The notes below the pieces were generated by a model, which worked only from the letters and a program-made list of their open reading frames with translations, made no database searches and had not been told where the DNA came from. Both the position numbers and the translations under genes were made by a program. This document shows, one piece after another, positions 1 to 64,000 of a DNA stretch of 64,000 nt. The stretch covers positions 1 to 64,000 of the forward strand of contig JAVECL010000012.1 in assembly GCA_051942245.1 (NCBI GenBank). Reading direction: 5' to 3'. The first letter of the stretch is position 1. Every line of letters begins with the position of its first letter. The DNA is from Trypethelium eluteriae. Lineage: Eukaryota.

Positions 1-20
1 CCTCCTCCTCCTCCTCCTCC
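1..20. repeat. (CCT)n microsatellite in the NMD3 upstream/leader region, truncated by the window edge
   Basis: cctcctcctcctcctcctcc read directly. Confidence 0.85.
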
Positions 21-78
21 CCGGGCATATTGTCGCTTTGCTTCACACATCTTCATCTCCTCTAAGCTACCAACAAGA

Positions 79-1712
79 ATGGAGGTCGACTCGAACGGTT
101 CCATTCAATATCTCCCTGTTCGACAGAAAACGACAGCGACGTAAGCAGAACTCGTCTTAAGTGCCCTCTGTTTTCAAGGATACTGACCTCTATCAGGATA
201 CTGTGCTGCAACTGCGGAGCACCTATCGATGGCACGGTATCCGCTGGCGCGCTATGCCACGACTGCGTAAAGCTTACAGTTGATATCTCACAAGGCATAC
301 AAAGAGAGGCAACATTGCTCACATGTCGGGATTGCGACAGATGGTTTTCGCCACCTAGTCAATGGCTGGTAGCAGCACCAGAATCCAGGGAGCTTTTAGC
401 ACTGTGTTTGAGGAAGCTACGAGGCCTGAGTAAGGTTCGAATCATTGATGCAAGTTTTCTATGGACAGAGCCACACTCGCGCCGCATCAAGGTCAAGATC
501 AGCATACAACAGGAAGCATTTCAGGGCGCCATCATCCAGCAGACGTTCGAAGTTGAATATGTAGTCGCCTTCAGCCAATGCCCGGATTGCGCAAAGTCGT
601 ACACAGCCCATACTTGGAGAGCATGCGTTCAAGTCCGCCAGAAGGTCCCCCACAAACGCACATTCTTATACCTTGAGCAACTCATTCTAAAGCATTCTGC
701 CCACAAAGATACCATCAATATTAAAGAAGTCAATGACGGTATCGATTTCTTTTTTGCACAACGAAACCATGCAGAAAAGTTTGTCGAGTTTTTGACCTCA
801 GTAACTCCTGTACGGACGAAAAAATCGCAAGAACTTATTTCGATGGACATTCACACATCCTCAAAATCGTACAAATTTACCTTTTCTGTCGAACTGGTCC
901 CAATATGCAAAGATGACCTAGTAGCTCTACCTCTGAAGATTGCAAGACAAGTTGGCAACATTGCACCTCTCACTCTATGCTACCGAGTCGGGACGTCAGT
1001 GAATCTCTTGGACCCTAATACTCTTCAAAGTGCAGATCTTTCAACACCAGTATACTGGCGATCCCCATTCGCTCCAATCGCAGACGTCCAGGAACTAGTG
1101 GAGTTTATCGTAATGGATATTGAGTCCACGGGCGTCCAAAAGGGACGATGGATGCTTGCCGAAGCAACAGTAGCACGAGCATCTGATCTTGGCGTCAACG
1201 ACACCACTTACTTCACACGCACACATCTTGGAGGGATTTTACATCCTGGCGATTCCGTCATGGGCTACCACCTCACAGGAACAAACTTCAATAACAGTGA
1301 GTTTGAAGCGATCGCAAACAACAGGAAACTCGCAGACACAATTCCAGACGTGATGCTGGTGAAGAAATTTTATCCACGCAAGAAGAAGAATAAGTCTCGC
1401 AATTGGCGCGTCCGAAGGATGGCTAGGGAGGAAAGCGAGATGCTCCCCAGGAAACAAGATCAAGAGCGTATGGAGAATGACTTTGAGATGTTTTTGCGTG
1501 ATGTAGAGGAAGATGAGGAGCTCAGAAACACCATGGCTTTGTACAAGGCAGAACAACGAGCACGGCAAGGAATGACGCAAGCTGAGGAAGGTGAACAAGA
1601 ACCAAGTGAGATGGACGAAGACGAGGTCGAGGATGAAGGTCTACGGATACCTATGGAACAGTTGCTAGACGAGTTTGATGAGATGAATGTTGAGGATGAT
1701 GGCCAGGGATGA
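79..1712 (+). CDS. NMD3: 60S ribosomal export adaptor Nmd3; intron 141-196
   Basis: ATG at 79; GTAAGC..TCAG intron restores the frame into CCNCG..CHDC and CRDC..CPDC zinc motifs; WTEPHSRRIK, VQVRQKVPHKRTF, acidic C-terminus with leucine-rich export-signal-like segment. Confidence 0.97.
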
Positions 1713-2122
1713 TATACTGTACCTACTTCATTTGAACTTCGCATATCTTGACCAAGGAAGCTATTAATTTATGAAGAACAAGCAGCTAGATTTGCAATAT
1801 TATTTCACTTACCACAGCAAACCATACGGGTAGCAACAAGAAGCATGTTGAATTCTGACCTAGATAATGTTTGTGAAAGGGTCGGTAACGTAAGATAGGC
1901 ACGTAGGCTTAGAGACACACCTGCAGTACCTAGAGAATCTCATGGGATACGGAGTACTCCGTACCTACCTAGGCACTGTGCCTCGGCTCACCAAGCTCCT
2001 AAGCTCATACCACCATTGTTGCTCAGGAACCATCGTGAACTCTGACGGCGCCCAATCATACATATCTTCCTCGTGCTCAGTCTCAGTGATGTTGGCGGCG
2101 TACCTGCGTGTTCCATTCCGAC

Positions 2123-3560
2123 ATGGAGTTCATGAGCAGTCTCCAAAGTGGCCTAGATGAACTTAAACCTTCACTTTTCGGTATAGCTACAACTCAACGG
2201 CGTTTTGGCCTCCAAAAGCTAAGGAAGCACAGAACTCCTCTCCGAGCAACAGCTTGCCTCTCTCATACCTCCCTCCCTGAGATATCTGCTTGCGCTCGCG
2301 ACTCACCGGCACCCACGATATCTTCTCCGTCTGCTGAATTCCTTCGATGAAATCCACGCAATTCTTATGCTCCTCGTAGAGCGCCACTTCCTCAAAGTAT
2401 ACCAAGGCGGCTTTACAGAGAATTTCTATGGCCTCAAGCGAGAGCGTGTCCTTCGGGTTCGAGGTGGCGAGGTGCCTCGTGCTCAGCTCGGCGCTGCGAG
2501 TCAGGTTCGGGAAACTTTGAAGCTTCGAGAGTCTGACATTTGGAAGAATCTAGCAGTGATGGTTGGCTTGCCCTACCTCAAGCGCAAACTAGACGAGAGC
2601 TACGATATACACGCGCCTCAGGCGACCATACTTGGGCCGGCTTTCCAAGGGCAGAGGTTGCCAGCCAATGCGAGTTTGAAACAGCGATTTATGCATTATT
2701 ACAAATGGTTTATTCGGACGGTATACCCCAGCGTTAACGCCGTTTACTACTTTTCTTTACTAGTGTTTAATCTGGGATATCTCTTTGACGGGTCGAAGTA
2801 TCACTCCCCTTTCCTCTGGCTCATCGGTACACGGATCCGTAGGCTGGGCGCGGCAGACCGTGCTGCCATTGAATTGGCCACCAAGCCAAAGCTTCCAACA
2901 AGATCAACTCTGCGGCCTGGTCAGAATAGGTCGATTTTTGATCCACGGACCCTGAGTCTGGCGGTCTACCCACATCTACTTTCCTCCCTCCGATTGGCAC
3001 TTCCAGCCTCGATATTTGCGCTCAAGTTCCTCGAATGGTGGCACGCCTCTGACTTTGCCCATCAGCTGTCCAAAAAGGCCACGGAAGGCGTCGAGTTGCC
3101 GCCACCTGTCATCGCAGGTCTACAGTCGCCGCCCCGGAAAGAAAACGATCTCGCTAGCGATGTTGAGTCAAAACACGAAAACAATACGCCTAATGGAAAA
3201 TCAGCCCCAGCGAAAGATTACCCTAAGCCACCTGTCGACGCGAACACTCTCCTACCCATTCTGACCGTACCACCACCGGTCAAGCCACAGACCGATATCT
3301 GTCCAATCTGTCTAAATCCTATCGTTACACCAACAGCAGCGCAGACAGGGTACGCCTTCTGTTACACCTGTATCTACAAGTGGGTCGACGGCACACACGA
3401 TCGTCAGTTGGCATTTTTAGAGGGCGGCGCTGGGGAGGAGGGATGGGGCGAAGAAGAGGGCAGTCGAAAAGGAAGGTGGGAAAGTGGGAAAGGCAGGTGT
3501 GCGATTACAGGCCGGAGGGTTTTAGGCGGAACAGAAGGATTACGAAGAATCATGGGTTGA
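2123..3560 (+). CDS. PEX12: Peroxin Pex12, RING-finger ubiquitin ligase subunit; intron 2181-2232
   Basis: Spliced N-terminus KPSLFELLSEQQL..YLLALATHRHPRYLL, FTENFYGLKR, FALKFLEWW, degenerate RING CPIC..TGYAFCYTC..GRCAITG. Confidence 0.96.
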
Positions 3561-3774
3561 AATGACGGATTCATCATTGGAACCGCCATTGATCCAGATG
3601 CCAACTGTGAGGTGCTTGCCTATCATTGCAGGTCTGGAAAACGCGGATGAGTGGGGTGTTTGGTTCAGTGAGAATGCATACAACATGGAGATGGCCTGCT
3701 GATCCATATCCTACTATTTAGACAACCAAAAGTACAGTAGCTATTCCTAAGACAACAGATCATTTTCAACCACT

Positions 3775-4899
3775 TCAATGCATTCTATGAGTTGTCCGCC
3801 CATTTAGCAAGTCACGAGCATGCAACCCCTCTGGATACCGCTTGTAGCAAGATGAACTACTCTTGAGAAGGAAGTCCACGTCGGAGCGCTGGTACTTATT
3901 GACACTACCACAAGGATCTAGCTGTAGCCCTCCTATGATTCCCACTGCCTGCCAGTACCTGCATTTTTGGCAAAGGGGCTCGTAGCCGAGCTCCACGGCC
4001 ACTTTTTCGGCCTCTTTGGCGGAGTTGATAACCACCTCGAAGATCTCATTCTCGTGTGCAAGTTGAGCTTGTACTATCAAAAGCTTGACTCTCATCTCTC
4101 TGATACGGTCACAAGCGCCTAGCATCATTATTAAGTATATTGTGTATAGTCTTATGTATGATAACCTACCCGAATACAGGAACTTCCCAAAGTCTCGTTG
4201 GTTGATGCCACCAGGTGCTTCGGGGTCCAATATGGGCTCTCTGATCTTGTCTCTATGACCCAGTAGCATGTTGTGTCTCTTGACTTCGTCCATTTCGCGC
4301 TGGCGCAACTCACGGTCAGTTTCTCTAGCGTGTCTCATTGCTTGGGCTTCGTTGTGGTTAGCTCGGAATGTTGCCATCTTGGCAGCTTCTACATCTTTAT
4401 TTTGACTTTGGATCTTTTCCTTCTGTCTATCCATCTGTTCTTCTTGACGTTTAATTTGTGCCTGTTGACTTTTAACTATCTCGGTATCTTTATCTTGCAT
4501 TTCGACGGCTGGAGGTGATTGCAATGGTGACTTCGGCATTGGGTCAATTGTCAGAGGCTCTTTTCTCGTTGAAGCATCTGGCTGTCTCTCTGCAGCAAGA
4601 TTCCATTTGCTGAGGGTAGCAGGCCTACGAGGTCGAGCCATGGTACCTCGCTCAGGAATAGTAACGTCACCGCTGATTGAAGAAGCGTCATGGTTGTGAA
4701 GGTCAACTATACCCTTTACTTCTTGAGGGCCAGCCTCTTCTCCTCGCAGTGCGGCATCCTGCATCTCTTTTTGGTCAGGTCCTTCGGCCGAGTGACGTGA
4801 AGAAAGAACACCTTGACTTGTAGCGCTACCTTTTGATCCTTTTTGTTCGTTTGACGAGTCATATATCAAGCTCTGTTCTGTAGTCTCCGTCATGTTCAT
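3775..4899 (-). CDS. Hypothetical protein: disordered N-terminus, coiled coil, TPR-like C-terminal helices; probable in-frame 51-nt intron 4119-4169
   Basis: 408-codon ORF, first ATG at 4899; AT-rich segment bounded by GTAGGT..GCTAG; Q/E/K heptad region. Confidence 0.7.
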   Translation of the reverse strand: MNMTETTEQSLIYDSSNEQKGSKGSATSQGVLSSRHSAEGPDQKEMQDAALRGEEAGPQEVKGIVDLHNHDASSISGDVTIPERGTMARPRRPATLSKWNLAAERQPDASTRKEPLTIDPMPKSPLQSPPAVEMQDKDTEIVKSQQAQIKRQEEQMDRQKEKIQSQNKDVEAAKMATFRANHNEAQAMRHARETDRELRQREMDEVKRHNMLLGHRDKIREPILDPEAPGGINQRDFGKFLYSGRLSYIRLYTIYLIMMLGACDRIREMRVKLLIVQAQLAHENEIFEVVINSAKEAEKVAVELGYEPLCQKCRYWQAVGIIGGLQLDPCGSVNKYQRSDVDFLLKSSSSCYKRYPEGLHARDLLNGRTTHRMH

Positions 4900-5394
4900 T
4901 GAGAGTTGGCTAGTCGCTAGAAAGAGGTACCAGTGGTTGGGCCAGAAAAATTCTCTTTCACTTTTCTCTTCTGCCTGACTGCAAATTCTGGCTGCCCGCA
5001 CGTGTACGGAAGATCGGTGCTTGTGGCCTTAAAATACAAATATGAGAACAATGACGGCCGAAATACTGGTGTTGCTAGTCGCAACTTCTTTGTGAGATCG
5101 CCGGTTTCGGCGTTGCGACAGGGTACCTCTTTTGCCCGTATTCTTAAAGCATACCATGACGACACGAGCCCATTTGCATCAAATGACAAGGATTGCTTTT
5201 CGTGCATAGACACAAAGACGCAAACAATAGATCTATCAGAATAGCTCGACAGAGTATGACTGCATTGAAGCGGCATTTCTTGCATTAAAAATACTAGATC
5301 TGTTGGGAATGGTTGAAGGAAATGAGGCACGTGGAGGAAGGAGTTCTGCTTACCTTCTCAGCATCTATATTCGTTCTACAGATCAAGAGTCTTG

Positions 5395-6078
5395 CTACGA
5401 TTGCTTTTGGAGCTCTTGCTCCGCGTACATTTTCCAGACCTGGATCTCATTCGCATGGCCTTTGGTAAAGGAAGATAGAGAGAAAGACCAGTGAGCTTCC
5501 CTAAAATGGCCAGCTTCGAATTGACACATGCCCAAATGAAAGCGAGCCTTACCCCTGAGATCATACAACATGCCATACCTCTTTGCGATGTCCAGGGCTT
5601 CATTGGCTTGTGTAAGCGCTCGAGGGGCTTGGTCATTGTCTCTAAGGATGCAAGACTTGAGGAGCTTGGCATTGATCCGAGTGTCTGGGGCGAGGTCCTC
5701 GCGCATGAGGAGCCTTTCCAACTCCTTTAAAGCAGTCTCGTAATGTTGCTTTAGCCATAGCTCCTCAACGGAGCCGAGCTCCTGCCGAATCTTTGTTGTC
5801 GAGAGCCAGCCTTTAGGCAGCCATGTATCACCCGGGTCGGACTCGGCCACATCGCCACAGAGGACACTCAAGATGCTGCTTGAGTCTGGCTCGAGCTTAC
5901 CTGTGGATGCGAGAGCCATCTGCGTCCTTGCTAGGAGACGATATAGCTGGTTTCTTTGGCCTTCGAGCTCATCCATAGCTTCGTTCATTAGCCTCTTCTC
6001 CTCTTTCCATCGTCGGCTCTGGCTGGCGACTTCAATTGCCATCTGCAGCGCTTGATTCTGCAAGTGATTCGCTGCCAT
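5395..6078 (-). CDS. Hypothetical protein with N-terminal coiled coil and TPR-like C-terminus
   Basis: ATG-started 227-aa ORF; ALTQANEALDIA..GKARFHLGMCQFEAGHFREA fits TPR periodicity. Confidence 0.75.
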   Translation of the reverse strand: MAANHLQNQALQMAIEVASQSRRWKEEKRLMNEAMDELEGQRNQLYRLLARTQMALASTGKLEPDSSSILSVLCGDVAESDPGDTWLPKGWLSTTKIRQELGSVEELWLKQHYETALKELERLLMREDLAPDTRINAKLLKSCILRDNDQAPRALTQANEALDIAKRYGMLYDLRGKARFHLGMCQFEAGHFREAHWSFSLSSFTKGHANEIQVWKMYAEQELQKQS

Positions 6079-7804
6079 AGTAAGTTAGGAGTGAACGCTA
6101 AAATGAGGTGATTAGAGACGGGCACAGTGTGTAGGATTGGCTACAAATTGCGCAGACAAACTCTTGTTGAGGAATTCCAGATTCCGTAAAGGCCACAGAA
6201 ACCATGATACGACCGTCGATTGTCGGTATTAGTACCTTAGTCAAGAACAACCATGTGTTGTGATTCCGTATGAAAGGAACCTAAAGACGCATACAAAAAC
6301 GACAAAGCAATTCCTATCGCAAGTAAAGCCAGCAATTCAAAAATGGACATTCTTTGTCATGCCTTGTGGGGAGCTACTAGAGCGTAGGATGGCCGCTACC
6401 GTGTGAGGGTATGTCTCTAGTTTGTTTTCGAACAAAGCACTGAGGCTAGGTAGAGACACTACTGCACGAGGGTTACGTCACCTCTGCATTTCGGGCCGGT
6501 GAGCCGACGAGGCAAACAGGACAAAGGGAATTCTCGGAAAAGCACTCATATCCGAGAGGGATCTCAGTGCAAAGATCAATAGTGGAAAACGAACAGACGT
6601 ACGCATGATGGGACGTCGCTGCATCTTCCAAGGTTCCTGTGGCTATTGTCAAAAGAGGTGGCCCGGAATTTGTATGGCTGGAGTCCACTCCTTGGTGCCT
6701 TGCTGCGCAGGTGTTGCTTGAAAGATTGCACCAGAGAAGTTTAATGGGATGACATGAGGTGAGTCGCTGCGGATCACTACTTAAGACATGTCTGTCGGAC
6801 TCGTCGTCGTTTCTCTCAATGTAACTCGATCCGGGCTCGCAGGACGTTCTGCAGAGTATATGCCCCTAATGCAACTAAGGGTCGCTGCACATGCTAACGA
6901 GGGCAATGCTTCCAGGTTGACGGGGCCCACCATCCGGAGATGGAAGTCAGTCGATGCCAGATTCTGTACTCCGTACCTGGCCCTTCTTACGGACAAGGAG
7001 CCCTGCTGGCCCTTGAATTCGCTCGAAACTATAGCCACTTTTTATTTACTGTTCACCCCCACGACCTCCGTTAGCTTCCTCGCCGTCCTTGTTACAGAGC
7101 AGATTTGTCAACACGTCGTCATGAACAGACTACCTGCCCATGATTATTCGTGCATCGATGCTCTGCATGTTTCCCCGCATGCTGTATCCCCATGGTTGTC
7201 AACCTACTGCTGCGGCGAAACTGCCGGTGCCCGGCGCCCAGCTTATCCGGCAGCTCGACCCTCACGAATCATCTAGACTCTAGGTGACCCACGAGGTCCC
7301 ATCTTTGGTAAAAGCTCTTGAATTGAGAGGCACATGGGCTAGCGAAAATTTGTCCGTCGTGCACGACTAGACCTTTCTATTGGCCCCATGGGATGGAGAC
7401 CGACGTCATAGTCGTCATGTTTCCAGTTCGCTATGGCTTTCGTTCGGAGGTTTTGGTTGCAGTCTCGCCCCAAATAAACTGAGTGCCGACCAGCGAACCT
7501 TTCTCCGGCCGGTGTCGGCATAACACTCGCTTCTGTAGGCAAAGTTTGCCACACGCGCCAGTTAAAGCATCAACAGCTTGTCCGCAGTCTACAGAGCTCA
7601 TCCTTGTAAAGGGCTGACGTAGGAAATGTGATTTGGGTATCTGAAAGTTGTTGATCTCACATCCACGGTGTGTAACCCTGTCACGCCGGTAGGTTCCCGC
7701 GATCCAGTATATAGGAGAGACAAACCCACCCTAGACATAGCCATATCTGTTGATTGATTCGGGTATCACTCGCACTACCCATCAATTGGCTACACTTTGC
7801 GGTC

Positions 7805-10783
7805 ATGGCTGCTGTAGCCACGCCAGCCGTGTCTGACGGTCGGTTGATGCCCAAGCAAGCAGACCGTGAGGTGTCCATCATTGACATTCGCCGGGAGACC
7901 ACCGAAAGATCCCTGAGAGAGGAGATATTGAGTGGTCTTGGGGCCCCAAATGGGATGGAGAAAAAGCTGCCAACGATGCTGCTGTACGATGAAGCAGGAC
8001 TCCGACTTTTTGAGAAGATCACATATTTGGAAGAGTACTACCTTACAAATGCCGAGATAGAAGTCTTGACGATGTATGCGGAACAAATTGCTCAAAGAAT
8101 TCCGGAAGGATCAATGGTGGTCGAGTTGGGTAGCGGGTAGGGTCTTGCACACGATGGCTGAATTTCCTGTGTTCCCGGCCCGTGGAACAGGTGGTAGATT
8201 GACTGATAATTTCCACAGCAACCTCCGAAAAGTGAAGATCCTTCTCCAAGCCCTGGACCAGATGGGAAAGAAGATTGAGTACTATGCTCTGGACCTGGAC
8301 CTGAAGGAGCTGAAGAGAACGTTTGCCGAAGTACAGACAGTGAATTCCGCTGAATACAAATCGGTGAAGCTGTCGGGTCTGCACGGGACCTATAATGACG
8401 GCCTAGAGTGGCTCCAGCAGGCCGCAAATCTGAGAAAGCCCAAGACACTGCTGTGGCTCGGATCAAGCGTTGGAAATTTTACGCGGCCCGAGGCGGGTGA
8501 GTTCCTGAAGATGTGCAGAGGTGCTCTTGGCACACGTGACCAACTCATCGTGGGCGTGGATGGCTGCAAGGAGCCGAACAGGGTCTTCCACGCTTACAAT
8601 GATCGAGAAGGCGTGACCCATGCGTTTGTGTTGAACGGCCTGCGCCAAGCCAACAGGCTATTGGGCACCGACGCCTTCAAACGGGATGACTGGAAGGTCT
8701 TTGGCGAGTACGATGCCGAGGCTGGCCGCCATCAAGCGTTTGTATACCCAACCCAGGATGTGATCATCGAAGGAGTCTGCATCAAACAGGGCGAACGCTG
8801 CCGGATCGAGCACAGTTATAAATACTCAGATGACGAATCTGAGCGGCTCTGGGAGGATGCAGGCTTCGTCGAAGCAACGCGTTGGTCTAATGGCGCCGCC
8901 AACTACGGTAAGTTTACATCACGACCTGGTGGCACACAACGTAGATCTTGTCAGCAACATCGCCTCCTGACGTATCTACGGAGCTCAAAGGCCAACGCAC
9001 CTTCGTTCACATCTGCAAGAGAGACTACTCGCTGACACGCCGTAGCCCTTCATATGCTCTCTAAACCAATGTTCTCGTTTTCTCTGAAGCCGGAGGAATA
9101 TGCTAAGCATCCGGTGCCTTCAGTGGAGGAATGGCGAAACGGGTGGGCGGCGTGGGATGTCGTCACCCAGGGTATGATTTCAAAGGACGAACTGCTGTCT
9201 AAACCAATTAAGTTGCGTAATGCCTGCATCTTCTATGTTGGCCACATTCCAGCTTTTTTGGATATCCAGTTGACCCGAGTCGCCGGCATCACGCCCACGG
9301 AACCAGCATACTATCACAAGATATTTGAGCGTGGTATCGACCCCGATGTAGATAACCCAGACAAGTGTCATGCTCATAGCGAGATTCCCGATACATGGCC
9401 TCCCCTGGAGGAGTTGCTCGAGTATCAAACACGTGTGCGGCAGCGTGTACTCGACCTCTATGAATCCGGGGCACCTTTCGATAATCGAAAGATTGGTCGG
9501 GCTCTTTGGCTAGGCTTGGAACACGAGGCCATGCACTTGGAGACACTGCTCTACATGCTAATTCAGAGCGAGAAGACGTTGCCCCCGCCCAGTACCGTGA
9601 AACCGGATTTTGAGGCTATGGCACGGGCAGCTGAGGCAAAGGCTCTGCCGAATGATTGGAAGGATATTCCGGCTACGACTCTTTCGTTGGGCATGGATGA
9701 TCCCGAGACCACTTCTGGACCTGAGCGATTTTTTGGCTGGGATGCTGAGAAGCCGTCTCGAGCTGTACCTGTGCATGGGTTTTTTGCAAAATCACGCCCA
9801 ATTACCAATGGAGAATATGCTCGATATCTCTATCACTCAGAAATCTCAACCATTCCAGCCGGCTGGGCCGAAAGCATTGACGAGTCTGGAGTTGAGACAA
9901 ATGGCGTTTCCCATGTCAATGGTGGCCACATGAATGGCGAAAAGATGACCAATGGAGATTCTCAACTTGGCTCATTCGTGCGCAACAAATTCGTAAAGAC
10001 AGTATATGGTCCTGTGGCCCTTTCTCGGGCTCTGGATTGGCCGGCTGTTGCTTCTTATGATGAGCTCGCCGGATGTGCGGCGTGGATGGGCGGTCGAATC
10101 CCGACGGTCGAAGAAGTAGAGAGTATCTACAAGTATGCTGAACAGGCAAAGGTCTTGGACGCCCACAACGCTATTGAAAAGACTATCCCGGCAGTCAACG
10201 CGTAAGTGAGAAGGAGGAAACCGATTTTAATGTGCAAGTCACTGATTGCGCCTTAGGCATCTCGTCAATGATGGTGTAGAAGAGACGCCTCCATCCAAAA
10301 ATTTCCCTAAAGACATCTCCACCGCTGCAGCTAGATCCGACCCTCACTCTCTTTTCCTCAATCTTGAAGGCTGCAATGTTGGCTTCAAGCACTGGCACCC
10401 AATGCCGATCAGTGGCCACGGAGCCAAACTCTGTGGCAGAGCAGAAATGGGAGGCGTATGGGAATGGACGAGCTCAGCCTTGGAGAAGCATGGAGGTTAC
10501 GAACCTATGGAGCTCTACCCTGGTTTTTCTGGTAATTGCTAGTACAAAAGTTATTGTCAGACTTCAACTCACCGAGAAAACAGCTGATTTCTTTGACGGC
10601 AAGCATAATATCGTCCTCGGAGGTTCTTGGGCGACACATCCTCGACTTGCGGGTCGTAAATCTTTGTGAGCATCGCTTCTCGCACCACTCGCTATAGCTT
10701 TACTGACTAGCTTCAGTGTCAATTGGTATCAGCGTAACTATCCATATGTCTGGGCTGGTGCACGCGTAGTTCGTGACAAATGA
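7805..10783 (+). CDS. EGT1: Ergothioneine biosynthesis protein 1 (histidine trimethyltransferase fused to sulfoxide synthase); introns 8137-8218, 8908-9045, 10202-10256, 10532-10583, 10666-10716
   Basis: LPTMLLYDEAGLRLFEKIT..EYYLT, VELGSG, GSSVGNF (EgtD-like); GHIP and HEAMHLE iron ligands; FGE-sulfatase-type GGVWEWT, LGGSWAT, NWYQRNYPY; all five introns keep the frame. Confidence 0.97.
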
Positions 10784-11733
10784 TCAAATTAGGTTGCTAC
10801 GGTCCTTGTGCAACACTGACCGTGTAACCGAAGATTCGCCCTAGAGAAGGAAAGCAGCGATCTAAATGAAAGCGCTCGTTCTAAACAGCACTTATCAGCG
10901 GACTTACCACGGTCGTTCCCCCCACCTATTCATTCATTTACAGCTGACAGGTGAAGATCGATGCATAATTGTAACCTGTCAGACACAGTCTATTCTCCAA
11001 TCTTTCCTACACAGTATCTACTGTCTCTCAAGAACCAAATATGGAAATAGTATCGGCTCGAAGTTGAAATTTGCTTTCCAAAGCCTGACTCAGATCATTG
11101 TTAGCACTTGATAAGCTCTTATCCTCCCACTCGAGAAAGTCTCGTCCCTGAGATGCTTGCTCAGCTCAATCAGTGTTAGCGTCACTCTGACAAAGCTGGC
11201 TGAATAACACTGAACAAACAACGCGCATTTGATAGAATTCCTTCTGTGGTTGTATTTTTAAGCAACGGCATGAATTGTCGAAGGTAGGTAAGCTGGCCTT
11301 GACTTTGGGAGTACGTTCTAGACGAGTCGAATGGAGATGAGAGTGTACTGATACTGAGCCGATCGGTCTATCGCAGTGTGTACCTCTCGAGGTACGGAGT
11401 ACAGCGTGTCTACTTTTAGGTAAGCTAGTAGGTACCAAGACTATGAGATATCTGCATGTCATCGTCTCCGCATTTCTGACGCACAAGCATCCTTAGTGGA
11501 CAGGGTGGACTACCGAGTACTGGGCTGGGCTGATTGACGCGAATTTGCCCGAGCAAGGACACAGAGCTGCATGACTACGGAGTACTGAGCGACTTGACGG
11601 GTGTCGTCGGGTTCGGATTGGAAGAGATTCAGTAGATGATGGGAACTTGGCTTGCCGCTAGTGGAGGCCTCGATATTCCTGGTGCCATCATGGACCTGCT
11701 TGATTGCCCCACTACCCCACCATTAATCAGTAG

Positions 11734-12675
<942 letters not shown>

Positions 12676-13101
12676 ACGAGTCTTAGATTTATAGTGACAT
12701 CTCCACGGCCTAAGATCTTGGTGGGATAGCCGGAAACATGGGGGAGAAATTCTTGCGATTGAAGGCAGATTTCGAATATATCAGTGACACTAAAGAAGTG
12801 AAATTCTGTTTCGTTGGACGACTGCTTCGCTGATAAGTCGCTTCTGTACAATTAAATGCAGAGAAAGCTCGTGGTTATTCTCTTCACGTATCGATACGAT
12901 CAATTGAGGTTAAGAATCAGTCGGAGCAGTCGGAAGCCTGTAGAGAGTATCGTGGTGGCAACGCTTCTAGACCTCGGCAACTCAACCTCGAAAATCATCA
13001 TCATCGCCCATCAGGACCTATCTAGCCACACCATTCTCCCTTTTTCGCATTCCTGTCATCCGTCACTTTTGCTACGAGAGTCAAATACAACAATCATATC
13101 C

Positions 13102-16001
13102 ATGGGCAAAACACAGTCACAAGTCCTCCCCATCGTTGCCTTACCACGTGACACTGTTCTGCTTCCCGGTGTCACCCTTCGAATCCCTATTGCAAACCGT
13201 GCGGACGTCGCGGCCGTCCTAGCCAATATCTATAGCCGTGCAAGCAGTCCGAGGCTCGAGCAGACGCCCGTCACCATCGGCTTCGTACCGCTGGTCTCAC
13301 CCTACCTTAGTCAAGATGGAAAGCGTTTAATTGAGGGGAAGGGAGGGAAACGTGGACATCTTGAAGTAGACCCAGCGAGAGCGACTGGAAAAGACCTATT
13401 CGCATATGGCACCTTCGGAAGGGTATCGGGTGTCCAAGGCCGGAGACCAGGGGAACTAGCATTGGTTGTGGAGGGACAAAATCGATTCAAGCTCGAGGAA
13501 ATCACCAAGGAGAGACCATTCTTGGAGGCAAGAGTTACAAGACACGAAGATTCTGGTAGGTACAATCCACCCCGGTATTGCAATGATATCCTCCTGACGA
13601 CTGTGACTACGTAGCCATTGATGCTTCGGATGAGGCAATCCAGCCACTTTTCTCCGAGCTCAAGCAACTCTCGCGCGAGCTGCTGGCACTCGTTCGACTT
13701 TCTTCCATACTTCCACGGGGGCCTGCTACGACTCTTTCTCCAATATTGGCGCGGAGGTTGGAGCTATTCATAGCGAGGAAGGATATCCAAGAAGCAGGCA
13801 ATCTCGCAGACTTTATGAGCAATGTCCTGGAATGTTCCCATGAGGAAAAATTGCGCATCCTCTCCGCATTAAACATCAAAGAGCGCCTGGAACGTGCGGT
13901 GGAACTCTTGCAAAAGCAAATCTCAGCGATCCAAGGCAATACACGAGTGATCTCTATCACTACGAATACACCGCAAGATTTGGACTTGGATCGTCTCACC
14001 AAATTGCGGGGAGAGACACTGAGGAGAAGGATGATTAATGGAACGATGCCGAGTGGAATCGGTATGCCATCAGGATTTCCAGGTTTTTCCGGTGGGAATA
14101 GTAATGGAACCGAGGAGGAAAGCAATGAGATGACAGAGCTTAAGAAGCGGTTAGATGAGGCGGGACTCAGCGCGGAGGCGAAGAAGGTTGCAGACCGCGA
14201 AATTCGACGTCTAGAGAAGATGAATCCGGCCCAAGCAGAATACCAGGTATGCAGGAATTACTTGGAGAATCTCGCGGAAATCCCCTGGACTAAGATGACC
14301 GAGGATAAGCTGGATTCGGCAACGCTCTCGAGGGCGCGCAAGCAGTTAGACGACGACCACTACGGCCTCGATAAGATTAAAAAGCGCTTGCTGGAGTACC
14401 TTGCAGTTCTAAGACTGAAGCAAGCGGTCAACGCTGATTTAGAGGCCCAGATTCAACACATAATACAACCCTCACAATCCCTCGACAAGGGAAGCGTAGA
14501 GCAGTCTGGCTCTGCCGATGACGCATCAACGCCGAAGCCACCGAACGAAGAAGAGATCCAAATCCTCAAGACCAAGCGGATGGTAGACAAGTCTCCAATC
14601 TTATTGCTCGTCGGTCCTCCTGGTACAGGTAAAACAAGCCTAGCAAAGTCTGTCGCCGCTTCTCTCGGACGCAAATTCCATCGCATTTCACTAGGGGGAG
14701 TTCGAGATGAAGCAGAAATCCGTGGTCATAGGCGAACTTATGTTGCTGCTATGCCGGGTCTCGTTGTTAACGGACTCAAGAAGGTAGGAGTCGCCAACCC
14801 TGTTTTCCTACTCGACGAGATCGACAAGCTTGGCATGTCGAACTTCCACGGAGACCCGTCTGCAGCAATGCTCGAAGTTCTAGATCCGGAGCAAAATTAT
14901 ACCTTCAATGACCACTACATCAACATACCTATAGATCTGAGCAAAGTTCTCTTCATCGCAACTGCAAATTCTCTCGACACAATTCCGCCACCATTACTGG
15001 ACAGGATGGAAACCATCTCATTATCCGGCTACACGACTCTCGAGAAGCGACACATCGCCAGACGCCACCTCATACCGAAACAAGTCACCACCAACGGCCT
15101 TCAAAAGGACCAGATCCTTATGGAGGATGACGTAGTCGACAAAATAATCACTTCTTACACTCGCGAATCTGGCGTCCGTAATTTAGAACGGGAAATCGGC
15201 TCCGTTTGTCGTGCGAAAGCCGTCGAGTATGCCGAAGCTAAGGACAGCGTTACTCCTTCCGAGGCTGAATCGACGTCGAACCCACCCAAACTGCCAAGCC
15301 CCACAGTGTACAGTCCCACCGTCACCATCGACGATCTGGACAGCATTCTAGGCATTGAACGTTTCGAAGAGGAGATCGCAGCCAAGGACTCCCGTCCAGG
15401 TGTCGTCACGGGTCTGGTCGCATACAGCACCGGCGCACAGGGCTCCATCCTCTTCATCGAGGTTGCCGACATGCCCGGGTCTGGGCGTGTGCAGCTAACG
15501 GGCAAACTCGGTGACGTGCTCAAGGAGTCGGTCGAGGTTGCGCTGACGTGGGTGAAAGCGCATGCCTACGATCTGAACCTTAGCAGTAGCCCCGACGAGG
15601 ACGTGATGAAGAGCCGTAGCATTCATGTGCACTGCCCAAGCGGTGCGATCCCCAAAGATGGGCCCTCAGCGGGGCTGGCGCATACGGTGGCGCTGGTCTC
15701 GTTGTTCTCGGGGAAGTCGGTGAGGCCGACGCTGGCGATGACGGGGGAGGTGAGTCTAAGGGGGAAGGTGACGCCCGTTGGAGGAATCAAGGAGAAGTTG
15801 ATTGGGGCCCTACGGGCGGGTGTCAAGACAGTCTTACTCCCTCAGGGTAACAAGAAGGACGTAAGAGATCTACCGGAGGAGGTTAAGCAGGGACTTGAAA
15901 TCGTACACGTGGGACACATCTGGGAGGCATTGAAGGTGGTGTGGCCTGGCGAGCACTGGGTTGGCGAACGGGGATGGAGCGGAGTGGAAAGCAGGCTATG
16001 A
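13102..16001 (+). CDS. Peroxisomal Lon protease (LONP2/Pln type); intron 13556-13614
   Basis: LON N-domain VLLPGV; Walker [10 protein letters not shown], Walker B LLDEIDK; protease motif PKDGPSAG and VGGIKEK; C-terminal PTS1 SRL. Confidence 0.96.
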
Positions 16002-16365
16002 AAGGGTGTTGAAATGGAAACTGGACGACTTGACGGAAGAAACGAATGAGAATTTTAGCACGAACACTTCGACAAGTACTCATGCAGCCTGACTAGACCT
16101 ACGTAGCTTTTCCAATGCAATTCAGGAGCATGGAGATATGCCGAATTCGGTGAGACTTTATTCCGTACTCCGTGAGAGTTTTGTGTGACGAAAATTCGTT
16201 GTATACCTCCTAGGTACATTAACTAACAATTTGCGCCACCAGTAGTCGCAAGTCAAATCGCGATATCACTGCACAAATACAACGTTGCATTCGTAAAGTT
16301 GCCTGTCAAAATTGAAAGGTGAAGCCTGTTACGCCGATCAGCCTTTCCCACACACAAAGCACACC

Positions 16366-17738
16366 ATGGTGGTTGGGGTAGCAATCATTGGAAGTGGGAT
16401 ATTCGTAAGCAAAGAGCATCTGGTAAGTCCAACAGCGTGGTTCTTCTTGAAAAGTACATCTACTCCATGATTCTTCACAAACTGTCTATCTTCCCTAGGA
16501 AGTAGGGAGGCATTTGTTCCTCAGCAATGCATACTTTTTGAACTAGCCCAACCTGACGGCTTCATAATCTTACATCCCTTATTCAATTGAAAATACTGAC
16601 CTTTCTATCAACGAAGCCCGCTGTCCAAGTGACCTCTTCCCTTACACTAAAAGCCATCTACTCCCGCTCCCTTAGTTCCGCTCGCAATCTTGGGTCGGAC
16701 ATTTCTAGCTTAGATCTTTATAGCAATGACGCAGGCGCCGGAAGGACCTATCAAGACCTTCTTGAGCGAACTGATGTCGAGGCCGTCATCATCGCTCTAC
16801 CCATCTTGATGCAGCCAGAATTCATCAAAAGAGCATTGGAAGCTGGGAAGCATGTTCTCGCAGAGAAGCCCATTGCCAAGGACGTCGCGACAGCAACAGA
16901 GCTACTAGAGTGGTACGAAAAGAACATCAATACGAGTAAGGTGACGTTTTGTGTAGCCGAGAACTATCGCTTCTTTGACAGCGTCATATTTGCCCGAGAG
17001 CAAGTCGAAAAACTCGGACGAGTACTTGGGTTCAATGTGAGGCTCCAGAACATGGTGAAGCTAGGCGGACGATATATTGGTGCGTGGCAGTTCTCGATGC
17101 ATGTCAAAATTGAGGACAATTGTGGCTCAATCCAATGTTCCAGAAACGGAGTGGCGTAAGAAGCCCGAGTACCAAGGGGGCTTCGTTCTCGACGCTGGGA
17201 TTCATTGCATCGCCGGCCTTCGAATGCTCCTCGGACCAGAGAATGCTCCAGTACGAGTCGCAGCATTCTCAGAGCAGCTCCAAAATCATCTGCCCCCTGT
17301 GGACACCCTCAACGCTACGGTTAAGACGAAGTCCGGTGTCACTGGATCTTTTGCAGTGTCTTTTGGGACTACCTACGACGAATATGAGCTAAGTGTGGCA
17401 TGCGAAAAAGGTGCTGTGTATCGTGACAGGGCCGGCACTAGCTTCGAAGTTGGCATCGGTGGAGCCGTGGTTGTGAGAAGCGAGGGTAAACAAGAGAGAA
17501 CTGAATTCATGAACGAAGAGTTCGGCGTCAAACAGGAGGTAAAGGCATGGGCCAAAGCGCTTGAGACAGGACTACAGGACCCCAGACAGAAGCCTGAGGA
17601 AGCCCTGAGAGATCTTGAGATGGTGAGTTGGTCTATTCTTTTCGACTTTTGTCTTACTAATCGATACGCTTCCAGCTTGAAGCCATGTTGCGTAGTGGAG
17701 AGCAGAATGGACAGCCTGTAGATCTACCTGTAACATGA
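16366..17738 (+). CDS. Gfo/Idh/MocA-family NAD(P)-dependent oxidoreductase; introns 16423-16616, 17080-17143, 17623-17675
   Basis: VAIIGSGIF, AGKHVLAEKP, VAENYRF, GGFVLDAGIH; consensus splice sites join the fragments in frame. Confidence 0.92.
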
Positions 17739-17815
17739 CGTCTCTGACGAAAGGGAAGCAGACTTATCGTGTCGACTTCTAAGCCAGTAGTGGCTGCTGG
17801 AGTCCATGCAACTGG

Positions 17816-19292
17816 TCAGCCGCTCCCTAAAGACTCCGAAAATTTGCTGTCCGTAGAATCTCGTATGTCAAGTCTTTCCATAGCAGTCTTGATTGGATCA
17901 GTCTCAGGTGTCGTCTCTACTGGTCCAGACATTCCAGCTGGAGGAAGAGCCCAATCTGGCAGAGGTGTCTCGTACTCCCATGATCCTCCAATACAAGCAT
18001 AGCGCCTAGCATGCAGGTAGATGCCCAACTCATGCGACCCAGGATCGGTGTAGAGCTGCGTTCCACAAATTTCGCACGTTTCACCACTCAACTTCTCCGC
18101 TTTGCGTTTGTTGTAGTCTTCGACCATTTCGTCGTGATATGCAACAGCTTCGGCAACCTGGTCCTTTCCCATACGAGATAGACGCGCCATGACGTCCTCA
18201 TCATCATCCGATTTATCGTCACCACACGCTAGGTCTTGACCGAAGACTCGTTGATTACAATATATCGGATCGTTTGAGATGGGATGTCCCAGGAATTGCA
18301 GGTGCACTCTCAACTGATGTGTACGTCCCGTAAGCGGCAGACACCGAACAATAGAATATCCTTCTTTAGACTTCCAAGAGCGACCCTTTTCTTTCTCGGG
18401 ATCGATGCCATCCACACGATTAGGAATGCCTGCATTGGTCCCATTTTTTTCTTCCTGTATTCCTCTTGGCGGGTAATGCGCAAGACGTCTGAAGACTGTA
18501 CGCGCTTCTTTTCCTTTTGCACGAACGCGATTGAGACCGAGTTTGGGACTGATCTGCAAAATTGGTTGCTCACAAATGATCTCACCCTCAGGAAATTCCC
18601 CTTTTACTCTGGCAATGTATTCCTTTTTCACCTCTCGCCCTCTAATCTGAAGTGTCAAACGATCCGCAGCCTGAGGGTGTTTTGCCACGAACATGATGCC
18701 ACTGGTCAGTCTGTCCAGCCGATTGCAGGGGCGAGGATTCCAATTGTAGCCGCGGTCCGCACGCATGATCTCCACAATGGAATTGTAATTGTATCGACCA
18801 GCGGGATGTACGGGCACTCCAGCAGGTTTATTGATGACGATCATGTCATTATCTTCATGGACGATACCGATGGGCTTAGCGGTAACCGGTGGTTCATGTC
18901 TGTGTAGTGTATGCGAAATCACATCGCCATTTTTCACGGGTTGATATACAGCGGCTTGTCTGCCATTGACAACAACTTTGCCGGCTTCTATGGCGTCTTT
19001 CTGATAAAGTCAACGATTGTTGCGGACCTACGATGACAATTACGGGGCTACTTACGTAGTACTCGACCGGCCGATCACGGAACTCAGAAGAAAAGATTTC
19101 GAGCAACTCACGACCTCGCCAGCGCTCTTTGCAATAAGTATTGTAAGTATAGTGGTATGGCCGCACTCTTCGGAGATCTCCATCGAGATAATATGGTCTC
19201 GGCCATGGATCGCAGGGGGTGATAGCTACGGCTGGTGGTGAGGGAAAACTTTCCGGCTGTACCTGCAGAGGTTCGCTAATGGTGACGGCCAT
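17816..19292 (-). CDS. RluA-family tRNA pseudouridine-32 synthase (Rib2/Pus8-Pus9-like); intron 19001-19055; no C-terminal deaminase domain
   Basis: YCKERWRGR, S4-like segment, INKPAGVPVHPAG, catalytic NRLDRLTSG, PLTGRTHQLRVH, GHPISNDPIY, IYLHA. Confidence 0.93.
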
Positions 19293-19989
19293 GGCTTGCG
19301 CAGGAATGCGCCCTTGCCGAAGAAGATAGGCGAGGATACGTGGTGAGGGAGCCAGGAAGGAGGGTCGACGTTACAAAGGAGAAGACGATGTGGAATATGG
19401 GGTTGGATCTCCTCCGAGTGCGTTTGTTTGCGGAGAGAAAGAAGATTTGCTAATTGCGGATCAGGGTTGAGTGCAGTGCTCCTTCCAAGGTCTTGCAGTA
19501 GTCCGCTCCCAATGAGTTGCATTACGGTAGACGTCCGTCAATTGGGACAAGCTTTATTTTGTTTACATGACTACGTGATTTAATATGATAATAATGTTAA
19601 GCGTTGTTTTTTCTCCCTTTGAGTTCTCGACACTGCCGCGCTCTTGATGGTGCACCAGCATTTCCTGAAAATCAGTTCTGTCTCTGCAGGAAGATACCTA
19701 CCTTCGGTTGCCCGGCATGGTGAGATCTTCAAATCATTGACACCATCTGAAGAAGATCTAAATTGGAAAGCTTCATTCCAACAAGAAACTCACAACCCAG
19801 CCACGCCAGCCTAAGCTCAACTTTCTAGCAGTAATTATTTTGGCGGTGAGCATGTCAGCGGCAGAATGCTGTGCTTCGATAGGAGCCTCGGTATTCTGTG
19901 ATCGCAATGTCCTTTCCCGAAGTATGATTACCGGTTTGTATTTCAGACCATCGATGGCTGTGAAGTCGTCACAAACACTATAAAGAAAT

Positions 19990-20759
19990 ATGGCGTTGGA
20001 TACTGCGAAGAGTCGCCGGTTAGAAGACTATGGGTTTCGCTTGGATCACAGGACAAGATGGTAAGCTTCACTTTCGCTGGGCGAGAGATAATGCTATGCG
20101 CTTTGTATCTGTCCAATTGGGCCAGTCAGTAACGGGTAGTATTGACACACCGGCATTCTCAACACTTGTCCGACTACCTAAACTTTCAGACCCCAATCAA
20201 TTCTGTGAATTCGGCGGCAAGAGACTAGGGAAGAGTCGATCAAGATAAAGCAAAAACCGTATCCAATGCCTTTACGTTCTATATCGCATTTGCTGATATG
20301 GAAGCTGTAGGATCGACAACGACATGTATGACCACATGAATAACAGTGTGTACTACTTTCTGTCCGTCGAACTTTCGGGTAATGGCGGAATGTTAGTGCT
20401 AACTCTTACAAAGATTTGATTCGGTCGTCAATGCATATCTCATAAAAAGTTGCGGTCTTCATCCACCCACATCAGATCTGATCGGTTTGGTGGTTCACTC
20501 CCACTGTGACTATTTTGCTCCTGTCGGATTTCCTGCAGTCATTGAGCTGGGCCTTCGAGTGGTGAAATTGGGCAAGAGTAGCGTGACGTATGAGATTGGA
20601 GTCTTCGAAAAGGATCAAGAGGAAGTCAAAGCTGTCGGCGAATTTGTGCACGTGTTTGTGGATAGGCATACACGACGACCAAGGGCTGATGGAATGGGAA
20701 CCCAACTGAAGAAGGGACTACAAGTCCTTGCTACTCCGATCAAAATCTCCAAGCTGTGA
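19990..20759 (+). CDS. Hotdog-fold (4HBT-like) acyl-CoA thioesterase with PTS1; introns 20061-20310, 20362-20413
   Basis: Spliced product MALDTAKSRRLEDYGFRLDHRTRWIDNDMYDHMNNSVYYFLFDSVVN..GLVVHSHCDYF..LGKSSVTYEIG..FVHVFVD; ends ISKL. Confidence 0.9.
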
Positions 20760-21018
20760 GAAAGACACTCTAAGAAAAGGTCTGATGGGTGCAAGAAAAT
20801 GTGATTCATTAGAGAGACCTAGGAGGTTGAGCAAATCAATGATGCAGCAGTATAACCGATTGAACCATCCCAAAAACACCAAAACCCAGGATTCATCATA
20901 GCCCATAGGCTTGGGCCTGCCTCTGCAACTGTCGCCTATCAACTACTTCGATTTCGTCATGTGGCGCTCAAAAATCAAAAGAGAAGTCAGCACAAGATTT
21001 GGCCCGACGCAATATCGT

Positions 21019-21639
21019 TCACCATCTGTTGCTACCATGGTGTCCACCCTGGCCATGATGCGAGTCCTTGTACTTGTCCTCAAGCTTGCTGCCCATGAAT
21101 GCACCAGCAAGCGTTCCGATGATCCCGTGCCCAGCTTTATGTCCCCCAAATGCTCCCAAGGCGCCGCCAGCAAGAGCACCAGCTAGACCTCGCTCACCTT
21201 CGGGCGCGTTGGGGTCGTATTGGCCTTGTTGCTGGGCGTACGGGTTGTTGGGATCCGAGGGAGCTGGCGCCGAGCCATAGGCTCCTTGCTGGGGGAATTG
21301 ATGAGGATGACCGGGAGACTGCGGCTGGTAGTTGCCGTATTGATCGCGAGACGCTTGCTGGTTCTGGTCGTAATTGCCTCCATGCTGATGACCGTGTTGA
21401 AAGCCACCCTCGTGCGGCGGGCCATACGCGCCTTGGTTGTAGTTGTACTGAGGCTGCTCTCCGTAGCTAGGAGCAGGCGGAGCACTATAACCGCCTTGCT
21501 GAGGTGGATACTGCTGCTGTTGCTGGTGAGGAGGATACTGCTGATAGTTTTGGTCGTAGCCGCCAGCGTAATTGGGAGCTTGAGGCGGGTAGCCCTGCTG
21601 GTAACCTTGCTGATTGTACTGATCGTAGGGGCCAGACAT
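21019..21639 (-). CDS. Gln/Tyr/Gly/Pro-rich protein with C-terminal glycine-zipper (2TM-type) domain
   Basis: Low-complexity QYGP N-terminus then ERGLAGALAGGALGAFGGHKAGHGIIGTLAGAFMGSKLED; ACC ATG context. Confidence 0.88.
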   Translation of the reverse strand: MSGPYDQYNQQGYQQGYPPQAPNYAGGYDQNYQQYPPHQQQQQYPPQQGGYSAPPAPSYGEQPQYNYNQGAYGPPHEGGFQHGHQHGGNYDQNQQASRDQYGNYQPQSPGHPHQFPQQGAYGSAPAPSDPNNPYAQQQGQYDPNAPEGERGLAGALAGGALGAFGGHKAGHGIIGTLAGAFMGSKLEDKYKDSHHGQGGHHGSNRW

Positions 21640-22613
21640 GGTGGGGGCTTTTCAAAGGAAGGCGCCTTGTCGATCGGACAATGATGAGGAATGGGGTTCT
21701 TCTGACTAAGAAATGCAAATTGTGCTGGAGCTTTGGAGGTCTTAGAGTCTTGGGATATGCTAGAGAAAAAGTGGTGCCGTGAGGACTGAAGTGCGAAATG
21801 GTGGGAAGGAGTGAAGTGCTAAATACCCCGCCAGAGGCGAGTTGCTGACACAGAATAACGCAAGTCGCACCGGTCTTGGATGGATGGCTGTGTCACTGAA
21901 GGGTGACTTTCACAGGCACAGCCTCAACTGTCCGCAGCCAACTTTCTGGAGATTTCTCGCAACCTTAGCCGGGCGCCAGTGATGGCCGCTACAATGAAAG
22001 ATGTGATATCAAAGGAAAGAAACCCTCTTGAGACCTTTGAAGTGTTACTTTGAGTAGCCTGCCATCAAAACGTTGGCAATGGAGTTAATGTGGTCACTGG
22101 CGTTTGGTTGGATCTCCAATGCGCAGCAGCGGGCATTCACTATGAGAGCCTCTTGAATGACCAAGTGAATTGATCTGTCATCATAAAGAATGTTCACTGG
22201 CATTGGCCATGCGCTAAAAGAGGGAGACCGTCCGGGTTCTCTGAGCCTCTGAATGTCGTCTCCTTTCAGCTGTGATGTTCCAGCGGAGTCGCTCAAGCGC
22301 TGTGGCGCAGTCATACAACGACTTCACGGAACTCGGCCTACCGGAGGTCTCAGGATACCCACTTGATTCTACCGCCTAGCACCTGAGAACAATGGTCTCG
22401 TTCATCACAGCTTCACGGAGTAGGCTCTTTGCGAGGCTCCACAGATGATAATAGTGGACATGACTCTGCACAAAGCTAAACCTTCCAGAGAGACACTGGC
22501 GAAGCCTGAAGAGGACTTTGTCGTCACGCAGCTTTCGCCGTCGTCACCCGATGCATATACAGTAGCTCCAACCCGTCACTTGGTCCTCTTCAATAATGAT
22601 ATTTAGAAGAATA

Positions 22614-23387
22614 TCACAGATCTGGATCTACATGTATCTTGAACTTCTTCATTGCCCGACCTGGCGCAGAGGTCTCGAACTGCGAACCATGCAATTCAAA
22701 GACTAGTGGAGGCGATTGCGTTGACTCTTGGCCATCACTAGTGGTTACTGACGGCAGTGGTACCTCAAAACGGAAAATAGTGTGCTCTTTTGGCAATACT
22801 GACGACAAGCAGTTTAGCAAGCAGCCTGCAATTAGATCGGTCGAACGTTGCATACTTTTTAACTTATTGTCCTTGGTGATAATCTCGAATGTAAACTTTG
22901 TGTCCTTCACGACAATACCTCTTACCCCAACTCTGCTCACGCATCGGCTGCGGACTACCTCAACGTCTGCTCCGTGAAAGTCTGCAGTGACTAATTGTTG
23001 CCCTGCACTTTGTGCCGACACCCCCATGATCAATGTTCCATCTCCTCTTTTCTTTCCTATCCCCAAAACATCCTGCATGTAAGAGGCCCACATCTGGTGA
23101 AGAGGTACGTAGATGTCGAATTTTTGCTGTGATTTCGGTATGTCGTACACGCATCTGGCGCGCTTCTGCCCAGCTGATAGAGGGTGGGGCTTGTTTGAAC
23201 TGCGACGAGATGCAATCTGAGCAGCGCGTAATTTCTGGCGTGCCGTGCGAGCATCTTCTCTCCTTGATGATGGCGAGGTAGGGCGAAGTAGGAGGGGACG
23301 GTGGGCGATCTTGTCGCGATAGATTTGCGATGCGGTATCGGGGGAGTGAGCACGGGCGAGCAGCCGTTGTGATATTTTGTCGCTCAT
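22614..23387 (-). CDS. POP4: RNase P/MRP subunit p29; in-frame 57-nt intron 22799-22855
   Basis: VPLHQMWASYM, ADFHGADVEVVRSRC, GIVVKDTKFTF, PKEHTIFRF, ELHGSQF. Confidence 0.93.
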   Translation of the reverse strand: MSDKISQRLLARAHSPDTASQIYRDKIAHRPLLLRPTSPSSRREDARTARQKLRAAQIASRRSSNKPHPLSAGQKRARCVYDIPKSQQKFDIYVPLHQMWASYMQDVLGIGKKRGDGTLIMGVSAQSAGQQLVTADFHGADVEVVRSRCVSRVGVRGIVVKDTKFTFEIITKDNKLKSMQRSTDLIAGCLLNCLSSVLPKEHTIFRFEVPLPSVTTSDGQESTQSPPLVFELHGSQFETSAPGRAMKKFKIHVDPDL

Positions 23388-23692
23388 AATGTTGTCTTGA
23401 GGTCCTCAAGACTAGTTGATAGTAAATGTTCGTGGTCAAAAGATCATAGAGAGTGTACTGATGAGGTGGAAGATGGCTTGTGAATGATGCTGGCGGAGTT
23501 GCCTCCGAAGCCGAAGCGGAAGACTGTTTGCGATGCCCACTAGAGTACTGTAGAGTACCGTAGAGTAAGACAAAGATTTCACCACGCAAACCTTTTCCGT
23601 GCCTTTGTAACTACCACGCAGCTTTCAGATAGCTCTTTTCCGAGTGATAAATCTTCAAAAAAAAAAAAAAAAACTAGTGCCGACGACAATAA

Positions 23693-24448
23693 ATGCTGAA
23701 ACTTTGTCTGAGGGTCTTGTCTCCCCGCACGTTGGTACAACACAGGAGAATGTCATCGGAGAAATCATCTGCGATGATTTTCGCCCCTGGAGGCACAGAT
23801 GCCAACTTTCAGGCGCAACAATACACGAAAGGCAGTCTAGAGATTTCTGACCTTGTCGATGATCCATTCCAACAATTTCATATCTGGTTTAATCACGCCC
23901 GGTCCCAGAACGTACACCAACCAGAGACTGTGACATTTTCTACGGCAGAACTGCCGTCAGGACGGGTATCAGCACGGATGGTGTACCTCAAAGAACTCGA
24001 TGACCGCGGGTTCGTCATCTATAGCAACTGGGCGACAAGCCGCAAAGCTGCGGATGTCGCAAGTAATCCTCATGCCGCGTTGACTTTTTGGTGGCACGAA
24101 TTGGAGCGTCAAGTCAGAGTTGAAGGTGAAGTGGAACGCTTGACGAGCGAGCAATCCCAGATCTATTACGATACGAGGATACGCGGGTCAAGACTTGGGG
24201 CATGGGCAAGCGAACAGAGCAAGGAATTACGCAGTAGAGAAGAACTAGAGAGGAGGGTAAGGGATGTTGAGGAGAGGTTCGAAGGGCAAGAGAAGGTTCC
24301 TGTACCGGACTTTTGGGGAGGGCTAAGGGTGTTGCCTAAGACGATAGAATTTTGGCAGGGCCGGGAGAGTAGACTGCATGATCGCTTCTGCTACACCAAA
24401 GATGACATATCTCAAAGTGAATGGAAAATTCGCAGACTCAGTCCGTAA
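23693..24448 (+). CDS. PDX3: Pyridoxamine/pyridoxine 5'-phosphate oxidase; second in-frame ATG at 23750
   Basis: DPFQQFHIWF, SARMVYLKE, RQVRVEG, SRLGAWASEQS, PDFWGG, EFWQGRESRLHDR, RRLSP. Confidence 0.97.
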   Translation: MLKLCLRVLSPRTLVQHRRMSSEKSSAMIFAPGGTDANFQAQQYTKGSLEISDLVDDPFQQFHIWFNHARSQNVHQPETVTFSTAELPSGRVSARMVYLKELDDRGFVIYSNWATSRKAADVASNPHAALTFWWHELERQVRVEGEVERLTSEQSQIYYDTRIRGSRLGAWASEQSKELRSREELERRVRDVEERFEGQEKVPVPDFWGGLRVLPKTIEFWQGRESRLHDRFCYTKDDISQSEWKIRRLSP

Positions 24449-25440
24449 GATTGAGCGGCTCATCTCGACTCTGTGTATTTACTAGTACGTCCATTCCACG
24501 AAACGAGCTGTTCTTTTGCATAACGAACACGGCTCTGACCAAACCGTTGCTGAAGAGTGATCAGCTGGGCGATAGGGAATTTTGAGATCCTGGACACCCA
24601 TGAGCAGTTCTGTTCTATTAAAACAGTAAAGCTCCAACCACTACAAAGCCTTAGAAACTTGCATCAGCTTGTGCCGATAGCGTGTTGGCACGGGGTTATG
24701 CAGATAAATTGTGAAAATGAGTTAAGGGGAAAAGAGTAGCATAACGTAAATGAGAAAATCGAAGAGGAAGTAGTCTGCATGAAATTAGAAGAAATGGATG
24801 GTGGTAGCACTGAGAAGCCTGGGTTCTTTCAAAAATAGCCATCTGTCTCGATATACCTCGTCTATACTAGCAGGTGTACATAGGCCATTTTATCTCTGAC
24901 CCTATCTCAACCACTCAAAGAATATTTGGCGTTCTGTGGCCCAGCAAAATGTTTGGTGAGGTCGCTCCAGACGTGAGCCAGCAGGCTCCGGTATGATCAA
25001 TAAATGAGATCTGCGCAGTTCCAGAGCCTATTGCCAGAGCGCGTCGATGTGATCCTTGCAGTGAGGAATGCTCTTGGACTACTCTGGCAGAGGTAAGCTG
25101 CTCTATGCCTAATCGGTTGCGTATTGGTGGGTCCTATTGAGCTTCATCTTGCTACTGCTATCTTCTTTACAAGAGACTTCCTGGGTAGGTCGAAGAGCAG
25201 CTAATGACGATAGTCTCGGTGACTCTTCGGAAGCGATAGGGAACCTGTGAAGGTTTGGCGTAGAGTACGTATCGACTGTATGAAAACTTTCGGCGTGCAT
25301 GTCCGTATACGCAACAGCTTTCGCGGATGGCCCCCTCTAAGGCCCGTCGGTCCTTATTTCGACCTCGCAGGTGCTAGATCCTTTGTGGAGACTGCCGCAA
25401 AAGCACTTGAGCCCTTCGTTAGGATTTTGTGATTTCGTGA

Positions 25441-26503
25441 TTACCTATCCTGAACTTCAGTCTGTACATTGTGCATAACTTGTTGTAGCGCAGTACAGGC
25501 GGGACTATCCGGGAACCCATCAAAAAAACTTTCACCGAAATCGCAGCTCATTCCTATGCGGGGATCCAGTGGTACAGCACCGAGATACGGGATACCAACA
25601 TCTTTTGCGAGCTTGTGGGCGCCACCGGTAGATGCTTTGAAAATTTGACTCTCCTTAGTACATTTCGGACACACGAACCCGGACATGTTCTCAACGATCC
25701 CTAGGACCTTGATTCCCGCCTTCTTGCAGAAGTCAATTTCCTTCCGAACATCCAGTAGAGCTATTTCTTGCGGTGTTGTGACGACGACTGCACCATCAAC
25801 ACCAGATTCTTTGAGAAGTGCGTTGACGGAGAGATGTTCGTCACTTGTGCCTGGCGGCGTATCGACGAAAAGGTAATCGAGCTCGCCCCATTCTACATCC
25901 TTCAAAAACTGTTTGATAAGCCCATTTTTTTTGGGCCCTCGCCAGATGACTGCATCATCCCTATTAGGCAACATGAACTGTACACTCATGACGCCTAAGT
26001 TTTCCGTGACCCACACTGGCTCCCAGCCTTGACCAGAAACATGTATCGTCTCTTGCTCAACACCCATCATCTTCGGAATACTTGGCCCGCAGATATCAGT
26101 ATCCATGACGCCAACCAGGGTATCTGGTCCGGTAGCGAAAGCATGGGCAAGCATCGATGTGAATGTTGATTTACCAACACCTCCTTTCCCAGACAGGATG
26201 AGAATTTTGTGTTTGACGCCGGATAGCTTAGAAGTTATGACTGGGATATCCGGATCTGGTCCCTTCGGTGCCGTAGCACATATCTGCTGATTTGGGCACC
26301 CAGCACATGCATCACCTTTGCCTGCAAGCTGCGATTCCGGACCCGGACAATGTTCTAGGGAGTATTGCAATCAGCATAGATTTTTCCATCTCAACCGTTT
26401 TGCACCGGTGCAACGTACCGGGCTCATGTGCAACCAGCTTGGGAGCGGATTTTAAAGCCGCCGACAGCTCCACCTCATTCGGCTCTTCTAGAGAGGGAGC
26501 CAT
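25441..26503 (-). CDS. NBP35: Cytosolic Fe-S cluster assembly scaffold Nbp35; intron 26355-26418
   Basis: N-terminal Cys cluster [53 protein letters not shown]. Confidence 0.97.
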
Positions 26504-28664
26504 AGCGAACACAGGTCAAAGTAGGGGAGTATCGAGGTAACAAGGAAGATGGTATTCGATGATTAGCAATGCTCTCATAGGGCTGAAGGCGGTTTTCGGG
26601 AGCGGAATATTCCGTATCTACCGCGGCACCGCAGAGCAAGTGCGAGGTGTGGCGTCATCGTACCTACGCCGGAATTGTCTGATTGCGGAAAGATCGCGGG
26701 ACTTCTGTTAGCTCCCTGGTCCCCTGCCCTCTTCGGGTCAGCTCCGCTGCTCCAGAGGGTGGTGGCGGTGCTGTACAGATTTGAGCCACCAAACACACTC
26801 TTGGGCAATGCACATGGCTCCATCGTCGTAGGCGTCCAAGTGCAACGCAAGGGTGCCTGCACTTGCGATCGAGTTTCAAGGAGAATATCATCTCATATTA
26901 TCCTTGTTCTCTCCGTAGTCCTTCCTTGACTGAAATTTCATCACTACAAGGTGTTCGCTCATTACCAGACACCTGCTTTTGGTTGTTTGTTCGGTGGAGA
27001 CGAACTGTTGTCTGCCCTCTACAATAGTTGCTCATCTCGCAATGTATGTCTTCAATAACAATGCATCTACTTCATTTCATTGCTCGATTCGTGCAATACT
27101 TAAGGAAATCAAGATAGAAACCGATTCTGGTCTAAGCATCGGCGGAGAAGAAAATGGTTCTTGCAAAGGCGAGAAGATTGCTATTTATGAGATTCCTACT
27201 AACACCGCTTCTGGTGATTACGATGTGTTAGATGCGTGCTCATCAACGCAGCTCTAGGCCCATATAGAGAGGGTGCTTACCTCACCTTCGATGGACGCGT
27301 GATTCTGCAACCTCAACTTCCGTCCTGTTGAGCATGCTGAACTTAGAACCCGATAATAACCTTTCCTCAAAGCTACTGCAGCTTGACGATCATTATGTAA
27401 AGCTCCAACTCCAACTTAAGCACATGCAGAACCCCCCTGGCAGGTTTAAAGATGTTCGAGGCCTGGGAGAACCAAAATGTCATCTCAGTGGCATAGCCTT
27501 CACTGAACGTTGGGGACTCTCTCAATATGTCAGACCTGCATCGCTCGCAATTGCTCTAGCCCAGTATGTGCATAGTACAGCGAGACGTAATTGTGGCTTT
27601 GGTATATGGTGGAGAGAAGATGTTGGCTGGAGAGACTCTACAGCTTGAGATCACCTTACAAACAGCTTTAATAAAGCATACATCAAATATGCCAATAGAT
27701 AATGGCAACGGAAGGGGTCTGATCTTTGTGAAGAAGCTCAAGGTCACCGCCTTCATAGTAAAATGGTACAGCAACGGGCTTTCCGTGATGGAACACTAAT
27801 CACTGCGGCTTTTCGACAGTATAGTGCCTAAAAGTGGTATCAACTGCAGGCTGGCCGGCTATCAAACTAATTGCCTCAGGATATCGGACTACGAAACAGT
27901 CATTTCGTCAGGAATAAGGAGATAATCGCAATGTACTGGATCGTAGTGTCCTTCTGGCCGCCTTGCATCCTCCTGGTAAGAGTTGGCGACATTGCGATTC
28001 ATTCCAAACTTCTCTCTTTTAGCTCTGGTCTTGGCAGGCTCCCTCTGCCATGAAACTATGTATCGAGGATAGGGAAAGCCGCTATGGAATCGATGCACAT
28101 GGACAGTTTTTTGGCTCTGGGAGGTTTAATGGGAGTACTGCTGATAGATTGAAATTTGGTATCGCCATCTGACGGCATCCCGGAGATGACTATGATTGTT
28201 ATGAGGCCAATCGCGAGGTGGAATGGTCCATTTGCGCAGATTTATCCCCAGGGCTACCTATCATACTACTGATGATCTCATGCTGGCAAGAAAAATAGTC
28301 CTGGCAAAGATAGGAATTCCATCCGGAAGACAGTGTGTTCTAGAACGCGCTCAACATCATTCTGGACCTCAAAGCGTAAATGATCTGCCGCAGAGTTGGA
28401 TCTGTTCTTTCACAGCACATTGAATAATATTGGATAGATTGAGAGAACTGGGAAAATCTTACCTCGAGATGGTGAGGATTCAACCAAGTGCTGATGGTAT
28501 GATAGGCGAGCAGATGCACCACATGACCGGCTACCAGGCCGACATAGGGGATGTCACCTGGAGCCAGAGTTCTTTTCTGAGTGCTGTGAATGTTTCGAAA
28601 GCCGTTTGACAGGTTTTTGACTGAAATGCACTAGCTATGGTATCATGAGCCACAACCTGTACAA

Positions 28665-30787
28665 TTACACATCCATTCCCCAAATCTCGCTCCAAGCATT
28701 ATGCTCCAGGCTCACTGGACCCTTGAGCCTGCCAATACGCGGTGCTCTCGTTCCTGGCTCTGGTAGGGTGATCCATTCCCTCACACAATCCGGTACCTCC
28801 TCCTTAAGATGGCTTACCACAAGTAAAGCTTGGTTAGCCCGCAAGCCCGGAACTTGCACGAGGCCCAGCTGCGATTGCAAGCTCGGAACAAATCGTGCCT
28901 CAGCAGATCTCGCTTCTGGTGTCCATAAGACTGAGCGTTCACCATAGCTAAGGAAGTGAGCGCACTTCTCCCTGGCGCTTTCATCCATTCCACTCAGCGC
29001 TTCGTCAAGAATAACGATCTCGGGGTTTCGGATGATAGCGCGAAGAAAAAGAACAACGCGTTGAGCTGAAAAGGCCAGTTCGCCGAATTTCACTTTGCTT
29101 GCCCATGAAAGTGACCCGCATTTCATGATCTCCCCGTCATATCTACTGCGTAGCCCTGAAATTGACGATAACTCACCATTAGAAATGGAGAAGTCCAATT
29201 TGGGGGCCTCAGGATATAATTCAGTCTGGAACCAGCGGAGGCATGCATTGACCTTCTCTCTTCCTTCGTCGGTGAGCTTTGTGGGCTTGCTTAGTGGTGC
29301 ATCAGCCCACGCACTTTCCATAGCTCGTCTGACGGAGAGACTTCGCGGGAAGTAAGTGTGTACCTCAGGCGAAGAATGGCCAATGCGAGATTGAATATCA
29401 AAGATCGATATGCCTGGATTGCCTCGTGAAGGTAAACGAGAGCGCTGGAAGAGTCGCATGGGGACCGAATATGTCTGAGGATGATCAGATGTAATGAGGG
29501 ATAGGAGAGTAGTTTTCCCTGACCCTATATGGCTTGTTAGTTCGGGATAGGCCACGCCAGGGGAAAGAAGAACTACCATTTGAGCCAAAAACACCCCATC
29601 TTTGACCTTTCCGTACGGTCCACCAGAGACCCTCTTGCTGTTTGCCCTCTGATCCCTGCTGCCAGCCTCCGAGAACACAACGGCTGCCGTACTTCACTTG
29701 GACACCTAGCATTTCGATCACCGGAATGCCACTAGCCTCGCTCGGCAATTTCTCAAGACTCTGTGCTCGTTGGCTTATGGCATTATCAGTGGTGATAGAC
29801 TTGTTCAGTAATCGAATATGAGAGTTGTCGGCCTTAGCAAGTACATCGCTCTTTGAGCCTTGTGCAGAAATTTTGAAATCTTCATTCACGCAAATAAGAT
29901 GAGTCAACCAATCCGGAACGATATCCTGCGGCCTGAGAGAAAGCAAAATTCGCGGGTTACAAGCTTCAGCAAGCTGGTTCAAGAGGGATGATAACAACTT
30001 GCTTGTTGGTGGATCGAGTCCCACTGGGCCTGCATGTCAGTTATCCTCCAGTATTGGGTACGGGGACGAAAACTGGCATACTGAAGGGTCCGTCTAATAG
30101 CAGGAGTACTGGCTTGTTCATGAGACTTTTGGCAATCTTTGCCCTTCTCGTCTGGCCATTGCTCAAGTTGCTCACAGGCATGTCTAATAGTCCTTCTAGT
30201 TTCAAATCGTTCAACACCCTAGCCAGTAGGTCGTCGTCAGTGTTGACATTCAAGTTTTCGTCAGGATTCAACTCTGTATTGCCCTTTAGGAAGTCCAGTA
30301 ACGAGAAATCCATCTCTTCCTTCCGTGCTTCATAACGAGCGCTTAAATAGGCTCCGCGCATTGTGCTTCCACCAAGTCCTCCCCGTTCCGCATCGAAACC
30401 CACATATTGGATTGCCTTGGTCGGGTTACGTAAGTGTGGGTTTTCAGATTGAATCTTGTGTGTTGAAAGGTACGGATACGTTCGAGCGGTTGGCGGAAGG
30501 CAAATATATTTGGACCGTAAAACCTCAAGAAACGCTGTGCGTGCGCTAGCAGAAGAGCCCAAGACAGCCCAATGCTCTTTCGGATTTGCAAACGATGGTA
30601 GGCTAAAATTCAGTCCAGGAAAGAGTGCGGAACACCCTGTATTCGACGTAGACGAGGGCGAGGGATGATCGCGGTAAAAGGTCGCTCCAAAGATATCTAT
30701 CAGCGCCGGCTTTTGCTCTTCACGGAAGACAGTGCCAGACCGAGCTGTTCTTCTTGCCTGAAGTGCTTGGCGGCTCATTGACCGCAT
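28665..30787 (-). CDS. Soluble two-domain ABC ATPase, ModF/YDR061W-like; introns 30024-30081 and 29525-29576
   Basis: Domain 1 LSNGQTRRAKIA, LLLLDGPFMGLD with degenerate Walker A; domain 2 GSNGSGKTT, ILDEALSGMD, VVSH; no transmembrane segments. Confidence 0.9.
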
Positions 30788-32655
30788 CTCCACACTGTAG
30801 GTTGTTCATCTGTTGCGAGCTGCGGGTGAGATGAGTATTGCAAGATGAGATGGGGAGTGGGTAACACGAGGACGAAAAGTCAGCGAGAATGGTCCAGATG
30901 CCAATCGTTGAATAAGAATTGCCATGGGCAGAGAGCGCCGACTTTTCCTGTCGCGTGTGGTCGGAGTTGCGTAGAAGCAGCGAAGCTATATCGTGTTCTC
31001 CCATCATAGAAGCGGCTACTCAGACTGAATTGTGGAAGTAAACAACAATGACGTAATATCAACAAGGATCAGGGCGTTTGGGTTGAAACTTTGCCGAAGG
31101 TACGGAGTACTGAGGTAAAAGTATCTTGTTTGTAATGCTTTTGCCTTCACTCAAACAGACGCTCTTCGTGCAAACCGGAATCTCACATAGACATCTCAAA
31201 TTCCACCAGCATTTCATGATGCGACACCATTGGGATTGTTCTTCAATTGCCTGGTATTACGATCGAGAGACTCTACGATGTGCTGCCCACCAAAGCTAGT
31301 CCACTTCGTGCAAATAGTCGTCCATGATCGATTACACTGCTCTCCCATCAGATTCGTGATCAACTTTACCTTCAATCTCTTGACCTGGCGGCTTCCGACG
31401 GCCTCACTCGAAGTCATTACGGACATGGTCTATCTATCAGGGCTGAATCTCGTAGTTCATGCCATTCCCGCTTCGACCTCGCCATTTTCACTTTCTTTCA
31501 GCTGTCTCTTCAGAATTCGAGGAAAAGACGGGAAACTAAGTGTACCATGTTCAAAACATCTCCTCATCATACTTAGTGCAAAGCTCAATAGCTTTATCCT
31601 CCTGGCATAGCATTGTAATGGCCTGCTTTGTACGAACTCATGATGACACATCGTACGAAACCCAGACCTCCTGCACAAACCTTAGTAAGGACTTTCGTCT
31701 CTTGGCACTCATTTCACCTCCGCCAAGGCTTTAATGAATGTGGCAGTTGCCTTCTGACATACACGCGTGCCAAAACCATAAGCCAACGGTGTTGACAATA
31801 CCTTTGAGATTTAGCGGTTCTCTGGACCTACTTCACGTAAAATCATTCGTCCTTGAACTCGGAATGATCATCCAGGCATTATGATAGGCACCACTTCGCA
31901 GGATCGTCGTAATGTACAAAGCTACAAAGAGCATTACAAGAACTGAGCGCTAAAGGGCAGCAACCAAGGATACGGTGAACTCTTCAATTTTGGGGAATAC
32001 CGTTAGGACCATCGCTAAAGCCGCCTTTCGCTTCACGTAGAACAATGGCTCGCCGATTTGTTCATACTCGACCGGTAATCTCAGCATCTAGCAGGTTGCC
32101 TTGCTGAAAGGATACGGAAGTTTTCCCTATCCTTGCTGTTGCGAGTGAGTCGCTGTCCTAGACATCTTCACTGGAACGGGATGCTTCGAGCCCTTTATTT
32201 TGAAATGTCGGCAGTGGCTGTTAGCATGACCTTGTTTATTTCTTGACCAAAGACTTGGATTCTGCAACTAACATTCAAATTTGAAAAACAACTACCATAC
32301 GCACGGCGAAGCCTTCCGCATCCAGTCGTCGAAAGAGGCCTTCTTCACTACGTTGATGCACAGTGAACGGTCTTGGCTCCCGTATCTTATCATAGAATTT
32401 ACACGGGTCATCGAAGCTTCCTCAACTCGGGGAAAGAAGGTTCCATCTCGGGTAGGTAGTTTGGGTCAGCACTGCCGCCCATTTTCAACTGCGAGGTAGC
32501 GTCGATTCTCTGGCTTATCAAGATCATCACCGAAGTTTTGACGTGAACTATCAAGAGGTTTCTCTGTTCCGACTATCACCGCAATTTATGACACGCTGAT
32601 TAAATTTGCATCACTCATATTATCATATTCCTCATACTAGCATCATCCTCGCTCG

Positions 32656-34413
32656 ATGCCTCGCCTAAATCGGCCACAAAGCGGTACAAATCAAGGCAGG
32701 ACCACTCTCAGCCCACAAGCAAACGAAATGGTAGCAATTACAGATGATCACGACCATGACACTTCAGCTCCCGGAAGCTCTTCTACGGCGGCACCTAAAC
32801 CTGAGGATCACGAGAAATCCCTAACCCGTGCTGAGGCGTTTGAAGGAATCCGCACCGCAATCAATGAAGAATATAGCCTTATGGAGCGTTGTGAGGAAAT
32901 GGAGAAAGAGGCTAAGTCACGAGTCTCGGAAGAGGATACTTCTTCACTCGAAAGAGACGTTATGTTAAAGAAAGAGCTGGCACGGGTCTTCTCCCACATC
33001 GAGCAAGTTCAGAAGTTAGGTAACCTGGTTGGCCTTGCCCGCTTTGGGGTCACGCCGTATTATTATGGGAATCATTTGAAGCCAGTGATGGACCGAGTGA
33101 AGCAGGGGCTCGCGGAACTGGAAGCACGTAAAGAGCACGTAGAATTCGAGTTGGAGAAGCAAGTGCAAGACACAAGGAGAAGGCCGAGTACGCCAGGCAC
33201 ACGAGAGGACTTTGATTTAATGAGACATGTCAAAGAGCCAATTCCGCAAATGAGGGACGAACCCCCAAATGGGTCACCATTGACTGGCAGAAGGTCTCAA
33301 TCACCTAATGGCAGAGCTGAGGTATGTAGCAAAAGAACGTAAATGATGAAGGTGCAGCCCAGATTTATTCTGCACTTTCATTTCATCGAGCTTATCGTAC
33401 TGACCGACGGATTTTAGGAAACTGATAAGATGTACTGGCTACCGGAAAACCAATTCAATAAGTTCATAGACAGCGATCGACTCATACGTGGATTCGAAGA
33501 ACAGGCAAACGAGGGATTGAGGCTTGCAAATGAACTGCAGGCTCGGTGTTTACAGCTCGAGCAGGAAAATGATGACTTGAAAGCCAAAAGAAAGCATCAT
33601 GGTGCGGAAACAGATCCTGATCGACTCGTGGAACTGGTGACTCTTCTACTGAACCAGTTTATCAGAGCACTTTCGACGTCGCCTACTTTGGATACCACGT
33701 CACGCCGACAGAGGGCCATCATAAGGCGGCTGAAAGAACTCACGGGTATCTTTTATCCTGGTCAGGACCTGGATGACCTTGTACAGTTTGGACAGTTTTA
33801 CGTTCACTGCCTATCGCCTCCTTCAAGTCCGGAGCCTCCATTCACCACATTACAAGAGGTCGGTGCTCAGGAGGACATTGGAGACGGGAAGAGGAGTCGT
33901 AGCGGACAAGAAAGAAAGGACTTCGGGATCGAAAATGAGCTCGGGATCATGTCAGGCATGTCGAAGAAAGAGGGCAAACGTGCAATACGTGACTCGGATA
34001 TGGAGGATGATGGCCCATCCGCTAGCCGTGCTCGCAACCAACACTCGTCGACACCAATAGATTCGACGTATATGTCAGAAAACGACAGCCAGATTGATAT
34101 GGAAGGCAAATTCTTTGTGCTGAGGGGTGCGCAGCTGGAGCATGAGGCTACTACACCTGACGCGGACGAGACGGCAAACATACCGAATCGTGTGTCAGAG
34201 CCTGCAAAGACGCCGCGTCAGAACGGAGCGAAGCGGAATCATGAGTCTGGAAAATTTGAGTCTGAGTCACAAGAGCGGGACGCCCGTGGCTCCCTGGATA
34301 ATTTGAAACGTACTGCTGACAAGATGGGCCAAAGAGTTGGGGGAGGCGAGATGAACACAGCAAGGCACGACAGATCAAGGTCTTGCTCTCCTATGAAGAG
34401 AGCCTGCAAGTGA
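32656..34413 (+). CDS. Orphan hypothetical protein with coiled coils and disordered termini; intron 33322-33417
   Basis: Two long ORFs (228 and 327 aa) joined in frame by a GTATGT..CTGAC..TTTAG intron. Confidence 0.75.
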
Positions 34414-34464
34414 AGTGCATAGAAATGAGAAAGAGTCATTATCCGTATTGTGTCTTGGGTATTC

Positions 34465-35631
34465 TTATACCATTGGCTTCAGTATGATATTATCAATCAA
34501 TCGTACAGGCTGTGCTCCTTTGCCTAGCCCACAATCTTCCTCTCCTCGTGGTTCTTCAAGTGACTGCATCTTGATCGCACCGCTCAGTATTCCGCCCCTA
34601 GCAGGGTTTACCTCATCAAGTTCCTCCAGTGTATCTGGGTGTGCCAAAGAGATGTAATCGACTTCATACAGCGCCCTGTTCGGTGCTGGCAGCTCCTCCT
34701 GTCGTAATCTCAAGCTTGTCATGATCTCGTTTGCGGGCCAAAGAATCTCGTCACGTTTCAATTTTCCCATTTTGTACTGCTGCTCTGCTAGACTCAGAGC
34801 CAAGAAGAGAACGGTGCCAACTTTTCGTCTTCTTGCCCCTAGGTAGATATTTCTAGAACTCATGGCAAGACCATCAAGTTCGCGTTGCGTTGTGCCAATA
34901 TTGACTTTTGTATTCAGATGAAAGTCTTTTACCATTCGGCGAATGACGACAGTCTGTTGAATATCTTTTTGTCCAAAATAGACGTTTTCAGGCTGGACAA
35001 TATTGAACAACTTCATGCACACGGTGGTGACACCCCTAAAGAAGACTGGTCGCGAGGACCCCTCAAGGAGCTTTCCGAGGGGAGAAATCGTTACAAAAGA
35101 ACCGTCCCCATTAAGCTCGGAGGATGGGGGTGTTGTCGGATACATGACTTTCGTGGTCGGAGCGAACACGGCACTGACACGCCCTGACCCCAGACTGGAC
35201 GCGAGTTCCTGGTTAACAGATTCCAATTGTTTTATATCTGTATCCCACGTCCTTGGATAGCTGTCCAGGTCCTCGTTCACCCCGAATTGAGTTGGATTTA
35301 CAAAGATACTAACGAAGACGTCCTCATTTTCAGCCGCAGCTTGACGTATGAGTGAAAGATGGCCTTCATGTAGAGCCCCCATGGTAGGCACAAAGCCTAC
35401 TTTACGGTTGGACAGGAGAAGCTTGTGGCGGTACTCACGTAGCTCAGGGACTTGGCGAATGACGCGCATGGTAGAGTACGATTGACTGGGCGGGAATCTA
35501 ACGTGCTGCCGAATGCATCTCGCTGATGTCGCTGGTGTCGCTGATATCGCTATTGGACTTTAGCTTGTATCAGACAAGTTAGTGACAGCTAGATATCTAC
35601 CTCTGGCCAGAGTGAATAGGCTGCTAGCCAT
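34465..35631 (-). CDS. PAN6: Pantoate--beta-alanine ligase; upstream exon plus intron 35550-35600 adds an N-terminal presequence; internal ATG at 35469
   Basis: GFVPTMGALHEGH, SIFVNPTQF, YFGQKD, GLAMSSRN, RLIDN. Confidence 0.96.
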
Positions 35632-35953
35632 GGTCGCCAACGACCAGAGGAGGACCCTTCCCGCAAGCACAACCAGAACCTAGTATGGGACTCTCAACCG
35701 CCAGCTCGTGTCCGATAAGCACGGTCATACGGGACACAGAGGGGTCCATTGTGAGAAAAAGAGGATGCTTTACTCTACGCAGCAGATTCAGTCCTGGGGG
35801 AACGGGGGGAAGTTGATGACTGCGGCCGTCGCCCACCGAGCTCCGACAATTTTTCATCCTTCCGAAAAAAACTAACCACGGCGCCACACTACTCCCCCAC
35901 CCCTTCTCACCATTGCCGACCACAACCTGCGCTGCAGGATACTGCGTCTAGGA

Positions 35954-38332
35954 ATGGCTGATGATGGATTACTACTTAACTTCTCGGTTGGCGATGCGCC
36001 ACTGACCGCAAAGTCCAGCTTCACCGGTGGTCACTGGAGAGATAAGCTAATAGCCAAGAGAGTAGCTTCTGGACGGCAAAGGAAACAAGCTAACCGATCG
36101 ACACGTGGAACTGAGGCTCAAGAAACTTTGTTGCGTGGTGCTGCATCGAACCATCCTCTGAGCGATATCAGTGACAGACCATACAAGAGGCCGCGGGTTG
36201 AAACTACGCCGTTCATAGACAGGGTCACCGATGGCACTCAAAGGAGCACTGAAGAAAAGCACAGTAGTAGTAATAAGAAGAAGGTTGATGAGTCAAATCA
36301 ATTCGTTTCCTCGCTATTTACGTCCAATCCAAAGCCACAAACACTGGCCAACGATGAGCCCGAGATATTAGATCAGGGGCCGATTGATCCTTCCAATGCA
36401 CCCTTGACAAGTGAGCTGGTAAATTTTACATCTCTGGGCCTGTCACCTTCTCTGGCGGGTCATCTCTTGAACAAACTCGAAATCAAATCGCCTACCGCGA
36501 TTCAGAAGAAGGCGTTGACACAGTTGATGAATGCAAATACGGATGCTCTCCTCCAAGCAGAGACTGGGTCCGGGAAGACATTGGCCTATCTCTTGCCTAT
36601 CGTGCAACATTTGATGAGCCTAGCAACGCCGGGGCAGACCGAGGCATCAGGACGAAATGTAACAAGGATTCAGCGAGATTCCGGCTTATTTGCACTGATC
36701 CTGGCCCCAACACGCGAGTTATGTAAACAGATTTCAATCGTACTCGAAGGCTTGCTACGATGCGCCCACTGGATAGTTGCAGGAACTGTCGCTGGCGGTG
36801 AGAATAAGAAAAGTGAAAAGGCGAGATTGCGGAAAGGCTTAAATGTCTTAGTTGCTACCCCAGGCCGGCTGACAGACCATCTGGCAAACACAAAGGTACT
36901 CGATGTCAGCCGAGTGAGGTGGCTAGTTCTGGACGAGGGCGATCGGCTTATGGAGCTTGGATTTGAGCAAGACATCCAGAGAATCATATCCAATTTGAAT
37001 TTGCAGTCACAGAAGGTACACGGAACAGAAATCGCCGGGCTGCCCAGGAAAAGGACGACGATACTTTGTTCTGCCACAATGAAGATGGAAGTGGAGCAAC
37101 TAAGAGACGTCAGTCTGAAAGATCCTGCTCACATTCGTGCTGAGGGAAAACAAGAAGACACACAGGGCGAAGGTCAGATGCAAGAGGTAAACTCCTTTTC
37201 AGCACCTGCGCAACTCAAACAATCATATGCTATTGTCCCGGCCAAAATGCGCCTAGTTTCGCTTGTTGCCGTGCTCAGGCGAGCTTTTGCACGTAAAGGC
37301 ACTGTTGCGAAAGCCATCGTGTTTCTCTCATGTGCCGACTCAGTCAATTTCCACTTTGATCTTCTTGCGCGAGATCAAGATGGGACCGAGAGCAATAAAC
37401 TCCAAAGTGACCCAGAAAGACAAGTTGAGTCTCGAGAACTATCTAAACCTTCCGAAGCTCAGACATCTGCCTCTTCACCGACCCTATCTGGGCCAGAGAA
37501 TACTATACAAATTTTTCGGCTTCATGGATCCCTCCCTCAACCTCTTCGAACAAGTACACTGTCGGCCTACGCCAAGAGCACTCGATCCGCCGTACTCCTC
37601 TGCACGGACGTCGCTTCTCGCGGTCTTGACGTGGCGAATGTCGACTTGGTCATTGAATACGACCCTGCCTTTAGTAAAGAAGAGCATCTGCACCGTATCG
37701 GACGTACCGCTCGCGCCGGACGCGACGGGCGGGCTCTTGTATTCCTGATGCCTGGTGATGAAGAAAACTATACTCAAGTACTGAAGCAGGGGAGACGAGA
37801 TGCTGGGATTGGCATTGCTCGCCATGATGCCGATGAACTCCTGCAGAGGGGTTTTGGGACCATGACCAGGGCCCTGAATTCCAAGTCGCGGGAGTGGGAG
37901 GAGAGGGCGACGGAATGGCAGCTCAATGCTGAGAGGTGGGTTCAGGAGTCACTTAGGACTTTGGAACAAGCGAGACGGGCATTTCAGAGTCATGTAAGAG
38001 CGTATGCGACGCATGTTGCGGCAGAGAGGCAATATTTCAATGTCAAGGGCCTGCATTTGGGACATCTTGCAAAAGCATTCGCGCTGAGAGACAAACCAGG
38101 CTCGATCAAAGTGCCCGGGCTGAGGCCTGGAAAGGAAAATCTTGCGAAAGACCGGCTTGACAGGAAGGCACAGGCAGGCTCCTTGGCAGTCAACGGATTG
38201 AGAAAGGAGAATCGTGGCGGTACGAAGGCAGAAACCGACATCCCAAAGGCGACAGATGCTCAAGAGGCAGCGCGGAAAATGCGAGCCAAGATGAAGCAGA
38301 TGTCTGGCGCATCTGAATTCAACATTGGCTAA
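35954..38332 (+). CDS. DBP7: DEAD-box RNA helicase Dbp7 (60S biogenesis)
   Basis: MADDGLLLNF start, AETGSGKT, PTREL, DEGD variant, SAT, HRIGRTARAG, AFQSHVRAYATH, LHLGHLAKAFALR, SEFNIG end. Confidence 0.96.
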   Translation: MADDGLLLNFSVGDAPLTAKSSFTGGHWRDKLIAKRVASGRQRKQANRSTRGTEAQETLLRGAASNHPLSDISDRPYKRPRVETTPFIDRVTDGTQRSTEEKHSSSNKKKVDESNQFVSSLFTSNPKPQTLANDEPEILDQGPIDPSNAPLTSELVNFTSLGLSPSLAGHLLNKLEIKSPTAIQKKALTQLMNANTDALLQAETGSGKTLAYLLPIVQHLMSLATPGQTEASGRNVTRIQRDSGLFALILAPTRELCKQISIVLEGLLRCAHWIVAGTVAGGENKKSEKARLRKGLNVLVATPGRLTDHLANTKVLDVSRVRWLVLDEGDRLMELGFEQDIQRIISNLNLQSQKVHGTEIAGLPRKRTTILCSATMKMEVEQLRDVSLKDPAHIRAEGKQEDTQGEGQMQEVNSFSAPAQLKQSYAIVPAKMRLVSLVAVLRRAFARKGTVAKAIVFLSCADSVNFHFDLLARDQDGTESNKLQSDPERQVESRELSKPSEAQTSASSPTLSGPENTIQIFRLHGSLPQPLRTSTLSAYAKSTRSAVLLCTDVASRGLDVANVDLVIEYDPAFSKEEHLHRIGRTARAGRDGRALVFLMPGDEENYTQVLKQGRRDAGIGIARHDADELLQRGFGTMTRALNSKSREWEERATEWQLNAERWVQESLRTLEQARRAFQSHVRAYATHVAAERQYFNVKGLHLGHLAKAFALRDKPGSIKVPGLRPGKENLAKDRLDRKAQAGSLAVNGLRKENRGGTKAETDIPKATDAQEAARKMRAKMKQMSGASEFNIG

Positions 38333-38362
38333 ATTTTTACAGAGAAGTTCTACAGGGTAACC

Positions 38363-39607
38363 TCAATAGATGTCCCAGAGTGAGACTTTGCCGTCTTTTG
38401 AACCAACCGCAAGCCAATGTGTTGATTTGACTCTCACTTCTCTTCTTTGACCTGCTGTCAGAGTCTCATAATCATCAACACCATCATCCTTTGCAGCAAG
38501 TTGGTCTTTTGGCTCGTACATAGTCGCGAACGACAAGGCGTAGCAACCCTCCTTATGCCATTTCAAGACTGCAAGTTCCCTCAGTGTCCTAGCCGAATAT
38601 ACTCGAATTCTTGAGTCCCAGCCTGCCGTAGCCAGAATCTTTTCGTCCGACCGTACAGTCAATGCTTGCTGCCCCGAATGCTTGGTTTTGAACTCTTGCA
38701 TTGTTGCGCTCCCTGTGTCGGTTTGGATCATTAAAGAGTGCTGTGCAACAATGGCATCTGCAGAAGAAGAGTAAAAGAACCCTAGGGAGGGTGCGACGTC
38801 AACAGACAGTACTGGCTGGGAATGGACAGTCGCATGATACTGTGTAACCCATCTAGCACAAGATCTATTATAGGTATAGAGGGCAACGTCACCATTCTCG
38901 TATCCAGCGGCAAGTAGAAGTGTGTCCCGCTGGTGGAAGATTTGGACTGTCATGACCATACCTGTCTTAGCGTCGTCCCGTGGGCTTGGGATGGTCGATA
39001 GTCGATGCTGACTAGGCAAGTGGAAGACGTCTATCTGGCCATCTGTCGTAGCGGGAACGGCAACCAGAAGACCTCTGTCATCATCCACTTGCCTCAGTCT
39101 TTGAGAAGTTGGCGTTGGCGATGGCAATGTTCCAGGGTCGGAGCAGACCGAAAAGGCGCAGAAATTGAGGGTATTTACGGTCAGCGAATGAAGCATCCAT
39201 GGCTGCTTCGGATCATCGCTTGTACCTTCCACGGGGAGCTTCTTCTCTAGCCCTGGTTCATCGGCTATCCGTAGTTGCCAAATAACCAGCCGAGCATCTC
39301 TCCCCTGGCTAATGATGTTATCATCACCCCATTCCTTCAGCCCTAGAATGGTAGCCTGATGGGCCCTCCAGACGGCGACGGCCCGCTTGGTGGCTAGACT
39401 CCAGAGCGAGACCCATCCATCAGCATCACCCGTCAAAAGGCGAGAGTTGTGGCGTATGATGGCGACGGCGTGGATGGGCGAGTTGTGGCCGCGGAGCACG
39501 TACACGGGCTGGGCCGGCGGCGGCAACGTGGCTGCTCGGGTGCGATTCTGATCCGGGCGTTGATCAGTCTCCAGTTGGGCGGCAGAAGGTGGGGTGGCGT
39601 CAGTCAT
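38363..39607 (-). CDS. ASA1: ASTRA-associated WD40 protein Asa1
   Basis: PVYVLRGH, VNTLNFCAF, TGMVM, TKHSGQQ, ATAGWDSRIRVYS, LAVLKWH, GSKDGKVSLWDIY. Confidence 0.92.
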   Translation of the reverse strand: MTDATPPSAAQLETDQRPDQNRTRAATLPPPAQPVYVLRGHNSPIHAVAIIRHNSRLLTGDADGWVSLWSLATKRAVAVWRAHQATILGLKEWGDDNIISQGRDARLVIWQLRIADEPGLEKKLPVEGTSDDPKQPWMLHSLTVNTLNFCAFSVCSDPGTLPSPTPTSQRLRQVDDDRGLLVAVPATTDGQIDVFHLPSQHRLSTIPSPRDDAKTGMVMTVQIFHQRDTLLLAAGYENGDVALYTYNRSCARWVTQYHATVHSQPVLSVDVAPSLGFFYSSSADAIVAQHSLMIQTDTGSATMQEFKTKHSGQQALTVRSDEKILATAGWDSRIRVYSARTLRELAVLKWHKEGCYALSFATMYEPKDQLAAKDDGVDDYETLTAGQRREVRVKSTHWLAVGSKDGKVSLWDIY

Positions 39608-39789
39608 CTCAGGATGCAATGCAGGGTTCGGAAGAAGAGCCAGAGGGTTTGTGGCGTGAGGCACGAACTGCCGTAAAGCTGCAGTCCACCAAGCTGAAGG
39701 CTATTAATACTCTTTATCTATGCGGCTGGAACGCGGAGTTCATCAAGCGCACGTGGAAGCCGTGATGTGAAAATTGGCTGCCACACGAC

Positions 39790-39866
39790 ACCCACGCCCA
39801 CGCACGCCCACGCCCACGCCTACGCCTACGCCTACGCCCACACCGACACCGACACCGACACCGACT
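39790..39866. repeat. Compound hexamer microsatellite (CCCACG/CCTACG then CACCGA) upstream of ASA1
   Basis: cccacgcccacgcacgcccacgcccacgcctacgcctacgcctacgcccacaccgacaccgacaccgacaccgac. Confidence 0.85.
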
Positions 39867-41335
39867 CGCCTATCTGGGATCGGACAGGGAGGTAACTAGT
39901 TACTTGGCACTTGGCCGGATGAGAAGGGGACTTTATTGATCCGCTCTTTGTCGAACGAATCATCGACGCCGGCTGCACTCTCGCAGCTGTCAAAAGTGAC
40001 TGGCGTCAAGCATCCCATACCCCTGGCCGTCCAGCTCCTTGATTGGGCTGTTGCTCTTTATCGAGGACAGCTGCCCTCAGACTTTTTCTCGTGAGACCGG
40101 GGTAACATTGCTCAGACCTGGCTGCAGCCAATTGAGCCGGGCGTAGGGCTTAGAGTGTGGCGGAAGTTTCGATTGATGGGTAGGGTCGGATGCAGACGAC
40201 ATCCATGATCATGCAAACAAATTCAAATACTAGCACAGTAGAGGACAGCAGTGGTGGACGTTGATGAGGGGCGTCAGATCTCAGCTGCGCCGTCGTCCAC
40301 TTCGACCAAATCCCTTGCATTGGCGCAGAACACTACCTACATACCACACTCTCGGTCCCACACAGTCCCTATGACATCGCACACCACCCAGGAGTCCAAC
40401 CTTCAAATCCAAGCTCTCCCCATCTGTTCTTCGCCTGCTACCCACCTTATCTGCTGTTGACTTAGGTACCTATTTGCCTTAGGTACTTCCCTTACCTCGG
40501 CCCTCAAGCTAGCGAGTTCCTGCACTACCGCCTGCAATACCTACCCATTCACGCCATTCAATCGTCGTCATCCCGCGTAGTGCGGAACCGACACACCTAA
40601 GGAACGCCGCGCCAAAAGACTCATTTGACATCTGAGGTCTCAAAACTCCATTGTCCCGTTCTGCTGCTCAGGTCTTTTTTGTTTCCCATCGTCTTCATCC
40701 CTGTTGCATCATCCTATTTGTTCTGCTGATGATGCTGCCGATGCCCTCTCCATGAACTCATCGCGCCGCCTTCTCCGTGAGCTCACATCCGTTACAAAGC
40801 TCTGACGTCGCATTCTTACCGCAACCACCCAGGCTTCGACTCCTCCTCCACCAACAGATACTATCAGTCTCATAGTCATTGCAACCTCGGCCTCGGCTTG
40901 ATACGTTTTTCAACGTCGTCGTAATCGGTATCGTACAATCAGCGACTCCCCCACGCAATCCGACCGGATCGGGCTGCATTCACATTCACATACCAGTAGA
41001 CACAGTCCTTCTCACTCTTGAGCGCTCATCGGACTGATCGCCCAAGCACAGCGAAGCAGCCGGACCGCGCTGAAACACTTGAAGTCATCCGGCTGCACGT
41101 CATTCAACGTAGCGGTCACTGTCAAGCAGTCCGGTAATGTACTGTCGGGACTCAACACACTCGACCTTTTCGCATCGGAATCGCCATATCTGCTGGTCAC
41201 GATTCCCTAGACGAACGCTCTAAGTCAGCGCGCACTCAAGTCAAGGAAAAGGTTGATCTTCAACATTCTCGAAGAAGGCAACCAGAGTCGAGCGTAGGAA
41301 ATAGGCTGCTTGGCCAAGACCAGGCGTGTGAACAC

Positions 41336-43479
41336 ATGACCAGCAATGGGGTGAACGGGCATGGGCCTGTTGGGGATGGCATGTCTTCCAGCAGCAAGCC
41401 AAAGCGCGTTCGGACAGGATGCCTGACGTGCCGAGAGCGCCACCTGAAATGCGACGAGGGTATGCCCCATTGCCAGAACTGTCGAAAATCAAGTCGCGTA
41501 TGCAAAAGGGGAATCAGATTAAATTTCATTGATACACAGGTTCAATCGCCACCTTATCTCTTGCCACCTGTGGAGTGGAATGTGGCTTTTCAAGACGAAT
41601 CCAGGGAGATCGCATCGGAATACAAGGGAGGCCTTGGCAAATATGCCGTCCTATCTCCAGACCCGGACGTCTCTCAAGTCGATCCGACCTTGACATTTGA
41701 CTACCCTGCGACCGCGGCACCTGCTTCATCTTTGTCGCATCAAGCTCTTCCGCCGATACAAGGGATCCTGCCCGAGTCTTATGACGACCCCCCCAACATT
41801 ATTTTTGAACCACCACGGGAGCAACAGCAACCACATAATCCTCATCACCATCACCATACTCACTCGGCAACTGAATCGACATTTTCGAGCAATACATTGC
41901 AAGGAACGCCATACGGCAATTCCGAAAACGGCCTGAATGGGGAAGAGGAACAGCGGGAATACCTGAACAACCAGGAAGAAGTACTGTTTATGCAAGTTTT
42001 TGTGGAAGAAGTTGGCCTGTGGATGGACAGCATGGACCCAATGAAACACGTACGAATAAGTGCCCGCGGGAGGTTCAATGGTTGAAGCTAACACCCTTTC
42101 CTCTAGTTCTCCCGTCTATTGCCTTTCCACTCATTGAAGGAGCCCATGCTTCTCAATGCTTTCCTGGCTTGCGGAGCACGACATCTTACATTGGTCAATC
42201 CTACCTACCACGAAGACAAAGCTTTACATTACTATGATACAGCCACGAGGTGGCTACTGAAGTCACTACAGAACCCTAATCGCGACACAGTTATATGTGC
42301 AACGACTGCAGTAATTCTGAATGTGTACGAGATTATGTCAGAACGAGCATTGCAACGGATGAACCACATTGCAGGTGCAAGAGCTCTGATCAAAGAATGC
42401 GGATGGAATGCGCGGTCCACAGGTATTGGCGCGGCATGTTTCTGGTTAAATGTTGGGATGGAGTTACTGAGCTGTCTCCACTTCAATTGGCAAGTGGCAT
42501 GGGACCCAGATGACTGGGGCCTTGACATGGATTTTGCACGAGAACAAGAGAACGGCAAAGAAGAAGTGTGGACATACCGAATGGTCTACATCGTTGCTAA
42601 AGTCGCAAACTTCCGTGCGTCGATACCAAGATTCTCTGAATCTTCTCCCCGAGAGGAGCAAATCCGATTACAAAAGCGATATGAACAGTGGACCAAACTG
42701 AAACAGATGATGGATTCTTGGAACGAGAACATCCCGAGAACGATGCATCCAATGGCATATCTCTACCCTTACCAAACAACCTCCAAATCCGCGTTTCCGG
42801 AGGTCTGGCTGATCAAGCGCACAACCATCATTGCTCGACTGTTCTATCATACGGCAATGGTGCTCCTGGCCCAAATCAATCCGGTGATGTCGATCGACAC
42901 AGAAGAGATGGGCGAGATGCAAAAGCAACATGCCAACCTCATCTGCGGGATTGTTGCCCATGTCAAAGATCGGTAAGTTGTAAGCATTATTATCAGAGAA
43001 ATTCACTAAAGTACAACAGGGGTGTGGCGAGTGTCGCTCTCCGTTCCCTGGCGATCGCTGCCGAAGCGCTTACTGTCCGTCGCGAACAGGAAGAAGTACT
43101 GCAGATTTTCGAAAAAATCAGTAAAGAGACGGGCTGGCGCATCTCGTTCGTGTTCAAAGAATTAAAGGAGAAATGGTGCTGGGACGAAGCTCGACCCCAG
43201 CCACCGCCTCAACCACCTCAGCAGATACCGAACTCAGCGATGCTGCACAGCACGGCGACGTTGCAGCCATACCAGTACCAAACACAAACCCCGATGTCTA
43301 CGCAGCCAATAACACTACAGCCGCAACCCTCAACAGGACCGCCGTCCGGGGGGCGACCACCAAGCGGAATCCTTAACCCGATGTTGGCGACAGCCGACTT
43401 TTCGATGCCGAAGCATCCATATCAAACCGTTTACGTACCACCAAATTCATTGACACCGCAAGCCCAGTTCAACTATTGA
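41336..43479 (+). CDS. Zn(II)2Cys6 transcription factor with fungal-specific TF domain; introns 42050-42106 and 42973-43019
   Basis: KRVRTGCLTCRERHLKCDEGMPHCQNCRKSSRVC; FVEEVGLWMD, LLNAFLACGARHL, ILNVYE; Pro/Gln-rich tail. Confidence 0.94.
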
Positions 43480-44167
43480 GGTGGCACATCTCGCGGGTTC
43501 TGTATTGTGGACATGACTGACGAGCAACGAATTTCCTGTTGTCTTCAACCGGGTCATCCTTTCCATTCATTGTATACTAGTTTTCCAGCTTGGTGCTCCA
43601 TATGTAGTATCCTTCCGTCAGTCACCATGAATCTGCCGTAGAGAATGTTGCGAGTCTGCTATACTTTGCTTGCCAGCTTGCTGGGCGTTGGTACCGAGAG
43701 AAACAAAAGGAATTGAGAGTAGGCTTGTTCGAGAAGGCATCATATGAGCGTGCACATAGTGTAATAAATAGAAGTATCACAGGCGCCGACGCTTTGAGCT
43801 TGCGTCGAGAAATCACTTAAATGAGTCTTCTGAGAATCCTTGCAGAGGCGATATCTTCATCTGAAAGCTGCGCCATGCCGAGGTTCCCCGGATTTGTTTT
43901 GGTCTTGTGGGGCACCAGAGTCTGGGGAACGTCTCACCGTCTGGCAGCCTGACCCTTGGACTTGCAACCACTTCCCCTAGCAAGCTCAATGCTTTTCGCT
44001 CACTTCGCAATCACAGAGGAGCCTTCTCGTTCGCGTCTACTGGGACGGAAGAATCAGGCCTCGTCATGGACAATTCCACCAGCATCCAATAGCACCTACT
44101 CGCACCCTTTCTTGAACTAATTTTTTCTCCCTCAAGCTGTTCATGTACAAATCTAGCAATTTTGAAA

Positions 44168-46848
44168 ATGACACGGAGAAAAGGCTCTTCCAGTACATCC
44201 TTCCCCAAATCTGCTGCTCCCGATATCTCCATCCTTGGGAATCAAGTCACCATCTACCCTTCTGGCTATACCGAGTCCTCGCCGTCCACGACTCCTACTT
44301 CTCTCCCTCACCCCGCCAGCAGCTCCGCCGCCGGTGACTCATCTTCCTCTTCCAGCGTCCCTGCTGAAGAGCAGCCTCTGCTCGAAAGCTGGGCTCGCTT
44401 CCGCACCTCCCCCTTCGACTTCCTCCGCGAGATCAGCGTCTACATCTCCGGCAATGGCTGGCGAAGCTATGACCGCGTCATCGGGCAGCCCGTCTTCTAC
44501 TCCGGTTTCAGCGAGAACATGAAGAGTATGGTGCTCGCAAGTTCGATGCTGCAGAAGAAGATTGCGGAGCTGGCGGAGGGTCGCGTGGCAGTGGAGGAGA
44601 GGGAGGGGTTGTTTGCGACAGAGAAGGGTAGCGGAAGAGACGTGGCGGGCCGGGAGAGGCGAAGGAGGGAGGTGCAAAGGCAGTTGGGTGAGGTGGCGGC
44701 AGAATTGACAGATGGGATGATTTGTAAAATGGAGAGCAAGCGATTCATCAGGGGCGCGTACTACTTGGTTACGCAACTACTGACAAGGGCATATCATCAA
44801 GGTGGGGAGGTTCCCCTTGTTTCATATCTATTGCGAGACGAACTCGCATTAATCCGAGCATAGGCATCCACGTATCTGCTGAAGAGGTGCTCAGATTACG
44901 GTCCGTTGCAGAAGAGGCCGCAAAGCGCAAGCACTCCATCATCTTTCTCCCTTGCCACAAGTCCCACATTGATTATATCTCTCTCCAAGTCATCTGCTAC
45001 CGGTTGGGTCTCACACTTCCGGTCGTTGTAGCCGGTGACAATCTTAATTTTCCTCTTGTCGGCGCTTTCCTTCAGCATGCAGGCGCGATGTGGATCCGCA
45101 GAAGTTTTGGGGGCGATGCGCTTTACACTACCCTGGTACAATCATACATTGATACCATGTTACGGGAGGGCTTCAATCTCGAGTGCTTTATCGAAGGTGG
45201 GCGTTCAAGGACCGGCAAGCTTTTGCCGCCAAAGTTCGGAATCTTGAGTTTCATGGTTGACAGTGTTCTCTCTGGTAGAGTTGATGATGCAATTGTTTGC
45301 CCGGTTAGTGCACAGTATGATAAGGTCATCGAAGTAGACTCGTACATCAGCGAGCTTCTCGGGCAACCGAAGAAGAAAGAGAGCCTCCAGGAGTTTCTCT
45401 CGGCATCCTCGATTCTGTCTCTGAAACTTGGCCGCGTTGATGTGAGATTTCACGAGCCTTGGAGCCTGAAAGGATTTATCGCCCAGCAGCAGGATAGGTA
45501 TAGCCGAGTGTCTCAACCCATGAGCGAGCAGGATCAGCGGATACGTCTGCTCAGAACTATGGGATATAAGGTTCTCTCCGATATCAACGCCGTGTCCGTT
45601 GCAATGCCTACAGCGTTGATTGGGACGGTCCTACTTACCCTTCGAGGCCGTGGTGTTGGCAGACCGGAGCTTGTCCGGCGAGTGGACTGGCTCAGCGAGC
45701 GAGTTAGGCAACAAGGTGGAAGGGTAGCCCATTTTGGTGGGTTGCCCACCGATGTAGTTGTTCAACGCGGGCTCGAAGTTCTGGGACCTGGCTTGGTCGG
45801 GGTAGTTGAAGGATTGCCAGAAGATACTTATTATGCTGTGGACAGGTGAGGCATCTTGCTTCTCGAAGATCAGATTCATTACTGACAGAATACAGATTCC
45901 AGTTGTCTTTCTACCGTAACATGACCATCCATCTTTTCATTTCTGAAGCACTCGTTTCAGCAGCAATGTACACGAAAGTCAAGCTCGGGGGTGGCCCGGC
46001 AAACGAACGCATCTCCTACGAGGCGCTACTAAGTCAGGTCCTATTTTTGTCTAGAGTAAGCCTCGTCCTTGGGATAAAATGCAAAACACTGATCTGTCTA
46101 GCTCTTCCGCGGAGAATTCATATTTCCAACCGAGGGCCTGGAGGCTAATCTTGAGAAAACTCTTCACGGGCTCGAAGGAGACGATGTTATTAAGATCACC
46201 CGTGAAGATGATGGCATCTTTGTCGAGATGAGTGACTCGGAGCGAAGACGAGGTCGGGAGAACTATGATTTCTACTGCTTCCTCATCTGGCCCTTCATTG
46301 AGACTGCATGGCTTGGGGCAGTTTCCCTGATGATGCTGACTCCACCGACTGAAGCTGAAAAAGGTATATGGCTGAATGTGAAACGGGTGCAGGATCAAGC
46401 GCAAATTCTGGGAAAGACGCTCTATCATCAAGGAGACCTGGAGTACTTTGAATCTGTCAACAAAGAGACGCTCAAGAACGGGTTCGAACAATTCCAGGAG
46501 GAGGGCATCATCATTGTCACAAAAAGCAAGGATACCCGCATCCCAGCAACAGTGCGACTAGCAGACAGCTGGATGCCGCGAAGAGATGCGGAGACGGGTC
46601 GGATTGCTGCAGAGGGCGTATTGTGGGAGTTTGCAGAGGCGATTAGTCAAAGCAGAAGAGAAGGCAAAAATAGACGTGATGGAACGACAGTCACAAATAG
46701 AGTTATGTCACTTGTTGATAGATTCGGTCGAAGCTTATTTCAAGAAGCGGCAACGGCGACGAGTGCGCAAACCCATGAAATTGATGAGAGGACGGGATCG
46801 GCAAAGAAAGGAAGAGCACGGAGAGAAAAGTCAAAAGCTCGACTGTAG
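44168..46848 (+). CDS. GPAT/DHAPAT (GNPAT-like) acyltransferase with PTS1; introns 44802-44863, 45846-45895, 46056-46101
   Basis: HKSHID (HX4D), AGDNL, GAMWIRRSF, FIEGGRSRTGKLLPPKFG; ends KSKARL. Confidence 0.93.
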
Positions 46849-47835
46849 ATACCCCCCAATACCCCATTGCTCCACCCGTCAAGCGATACTACCATTTACC
46901 GCTTGACGGGGTTTGAGTTTCTCTGAAGATCTACGTGGTTGAGGATATGGTTCTGGAGTTCTTGGGTACATGTACATGTACATGTACGCACTCCGTCCGT
47001 GCCTTCTGTACAATGGGTACGATATAAAAAGTCACGAACACCAAGGCTTTTATCGTCACTTTGGACCTCAGCTAAATTACCGTCAACCATTTTTACTATG
47101 ACAATCGCATCACACCACTCTTCTTGGCAAAATCCCTTATCATAGGCAATGGAAAAGTAGAAGATACGAGCAGCTAGCCTCCGGATTGCCTCGCCTTCGG
47201 TCGTGAATGATCAGCCAAAACTTTTCATAGCATCTTGCCACGCACAATGATCAGGAAATTCTTTTAAGGAATTCTGTGTCTCTGGTCATTTACTTTTACG
47301 TTGACCACACCTGGTCAGAGCTGGTACAGGCTTCCGAGATGACGTTCGCTCAAGTCTTGCTCCCTCACAGGCGTTCTGTCATTTGGATGTGTGGATGTTC
47401 GTCCTAATCGTAAATTTAGGCATTGCCAAGGCCATTTTCGGCAGAAGTGAAGCCGAGGCGGTATCTCCAATGCATGGTAAGACATGGCAATGCGTTGATG
47501 TAGGAACTAGGGTTCGTGCCGTCCACTTATCGAACTTCCTATCTAGGTATGTGCGAGTCCATCTCAGAACTCTGAGATATACTCGTCACAAAGAGCGGGG
47601 CTCTTCAATTGGCGAGCCCTCTTTCTCTTCTAGTAGCTCCATGCGAAATATGATAACATAAGTCTTGATTGCCTCTATCAGTCGCTCTGGCGTCGATAAT
47701 CTGCTACTAAATTTTGAAGACATAAGTATCAATAAGCTGTCACAGTCGAAGTCAATCTCGCGGCGGCAACTTTTTTTTCTCTTCCTTTTCAATCTCTTTT
47801 TGTTGACCGTCCTTTAGATTACTTTAAGTTGAATC

Positions 47836-49672
47836 ATGGCAGAAAAAGACCAAACCAGCTCACAAGATGGAAATCACTCATCAACAGAGAAGCCCGCGGT
47901 GGAAATGGGGCAAGACAAGTCACAGCCATTTGCTATACTTGATGGGCGCAATAGTTCAGTCGCTACCGGAGATCAAGTCATAGTTTCGTCGTTGGCCGAT
48001 GCCGATGAGGCCTTAGCCTTTTTGGAAAATCATCCAAGAGCAGCCGAGATAGCTCAAGAAGGGAATGCTATCCTTGAAGATCCGAAGAGATTGAAGAGAT
48101 TACTTCTCAAGATTGATCTTACCATTGCGCCTTTGCTGGCTGCGGTATATTTCCTACAATATCTCGACAAGACGACACTGAGCTATACAGCAGTCATGGG
48201 CCTCAGAACCGATACACGACTTGTCGGACAGGATTATTCAAATCTGTCCATGCTGTTCTACATCGGTATTTCAATCTGATATCTGGTCGGTGACTGATTC
48301 ACAAGGCACGAAGTTGACCAAGATCGATAGGTTTCCTTGCAACCGAATTTCCCACCCAATACATCGCTCAACGTCTCTCACGTCTTTCACTGTACCTTGG
48401 AGTAAACATCATGATCTGGGGTGCTGTATTGGCATGCCATGCCGCGTGCCATGACTTTGCTGGACTCGCAGTCTGCCGCACCTTACTCGGGGTCTTTGAG
48501 TCTTGCGTTGCGCCCATTCTGGTTCTGATTATTGCCATGTGGTACAAAAAGGCCGAGCAGGGGCGCCGCGTATCGTGGTTTTATGTCTGCAATAGTTTGA
48601 CGCAGATCGTGGGGGGTGGCATTGCCTACGGAGTGAGCTTCACCCACAGCAAGTTTGCAAGTTGGCGCATTTTCTTTGTGGCCATCGGAGTCGCAACCAT
48701 GGTCATAGGTGCAATGGTTGCACTCTTCCTGCCGGACAGTCCGGTCAAAGCCAGGCGTTTTACAGATGCGGAAAAGGTTGCGGCTTTGATGAGGGTTAAG
48801 GACAACCAAAGGTGGGGCTTTTATCGGCCTATTTTCTGTTGCATCAGCTGATATTTTGGGCTCAGTGGCACTCAAAATGCGCATCTCAAACGTGACCAGA
48901 TCTTTGAGACTTTCAAGGATGTTCGTGTGTGGCTTGTGTCTCTCTGCACGATACTTGGATCGATTCCGAATGGGGGAATTAGCAATTTTTCTTCGATCCT
49001 CCTGACCACATTCGGTTATAGCTCTCAACAGGCGCTACTGATGTCAATGCCCACGGGAGCCATTGGCGTGGTATTCGTGATTTTATCTGGTTGGCTCTCA
49101 GACAGATGGAGGGACCGCTCATCGTATGCAGTCCCGCTTCCATCGTTACTCACCTTCTGCTACACAGACTAACTCGGACGTGGCGTAGGGTCATGCTCAT
49201 TTGCATTATCCCGACGATCCTGAGTGCGGCTTTGATGATTGGTCTTGATCCTAATGGCCAACCACGGAATAGAGCGGGTCTTCTCGCTGCTTCTTTTCTG
49301 AGCGGAACATTTGGGGCATCTTTCATGCTTTTGCTGGCATGGAATGCTTCGAATATCGCCGGACACTCCAAAAAAGTCACGGCGAATGCTTTGACCCTCG
49401 TCTCTTTTGCCGTAGGGAATATCCTTGGGACGCAAACCTTTCAGAATAAGCAAGCTCCTGGATATATTAGTGGCAAGATCAGCATCGTTGCTACGCTTGC
49501 GGCGCTCTGCTTTGCAATCCTCGTCTTGAGATTCCTGAATGACAGACTGAACAGGAAGAACAAGAAGAAACTCGCAGAGATGGGTGAGGATGAAAAGGAA
49601 GTGTTGAAAGAGAAAATGGCTTTCGCGGATCGGACGGATAGGGATAATCCTTTCTTCGTCTATACACATTGA
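47836..49672 (+). CDS. MFS transporter, allantoate permease (DAL5 / anion:cation symporter) family; introns 48266-48330, 48812-48865, 49124-49188
   Basis: KIDLTIAP, LQYLDK, MWYKKAEQGRR, LPDSP, IPNGG, NIAGHSKK, AFADRTDRDNPFFVY. Confidence 0.94.
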
Positions 49673-49930
49673 ATATGAAGATGATCGCGTATGAATTAAG
49701 CCCTTCTCGTTGATCAAGACGAACCAGGGAGATTTGTCTGATTTGCAAAGTGATGCTTTCGCTGTACGGAGTAGAGCTGAGTGAACGGAGTACTAGGTAC
49801 CTAGGTAGAGTAAACAATGATGTCACAACCTCGGCAGAGCTTCGAGAGGGTGAGTCCTTGTCGTTCAGATTGTTGCAAAAATCTCCATCCTGCTGAAGAA
49901 AATGCCACTCCAAGTTGCTATCTCCTGATC

Positions 49931-50377
49931 ATGCTGCCCTCCAAGTCCCCTTCAAGACCTCGAACCGGTCCCCAAATCCCACAAATTACGCTCAATCACC
50001 AACAGACTCGCGCGTCACAGCACTTTAGCCTGGAATCCCCATCCATCGCCACGAACCAGGCTCGCCCTCTGCCCCATCTCTATGAAAGAACCACCTCTCG
50101 CCCCCGTTCACAGATTGATGCGCTTCCTCCAATGGCATTTGAGGCGCCGGTTTCACCCTTGTTAGCTGGGTCCCCAGCACAAGTATATAACGCCTCGATG
50201 AGACACCCAGTCTTCTTCACGGAGCGGCTTCGTAAGCCTCCCTTTCAACTACCAGGTGGCGCTGCCGATTTACTAGGTGGAAGAGGCGCATCTGCTGCAA
50301 GGAGCCCGTGTGCGGAGGGATATGTATATGAAGAGGGAAGAAGCATGGGGATCCGAGGCTTGGAGACGAAGCTATAA
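49931..50377 (+). CDS. Small Pro/Ser-rich hypothetical protein
   Basis: ATG in ATC ATG context within a 186-codon ORF that fills the gap between the permease and UBA1; no family recognised. Confidence 0.5.
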   Translation: MLPSKSPSRPRTGPQIPQITLNHQQTRASQHFSLESPSIATNQARPLPHLYERTTSRPRSQIDALPPMAFEAPVSPLLAGSPAQVYNASMRHPVFFTERLRKPPFQLPGGAADLLGGRGASAARSPCAEGYVYEEGRSMGIRGLETKL

Positions 50378-50737
50378 CAAATGACGAGCCTGAGGATTGA
50401 TGACGGTAATGATGCATACGAAGTCTAATGGGGCGGCTATTTATTGGCATTCGTGGCGACTGGCGTTCACAGACAATAGATCCCATCGAGAGCTACCACT
50501 TGAGAAGAGGTATCTGCAGAAGATAAACTCATGGGCTATTTCGACCTATATTTTGCTCGATTTCATTGTCCTCATTTTATGCTAATGTGCTCCACACGGG
50601 GCACTATCTATCCAGTAGTATCTGCCAATTTACAAAGCAAACATGCTGTCTCAAAGTTCCATTTTTGTGACCTAGCAATTGCCCTCAGAATCGTTGAAAT
50701 GAAGCAGCGAGTGGGATTTGGTTCTTCCATTGCAGGC

Positions 50738-53700
50738 TTAATCCCTTAGTTTGAGCATGACGTATGGGATCTCGACATCCTCTTCTGACTGATCCTCGGC
50801 AGTGATCTCGAAAATGACGTTCTTCTGGTGATCCGGAATCTTCTTCTTGCTAATGGTTTCGACCAGCTCGCTAAGTCTGCATCAAGAGTAAGTACGGTCT
50901 TTTGCTTGAGGGATTTGAGGTTGTGGGTAAGAGTAGATAACGTACTTTAGGGGCAAGCGGTCCTTGAGTTTACTGGGTGCATAAAAGCTCGCATAGAGCA
51001 AGCTGACACCACTCGATACCATTGTGACATTAAGCCCCTTTTTATCGAAGTCGTCAAGAAACTCTTGCAACGTCACATTCGTCACCTCAAATCGATCCCA
51101 TAACTTGTCAACGATTACTTCACCATTCCGGCCCAAATACTTGCCTTTGGGGCTAGCAATTGGCTCGCTGAAGCCGAAAAAGGGGAGAGCAAGATTGACG
51201 AAGCCATTTTTGTATTGCTCAATGTCAGTCTTACCATCAATGAGCTTGAAAAGTTCAAGTACGACGAGACCCGTAACAAGCGCGGTGGTGGTGGCAATGG
51301 CAGGAATAATCTTGCCAGCGATGAACTTGGTCTTGTGACGATCTGCAGTCGCAATTTTGTAGTTTTCTGCGCGCAGATTGCTTGCTGCTGTGATAAAGTC
51401 AATATGGAAGTTTGTGTCATCATCCTTTTCGAACTCGACGGGCTCCAGCTTGAAACCGGCCAGAGATTTGGGCGGTGGCAGGGTGTCAACAATTCTTTGG
51501 AGCTCGTCGTTGTCGCCCGCGGGCTGGCTGGCATTCGGATCCGGCTCTTTATCATCGGCCTGGATCTTGACTCCTGGATCTGGCTTGAAGTCTGGAATGA
51601 TCATGTTTTCAAGTACCTTCACGAATTGCTCTTTGCTGGCGTCTTTGGGATTTATATTGTAGTTGAACGCGTGCAATCTTGCTGCCGCTTCCACAAAGGC
51701 GAAGTGCGTGAAGTTCGAGGGATCAAATTTTAGTGGATCTGGCGCACGTTTGGGGCCAGACCAGAAGGGCTGCCCACTGGAGGTCTTGGAGTCCTTGGGG
51801 AAATTGTAAAGTAATTGTTGAATGGCATTGTTGTACTGCTTCTCGAATTGGTCGCGTGCCCACACTATGCAGTCATCAAACGTCAAAGGTTTCTCCGTCA
51901 CAAGAAAATCTCGAAGAGTCTCTAAAGTCTGCTTCTCGTTTCCAGATTGCTTCAGTGCAGTGCCGAGATAATTGGGTTGGGTAAGGTACAGGTTGACAAC
52001 TTCAGGTGGGCCAACGAAGTAGCTATGGAAGAGATCCTTGGCCCACGCAATTGTGTGCTCAATCCGGTTAGGAAAGCTGCGAAGTGTACACATGGGGAAT
52101 GACTGCTCTGGCGGATCCTGAGAACTTGAATAGGACTCGGTAATCATCGGCAGCACAACTTGTGAGTTTGCCTTGGTTCCAAGAGTACCGCTGTCCAGCA
52201 AAGGTTTGCGGAAGAATACGCATCGGCGGTCGACATACGTTCTGGCATCGACGTTGTCTAGAGCGTTCGTGACAGCATCCAGACGACCCCAAAACTCCTC
52301 ATCGAAGACGTGCTCTGTGTCTGGCCCAACGCGGTCTTTCAATGACACGATCTTGCCTTTGAGCTCAGGATTCATCGCCTGGACGGCTTTTGCAGCACAC
52401 TCGCTCTTCAATTGGCCCACATCATTTGGTCTGAAGAGAAATTGTCGATTCAGGTTGCTCCGCTCAATTTGATCCATGTCAGTTATGGTAATGCTGCCTT
52501 CCGGTCCTGTACCCAGACCAATCATCGCCCAATTCTTGAGCATTTCACATCCAATGGCACCGGCGCCGACCAGAAACTGTTTCATATTCGCAATTTTGTC
52601 CTGGAAGTCTTTACCAAAAACTGCAAGCTGACCATCATATCGCGTGCCTAGCGGTTTGCACAATTCCTCGGACCGCTCGAATGTTGTTGGGAGGGACTCT
52701 AGCGAGTCAAAGTAAAGCCATTGCTTGATTGGATGAAACTTGCCCGAGACGGACTTCAGAACTTCCTGGGCAGCGAGACCTCCGAAAAATGCGGCCATCG
52801 GACTGAGATCTCCTCGTGCTTGGTAGCTGAGTTCGGTGATTATTTTCTCGTCGAGATCCACATTTTCCTCGCCTTGACTTGCCAGAGCTTGCGCAATTTT
52901 CAAAACCTCGGACGTATCGCTAGCATTATGTGGTCTCGGTAACTCTCGTCTGTGCTCTTCTGCAAACGCGTGCAAAGCCTGGAATCCAATGTGCAGTTGT
53001 TGAGGTCGGTCAAATTTCGCAAAGTCGGACATCATGAGCTCAGGCTTCTTCAGTTGCGTCCTCAGCGGCTCAAAGTCAATGATCTTGGGCATCTTGACTT
53101 GAGTATATAAGCCACCTCGCTTGTACTGGCCGAGGCCGGTCACATCACCTATCGAGAAAGTGTAGGGTCCCTTGACAGTGATTTTCCTTGGAGCTGTATC
53201 GTTGAGACCTTCCATACCTTCAAGTTCCGAAAAGGTCACGAAGTCACCGTCCTCCAAGCCGTGCCTCGTTTCATCTAGCGCTGAGACAAGACCCTCTGAA
53301 TCTATACCAGCCACGATGCCGCTGCTTGGACTTTCTCCATTAGGATCTCCACATGTAAAATTCTTTCCAAAGTCAGTAAAGACTGTTCCAAACAAGCCGA
53401 ACGTGTCGGTGATGACGACATATATGCCATGCTGATGGCAATAATCTGAAATGGCCAGTTGGTCTTTCAAAGGAGTGTCTGTGAGGACTACGACTTGGTA
53501 CTGACTGAGCTGGCTAAGATTCGAGCTCAGGTTGTCGGAAGGATGGACAGTGACAGGCACGTAGGGGTTGAGCTCCGAGACTCTAGGTGCCGTGGCTTTT
53601 GCTCTGGGAAGGCCGACGTCGCTTGGATGGAGGAAAAATTGAGAGGAGAGGTCCGATATTGTAGCAGGCCTTGGGTCGTATAGAGTTAGTGACTTCACAC

Positions 53701-53911
53701 CAGCAAGAGCGACGTTTTTCGCGATTTCGACACCGAGACCTCGCAACCCGACGATGAGAATATTTGAAGAGCCCATGCGCTTCATAGCCTCATGACCCAG
53801 CACGTAGAGCTGCCTGCTATACAGAGACTCATCGATCTCGCCGTTTGCGCCCTTGAGCTGCTCGGCAACCGCAGCTGGTCCTCCGTCAATCTGCATCTTG
53901 TTGTCCGTCAT
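50738..53911 (-). CDS. UBA1: Ubiquitin-activating enzyme E1; intron 50877-50945; first AUG at 53911 with the frame open further upstream
   Basis: [33 protein letters not shown], active-site [25 protein letters not shown]; last exon ends [14 protein letters not shown]. Confidence 0.98.
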
Positions 53912-54660
53912 GGTTTTTTTGTTCGGACTCGCGTCCTCGTCGGAGTGGCGCCTCTTCCCCAGCCTGCCGCTGGCCTCGTGGGAAGGAATCGTGACCGTCA
54001 AACAAGAAGTTCTGGAGTTCGAGTAGAGTAGGAGGCAGTGGAGGCAATGTAGACTGTAGTGACGTCGATAGCTCCACCGTGGCGAGAGGAGTACTCTAGA
54101 AGAGGTTTAAGTGACTCATGTCAAGGAAGACGAAGGGAGGTGGCGTGTGAGACAGGCAAAGGAGTAGACTTAGCAGCAGGCTTGAGGCGACAGGCAGAGG
54201 CAGCTGCGTTGATGACAAAATGGTCCCAAGCTTTGCGTATGATAGTGCCCCGCCACCGCATATAACATAAGGTACTAGGGTGCTGTAACCACCGTAACCA
54301 GGAGCCCACCACACCACGTCCATGTCCGCGTCCTTGAACAACCGAGCAAACACGCTTCTGCTACTCTTCAAAGACCTCGCGGTCGTATGATTCGACCATG
54401 TTTGTCTTGAAGCTCATAACCTTATGGCTGGCTGTTCGACCTCGTTCATGCTGACACGAGGAAGAACCTCCAATCTCCTCATTGAAAATTTCTAGATATT
54501 ATGATAGTTTGGACTATCATCACAAGATAGTGCATTAAGCTTGTTACATGAAGCATTCGATGAGGTCGACTATTACTCTATGCTATGAGAAAAGCCTTCC
54601 TCCATGGTTCTCCATGAATGACTTCATGAAGAGAAGCTGAGAGGTTCCCTAGCAGGCTGA

Positions 54661-54927
54661 CAATTTTGTGCATCTAAATCGCCTGGAAGCCAGGCACTAA
54701 CGATCAAACTCGGCCGTACGGAAGATGAGGATCAAGATATTGAATGTGGATTCATTCACAGTTGAAGGGAATCTGACGGGAAGTTGTCATCTGTCTGCGC
54801 CAACATCTATCGACTAGTCGCGAACCTGGACGACCACACGGACTATCCTCCGCCCCTCAAAAGTGTGGTCAGGGACATTCAGAAGCTTAGCCAGTACATC
54901 GGGCGCAGGGAAGGAGCTTCAGCCTAG
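54661..54927 (+). pseudogene. Possible decayed coding fragment
   Basis: About 88 codons in one frame broken by a single TGA (54763-54765); protein-like composition; no family recognised. Confidence 0.2.
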
Positions 54928-55837
54928 TCTTCGTTCCGAAGCAATAATGAAATCACGATAGCTGAGCCGCTAAGTTGGGCTTACTCTACCAGAAGTCAGG
55001 AATGCGAGCAAGCCAATCGCAAAATTGATAACCCCGGAGCACCGATGGTCATGAGTAAAAGGAGATGAAGAACGACCTATGTCCTATAGAGAGGCCAGTG
55101 CTAGTCGATAAAGTCTACATGTTTTCGGAGTAGCATTTGACCAAATCCAATGGTCATGCTGTGACGAAGAAGGCTTTGTTGATGCTTTGGTCAATTACAA
55201 TACCATGGCTGTCTCAGTTACCACATTTTTCCTACAAGGTGACACGTTTCAAGCAGGACCGCCACAAATTTTGAAAAACCGAATGGGTTAATGACTCCTT
55301 CAGCTGTCCTGCCTCAGATTATGATGAAAAAGGCTAGCCGCGCGAAGCCGTATGCAAGACAGGTTTGGCCCCATCATCTCGATCGGCTTCCGATTAGATA
55401 AGCTTGACATTTTTACGACGCTAATCCCATTTCTCTACTGGCCTATGATATTTTGCCTTGCTAACAACCTGCTTCTTGGACAACCTTTGAATTCGAGGGC
55501 TGATAGTTTTTCTCACCCTGCTCGTCCGAATCAGTCCTCGGAAGTCTCTCTGGGCTGCGAATGCCAGGTAATCTTACCCTTTGCGTCACTATCTCGCCCG
55601 CCATGCCCGAAAAATCACTCGGTAATCTGAGAAAGCGCTCTCCCTATGCCGACTATCCCTTCGACAAGTCGTGGCTATGTATCACAGTAGTAACATTCTA
55701 TGAGTATAAAGGTTTCCGCGTCTTCCGGTATGTAAGTCTTCTTCATGCTGCATGCATACGAACTTTCTATTATCGAAACTTCATTTCATACATCAAGTAT
55801 CTTCTCCTGTCTTCAGCCATTGGCCTAGTTCCTCAAG

Positions 55838-56923
55838 ATGGTGGCCAAGCTTCCGACAACAGTCATGCTCCTATTCTCAGTAGTCTTGGGTGTCGCATTG
55901 CCCACTGCAAGACCCCAGGACGAAAATGTCACTGCAGCTGATATTGACAACCCTGATTTCGGTCCCATTCCTGGTGAATCTTCTTACTACACGAACTACA
56001 CCGGCATTAAGCCTCCTTTCCCTGACCGTTATAATGATTCGGTTCCTGCCAGCAGCAGTGGGCCTCCAGGTCCGGACGATGCTCTCTGGCAAAACCTAGC
56101 TAGCGCGGAGTGGATCGTATACAGATTTTATCAGAAAGGCGTGGAGACGTTTTCGCAGTCTGACTTCATTGAGGCAGGCTTCCCGGCCAATACGTACAGT
56201 CGTCTTATGGAGATAAGAGACAACGAAGCCGGACATTTACGCATTTTCCAAGATGAGATCTCGCATGACTCACTGAAGCCCGGCCCATGCGAGTATTCTT
56301 ACCCATTCACGGACCCCAAATCTTACCTAGAACTCCAAACAATCATTGAGCTTTCCAGCATGGCGTTTCTCACCGGACTCACGCAGACGGCTCAGCTTAA
56401 TTCTAGTAAAGGAGCGCTTGTCGCAGCGGCACAGGTTGAGACGCGTCATGAGGTTTGGTCTCTTATGGATATCTGGAAGACAGATCCCTTTGCTGGCCCG
56501 TTCGACACCTCTTTCCCATATGCCACTGAGATATTACAAGTTACCAACGATTTCGTTATTCCAGGATCTTGTCCGCCCAACAATCCTGTTTACCCTGTCC
56601 CTTATCAGAACCTGCCCCAAATTGAGGCCATCGGCGCCGCCGCCCCTGGAAATAGAATCGAATTGGAGTACCTCAATCAGTCCCACATCCCGGAATTCAA
56701 GACCAACACTGACTATTACGCCGTTTTCTTCCACGGCGTCTTCAATATCAGTGTCCCATATGATCCCAGCACCAACTACACCACAATTCCCTCCGCTTTT
56801 GAGGATACTGGTCTTATTATCGGTGTATTAGCTGATACTCGAGGTGCGCCGACACTTGACAGTGTGGTTGCAGGACCTATGGTCCTGGTACAGAAGCCGT
56901 CGGTTCTGTCTGTTCAATCATAA
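55838..56923 (+). CDS. Secreted ferritin-like (Rds1 / Ferritin_2-type) protein
   Basis: Signal peptide; NLASAEW..FY, EIRDNEAGH, IELSSMAFL, QVETRHE di-iron-type motifs; FVIPGSCP; several N-glycosylation sequons. Confidence 0.88.
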   Translation: MVAKLPTTVMLLFSVVLGVALPTARPQDENVTAADIDNPDFGPIPGESSYYTNYTGIKPPFPDRYNDSVPASSSGPPGPDDALWQNLASAEWIVYRFYQKGVETFSQSDFIEAGFPANTYSRLMEIRDNEAGHLRIFQDEISHDSLKPGPCEYSYPFTDPKSYLELQTIIELSSMAFLTGLTQTAQLNSSKGALVAAAQVETRHEVWSLMDIWKTDPFAGPFDTSFPYATEILQVTNDFVIPGSCPPNNPVYPVPYQNLPQIEAIGAAAPGNRIELEYLNQSHIPEFKTNTDYYAVFFHGVFNISVPYDPSTNYTTIPSAFEDTGLIIGVLADTRGAPTLDSVVAGPMVLVQKPSVLSVQS

Positions 56924-58519
56924 TCCAAAGGGCGTCCTAGCGCAACGGGGCATGGGACCCCGTTTATTGAAAGCATTGAGAGGGTCCTTGATGATATTTT
57001 CGTCAATTTCTGAAAGATATGGCCCTTGGAGCCTTTTCATTCTTCCCTTCAAGCGACTCTACCTCTGTTCTTCATTATTTAGGGACCACCTGGCGCGCCA
57101 GAGACTGTTCTGTGATCCAGTACCCATATTCGCTTCAACAAAGTCATCGTTTTAATACGAAGAGACGTCAAAGCCTTCCTTCTTACCCAGGTTTATCACT
57201 TAGCGCACCTTACTCATAAGATCTATCACGGATGTTAAAAAAGTTCAAGTGTCATCCCTATTTCTTTCATTAGGAGCTCGTGCCTAATCCTTGGTCTTGC
57301 TATTGATAGACTATGAAAATGCGGACCTCCGTTCCATTTGCCAGGGCTTGTGTGAGACTGCATTGTTACAACCGTGATTTCGGGTTCATGTGTCCACGCG
57401 ATATCACCTCTGATGTTAAGAAACTGAAACGATGCCCTCGAAATGTTCTGTTTGAGACCTCGGACCATCGCCGCTGCACTGGAGGTGACAGACTTTGTAA
57501 TCAATGAGTGGTCTAAGGCGCTGCGCAGGGGAAAAAGCGCTCCACATTACTCCTGATAAGTAGCACTTTATCTGAGAATTCTCGAGGTTTACGACATTAG
57601 GGAACCAAAGAAGCTCGGCTCAAAGACCAAGCACGGGCTTCGTCGGGCTGGCCACTGTCTTGAACTTGTCGAGCGCACTTTCAGCTGATTCTAAATTGCC
57701 ATCAAGAACTTTGAGCGCCGGACTGGGAGTGTAATCTTTCAGCAGCAGTCTTGGTTGTTATGTTTTGAGAAGGAAAAGTGGTAATCCTCGTTTCCCGTAT
57801 CGTTTCCATTGGGTGCCTTGACGAATACTGTCCTCACACCCTCTATCCTGACCACATCGGCTGCCATAGGTGGTGCGAATGCTGACTTAACCGTGTCCGT
57901 TTTTCCGAACTCCTGTGATACTACCTGCGACTCTGCTGGTCCAGCAGCCGTAGCGAGTCAAGCATCGAATGTGCTTGCGTCCTGCTTTGCAGGCTAGATA
58001 GTACTCATTACGGCGTCCTTGCTCTTGTATTCGGATGCTATAACCGTACAAAGATTCTGGACATATAGGAGTGCTTCTCACCTGCTGTAGCATAGACGAT
58101 GAACCTGAGCGACTTAGAAGATTGAACTACACCACAGACCTTCCCATTTACAGCAGGCTAGCAACGCCAAATTTACAGGACAGTTGAATTTGCAAGGAAT
58201 TTGTCGCGTTCTCGCCTGAGTTCATTCTGACTATATTTCAGCAATAAGGTATCTATTTTTGCTGAAAATTCGCCGTACCATTTGAGATCGATTTCTTTCA
58301 CTATCGAGCCGTAAATTGGCCTTCAGATCAGACAGTGATATCGTCAATCGACGTGTTTTTCCGAGAAGCTGCTCCAAGGTCTGTCTGAAACGATGTATCG
58401 GGTAAAGTCCATCGAATTATTCGAAGACCTAAAAGCAGACATTTTCATGGCATTAAATGGTGTTGAAAGTCCTGGATAAATGGGCGGTAGATGATTAAGC
58501 GGAGTGAATGAGGACGGCA

Positions 58520-59857
58520 TCAAAAGATCGGCTCCGTTGCTAATTTGACCACATCGAGGGTCACTCCTGCTTTATCGCAAGCCTCGCGAAAGTCAGGTGG
58601 GACTATTGGGTTGGTCACGCTGTAAGTCAAATGACGCAGAAAGGGTGCTCTACCCAAGAGCGTGCAGAGCAGCTGTTGCGCATCATCAAATGGCTTGCAA
58701 TATCCTGAGGTCAGTCGGAGAGCTCTCAAGTTTGGTGGGAAATTTTTTACAGGCGCTCCAGCCTGGTCCAAAATAACGTGCTGTGAGAACAACATCGTGT
58801 CATCTATGGATAATGAAAGTAGTTCCAGGAGTCCATTCAGTTGAAGAGACCACGTGTTGTTCAGGGTGAAGTTAGCACGAAGGCACAGGCTTTGAAGCCA
58901 TGGCTGGTGCTTGCAGATGACATCAATGTACGAGTTCCAATCCTCGGGCAAAATTCTGACATCAGGTGCCATGTATCGACCGACAGCCTCAATCGACAAC
59001 TCCTCTAGCCGACGAGGGAAGGCAAGAATTTGGTTCAAGGCATCGGCCGATAGGCCGCCCCCAAGCCAGTACAATTTCCGGAGGGACGTCTGATGATGAT
59101 GGGATGCGGCGTCAAGCTTGCTCAGAGAAGATGTGGTGAAATCACTGGCGGAGCAACGTCGAATTGTTATTTCTTCAATGCTTGGGATGGCGAACACAGA
59201 TCCGAAGCAACACATGTTGCCAGAATTGTCACCGGAGTCATCGTAGAAAAGCAACGTAATACTGCCTGTTGGAAAACCCCGTTGTTAGTTGCGTCCGCTA
59301 TGTGTCTGTCTGGCGCTAAGGCATGTGTACGCACAAGTCTTCAAATTTGAAAGGCCGAAACCGCATGCGGCGGTCTCCAGCATCGTTTGGATAGGCTTTG
59401 GCTGCTCAGGCTGGCCCATGGCAACGCGATAGGTTCGGAGGTTTACTAGCAACGGAAGAGTGCAGATTTCGGAGTCACTGTCGTCCCAGACTGCCTCCTC
59501 CTCCTCTTCCCATTCCTCGTTCACATCATTCTCCTCGCTTTCCTTGCTGTCATCCTCTACCGAGTTATCTGTATCTCCATAACGAGACTCGATCCAACTT
59601 TGGAATCGATCGACGATCAAGTGTCGTACCCCAGCAGCTCTTTGAGATCTTGTTCGCAACGCTGACTGGAATGCAATGTTCTGTGTTCGAGACTTGATGA
59701 CGACCGTGTTGAACGTTTTGGTTTCTGCGAGCAGGTAGATCCGACGAAAAGAGTACGTGAGCGCCGCAACGTCGATGGGATCGGTGATAGTAGCGCAGAT
59801 CATATCAAGAATCTCGGTAGGCAGATCAGCGATGCCAGTTACGGCTAGGTTACCCAT
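58520..59857 (-). CDS. F-box-like protein with LRR-like C-terminus; intron 59266-59334
   Basis: IADLPTEILDMIC F-box start; repeated LxxL units (NLRTY, NLKTC, SLRKL, RLEEL, NLRALRL); GTGCGT..CTAAC..AACAG intron joins the frames. Confidence 0.85.
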
Positions 59858-61637
59858 GACGGGTAATATCGCTTCTTGAAAGTATTGATAATTCTACTAG
59901 AATAGCACGTAAAGACCGTGGTGTCGTAGACAGCACTCACAAGGTCTTCTTTGCACGCTGCTCGTTGAAAATGCTTGGGCCGGGGCTGTAATTTGAATCA
60001 GCAGCCTTTTCCCCTGATTTGAGATTGTCAGTTCATCCAGCTAGTTCAATCCACAGATTTAGCGTACAGCACATGCAAAGCCGTGAACGATGGCGATATT
60101 GTACTGTGCTTGACACAATTGACCAAGCAGCAAGACGCGAGACACAGCGCTTGTTTCGTTCTAGGGTGAGCATAGGTAAAGAACTCCAGAGTGGTGAGTA
60201 CTCCGTACTCTATCGTAATCTATTCGCACAGACCCGCAGGCGATACTTCACCCTCGAGGTCATCAGGCAAGTCCTGCATCACTTAGTGACTTCTCCGAGA
60301 ATGTGACGTAGCAACAAATCTTAGTGCGTTCAGCTTATCGGATCGACACCACACGGTGAAGGTTTGGAACGAGCCTGTAATCTAGAAAACCGGGTCAAAA
60401 CAATACATTCTCACATGCTAGACTGGATCCTTCCGGCGCTCACTATTCTCAGATGACGTAAAACAGAACACCGTACCATCGTATCGCAACCCTTGTCGGG
60501 CATATCCTAAGCATAATACTATCCAACGAGCACACTTAGAAATCAGAGTATAATGCTAGGCTGGGGGCGGAGGATACAGGACGAAATAGTACTTCTGCCA
60601 CGCTGGCTAGGAGTTTTGGGGTGAACATTTTCCCCCTGACACTTAAAGGTAAATTTCTCACCTCGTGCCAACATTCAGTCCCCCCCCCGGCCATGTGACC
60701 CTCGCCCTTTCGCAAGTGTCCGATCGTATAAGATACGGACGCCGTCATCCCGTGGTGCCATAATAGGTACCGTGGGTACCTAATTAGCACGCAATTTCCG
60801 CCCCGTTTTCTCCTCCCGAACGACTATCGTACTGTACCATCATTGTTTTTCATCACATGAATTTCCAGCACATGTTCCTGAACCTCGACGTTCAATGTTG
60901 TCCACCTCTCACAATCCGGAACCAGCCGTCATGGTCTGCACTGGAGTTTTTGACGCAAGCCTGCCGACGCATGGTTCACGCTCCGACAACATATCGTACT
61001 TTCGGATCAGTAGGGGAAGTATAGGCTTTATTTTAGGTTTGATCTCTGCTTCACCATCTTCACTGCTCTTCTGGCTATCTAAGACTTCCGTACGAAACTC
61101 GTTATCTGACTTTGGGAGGATTTCATACGGGTTGGCCTGTTAGTCGGTGTAGTAGACGGGAGGAGAAAATCTCGAATATTTAACAGTGTCTGATGGTATT
61201 GGCGCTGATCGATTTTGTCCCTACGTCCCGTGTATCCAGAAGCCTTCGAATGGACGTGAAGAGAGGCACGAAGGCGTGACGATAGACTGATAGAAGAATC
61301 CTTCGCCAAGCAGTGCCAATGTTGCCCACGTTCCGCGCAAACTGGACAACCCTCAGTAAGATCTTGGATCCTGATGCCGAAAGCGGGCATTCTTCGTACT
61401 ATGTTATTCCTGGAGCTGGCCCTAAGCGAAAATTCGAGAACGAGCTCTTCGTTCTGATGATTCGTGTTGAATGTTATGGACTTGTACGATAGTCATCACC
61501 TGGATAACACAGGCCACTGAACAAGAGCGTCATCGTCTAATGGCAGGCAATCTCCTATATATGAGTCTGCGCGATAGAGTTGCTGAACCTGAACCTCACT
61601 CGTCGCCCGCTGCTTGGACTTTACAGGGTATTATCAA

Positions 61638-61645
61638 TATATAAG
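61638..61645 (+). promoter_or_regulatory. TATA-like box upstream of the terminal secreted-protein gene
   Basis: TATATAAG about 45-75 nt before ATGs at 61690 and 61717. Confidence 0.45.
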
Positions 61646-61716
61646 CAACGCGTTGTTGTCACTGCTCTTGCGGCGAGAGGTTTCATGTCATGCCTTTCTT
61701 TTTCTCAGTCACTACC

Positions 61717-64000
61717 ATGTCATCTCTTCCTGCTAACCGTCCAGTTTTGAAGGGGTGTATCCTCATGTCAGTTTTCGGACTATTTACCAACCCCATTATA
61801 TCCATCGAACCCCCGCATGTGAACCTTAGCAAACCAATTGCCGGGAAAGAAAACCAGACCTACATCAACTCTCTCAGCAATATAAAAGCCTCTGGGGTAA
61901 CTCAAAGTGGTCAAATAGATACTAACATTACACATGATCTCCGTCCAACCTATTCGGTGTATCAGACTCAATTTACCGAAAGTAGTACGAAAATCCACCA
62001 ATTAGCAGCGACAAAGTCCCTTCGAAATCACACGCAAGATACTGGATATCCTGGTATACTAACAGGTTCTACGACAAACAAGGCCGGACGCCTGATCAAG
62101 ACCGGGGAGGATCCTCAAAATCTTGGTTCAATGACTTCAGCTGTCTTTGATCCAATTGGCATCCCTCCGAATGGCAAAGGCGTGTCTTCGGACCCGAGCG
62201 CATCCACTACACAGCTAATTCCGGAGTCAATCTTCAGTTCTACAAATGCGTCGCAGCACTATAACTCTTCTGGCACATCAAGCTCGGTGCTATCGGCTAG
62301 CATAACTGAAAGCCTTCGAGACATCAGCGATGCATACTATTCTGTAACCAGCGCTGCCAGAAACCCGTCCTCTGTTGCACCCTTCAACAAGTCGCAAGTC
62401 TTTGTTACATCCACGATGACTACACAACCCCCCGGTATCTCTACGGCAGTCATCACCAGTCCTGGACTTTCGAAGAATACATGGATCACAACAACAGATG
62501 GAAATGGGCACTCCACCGTAGTCCCCATACTTGCCGATTGCCACCACTGTGGCCCCACAGGGCGTGGTATTGTCATTTGGAGTTTGCCTCCTCTCCCTGA
62601 AGTCGAGTTCAATTTTCCAAAGTCTCCTAAAATCAGATTACCGAAATTCCATTTGCCGTGTATCAAGCTTCTTGGGATCCATGTCTCCGGAAGTTGTGAG
62701 ACTCCACCACAGAAGGACGAGCCCAGTGACGAAGATTCGCCTAGCAAAACTACTTTACCAGGCAAAACTGCTTTACCACCCACCACTGAGCCTACTTTAG
62801 CAACTAGACCGGCTCAGGCTGTGACCAGCACGGGGTCTCATGCTCAAACTTGTACACAGACCACAGCGACAAATTGCGAAATGCAACTCATTTATGAAGT
62901 CAATAGCGATGGATCTACCACATCTAGCTCGAGATTAGAGGCGTGTTCACCTACTGCTACTTGCTCTGCTCGAGTCGTATCTGAGACAACCTCCACAACG
63001 ACTTCTGAGGCGGTTTGCTGGACACACCACACGGACAGTTTCTTATATAGCTTCATGACTGAAGATGGGGAAGACGAAGGCAATGCTGATGGCGAAGACG
63101 CTGAAGATAGTGCGACCGGTAATGGCGGTGAGACTCCTGAAAAGCGATTTATGCACGCCCGAGCCTATCAAATGGAGAAGAGAATGGGAAAAGGCCATAG
63201 GAAGGGGAAAAGGGGAGGATCGCGTTTCACAAGGACAGCTTTTGGATCGGGAGCGCAAATCTGCCAACTTACCACGCAACTACCGCCTGCAGGCCCACAA
63301 TCCGCATCTGTCACTATTGGCAATCAACCTATAGTCACTGATCTTGAGAAGTTCAATGGACCTGTATATTGGTATGTTCCATCAATGGCGAGCGCTGGGC
63401 AAGGCCAATGTGAGACTGCAACCGTCAGACATTACCCAGACGCCGCGGCTCTTACGGCTCACCCTGTGATTCCCGGCCACCCGAGCTATCATCTTGGCGA
63501 AGATAATACAAATCCAAAGCGGCCATTCGTAAACGTTGATCACGTTTACGAGGTCAAATACCTAGGCGATTTCTTCGATTTGATGGTCGACTCAAATTCA
63601 TTTACTTGCGCACAATTCAATGCTTTCTTCATGGCCACTGATTCGTTGAATCAAAGAGGCGACAAGTCTTTCGCCCGCCTTCAAACCTTGTGGGATCAAA
63701 TTCCTTCTGTTCGGGACCCAAAATTCGCAGGAACGGATTCTGTATTGAATATGTTTAAGGGCAAGGGTTTGGGGGCTCATGAGTGGAAGACGGAGTTCGG
63801 AACCGACGATGAAGCACTCCAGTATTTGAATTTGGTGGCTGCTGCCGTTGACATGACCAACATTCCGGCTATAGCAGCACAGCACCAGCTGAGCAATCAG
63901 GCGGTATATAATGCATTTCTAGGCATCGATACCCTTCTCGCAAATCCGCAGGGTTGCCCTCCTGCACCTCCGCAACCTCCACATGGGTTGAACTGGGCTG
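61717..64000 (+). CDS. Large secreted multidomain protein, partial (runs off the window): signal peptide, Ser/Thr-rich region, Cys/Pro module, Kex2 sites, HNH-like domain
   Basis: Manual translation: frame open from 61645 to the window end with no stop, so it is missing from the ORF track; MSSLPANRPVLKGCILMSVFGLFTNPIIS; sequons NLS, NQT, NIT, NHT, NAS, NSS, NKS; EKR, EKR, GKR; NVDHVYE..LNMFKG. Confidence 0.88.
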   Translation, partial: MSSLPANRPVLKGCILMSVFGLFTNPIISIEPPHVNLSKPIAGKENQTYINSLSNIKASGVTQSGQIDTNITHDLRPTYSVYQTQFTESSTKIHQLAATKSLRNHTQDTGYPGILTGSTTNKAGRLIKTGEDPQNLGSMTSAVFDPIGIPPNGKGVSSDPSASTTQLIPESIFSSTNASQHYNSSGTSSSVLSASITESLRDISDAYYSVTSAARNPSSVAPFNKSQVFVTSTMTTQPPGISTAVITSPGLSKNTWITTTDGNGHSTVVPILADCHHCGPTGRGIVIWSLPPLPEVEFNFPKSPKIRLPKFHLPCIKLLGIHVSGSCETPPQKDEPSDEDSPSKTTLPGKTALPPTTEPTLATRPAQAVTSTGSHAQTCTQTTATNCEMQLIYEVNSDGSTTSSSRLEACSPTATCSARVVSETTSTTTSEAVCWTHHTDSFLYSFMTEDGEDEGNADGEDAEDSATGNGGETPEKRFMHARAYQMEKRMGKGHRKGKRGGSRFTRTAFGSGAQICQLTTQLPPAGPQSASVTIGNQPIVTDLEKFNGPVYWYVPSMASAGQGQCETATVRHYPDAAALTAHPVIPGHPSYHLGEDNTNPKRPFVNVDHVYEVKYLGDFFDLMVDSNSFTCAQFNAFFMATDSLNQRGDKSFARLQTLWDQIPSVRDPKFAGTDSVLNMFKGKGLGAHEWKTEFGTDDEALQYLNLVAAAVDMTNIPAIAAQHQLSNQAVYNAFLGIDTLLANPQGCPPAPPQPPHGLNWA

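Follow-up and report, generated by a model that had tools for sequence, protein, structure and literature searches.

Comparison of the gene for the ubiquitin-activating enzyme E1 (UBA1) in this fungus with orthologous loci makes it very probable that UBA1 mRNA is read both from the annotated AUG and from an upstream CUG/AUU, with the long form carrying a putative nuclear import signal and the two forms providing nuclear and cytoplasmic E1 pools. In the mechanism that we propose, most scanning ribosomes would pass the leader and start at AUG 53911 to give the annotated E1 of 1034 aa, and a minority would start in frame at CUG 53962, which has an optimal context, and probably also at AUU 53989, adding 17 or 26 residues, respectively. 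The added peptide, with KRR...KK 10 residues apart and an RRxS site, would most likely act as an importin-alpha-type bipartite nuclear import signal, and one gene would in this way furnish a nuclear and a cytoplasmic pool of E1, as human UBA1a/UBA1b do with two AUGs. We infer from the sequence that the mRNA includes the CUG and AUU codons, that ribosomes initiate there and that the peptide drives nuclear import. A longer, non-AUG-initiated UBA1 had been proposed in an earlier note on this DNA, and the predictions that it makes at the sequence level (an open frame, KR(R/K)..KK and a near-cognate codon) were all borne out in the comparison. Initiation at near-cognate codons is inefficient, and little of the long isoform may be made; the UBA1 transcription start could lie downstream of the CTG.

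UBA1 and its Leader in the Window

UBA1 is encoded on the minus strand of the window, by which we mean the whole 64,000-nt stretch of DNA that was analysed, in a stop-to-stop frame of 1074 codons (50882..54106) whose translation is a ubiquitin-activating enzyme E1. When the open frame's first 150 residues served as query, the top match was a protein of 1034 aa from Viridothelium virens (NCBI; P0001 hereafter) that was 100% identical. Using tblastn, P0001 was mapped to 53911..50738 with one intron and with its N-terminus at AUG 53911. Coding exon 1 extends from the annotated AUG over 50946..53911 (minus strand); it is followed near the 3′ end of the gene by a 69-nt intron (50877..50945, minus strand; GTACGT...TGCAG), which appears as a 23-codon gap in the P0001 alignment, and by the last exon, including the TAA stop (50738..50876, minus strand). 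The annotated AUG (53909..53911, minus strand) lies in the context AAA ACC ATG ACG and would be the start of the short isoform. Because the 100%-identical P0001 begins at this AUG, the public annotation omits the extension, just as the earlier note had anticipated for standard annotation.

Upstream of AUG 53911 the frame had been described as open, and it was indeed found to run for 65 codons, with neither a stop nor an ATG, back to a TAA at 54107..54109 (minus strand), the closest in-frame upstream stop, beyond which no extension could reach 5′. Between 54117 and 53912 all three frames are devoid of ATG, so that ~205 nt ahead of the AUG contain none. The first ATG met further upstream (54119) belongs to another frame and begins a uORF of 7 codons (54096..54119, minus strand; MSHLNLF and a stop), which is relevant only if transcription begins upstream of that ATG. 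The Leu codon singled out earlier as the proposed near-cognate start, a CTG with A at -3 and G at +4, was confirmed at 53962-53960 (53960..53962, minus strand); its context, GGC AGG CTG GGG, also has G at -6 and C at -4. Between the CTG and the annotated AUG lies a peptide of 16 residues (53912..53959, minus strand) that is bipartite-NLS-like, with KRR at 53956-53948 and KK nine residues on at 53920-53915, again as had been reported. The further in-frame near-cognates said to lie upstream of the CTG are likewise present (TTG at 54001, ACG at 53998 and 53992, and ATT at 53989). Seen in a single window, an extension of this kind could be due to chance, because an open stretch of 17 codons is unremarkable and KK is what an A-rich Kozak leader encodes; therefore, the test had to be comparative.

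Conservation of the Extension in Orthologous Loci

Metagenome contigs were scanned with the residues encoded by 54001-53462. Matches were obtained in 492 stretches; tblastn confirmed 228 of these, from which the best 80 were taken forward. The 80 loci are metagenome contigs that come partly from close relatives, with taxon labels assigned by similarity to named proteins, and the counts given here are of sequences, not of independent events. Two loci (L064 and L076) end before the region, which leaves 79 assessable sequences (78 loci and the window); after identical copies were collapsed, 66 distinct sequences remained, the window included. The extension was present in 79 of 79 assessable sequences from the window and the best 80 of 228 fungal UBA1 loci, a sample in which extension-bearing loci may be favoured by a query that contained the extension. 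In one of them (L037) it was found only across a 1.1-kb intron. The open frame recurs in the aligned loci, with no in-frame stop within the extension, and no ATG in any frame from the start position to the main ATG, in any of the 66 distinct sequences. Extension lengths differ by whole codons (17-22, 34, 35 and 46 codons). Judged by the comparison with the 78 other assessable loci, the extension is not a product of chance.

The near-cognate start was found to be conserved as well. At the position of the Leu codon, 49 of the 66 distinct sequences, among them the window, have CTG, three have TTG (L043, L044 and L046) and one has ACG (L009); ATG takes its place in seven (six Cladosporium-like loci and L056), and GCT or GCC in six (L023, L024 and L031-L034). 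Leu codons that are not near-cognates (CTC, CTT, CTA and TTA) were absent from this position in all 66. The base at -3 is A in 49/49 CTG rows and in 53/53 rows with any of the three near-cognates (CTG, TTG or ACG), and the base at +4 is G in 48/49 and 52/53 of these rows, respectively. When an upstream in-frame stop was visible, 43 of 46 CTG rows had no in-frame ATG from that stop to the CTG; an ATG does lie between the two in L006, L014 and L030, and three other rows leave the contig. The stop stands only 4 codons from the CTG in L004, 7 in L057 and L062, 8 in L038 and 10 in nine rows, including L017, L019, L022, L052, L058, L059, L060 and L063.

Codon-Level Controls and Selection

Three invariant Leu columns in a 10-residue block of the same 65 sequences were used as controls. 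Each was found to use 5-6 codons, with CTG in 16, 26 and 20 of 65 sequences, and these sequences are therefore divergent enough to have mixed synonymous Leu codons. Together, CTG and TTG fill 71 of 195 control cells and 51 of 51 cells of the start column (Fisher p = 3.5e-19, uncorrected for phylogeny). Beside the CTG itself, synonymous variation was plentiful: Gly is encoded by GGG in 29 rows, GGT in 13 and GGC in one, Lys by AAA in 22 and AAG in 21, and Arg by five codons.

Information content, calculated over 52 near-cognate rows, stayed under 0.7 bit throughout -36 to -7 and then jumped to 1.86 (G, -6), 1.55 (C, -4) and 2.00 (A, -3), was high across the codon and stood at 1.86 at +4. In the 43 rows that read LGKR, codon positions 1, 2 and 3 differed between pairs by 0.335, 0.314 and 0.577 on average over the seven codons that follow the start; over the upstream codons -10 to -3 of the same rows, the values were 0.66, 0.675 and 0.70. 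These profiles indicate that the 5′ edge of conservation is a Kozak context rather than a splice acceptor and that conservation then runs on as coding sequence. Taken together, the periodicity, the synonymous variation and the lack of stops indicate that the extension is under purifying selection in the frame of the main ORF.

The seven rows in which ATG occupies the Leu position belong to two lineages only; their ATG is flanked by C at -3 and A at +4 (TAT CAC ATG ACC; GCT CAT ATG AAG), a weak context in which leaky scanning would remain possible. In three of the Cladosporium-like loci (L005, L012 and L013), this ATG is preceded by a stop 3 codons upstream. A strong codon in a weak context in the ATG rows and a weak codon in an optimal context in the CTG rows are what would be expected if selection held use of the upstream start at a constant, partial level. 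N-myristoylation of a Met-Gly N-terminus was considered as the cause of the conserved Gly and rejected, since the ATG lineages carry Thr or Lys there; for the same reason, the Gly that follows the CUG is better explained as a +4 context base.

A Second Conserved Near-Cognate Codon

In the window, an in-frame ATT (53987..53989, minus strand) lies 9 codons 5′ of the CTG in the context GTC ACG ATT CCT, with C at -4 and A at -3. The peptide encoded between ATT and CTG, PSHEASGR (53963..53986, minus strand), is part of a motif, (T/K)-I-(P/S)-(S/P)-H-(A/E). An in-frame ATT upstream of the Leu position was found in 23 distinct sequences, including the window and all six sequences that have no near-cognate at the Leu position, at a distance of 36 nt in 16, 33 nt in four, 21 nt in two and 27 nt in the window. 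All 23 motif-bearing sequences have C at -4 and A at -3 of the ATT, often as GCC ACC ATT, and the residues that follow are (S/P/T)-(P/S)-H-A-(D/E) or P-S. Neither ATC nor ATA replaced the ATT in any of the 23; in control Ile columns, ATT occupied only 12 of 41 cells (p = 6e-9).

A stop stands 3 codons ahead of the ATT in L050 and 6 codons ahead in L023 and L031, and L033 is set apart from its relatives by an indel of one base directly upstream of the ATT. Variation by codon position is periodic after the ATT (0.50/0.40/0.68) as compared with the sequence before it (0.68/0.64/0.68), and A..ATT sites at most 75 nt upstream occur 24 times in frame vs. 7 and 3 times in the other two frames. L057 and L062 have an ATT look-alike that is out of frame and is presumably a relic. 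Named protein models contain the ATT motif as FTIPSE, TFTITPHAE, FKIPSSAS and ATIASHV (Aspergillus, Lecanoromycetes, Claviceps and Drepanopeziza), and motifs of the PSHEASGR type were seen in named models of Aspergillus, Teloschistes, Psora, Drepanopeziza and Claviceps. AUU 53989 is thus probably a second start beside CUG 53962. The earlier note had listed this ATT as one of several alternative starts; its deep conservation as a near-cognate in a Kozak context goes beyond what was claimed there.

The Extension Peptide as a Candidate Nuclear Import Signal

A bipartite NLS consists of two basic clusters joined by a linker of ~10-12 residues, with at least three basic residues among five in the downstream cluster. 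The basic clusters of the window, KR(R) at 53956-53948 and KK at 53920-53915, are separated by a linker of 10 residues, so that the peptide (KR + 10 + KK) has the two-cluster spacing of a classical bipartite NLS, and a Ser at 53944-53942 completes the sequence KRRHS. When set against the three-of-five consensus, the downstream cluster of the window (KKTMT) has two basic residues in five; in some orthologues, this cluster reads KKEK, KRK or KKK. The motif KR(R/K)..KK, expected earlier to recur in orthologous leaders, was found to be conserved: 59 of 65 distinct sequences have the KR and a second basic pair at the spacing KR-X10-13-KK (11 residues in 33 of them), with a linker of variable sequence, and 54 of 65 contain KR(R/K)xS. 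Because the second cluster in the window is only KK, we infer nuclear import from the pattern together with the analogy to the human enzyme.

Alignments to human UBA1 were obtained with HMMER. A query of 180 aa aligned over residues 16-180 with human residues 9-171, which places KRR opposite human residues 9-11; a 67-aa query aligned in the conserved core only (query 35-66 vs. human 42-73), and a 50-aa query gave no match to the human N-terminus. Sequence homology of the fungal basic motif with the NLS of human UBA1a is therefore only hinted at.

Alternative Explanations for the Conserved Leader

The extension might be translated from CUG/AUU and serve some other purpose, either as a phospho-regulated interaction or degradation motif, with RRxS followed by acidic residues, or in the tuning of translation. 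The shortness of the second basic cluster (KK in the window) would be in keeping with such a role, and the KR(R/K)xS found in 54 of 65 is as compatible with a kinase site as with an NLS, but the spacing of 10-13 residues between clusters in 59 of 65, across a linker that is itself variable, is the geometry of a bipartite NLS, and we regard another job as unlikely. The two roles are not exclusive, because the N-terminus of human UBA1a, as described in PMC4596250, has both an NLS and phosphorylation sites. Alternatively, the conserved block could be an untranslated DNA or RNA leader element, with UBA1 made from the AUG only. The out-of-frame ATT relic in L057 and L062 does speak for some nucleotide conservation without coding, but an element of this kind is highly improbable in view of the three-base periodicity, the synonymous changes at Gly, Lys and Arg codons, the length differences in whole codons, the lack of any stop or any-frame ATG in 66 of 66 sequences and the replacement of the Leu codon by ATG at the exact position in seven rows. 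Nor did the block match an Rfam family or show an excess of predicted RNA structure; a scan of 53700-54500 returned one match of 11 bits, on the opposite strand and against a gathering score of 40, which was treated as chance. A downstream hairpin that might aid a weak start was considered separately and rejected, since the predicted fold of 53995-53885 has an energy of -27.5 kcal/mol vs. a shuffle mean of -26.9 (z = -0.21).

Under another explanation, an upstream exon with a normal AUG would be spliced onto the extension, so that initiation would be canonical and the annotation wrong. Sites with the sequence YAG do occur between the in-frame stop and the CTG (54095, 54053, 54011, 53969 and 53963), as does one weak donor, GTGGGC, at 54309 after an ATG at 54323. 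However, neither a GTNNGT donor nor a CTRAY branch point is present in 54700-53962 of the window, and the earlier note, too, had found no branch point or acceptor that would splice in an upstream AUG. Five formal combinations of ATG, donor and acceptor could be assembled, all of them through the sole GTRNGY (GTGGGC at 54309) and none with a CTRAY, and these were rejected. Across the loci, moreover, nothing upstream of -9 is conserved, be it an acceptor or a pyrimidine tract, and the rows that read AAA CTG have no AG near the codon. Splicing would also leave unexplained why Leu is encoded only by CTG or TTG, why -3 is always A and why ATG stands exactly there in L005, L012 and L013, and we give a spliced-in exon next to no credence.

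Relation to Known Systems

Human UBA1a and UBA1b arise by alternative initiation at Met1 and Met41. According to PMC4596250, the two isoforms begin translation at different sites, and the first 11 residues of UBA1a include an NLS as well as serines on which phosphorylation and nuclear localisation depend. The arrangement predicted here resembles what is described there in that the same enzyme would have two in-frame starts, with a long form that carries a short basic N-terminal peptide beside serines. Unlike the human pair, which uses two AUGs and has an extension of 40 residues, the fungus would use CUG and AUU and add 17 or 26 residues. The two-AUG arrangement was absent from the window, which has CUG/AUU, and ATG was found at the Leu position in only 7 of 66 distinct sequences. 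With CUG/AUU as its upstream starts, the gene in the window would therefore work like the UBA1a/UBA1b pair but be a variant of it.

A closer parallel in taxonomic terms is cpc-1 of the Pezizomycotina, which has an AUG-less extension at whose boundary stand CUG, AUU and ACG codons that are deeply conserved and support initiation in vitro (PMC5487733, Ivanov et al., 2017). The UBA1 extension is like that of cpc-1 in belonging to the same subphylum, in its apparent purifying selection, in its near-cognates in good context and in the branch-specific exchange of one near-cognate for another. The two differ in that the cpc-1 extension is ~180 residues long, is entangled with uORF control and was tested in vitro and by ribosome profiling, whereas the extension predicted for UBA1 is a short one in which a motif of the targeting type can be recognised. 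The words "ubiquitin" and "uba" have no occurrence in the text of PMC5487733. A literature search, with coverage that lay outside most subscription journals, found no non-AUG or NLS-bearing isoform of a fungal UBA1.

Non-AUG starts that add targeting signals for dual localisation are known for GRS1 and ALA1 of yeast and for human PTEN-L and FGF2. As in these genes, a weak upstream near-cognate would add a localisation peptide in UBA1, and leaky scanning would give the main form; unlike UBA1, the known cases mostly involve mitochondrial or secretory signals, or nuclear signals in animals. The comparison of loci supports the view that the UBA1 extension is another near-cognate-initiated N-terminal extension that adds a putative localisation signal.

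UBA1 stands at the top of the ubiquitin system, and histone ubiquitylation, DNA repair and nuclear protein quality control are processes for which the supply of nuclear E1 is important. The nuclear/cytoplasmic outcome that the human pair reaches with two AUGs is apparently reached via CUG and AUU starts in five classes of filamentous ascomycetes, as judged by named models. If confirmed, the extension would offer a clean natural reporter of fungal near-cognate initiation, short and simple to mutate, would call for the correction of UBA1 annotation in hundreds of genomes and would provide a testable link between translational stringency and nuclear ubiquitylation. More speculatively, it is conceivable, though on balance we doubt it, that the nuclear share of E1 in filamentous ascomycetes is set by how stringently start codons are selected (eIF1, eIF5 and eIF2-alpha, e.g., under stress), that the RRxS next to the NLS is a phosphorylation switch, and that the basic tag dates from before the split of fungi and animals and is a homologue of the NLS of human UBA1a, its AUG having given way to near-cognates in the Pezizomycotina and having reappeared, in a context kept weak on purpose, in Cladosporium- and Zasmidium-like lineages.

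The Extension in Public Protein Models

Two protein searches were performed, one with the first 150 residues, which matched 3042 proteins at E <= 0.001 among 3446 candidates, and one with the Leotiomycete-like locus L048, which gave 3654 matches; the best 120 of each were listed. The extension peptide was found in 29 of the 120 models listed for the first search (Aspergillus, Teloschistes, Psora, Xanthocarpia, Cladosporium and Zasmidium), with the consensus (K)LGKR(R/K)xS..E....P.KK(I/V)M(T), and in 18 of the 120 listed for the second (Drepanopeziza, Lachnellula, Chlorociboria, Hymenoscyphus, Pseudogymnoascus, Claviceps and Metarhizium). In these named models, which are protein models and not DNA, the peptide spreads over the Dothideomycetes, Eurotiomycetes, Lecanoromycetes, Leotiomycetes and Sordariomycetes. 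A search with the extension alone (query residues 36-80), a stretch that is short for the size of the database, gave 10 candidates, none at E <= 1.

The models are unrelated to one another upstream of the motif, as would be expected if gene callers took any available upstream ATG. The extension is left out of P0001 and of most of the 240 public models listed; the peptide is present in 47 of the 240, and only six of those begin exactly at the Leu position, with Met. Five of the six read MTKR(H/Q)L(S/P)EAEA..., one of them being from Cladosporium fusiforme, and the Zasmidium model reads MKRRAESP....

Gene models and the 5′ end of UBA1

Several public UBA1 protein models, among the best 120 listed from each of two protein searches, include the AUG-less in-frame extension upstream of the annotated UBA1 AUG (P0010, P0028, P0033, P0100, P0114, P0123, P0125, P0175, and others). 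Ahead of the extension, these models have either unrelated, non-conserved sequence or a fusion with a neighboring gene, the latter giving proteins of 1140–1778 aa that carry additional Pfam domains (GST or FKBP, for example). Such upstream parts look like annotation artefacts resulting from the absence of an AUG.

Many public models take the next Met as their start (MQVD or MDVD). Using GTRNG or GTNNGT directly after the main ATG as the criterion for a 5′ splice site, we found one after codon 2 of the AUG-initiated ORF (ATG ACN | GTAAGT) in 40 of 66 distinct orthologous sequences, which include the window and derive from the best 80 of 228 tblastn-confirmed fungal loci; in three further sequences it lay right behind the ATG itself. 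The AUG consequently lies within the last 3–6 nt of exon 1, and this is probably why so many models start downstream. Unlike these orthologues, the window has no intron directly after the UBA1 AUG (position 53911, minus strand).

The sole ATG within ~350 nt upstream of that AUG in the window opens a putative, out-of-frame uORF of seven codons (54096–54119, minus strand; ATG AGT CAC TTA AAC CTC TTC TAG). Farther out, ~1.9 kb upstream of UBA1, a divergently oriented open frame of 364 codons (55829–56923, plus strand) is probably the neighboring gene.

Lineage differences at the candidate start codons

Among the models listed, those of the Sordariomycete Claviceps (P0145, P0146, P0151, P0152, P0154, P0160) read ..FKIPSSAS.DV(R/Q/P)GKRKLS.., with the upstream K-I-P-S motif present and the Leu ahead of GKRK absent. 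Judging from these protein models, the lineage may use the AUU start alone, as proposed for the six loci with GCT or GCC at the Leu position. In two orthologous loci, L057 and L062, an in-frame stop occurs seven codons ahead of the CTG, and GCCACG ATT CAT, which resembles the conserved ATT start motif, lies out of frame 37 nt upstream of the CTG. This look-alike would either be left over from an upstream start that has since been lost or indicate that the motif has a nucleotide-level role as well.

Follow-up and report, generated by a model that had tools for sequence, protein, structure and literature searches.

The window analyzed here, a 64,000-nucleotide stretch of Trypethelium eluteriae DNA (positions 1–64,000 of contig JAVECL010000012.1), is ascomycete sequence in which a Pfam scan finds the housekeeping gene neighbors NMD3, Pex12, Lon, and UBA1 together with a Zn2Cys6 factor. 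At its far end, a plus-strand reading frame is open from 61645 to 64000, where the window edge cuts it after 785 codons (the last full codon ends at 63999). An earlier note on this DNA had reported the uninterrupted frame, and its length confirms the claim: across 1000 shuffled versions of the stretch, no open frame exceeded 230 codons. The note had also described the frame as absent from the ORF track; it is indeed omitted there but does get listed once open ends are allowed. A public contig spans 59000–64000 unbroken, with two differences that are both at synonymous third positions, and reaches ≈7 kb past the edge at 64000. On the strength of this contig cover and of the shuffle maximum, we rejected an assembly artefact or a chance frame as an explanation. 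Residues are counted from 61645 throughout, which makes the Met at 61717 named in the earlier note residue 25.

Several other ORFs of the window deserve mention. A secreted-looking Ferritin_2 domain protein is encoded at 55829–56923 (plus strand), and the ORF at 33418–34413 (plus strand) gives a weak DUF6891 match (E 0.005). The divergent neighbor of the long frame, 1.8 kb upstream at 58520–59893 (minus strand), comprises two ORFs in line whose start looks by eye like an F-box, without a Pfam match to it, and which give a weak LRR match (E 0.009). By position only, this neighbor is a candidate for a non-secreted partner or immunity gene; no counterpart of it was seen in the 10 metagenome loci described below.

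Translation of the long frame plausibly starts at ATG 61717, which has an A at −3 and is preceded by a pyrimidine-rich stretch and by a TATA-like TATATAAG of putative function (61638–61645, plus strand). A short out-of-frame ORF, MSCLSFSQSLPCHLFLLTVQF (61685–61750, plus strand), overlaps this start region; it is leader-like and may be an upstream ORF or chance. From ATG 61717, the product would begin with a putative signal peptide (61717–61803), whose h-region is placed at 61753–61785 by hydropathy. The hydrophobic leader of the earlier note is present as a hydrophobic stretch but is only moderately signal-like, with a best 11-residue hydropathy of 2.25 (residues 37–47) against 2.02–2.81 in six homologs. 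It is also possible that a further 5′ exon is joined through a branch-site/acceptor-like CTAAC..CAG (61732–61744); the alternative intron would then extend from a weak donor at 61628 to 61744 on the plus strand, and an exon from ATG 61561 is in phase through that donor by manual count. The moderately signal-like leader and this possible first exon without a signal would fit a decaying or non-expressed gene, or a different 5′ end with a non-secreted product. We regard this explanation as highly improbable: the 785 codons are intact, every conserved residue is kept, both sequence differences are synonymous, and the homologs start with hydrophobic leaders.

Behind the leader lies a long carrier part. 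Its Ser/Thr-rich region (61822–62418, plus strand) had been noted for many N-glycosylation sequons, of which we count seven in residues 60–248. A conserved Cys/Pro module follows at residues 259–355 (62419–62709), defined by a family profile with 193 relatives and showing the pattern WITTT..TVVP..CxxC..GIVIW..P..F.FP..LPKFHLPCI..C. The next segment (62710–63039) combines an acidic, Pro-containing linker with a Thr/Cys stalk that holds Cys residues 403, 411, 434, 440, and 458; four stalk cysteines (C132, C144, C169, and C187 of alignment A10) are kept in at least 90% of the 42 rows. An acidic spacer (63040–63141), with 14 Asp or Glu in residues 451–500, leads into three putative Kex2-type KR sites at 63142–63147, 63178–63183, and 63208–63213. 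A fourth KR (63517) is followed by Pro and falls inside the domain behind these sites, hereafter the cargo, which runs from 63214 to the window edge at 64000. The EKR motifs at 63139 and 63175, the GKR at 63205, the DH at 63538, and the N at 63748 all lie where the earlier note had placed them.

Searches with the whole protein returned no Pfam match and no PDB sequence match. With residues 275–785 as query, 14 homologs were found, of which the 11 named ones are ascomycete hypothetical proteins; the closest is from Bathelium (43% over the cargo). No relatives of 1375–3925 residues were found, which counts as weak evidence. A profile of the Cys/Pro module, built from seven sequences, gathered 193 cluster representatives at E ≤ 1e-3, and the family is spread over several ascomycete classes that include lichen formers, saprobes, and plant-associated species. 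Local HMMs were used to classify the cargo after the module in the 150 relatives listed out of the 193: 38 carry a DHxxE domain like that of the window protein, 5 a domain marked GCT..H, 4 a domain marked VEEYPF, and 2 an S8 subtilase, whereas 29 have tails of at least 250 residues without recognizable cargo and 72 are too short to classify. The three small classes are defined by construction because their HMMs came from their own members. Variable domains behind one N-terminal module had been proposed before, and the tabulated classes, which are mutually exclusive, agree with that proposal; an invariant C-terminus, which would have spoken against it, is not seen, as the module is followed by any of four cargo classes or by none.

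The alternative cargoes differ in how firmly they can be named. The subtilase is firm, with an E of 9.5e-6 to a solved protease and supporting source names; it is the only firmly named alternative and need not be a toxin. In the GCT-x14-H cargo, the G-C-T and the H are invariant in 7/7 rows, and CNF1 was the best PDB match of the profile (E 0.14), with G-C-T and H aligned. The match was lost with two larger profiles, and we therefore rejected CNF1 as an identity and use the label at motif level only, because the match did not reproduce. The VEEYPF cargo, for which three of the four matches are partial, has no Pfam match; its label as NucA/NucB-like is tentative. Among 10 metagenome loci with the module, 7 show a cargo match in cis and 3 are without detected cargo. 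The matches are GCT..H in two near-duplicate pairs (L010/L011 and L016/L017), DHxxE in L014, S8 in L015, and a weak VEEYPF-class match in L018. At L010:2-3463 (plus strand), ≈6 kb upstream of the GCT..H-cargo gene, there are ORFs that by eye resemble a PNP_UDP/NB-ARC fungal NLR, and another unknown ORF (L010:8179-9543) lies directly upstream of that gene. Three Fusarium proteins (P0006, P0040, and P0175) have SGNH-like and fibronectin III domains before the module and the VEEYPF cargo after it.

How freely the cargo is exchanged can be gauged from a quick tree of the module (90 rows and 95 columns, with many open forks). The best module matches to the window protein, at 46–54%, carry a distant DHxxE subtype, the GCT..H cargo, or nothing, and one GCT..H protein is nested in a starred clade whose other members are DHxxE or cargo-less. 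Conversely, the best cargo matches that include an N-terminal part (P0003, P0166, and P0167; 30%) bear a different module variant, which the module HMM missed. Different cargo on near modules and different modules on near cargo together indicate that exchange and loss have happened. The cargo labels require 16 changes on the tree, where the minimum is 4 and the mean of shuffled labels 35.5; because the cargo is so strongly clustered, swaps are rare rather than rapid, and the cargo is, as read from this tree, mostly inherited together with its carrier. A second module variant (HNTILPIWF..PPPPGFPPL) occurs in P0003, P0166, P0167, and P0170, which have the same stalk and cargo after it. The carrier family is evidently larger than the reach of the Cys/Pro module profile.

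The dibasic sites are associated with the cargo at both of its ends. A KR lies 60–200 residues past the module in 38 of the 49 cargo-bearing proteins versus 2 of the 29 cargo-less ones (Fisher p 6e-10, with sequences counted as if unrelated). Of 57 DHxxE-domain proteins found, 32 are long enough to show the far end of the cargo, and in 28 of these it is closed by a KR or RR that is followed by D/E/Q/S/A and by a Cys within 22 residues, an arrangement present in 0 of 32 control windows. The cargo is therefore an internal cassette rather than a C-terminal tip in most homologs of sufficient length; the window gene has its own end beyond the window. Among six other-cargo proteins examined, five likewise show a dibasic site and a neighboring Cys behind the cargo, and the gene model of the closest homolog, P0002, is without a closing KR. 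Past the closing site, the homologs continue with Ser/Thr stretches and then Cys-rich tails. Fungal_lectin_2 scores above cut-off at the C-terminus in 5 of 49 proteins scanned, 4 of which are cargo-less. Kex2 prefers KR or RR behind disordered stretches (PMC8528282). Overall, an exchangeable cassette between predicted Kex2-type sites is well supported. The earlier proposal that a cleavable carrier frees an effector gains from the tracking of KR with cargo and needs correction in one respect, in that the cargo is internal and not at the C-terminal tip.

The 57 cargo domains were detected by HMM and selected without use of the motif, and in the rows that cover each site the motif residues are nearly invariant. 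H633 is conserved in 56/56 and D632 in 55/56 (together 63538–63543 in the window), E636 (63550–63552) in 50/52, and N702 (63748–63750) in 43/45. In a 46-row alignment, a Lys at N+3/+4, represented here by K705 (63757–63759), is present in 42/42, and three cysteines are conserved as well (C540 46/46; C589 43/45; C655 45/45). The conservation of DH, N, and K that the earlier note made a test of its reading is thus found among the homologs. The spacing from H to N is long, with a median of 79 residues; the best candidate for an Omega-loop Asn, column 677, has Asn in 27/43 rows and Ala (A677) in the window protein. AlphaFold models of moderate confidence were obtained for the 46 rows (pLDDT 72.5, pTM 0.71) and for the core (pLDDT 63.4). 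Both place a strand at 629–631 just before D632–H633, and both have a strand at 696–698 followed by a helix at 699–709 with N702 in its first turns. In several homologs (P0041, P0070, P0080, P0114, P0122, and others), the gene models stop at DH(A/S)C-K, which suggests a shared intron just past the DH codons; the window gene reads through without one.

In the His-Me finger superfamily, a His ends the first β-strand, often after D/E/H, and a second strand is followed by a helix with Asn or His in its N-terminal turn (PMC5714182). The window protein shows the near-invariant H633 after strand 629–631 with D632 before it, as well as the strand-then-helix placement of N702, and its DHVYE has the DHxxE form of the Tox-HNH-CIDE clade. 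D632, H633, E636, N702, and K705 are accordingly positioned in the models as His-Me finger residues are. The long H-to-N spacing and the Ala at 677 speak against the assignment, and direct searches for a fold gave no significant match. Foldseek against the PDB and viral models returned nothing at E ≤ 0.001, and we rejected as chance level a viral model named HNHc, which ranked 13th with an E of 3.7. The best VIA structure matches (Z 3.1 and 3.8) were both to unrelated chains, and the VIA re-check of the Foldseek rows gave none at Z 2. The longest alignment of the VIA search was to Vibrio endonuclease I (2vnd; Z 2.4, rmsd 5.7, 135 aligned), which was not among the VIA matches of the core model. 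Pfam, NCBIfam, and PHROGs gave no family for the cargo, one nameless PHROG being matched at E 0.0002 in one of nine rows; not one of 46 members matched an HNH or DFF40 Pfam model at E ≤ 3, and cargo profile A3 retrieved no CAD chain from PDB sequences at E ≤ 10. Pattern scans and tblastn, which reach close relatives only, found no relatives in bacteria, archaea, phages, plasmids, or viruses. Atlas features gave AHH and GmrSD_C clusters at 0.78–0.80 and one all-bacterial cluster at 0.90, the former being leads only.

These results leave room for another or a new fold within the same architecture, whose D/H/E/N/K residues would belong, for instance, to a hydrolase or transferase that needs a metal and targets components of the wall or membrane. 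Every fold search is non-significant, the confidence of both models is moderate, and the further invariant positions outside the motif (N751, 35/35; D762, 34/36) suggest more than a minimal finger. We nevertheless judge this explanation unlikely, as the order of strand and His, then strand and helix with Asn, along with a D ahead of the His and a K behind the Asn, is that of the published definition. His-Me fingers moreover easily escape detection when they are embedded in larger structures (PMC5714182). An hhalign comparison with nine EndA sequences also set DH on the conserved EH of EndA without being forced to do so, with a probability of 0.1% and an E of 0.41 that are not significant. Because neither the five fold searches nor the profile comparison gave a significant match, we word the nuclease call as a prediction: the cargo is probably a nuclease with a His-Me finger fold. 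For the HNH-like domain of the earlier note, this means that the D/H/N/K residues hold up as conserved, whereas a significant Foldseek, VIA, or profile match to a His-Me fold is missing.

The family, the exchange of cargo, the flanking dibasic sites, and the residue conservation are computed results, and beside them we propose a mechanism to which we give about even weight, in which the gene encodes a secreted modular precursor with an exchangeable, Kex2-excised cargo, here a His-Me nuclease that harms a competitor or host cell. The ascomycete precursor would be ordered as signal, Ser/Thr region, Cys/Pro module, Thr/Cys stalk, KR, cargo, KR-x-Cys, and a Cys-rich binding tail. It would enter the secretory pathway and be glycosylated, and in the Golgi a Kex2-type protease would cut both at the KR cluster and past the cargo, freeing the cargo at its two ends. 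The conserved cysteines beside both cuts may then tether the cargo to carrier and tail until the target surface is reached, by analogy with zymocin, whose subunits are tethered by a disulfide (10.1101/2024.10.25.620242). The tail would bind glycans on that surface. In the predicted active site, H633 would be the general base, with D632 and N702 holding the metal and K705 the phosphate, and the nuclease would damage nucleic acid of the rival or host cell. No immunity gene was found, and no neighbor was shared between the 10 loci and window positions 47001–61600 or among unrelated loci, a weak negative with most contigs short; an enzyme kept within the secretory lumen could make an immunity gene unnecessary.

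A toxic role, supposing that the cargo is a nuclease or another enzyme, seems to us slightly favored. The same processed precursor with a real His-Me nuclease could instead serve outside the cell as a non-toxin, either tethered to the wall or released, that degrades extracellular DNA or RNA to gain phosphate or clears DNA traps or biofilm matrix. The subtilase cargo would suit such a function, the slot then holding scavenging enzymes, as would the SGNH/fn3 N-termini of P0006 and P0040, a weak resemblance to endonuclease I, whose family is secreted, and the lack of both an immunity neighbor and, in the Pfam scan, a recognized translocation domain. On the other hand, DHxxE marks a toxin and apoptotic clade in the literature (PMC3482391), the GCT..H cargo would need an intracellular target if it is a deamidase (a weak point), and excision at two ends together with a lectin-like tail would fit targeting better than bulk digestion. 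We consider the scavenging function somewhat unlikely. The toxic reading can be extended to a chitinase-independent polymorphic toxin system of ascomycetes, in which module and lectin-like tail clamp a Kex2-excised, disulfide-held warhead that is delivered into rival or host cells, and the gene described here would belong, as the first from fungi, to the DHxxE (CAD/DFF40-related) nuclease clade. We offer this extension tentatively, as falling short of an even chance, and the warhead types that it would comprise (an HNH-CIDE-like nuclease, a CNF1-like deamidase, and a NucA/NucB-like nuclease or a protease) are tentative jointly with it.

Swappable-warhead toxins are a bacterial paradigm, and the known parallels in filamentous fungi depend on chitinases; the family described here may be a fungal counterpart. 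The family is unannotated, with no Pfam entry and members named hypothetical, though it is spread over several ascomycete classes. No description of it was found in the full-text literature, mostly exclusive of subscription papers, and the supplementary alignments of PMC3482391 could already list fungal members. The sequence rule of module, KR, cargo, and KR-x-Cys offers a way to find new fungal enzymes and effectors with exact boundaries, and even as non-toxins the proteins would define a domain family and an architecture of secreted proteins that are both new. In PMC3482391, Tox-DHNNK is listed for fungi, and the Tox-HNH-CIDE clade, marked by DHxxE, is listed for bacteria and metazoa but not for fungi; if our assignment is true, it would place a DHxxE-type nuclease in fungi.

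Among nucleases, the cargo resembles Tox-HNH-CIDE in its DHxxE motif and Tox-DHNNK in its DH..N..K (PMC3482391), but no sequence match to those families was detected. Similar to endonuclease I/Vvn (PF04231; 2vnd), it belongs to a secreted-looking protein, contains cysteines, and has an acidic residue and His after a strand, followed by a long helical Omega insertion and an Asn with a basic residue beyond it (PMC5714182); elaborate Omega insertions are described for CAD, Vvn, and endonuclease I (PMC5714182). It differs in having HxxE in lieu of HxxP, and the similarity in sequence, profile, and structure is not significant. As in K2PP effectors, a disordered acidic stretch ending in KR (KR/RR/LxxR in that group) precedes the predicted mature domain. 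In contrast to those effectors, the part ahead of the cargo is ≈500 residues long here and includes a stalk and a conserved folded module, and in most long homologs the cargo is closed by a second site.

The zymocin-like clusters and C-II chitinase–Hce2 fusions of Pezizomycotina resemble the proposed system in being secreted fungal conflict proteins whose carrier binds carbohydrate and whose nuclease or effector varies (PMC13556262). Neither GH18 nor LysM was found in the 49 members or the window ORFs scanned, and with GH18 absent from the window protein too, we rejected an identity with either. Carrier and cargo are here one chain, unlike in the zymocin-like clusters, and no γ-toxin/immunity cluster is seen in the window. 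The likeness to bacterial polymorphic toxins is a constant trafficking part joined to a variable enzymatic domain that is freed by proteolysis (PMC3482391), and the family does have a constant part and variable domains in one slot. The route, in contrast, would be the eukaryotic secretory pathway with host Kex2 in place of a built-in protease, neither an immunity gene nor orphan cassettes are seen in the 10 loci and the window, and the cargo lies internally between two cut sites, closed in 28/32 long homologs, rather than at the C-terminus. Because the variable domain is not at the C-terminal tip and an immunity partner is putative, we do not file the family as a member of the polymorphic toxins. 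We describe it as a new family that, on its sequence features, works like a polymorphic toxin in its constant carrier and variable processed domains, with toxicity putative.
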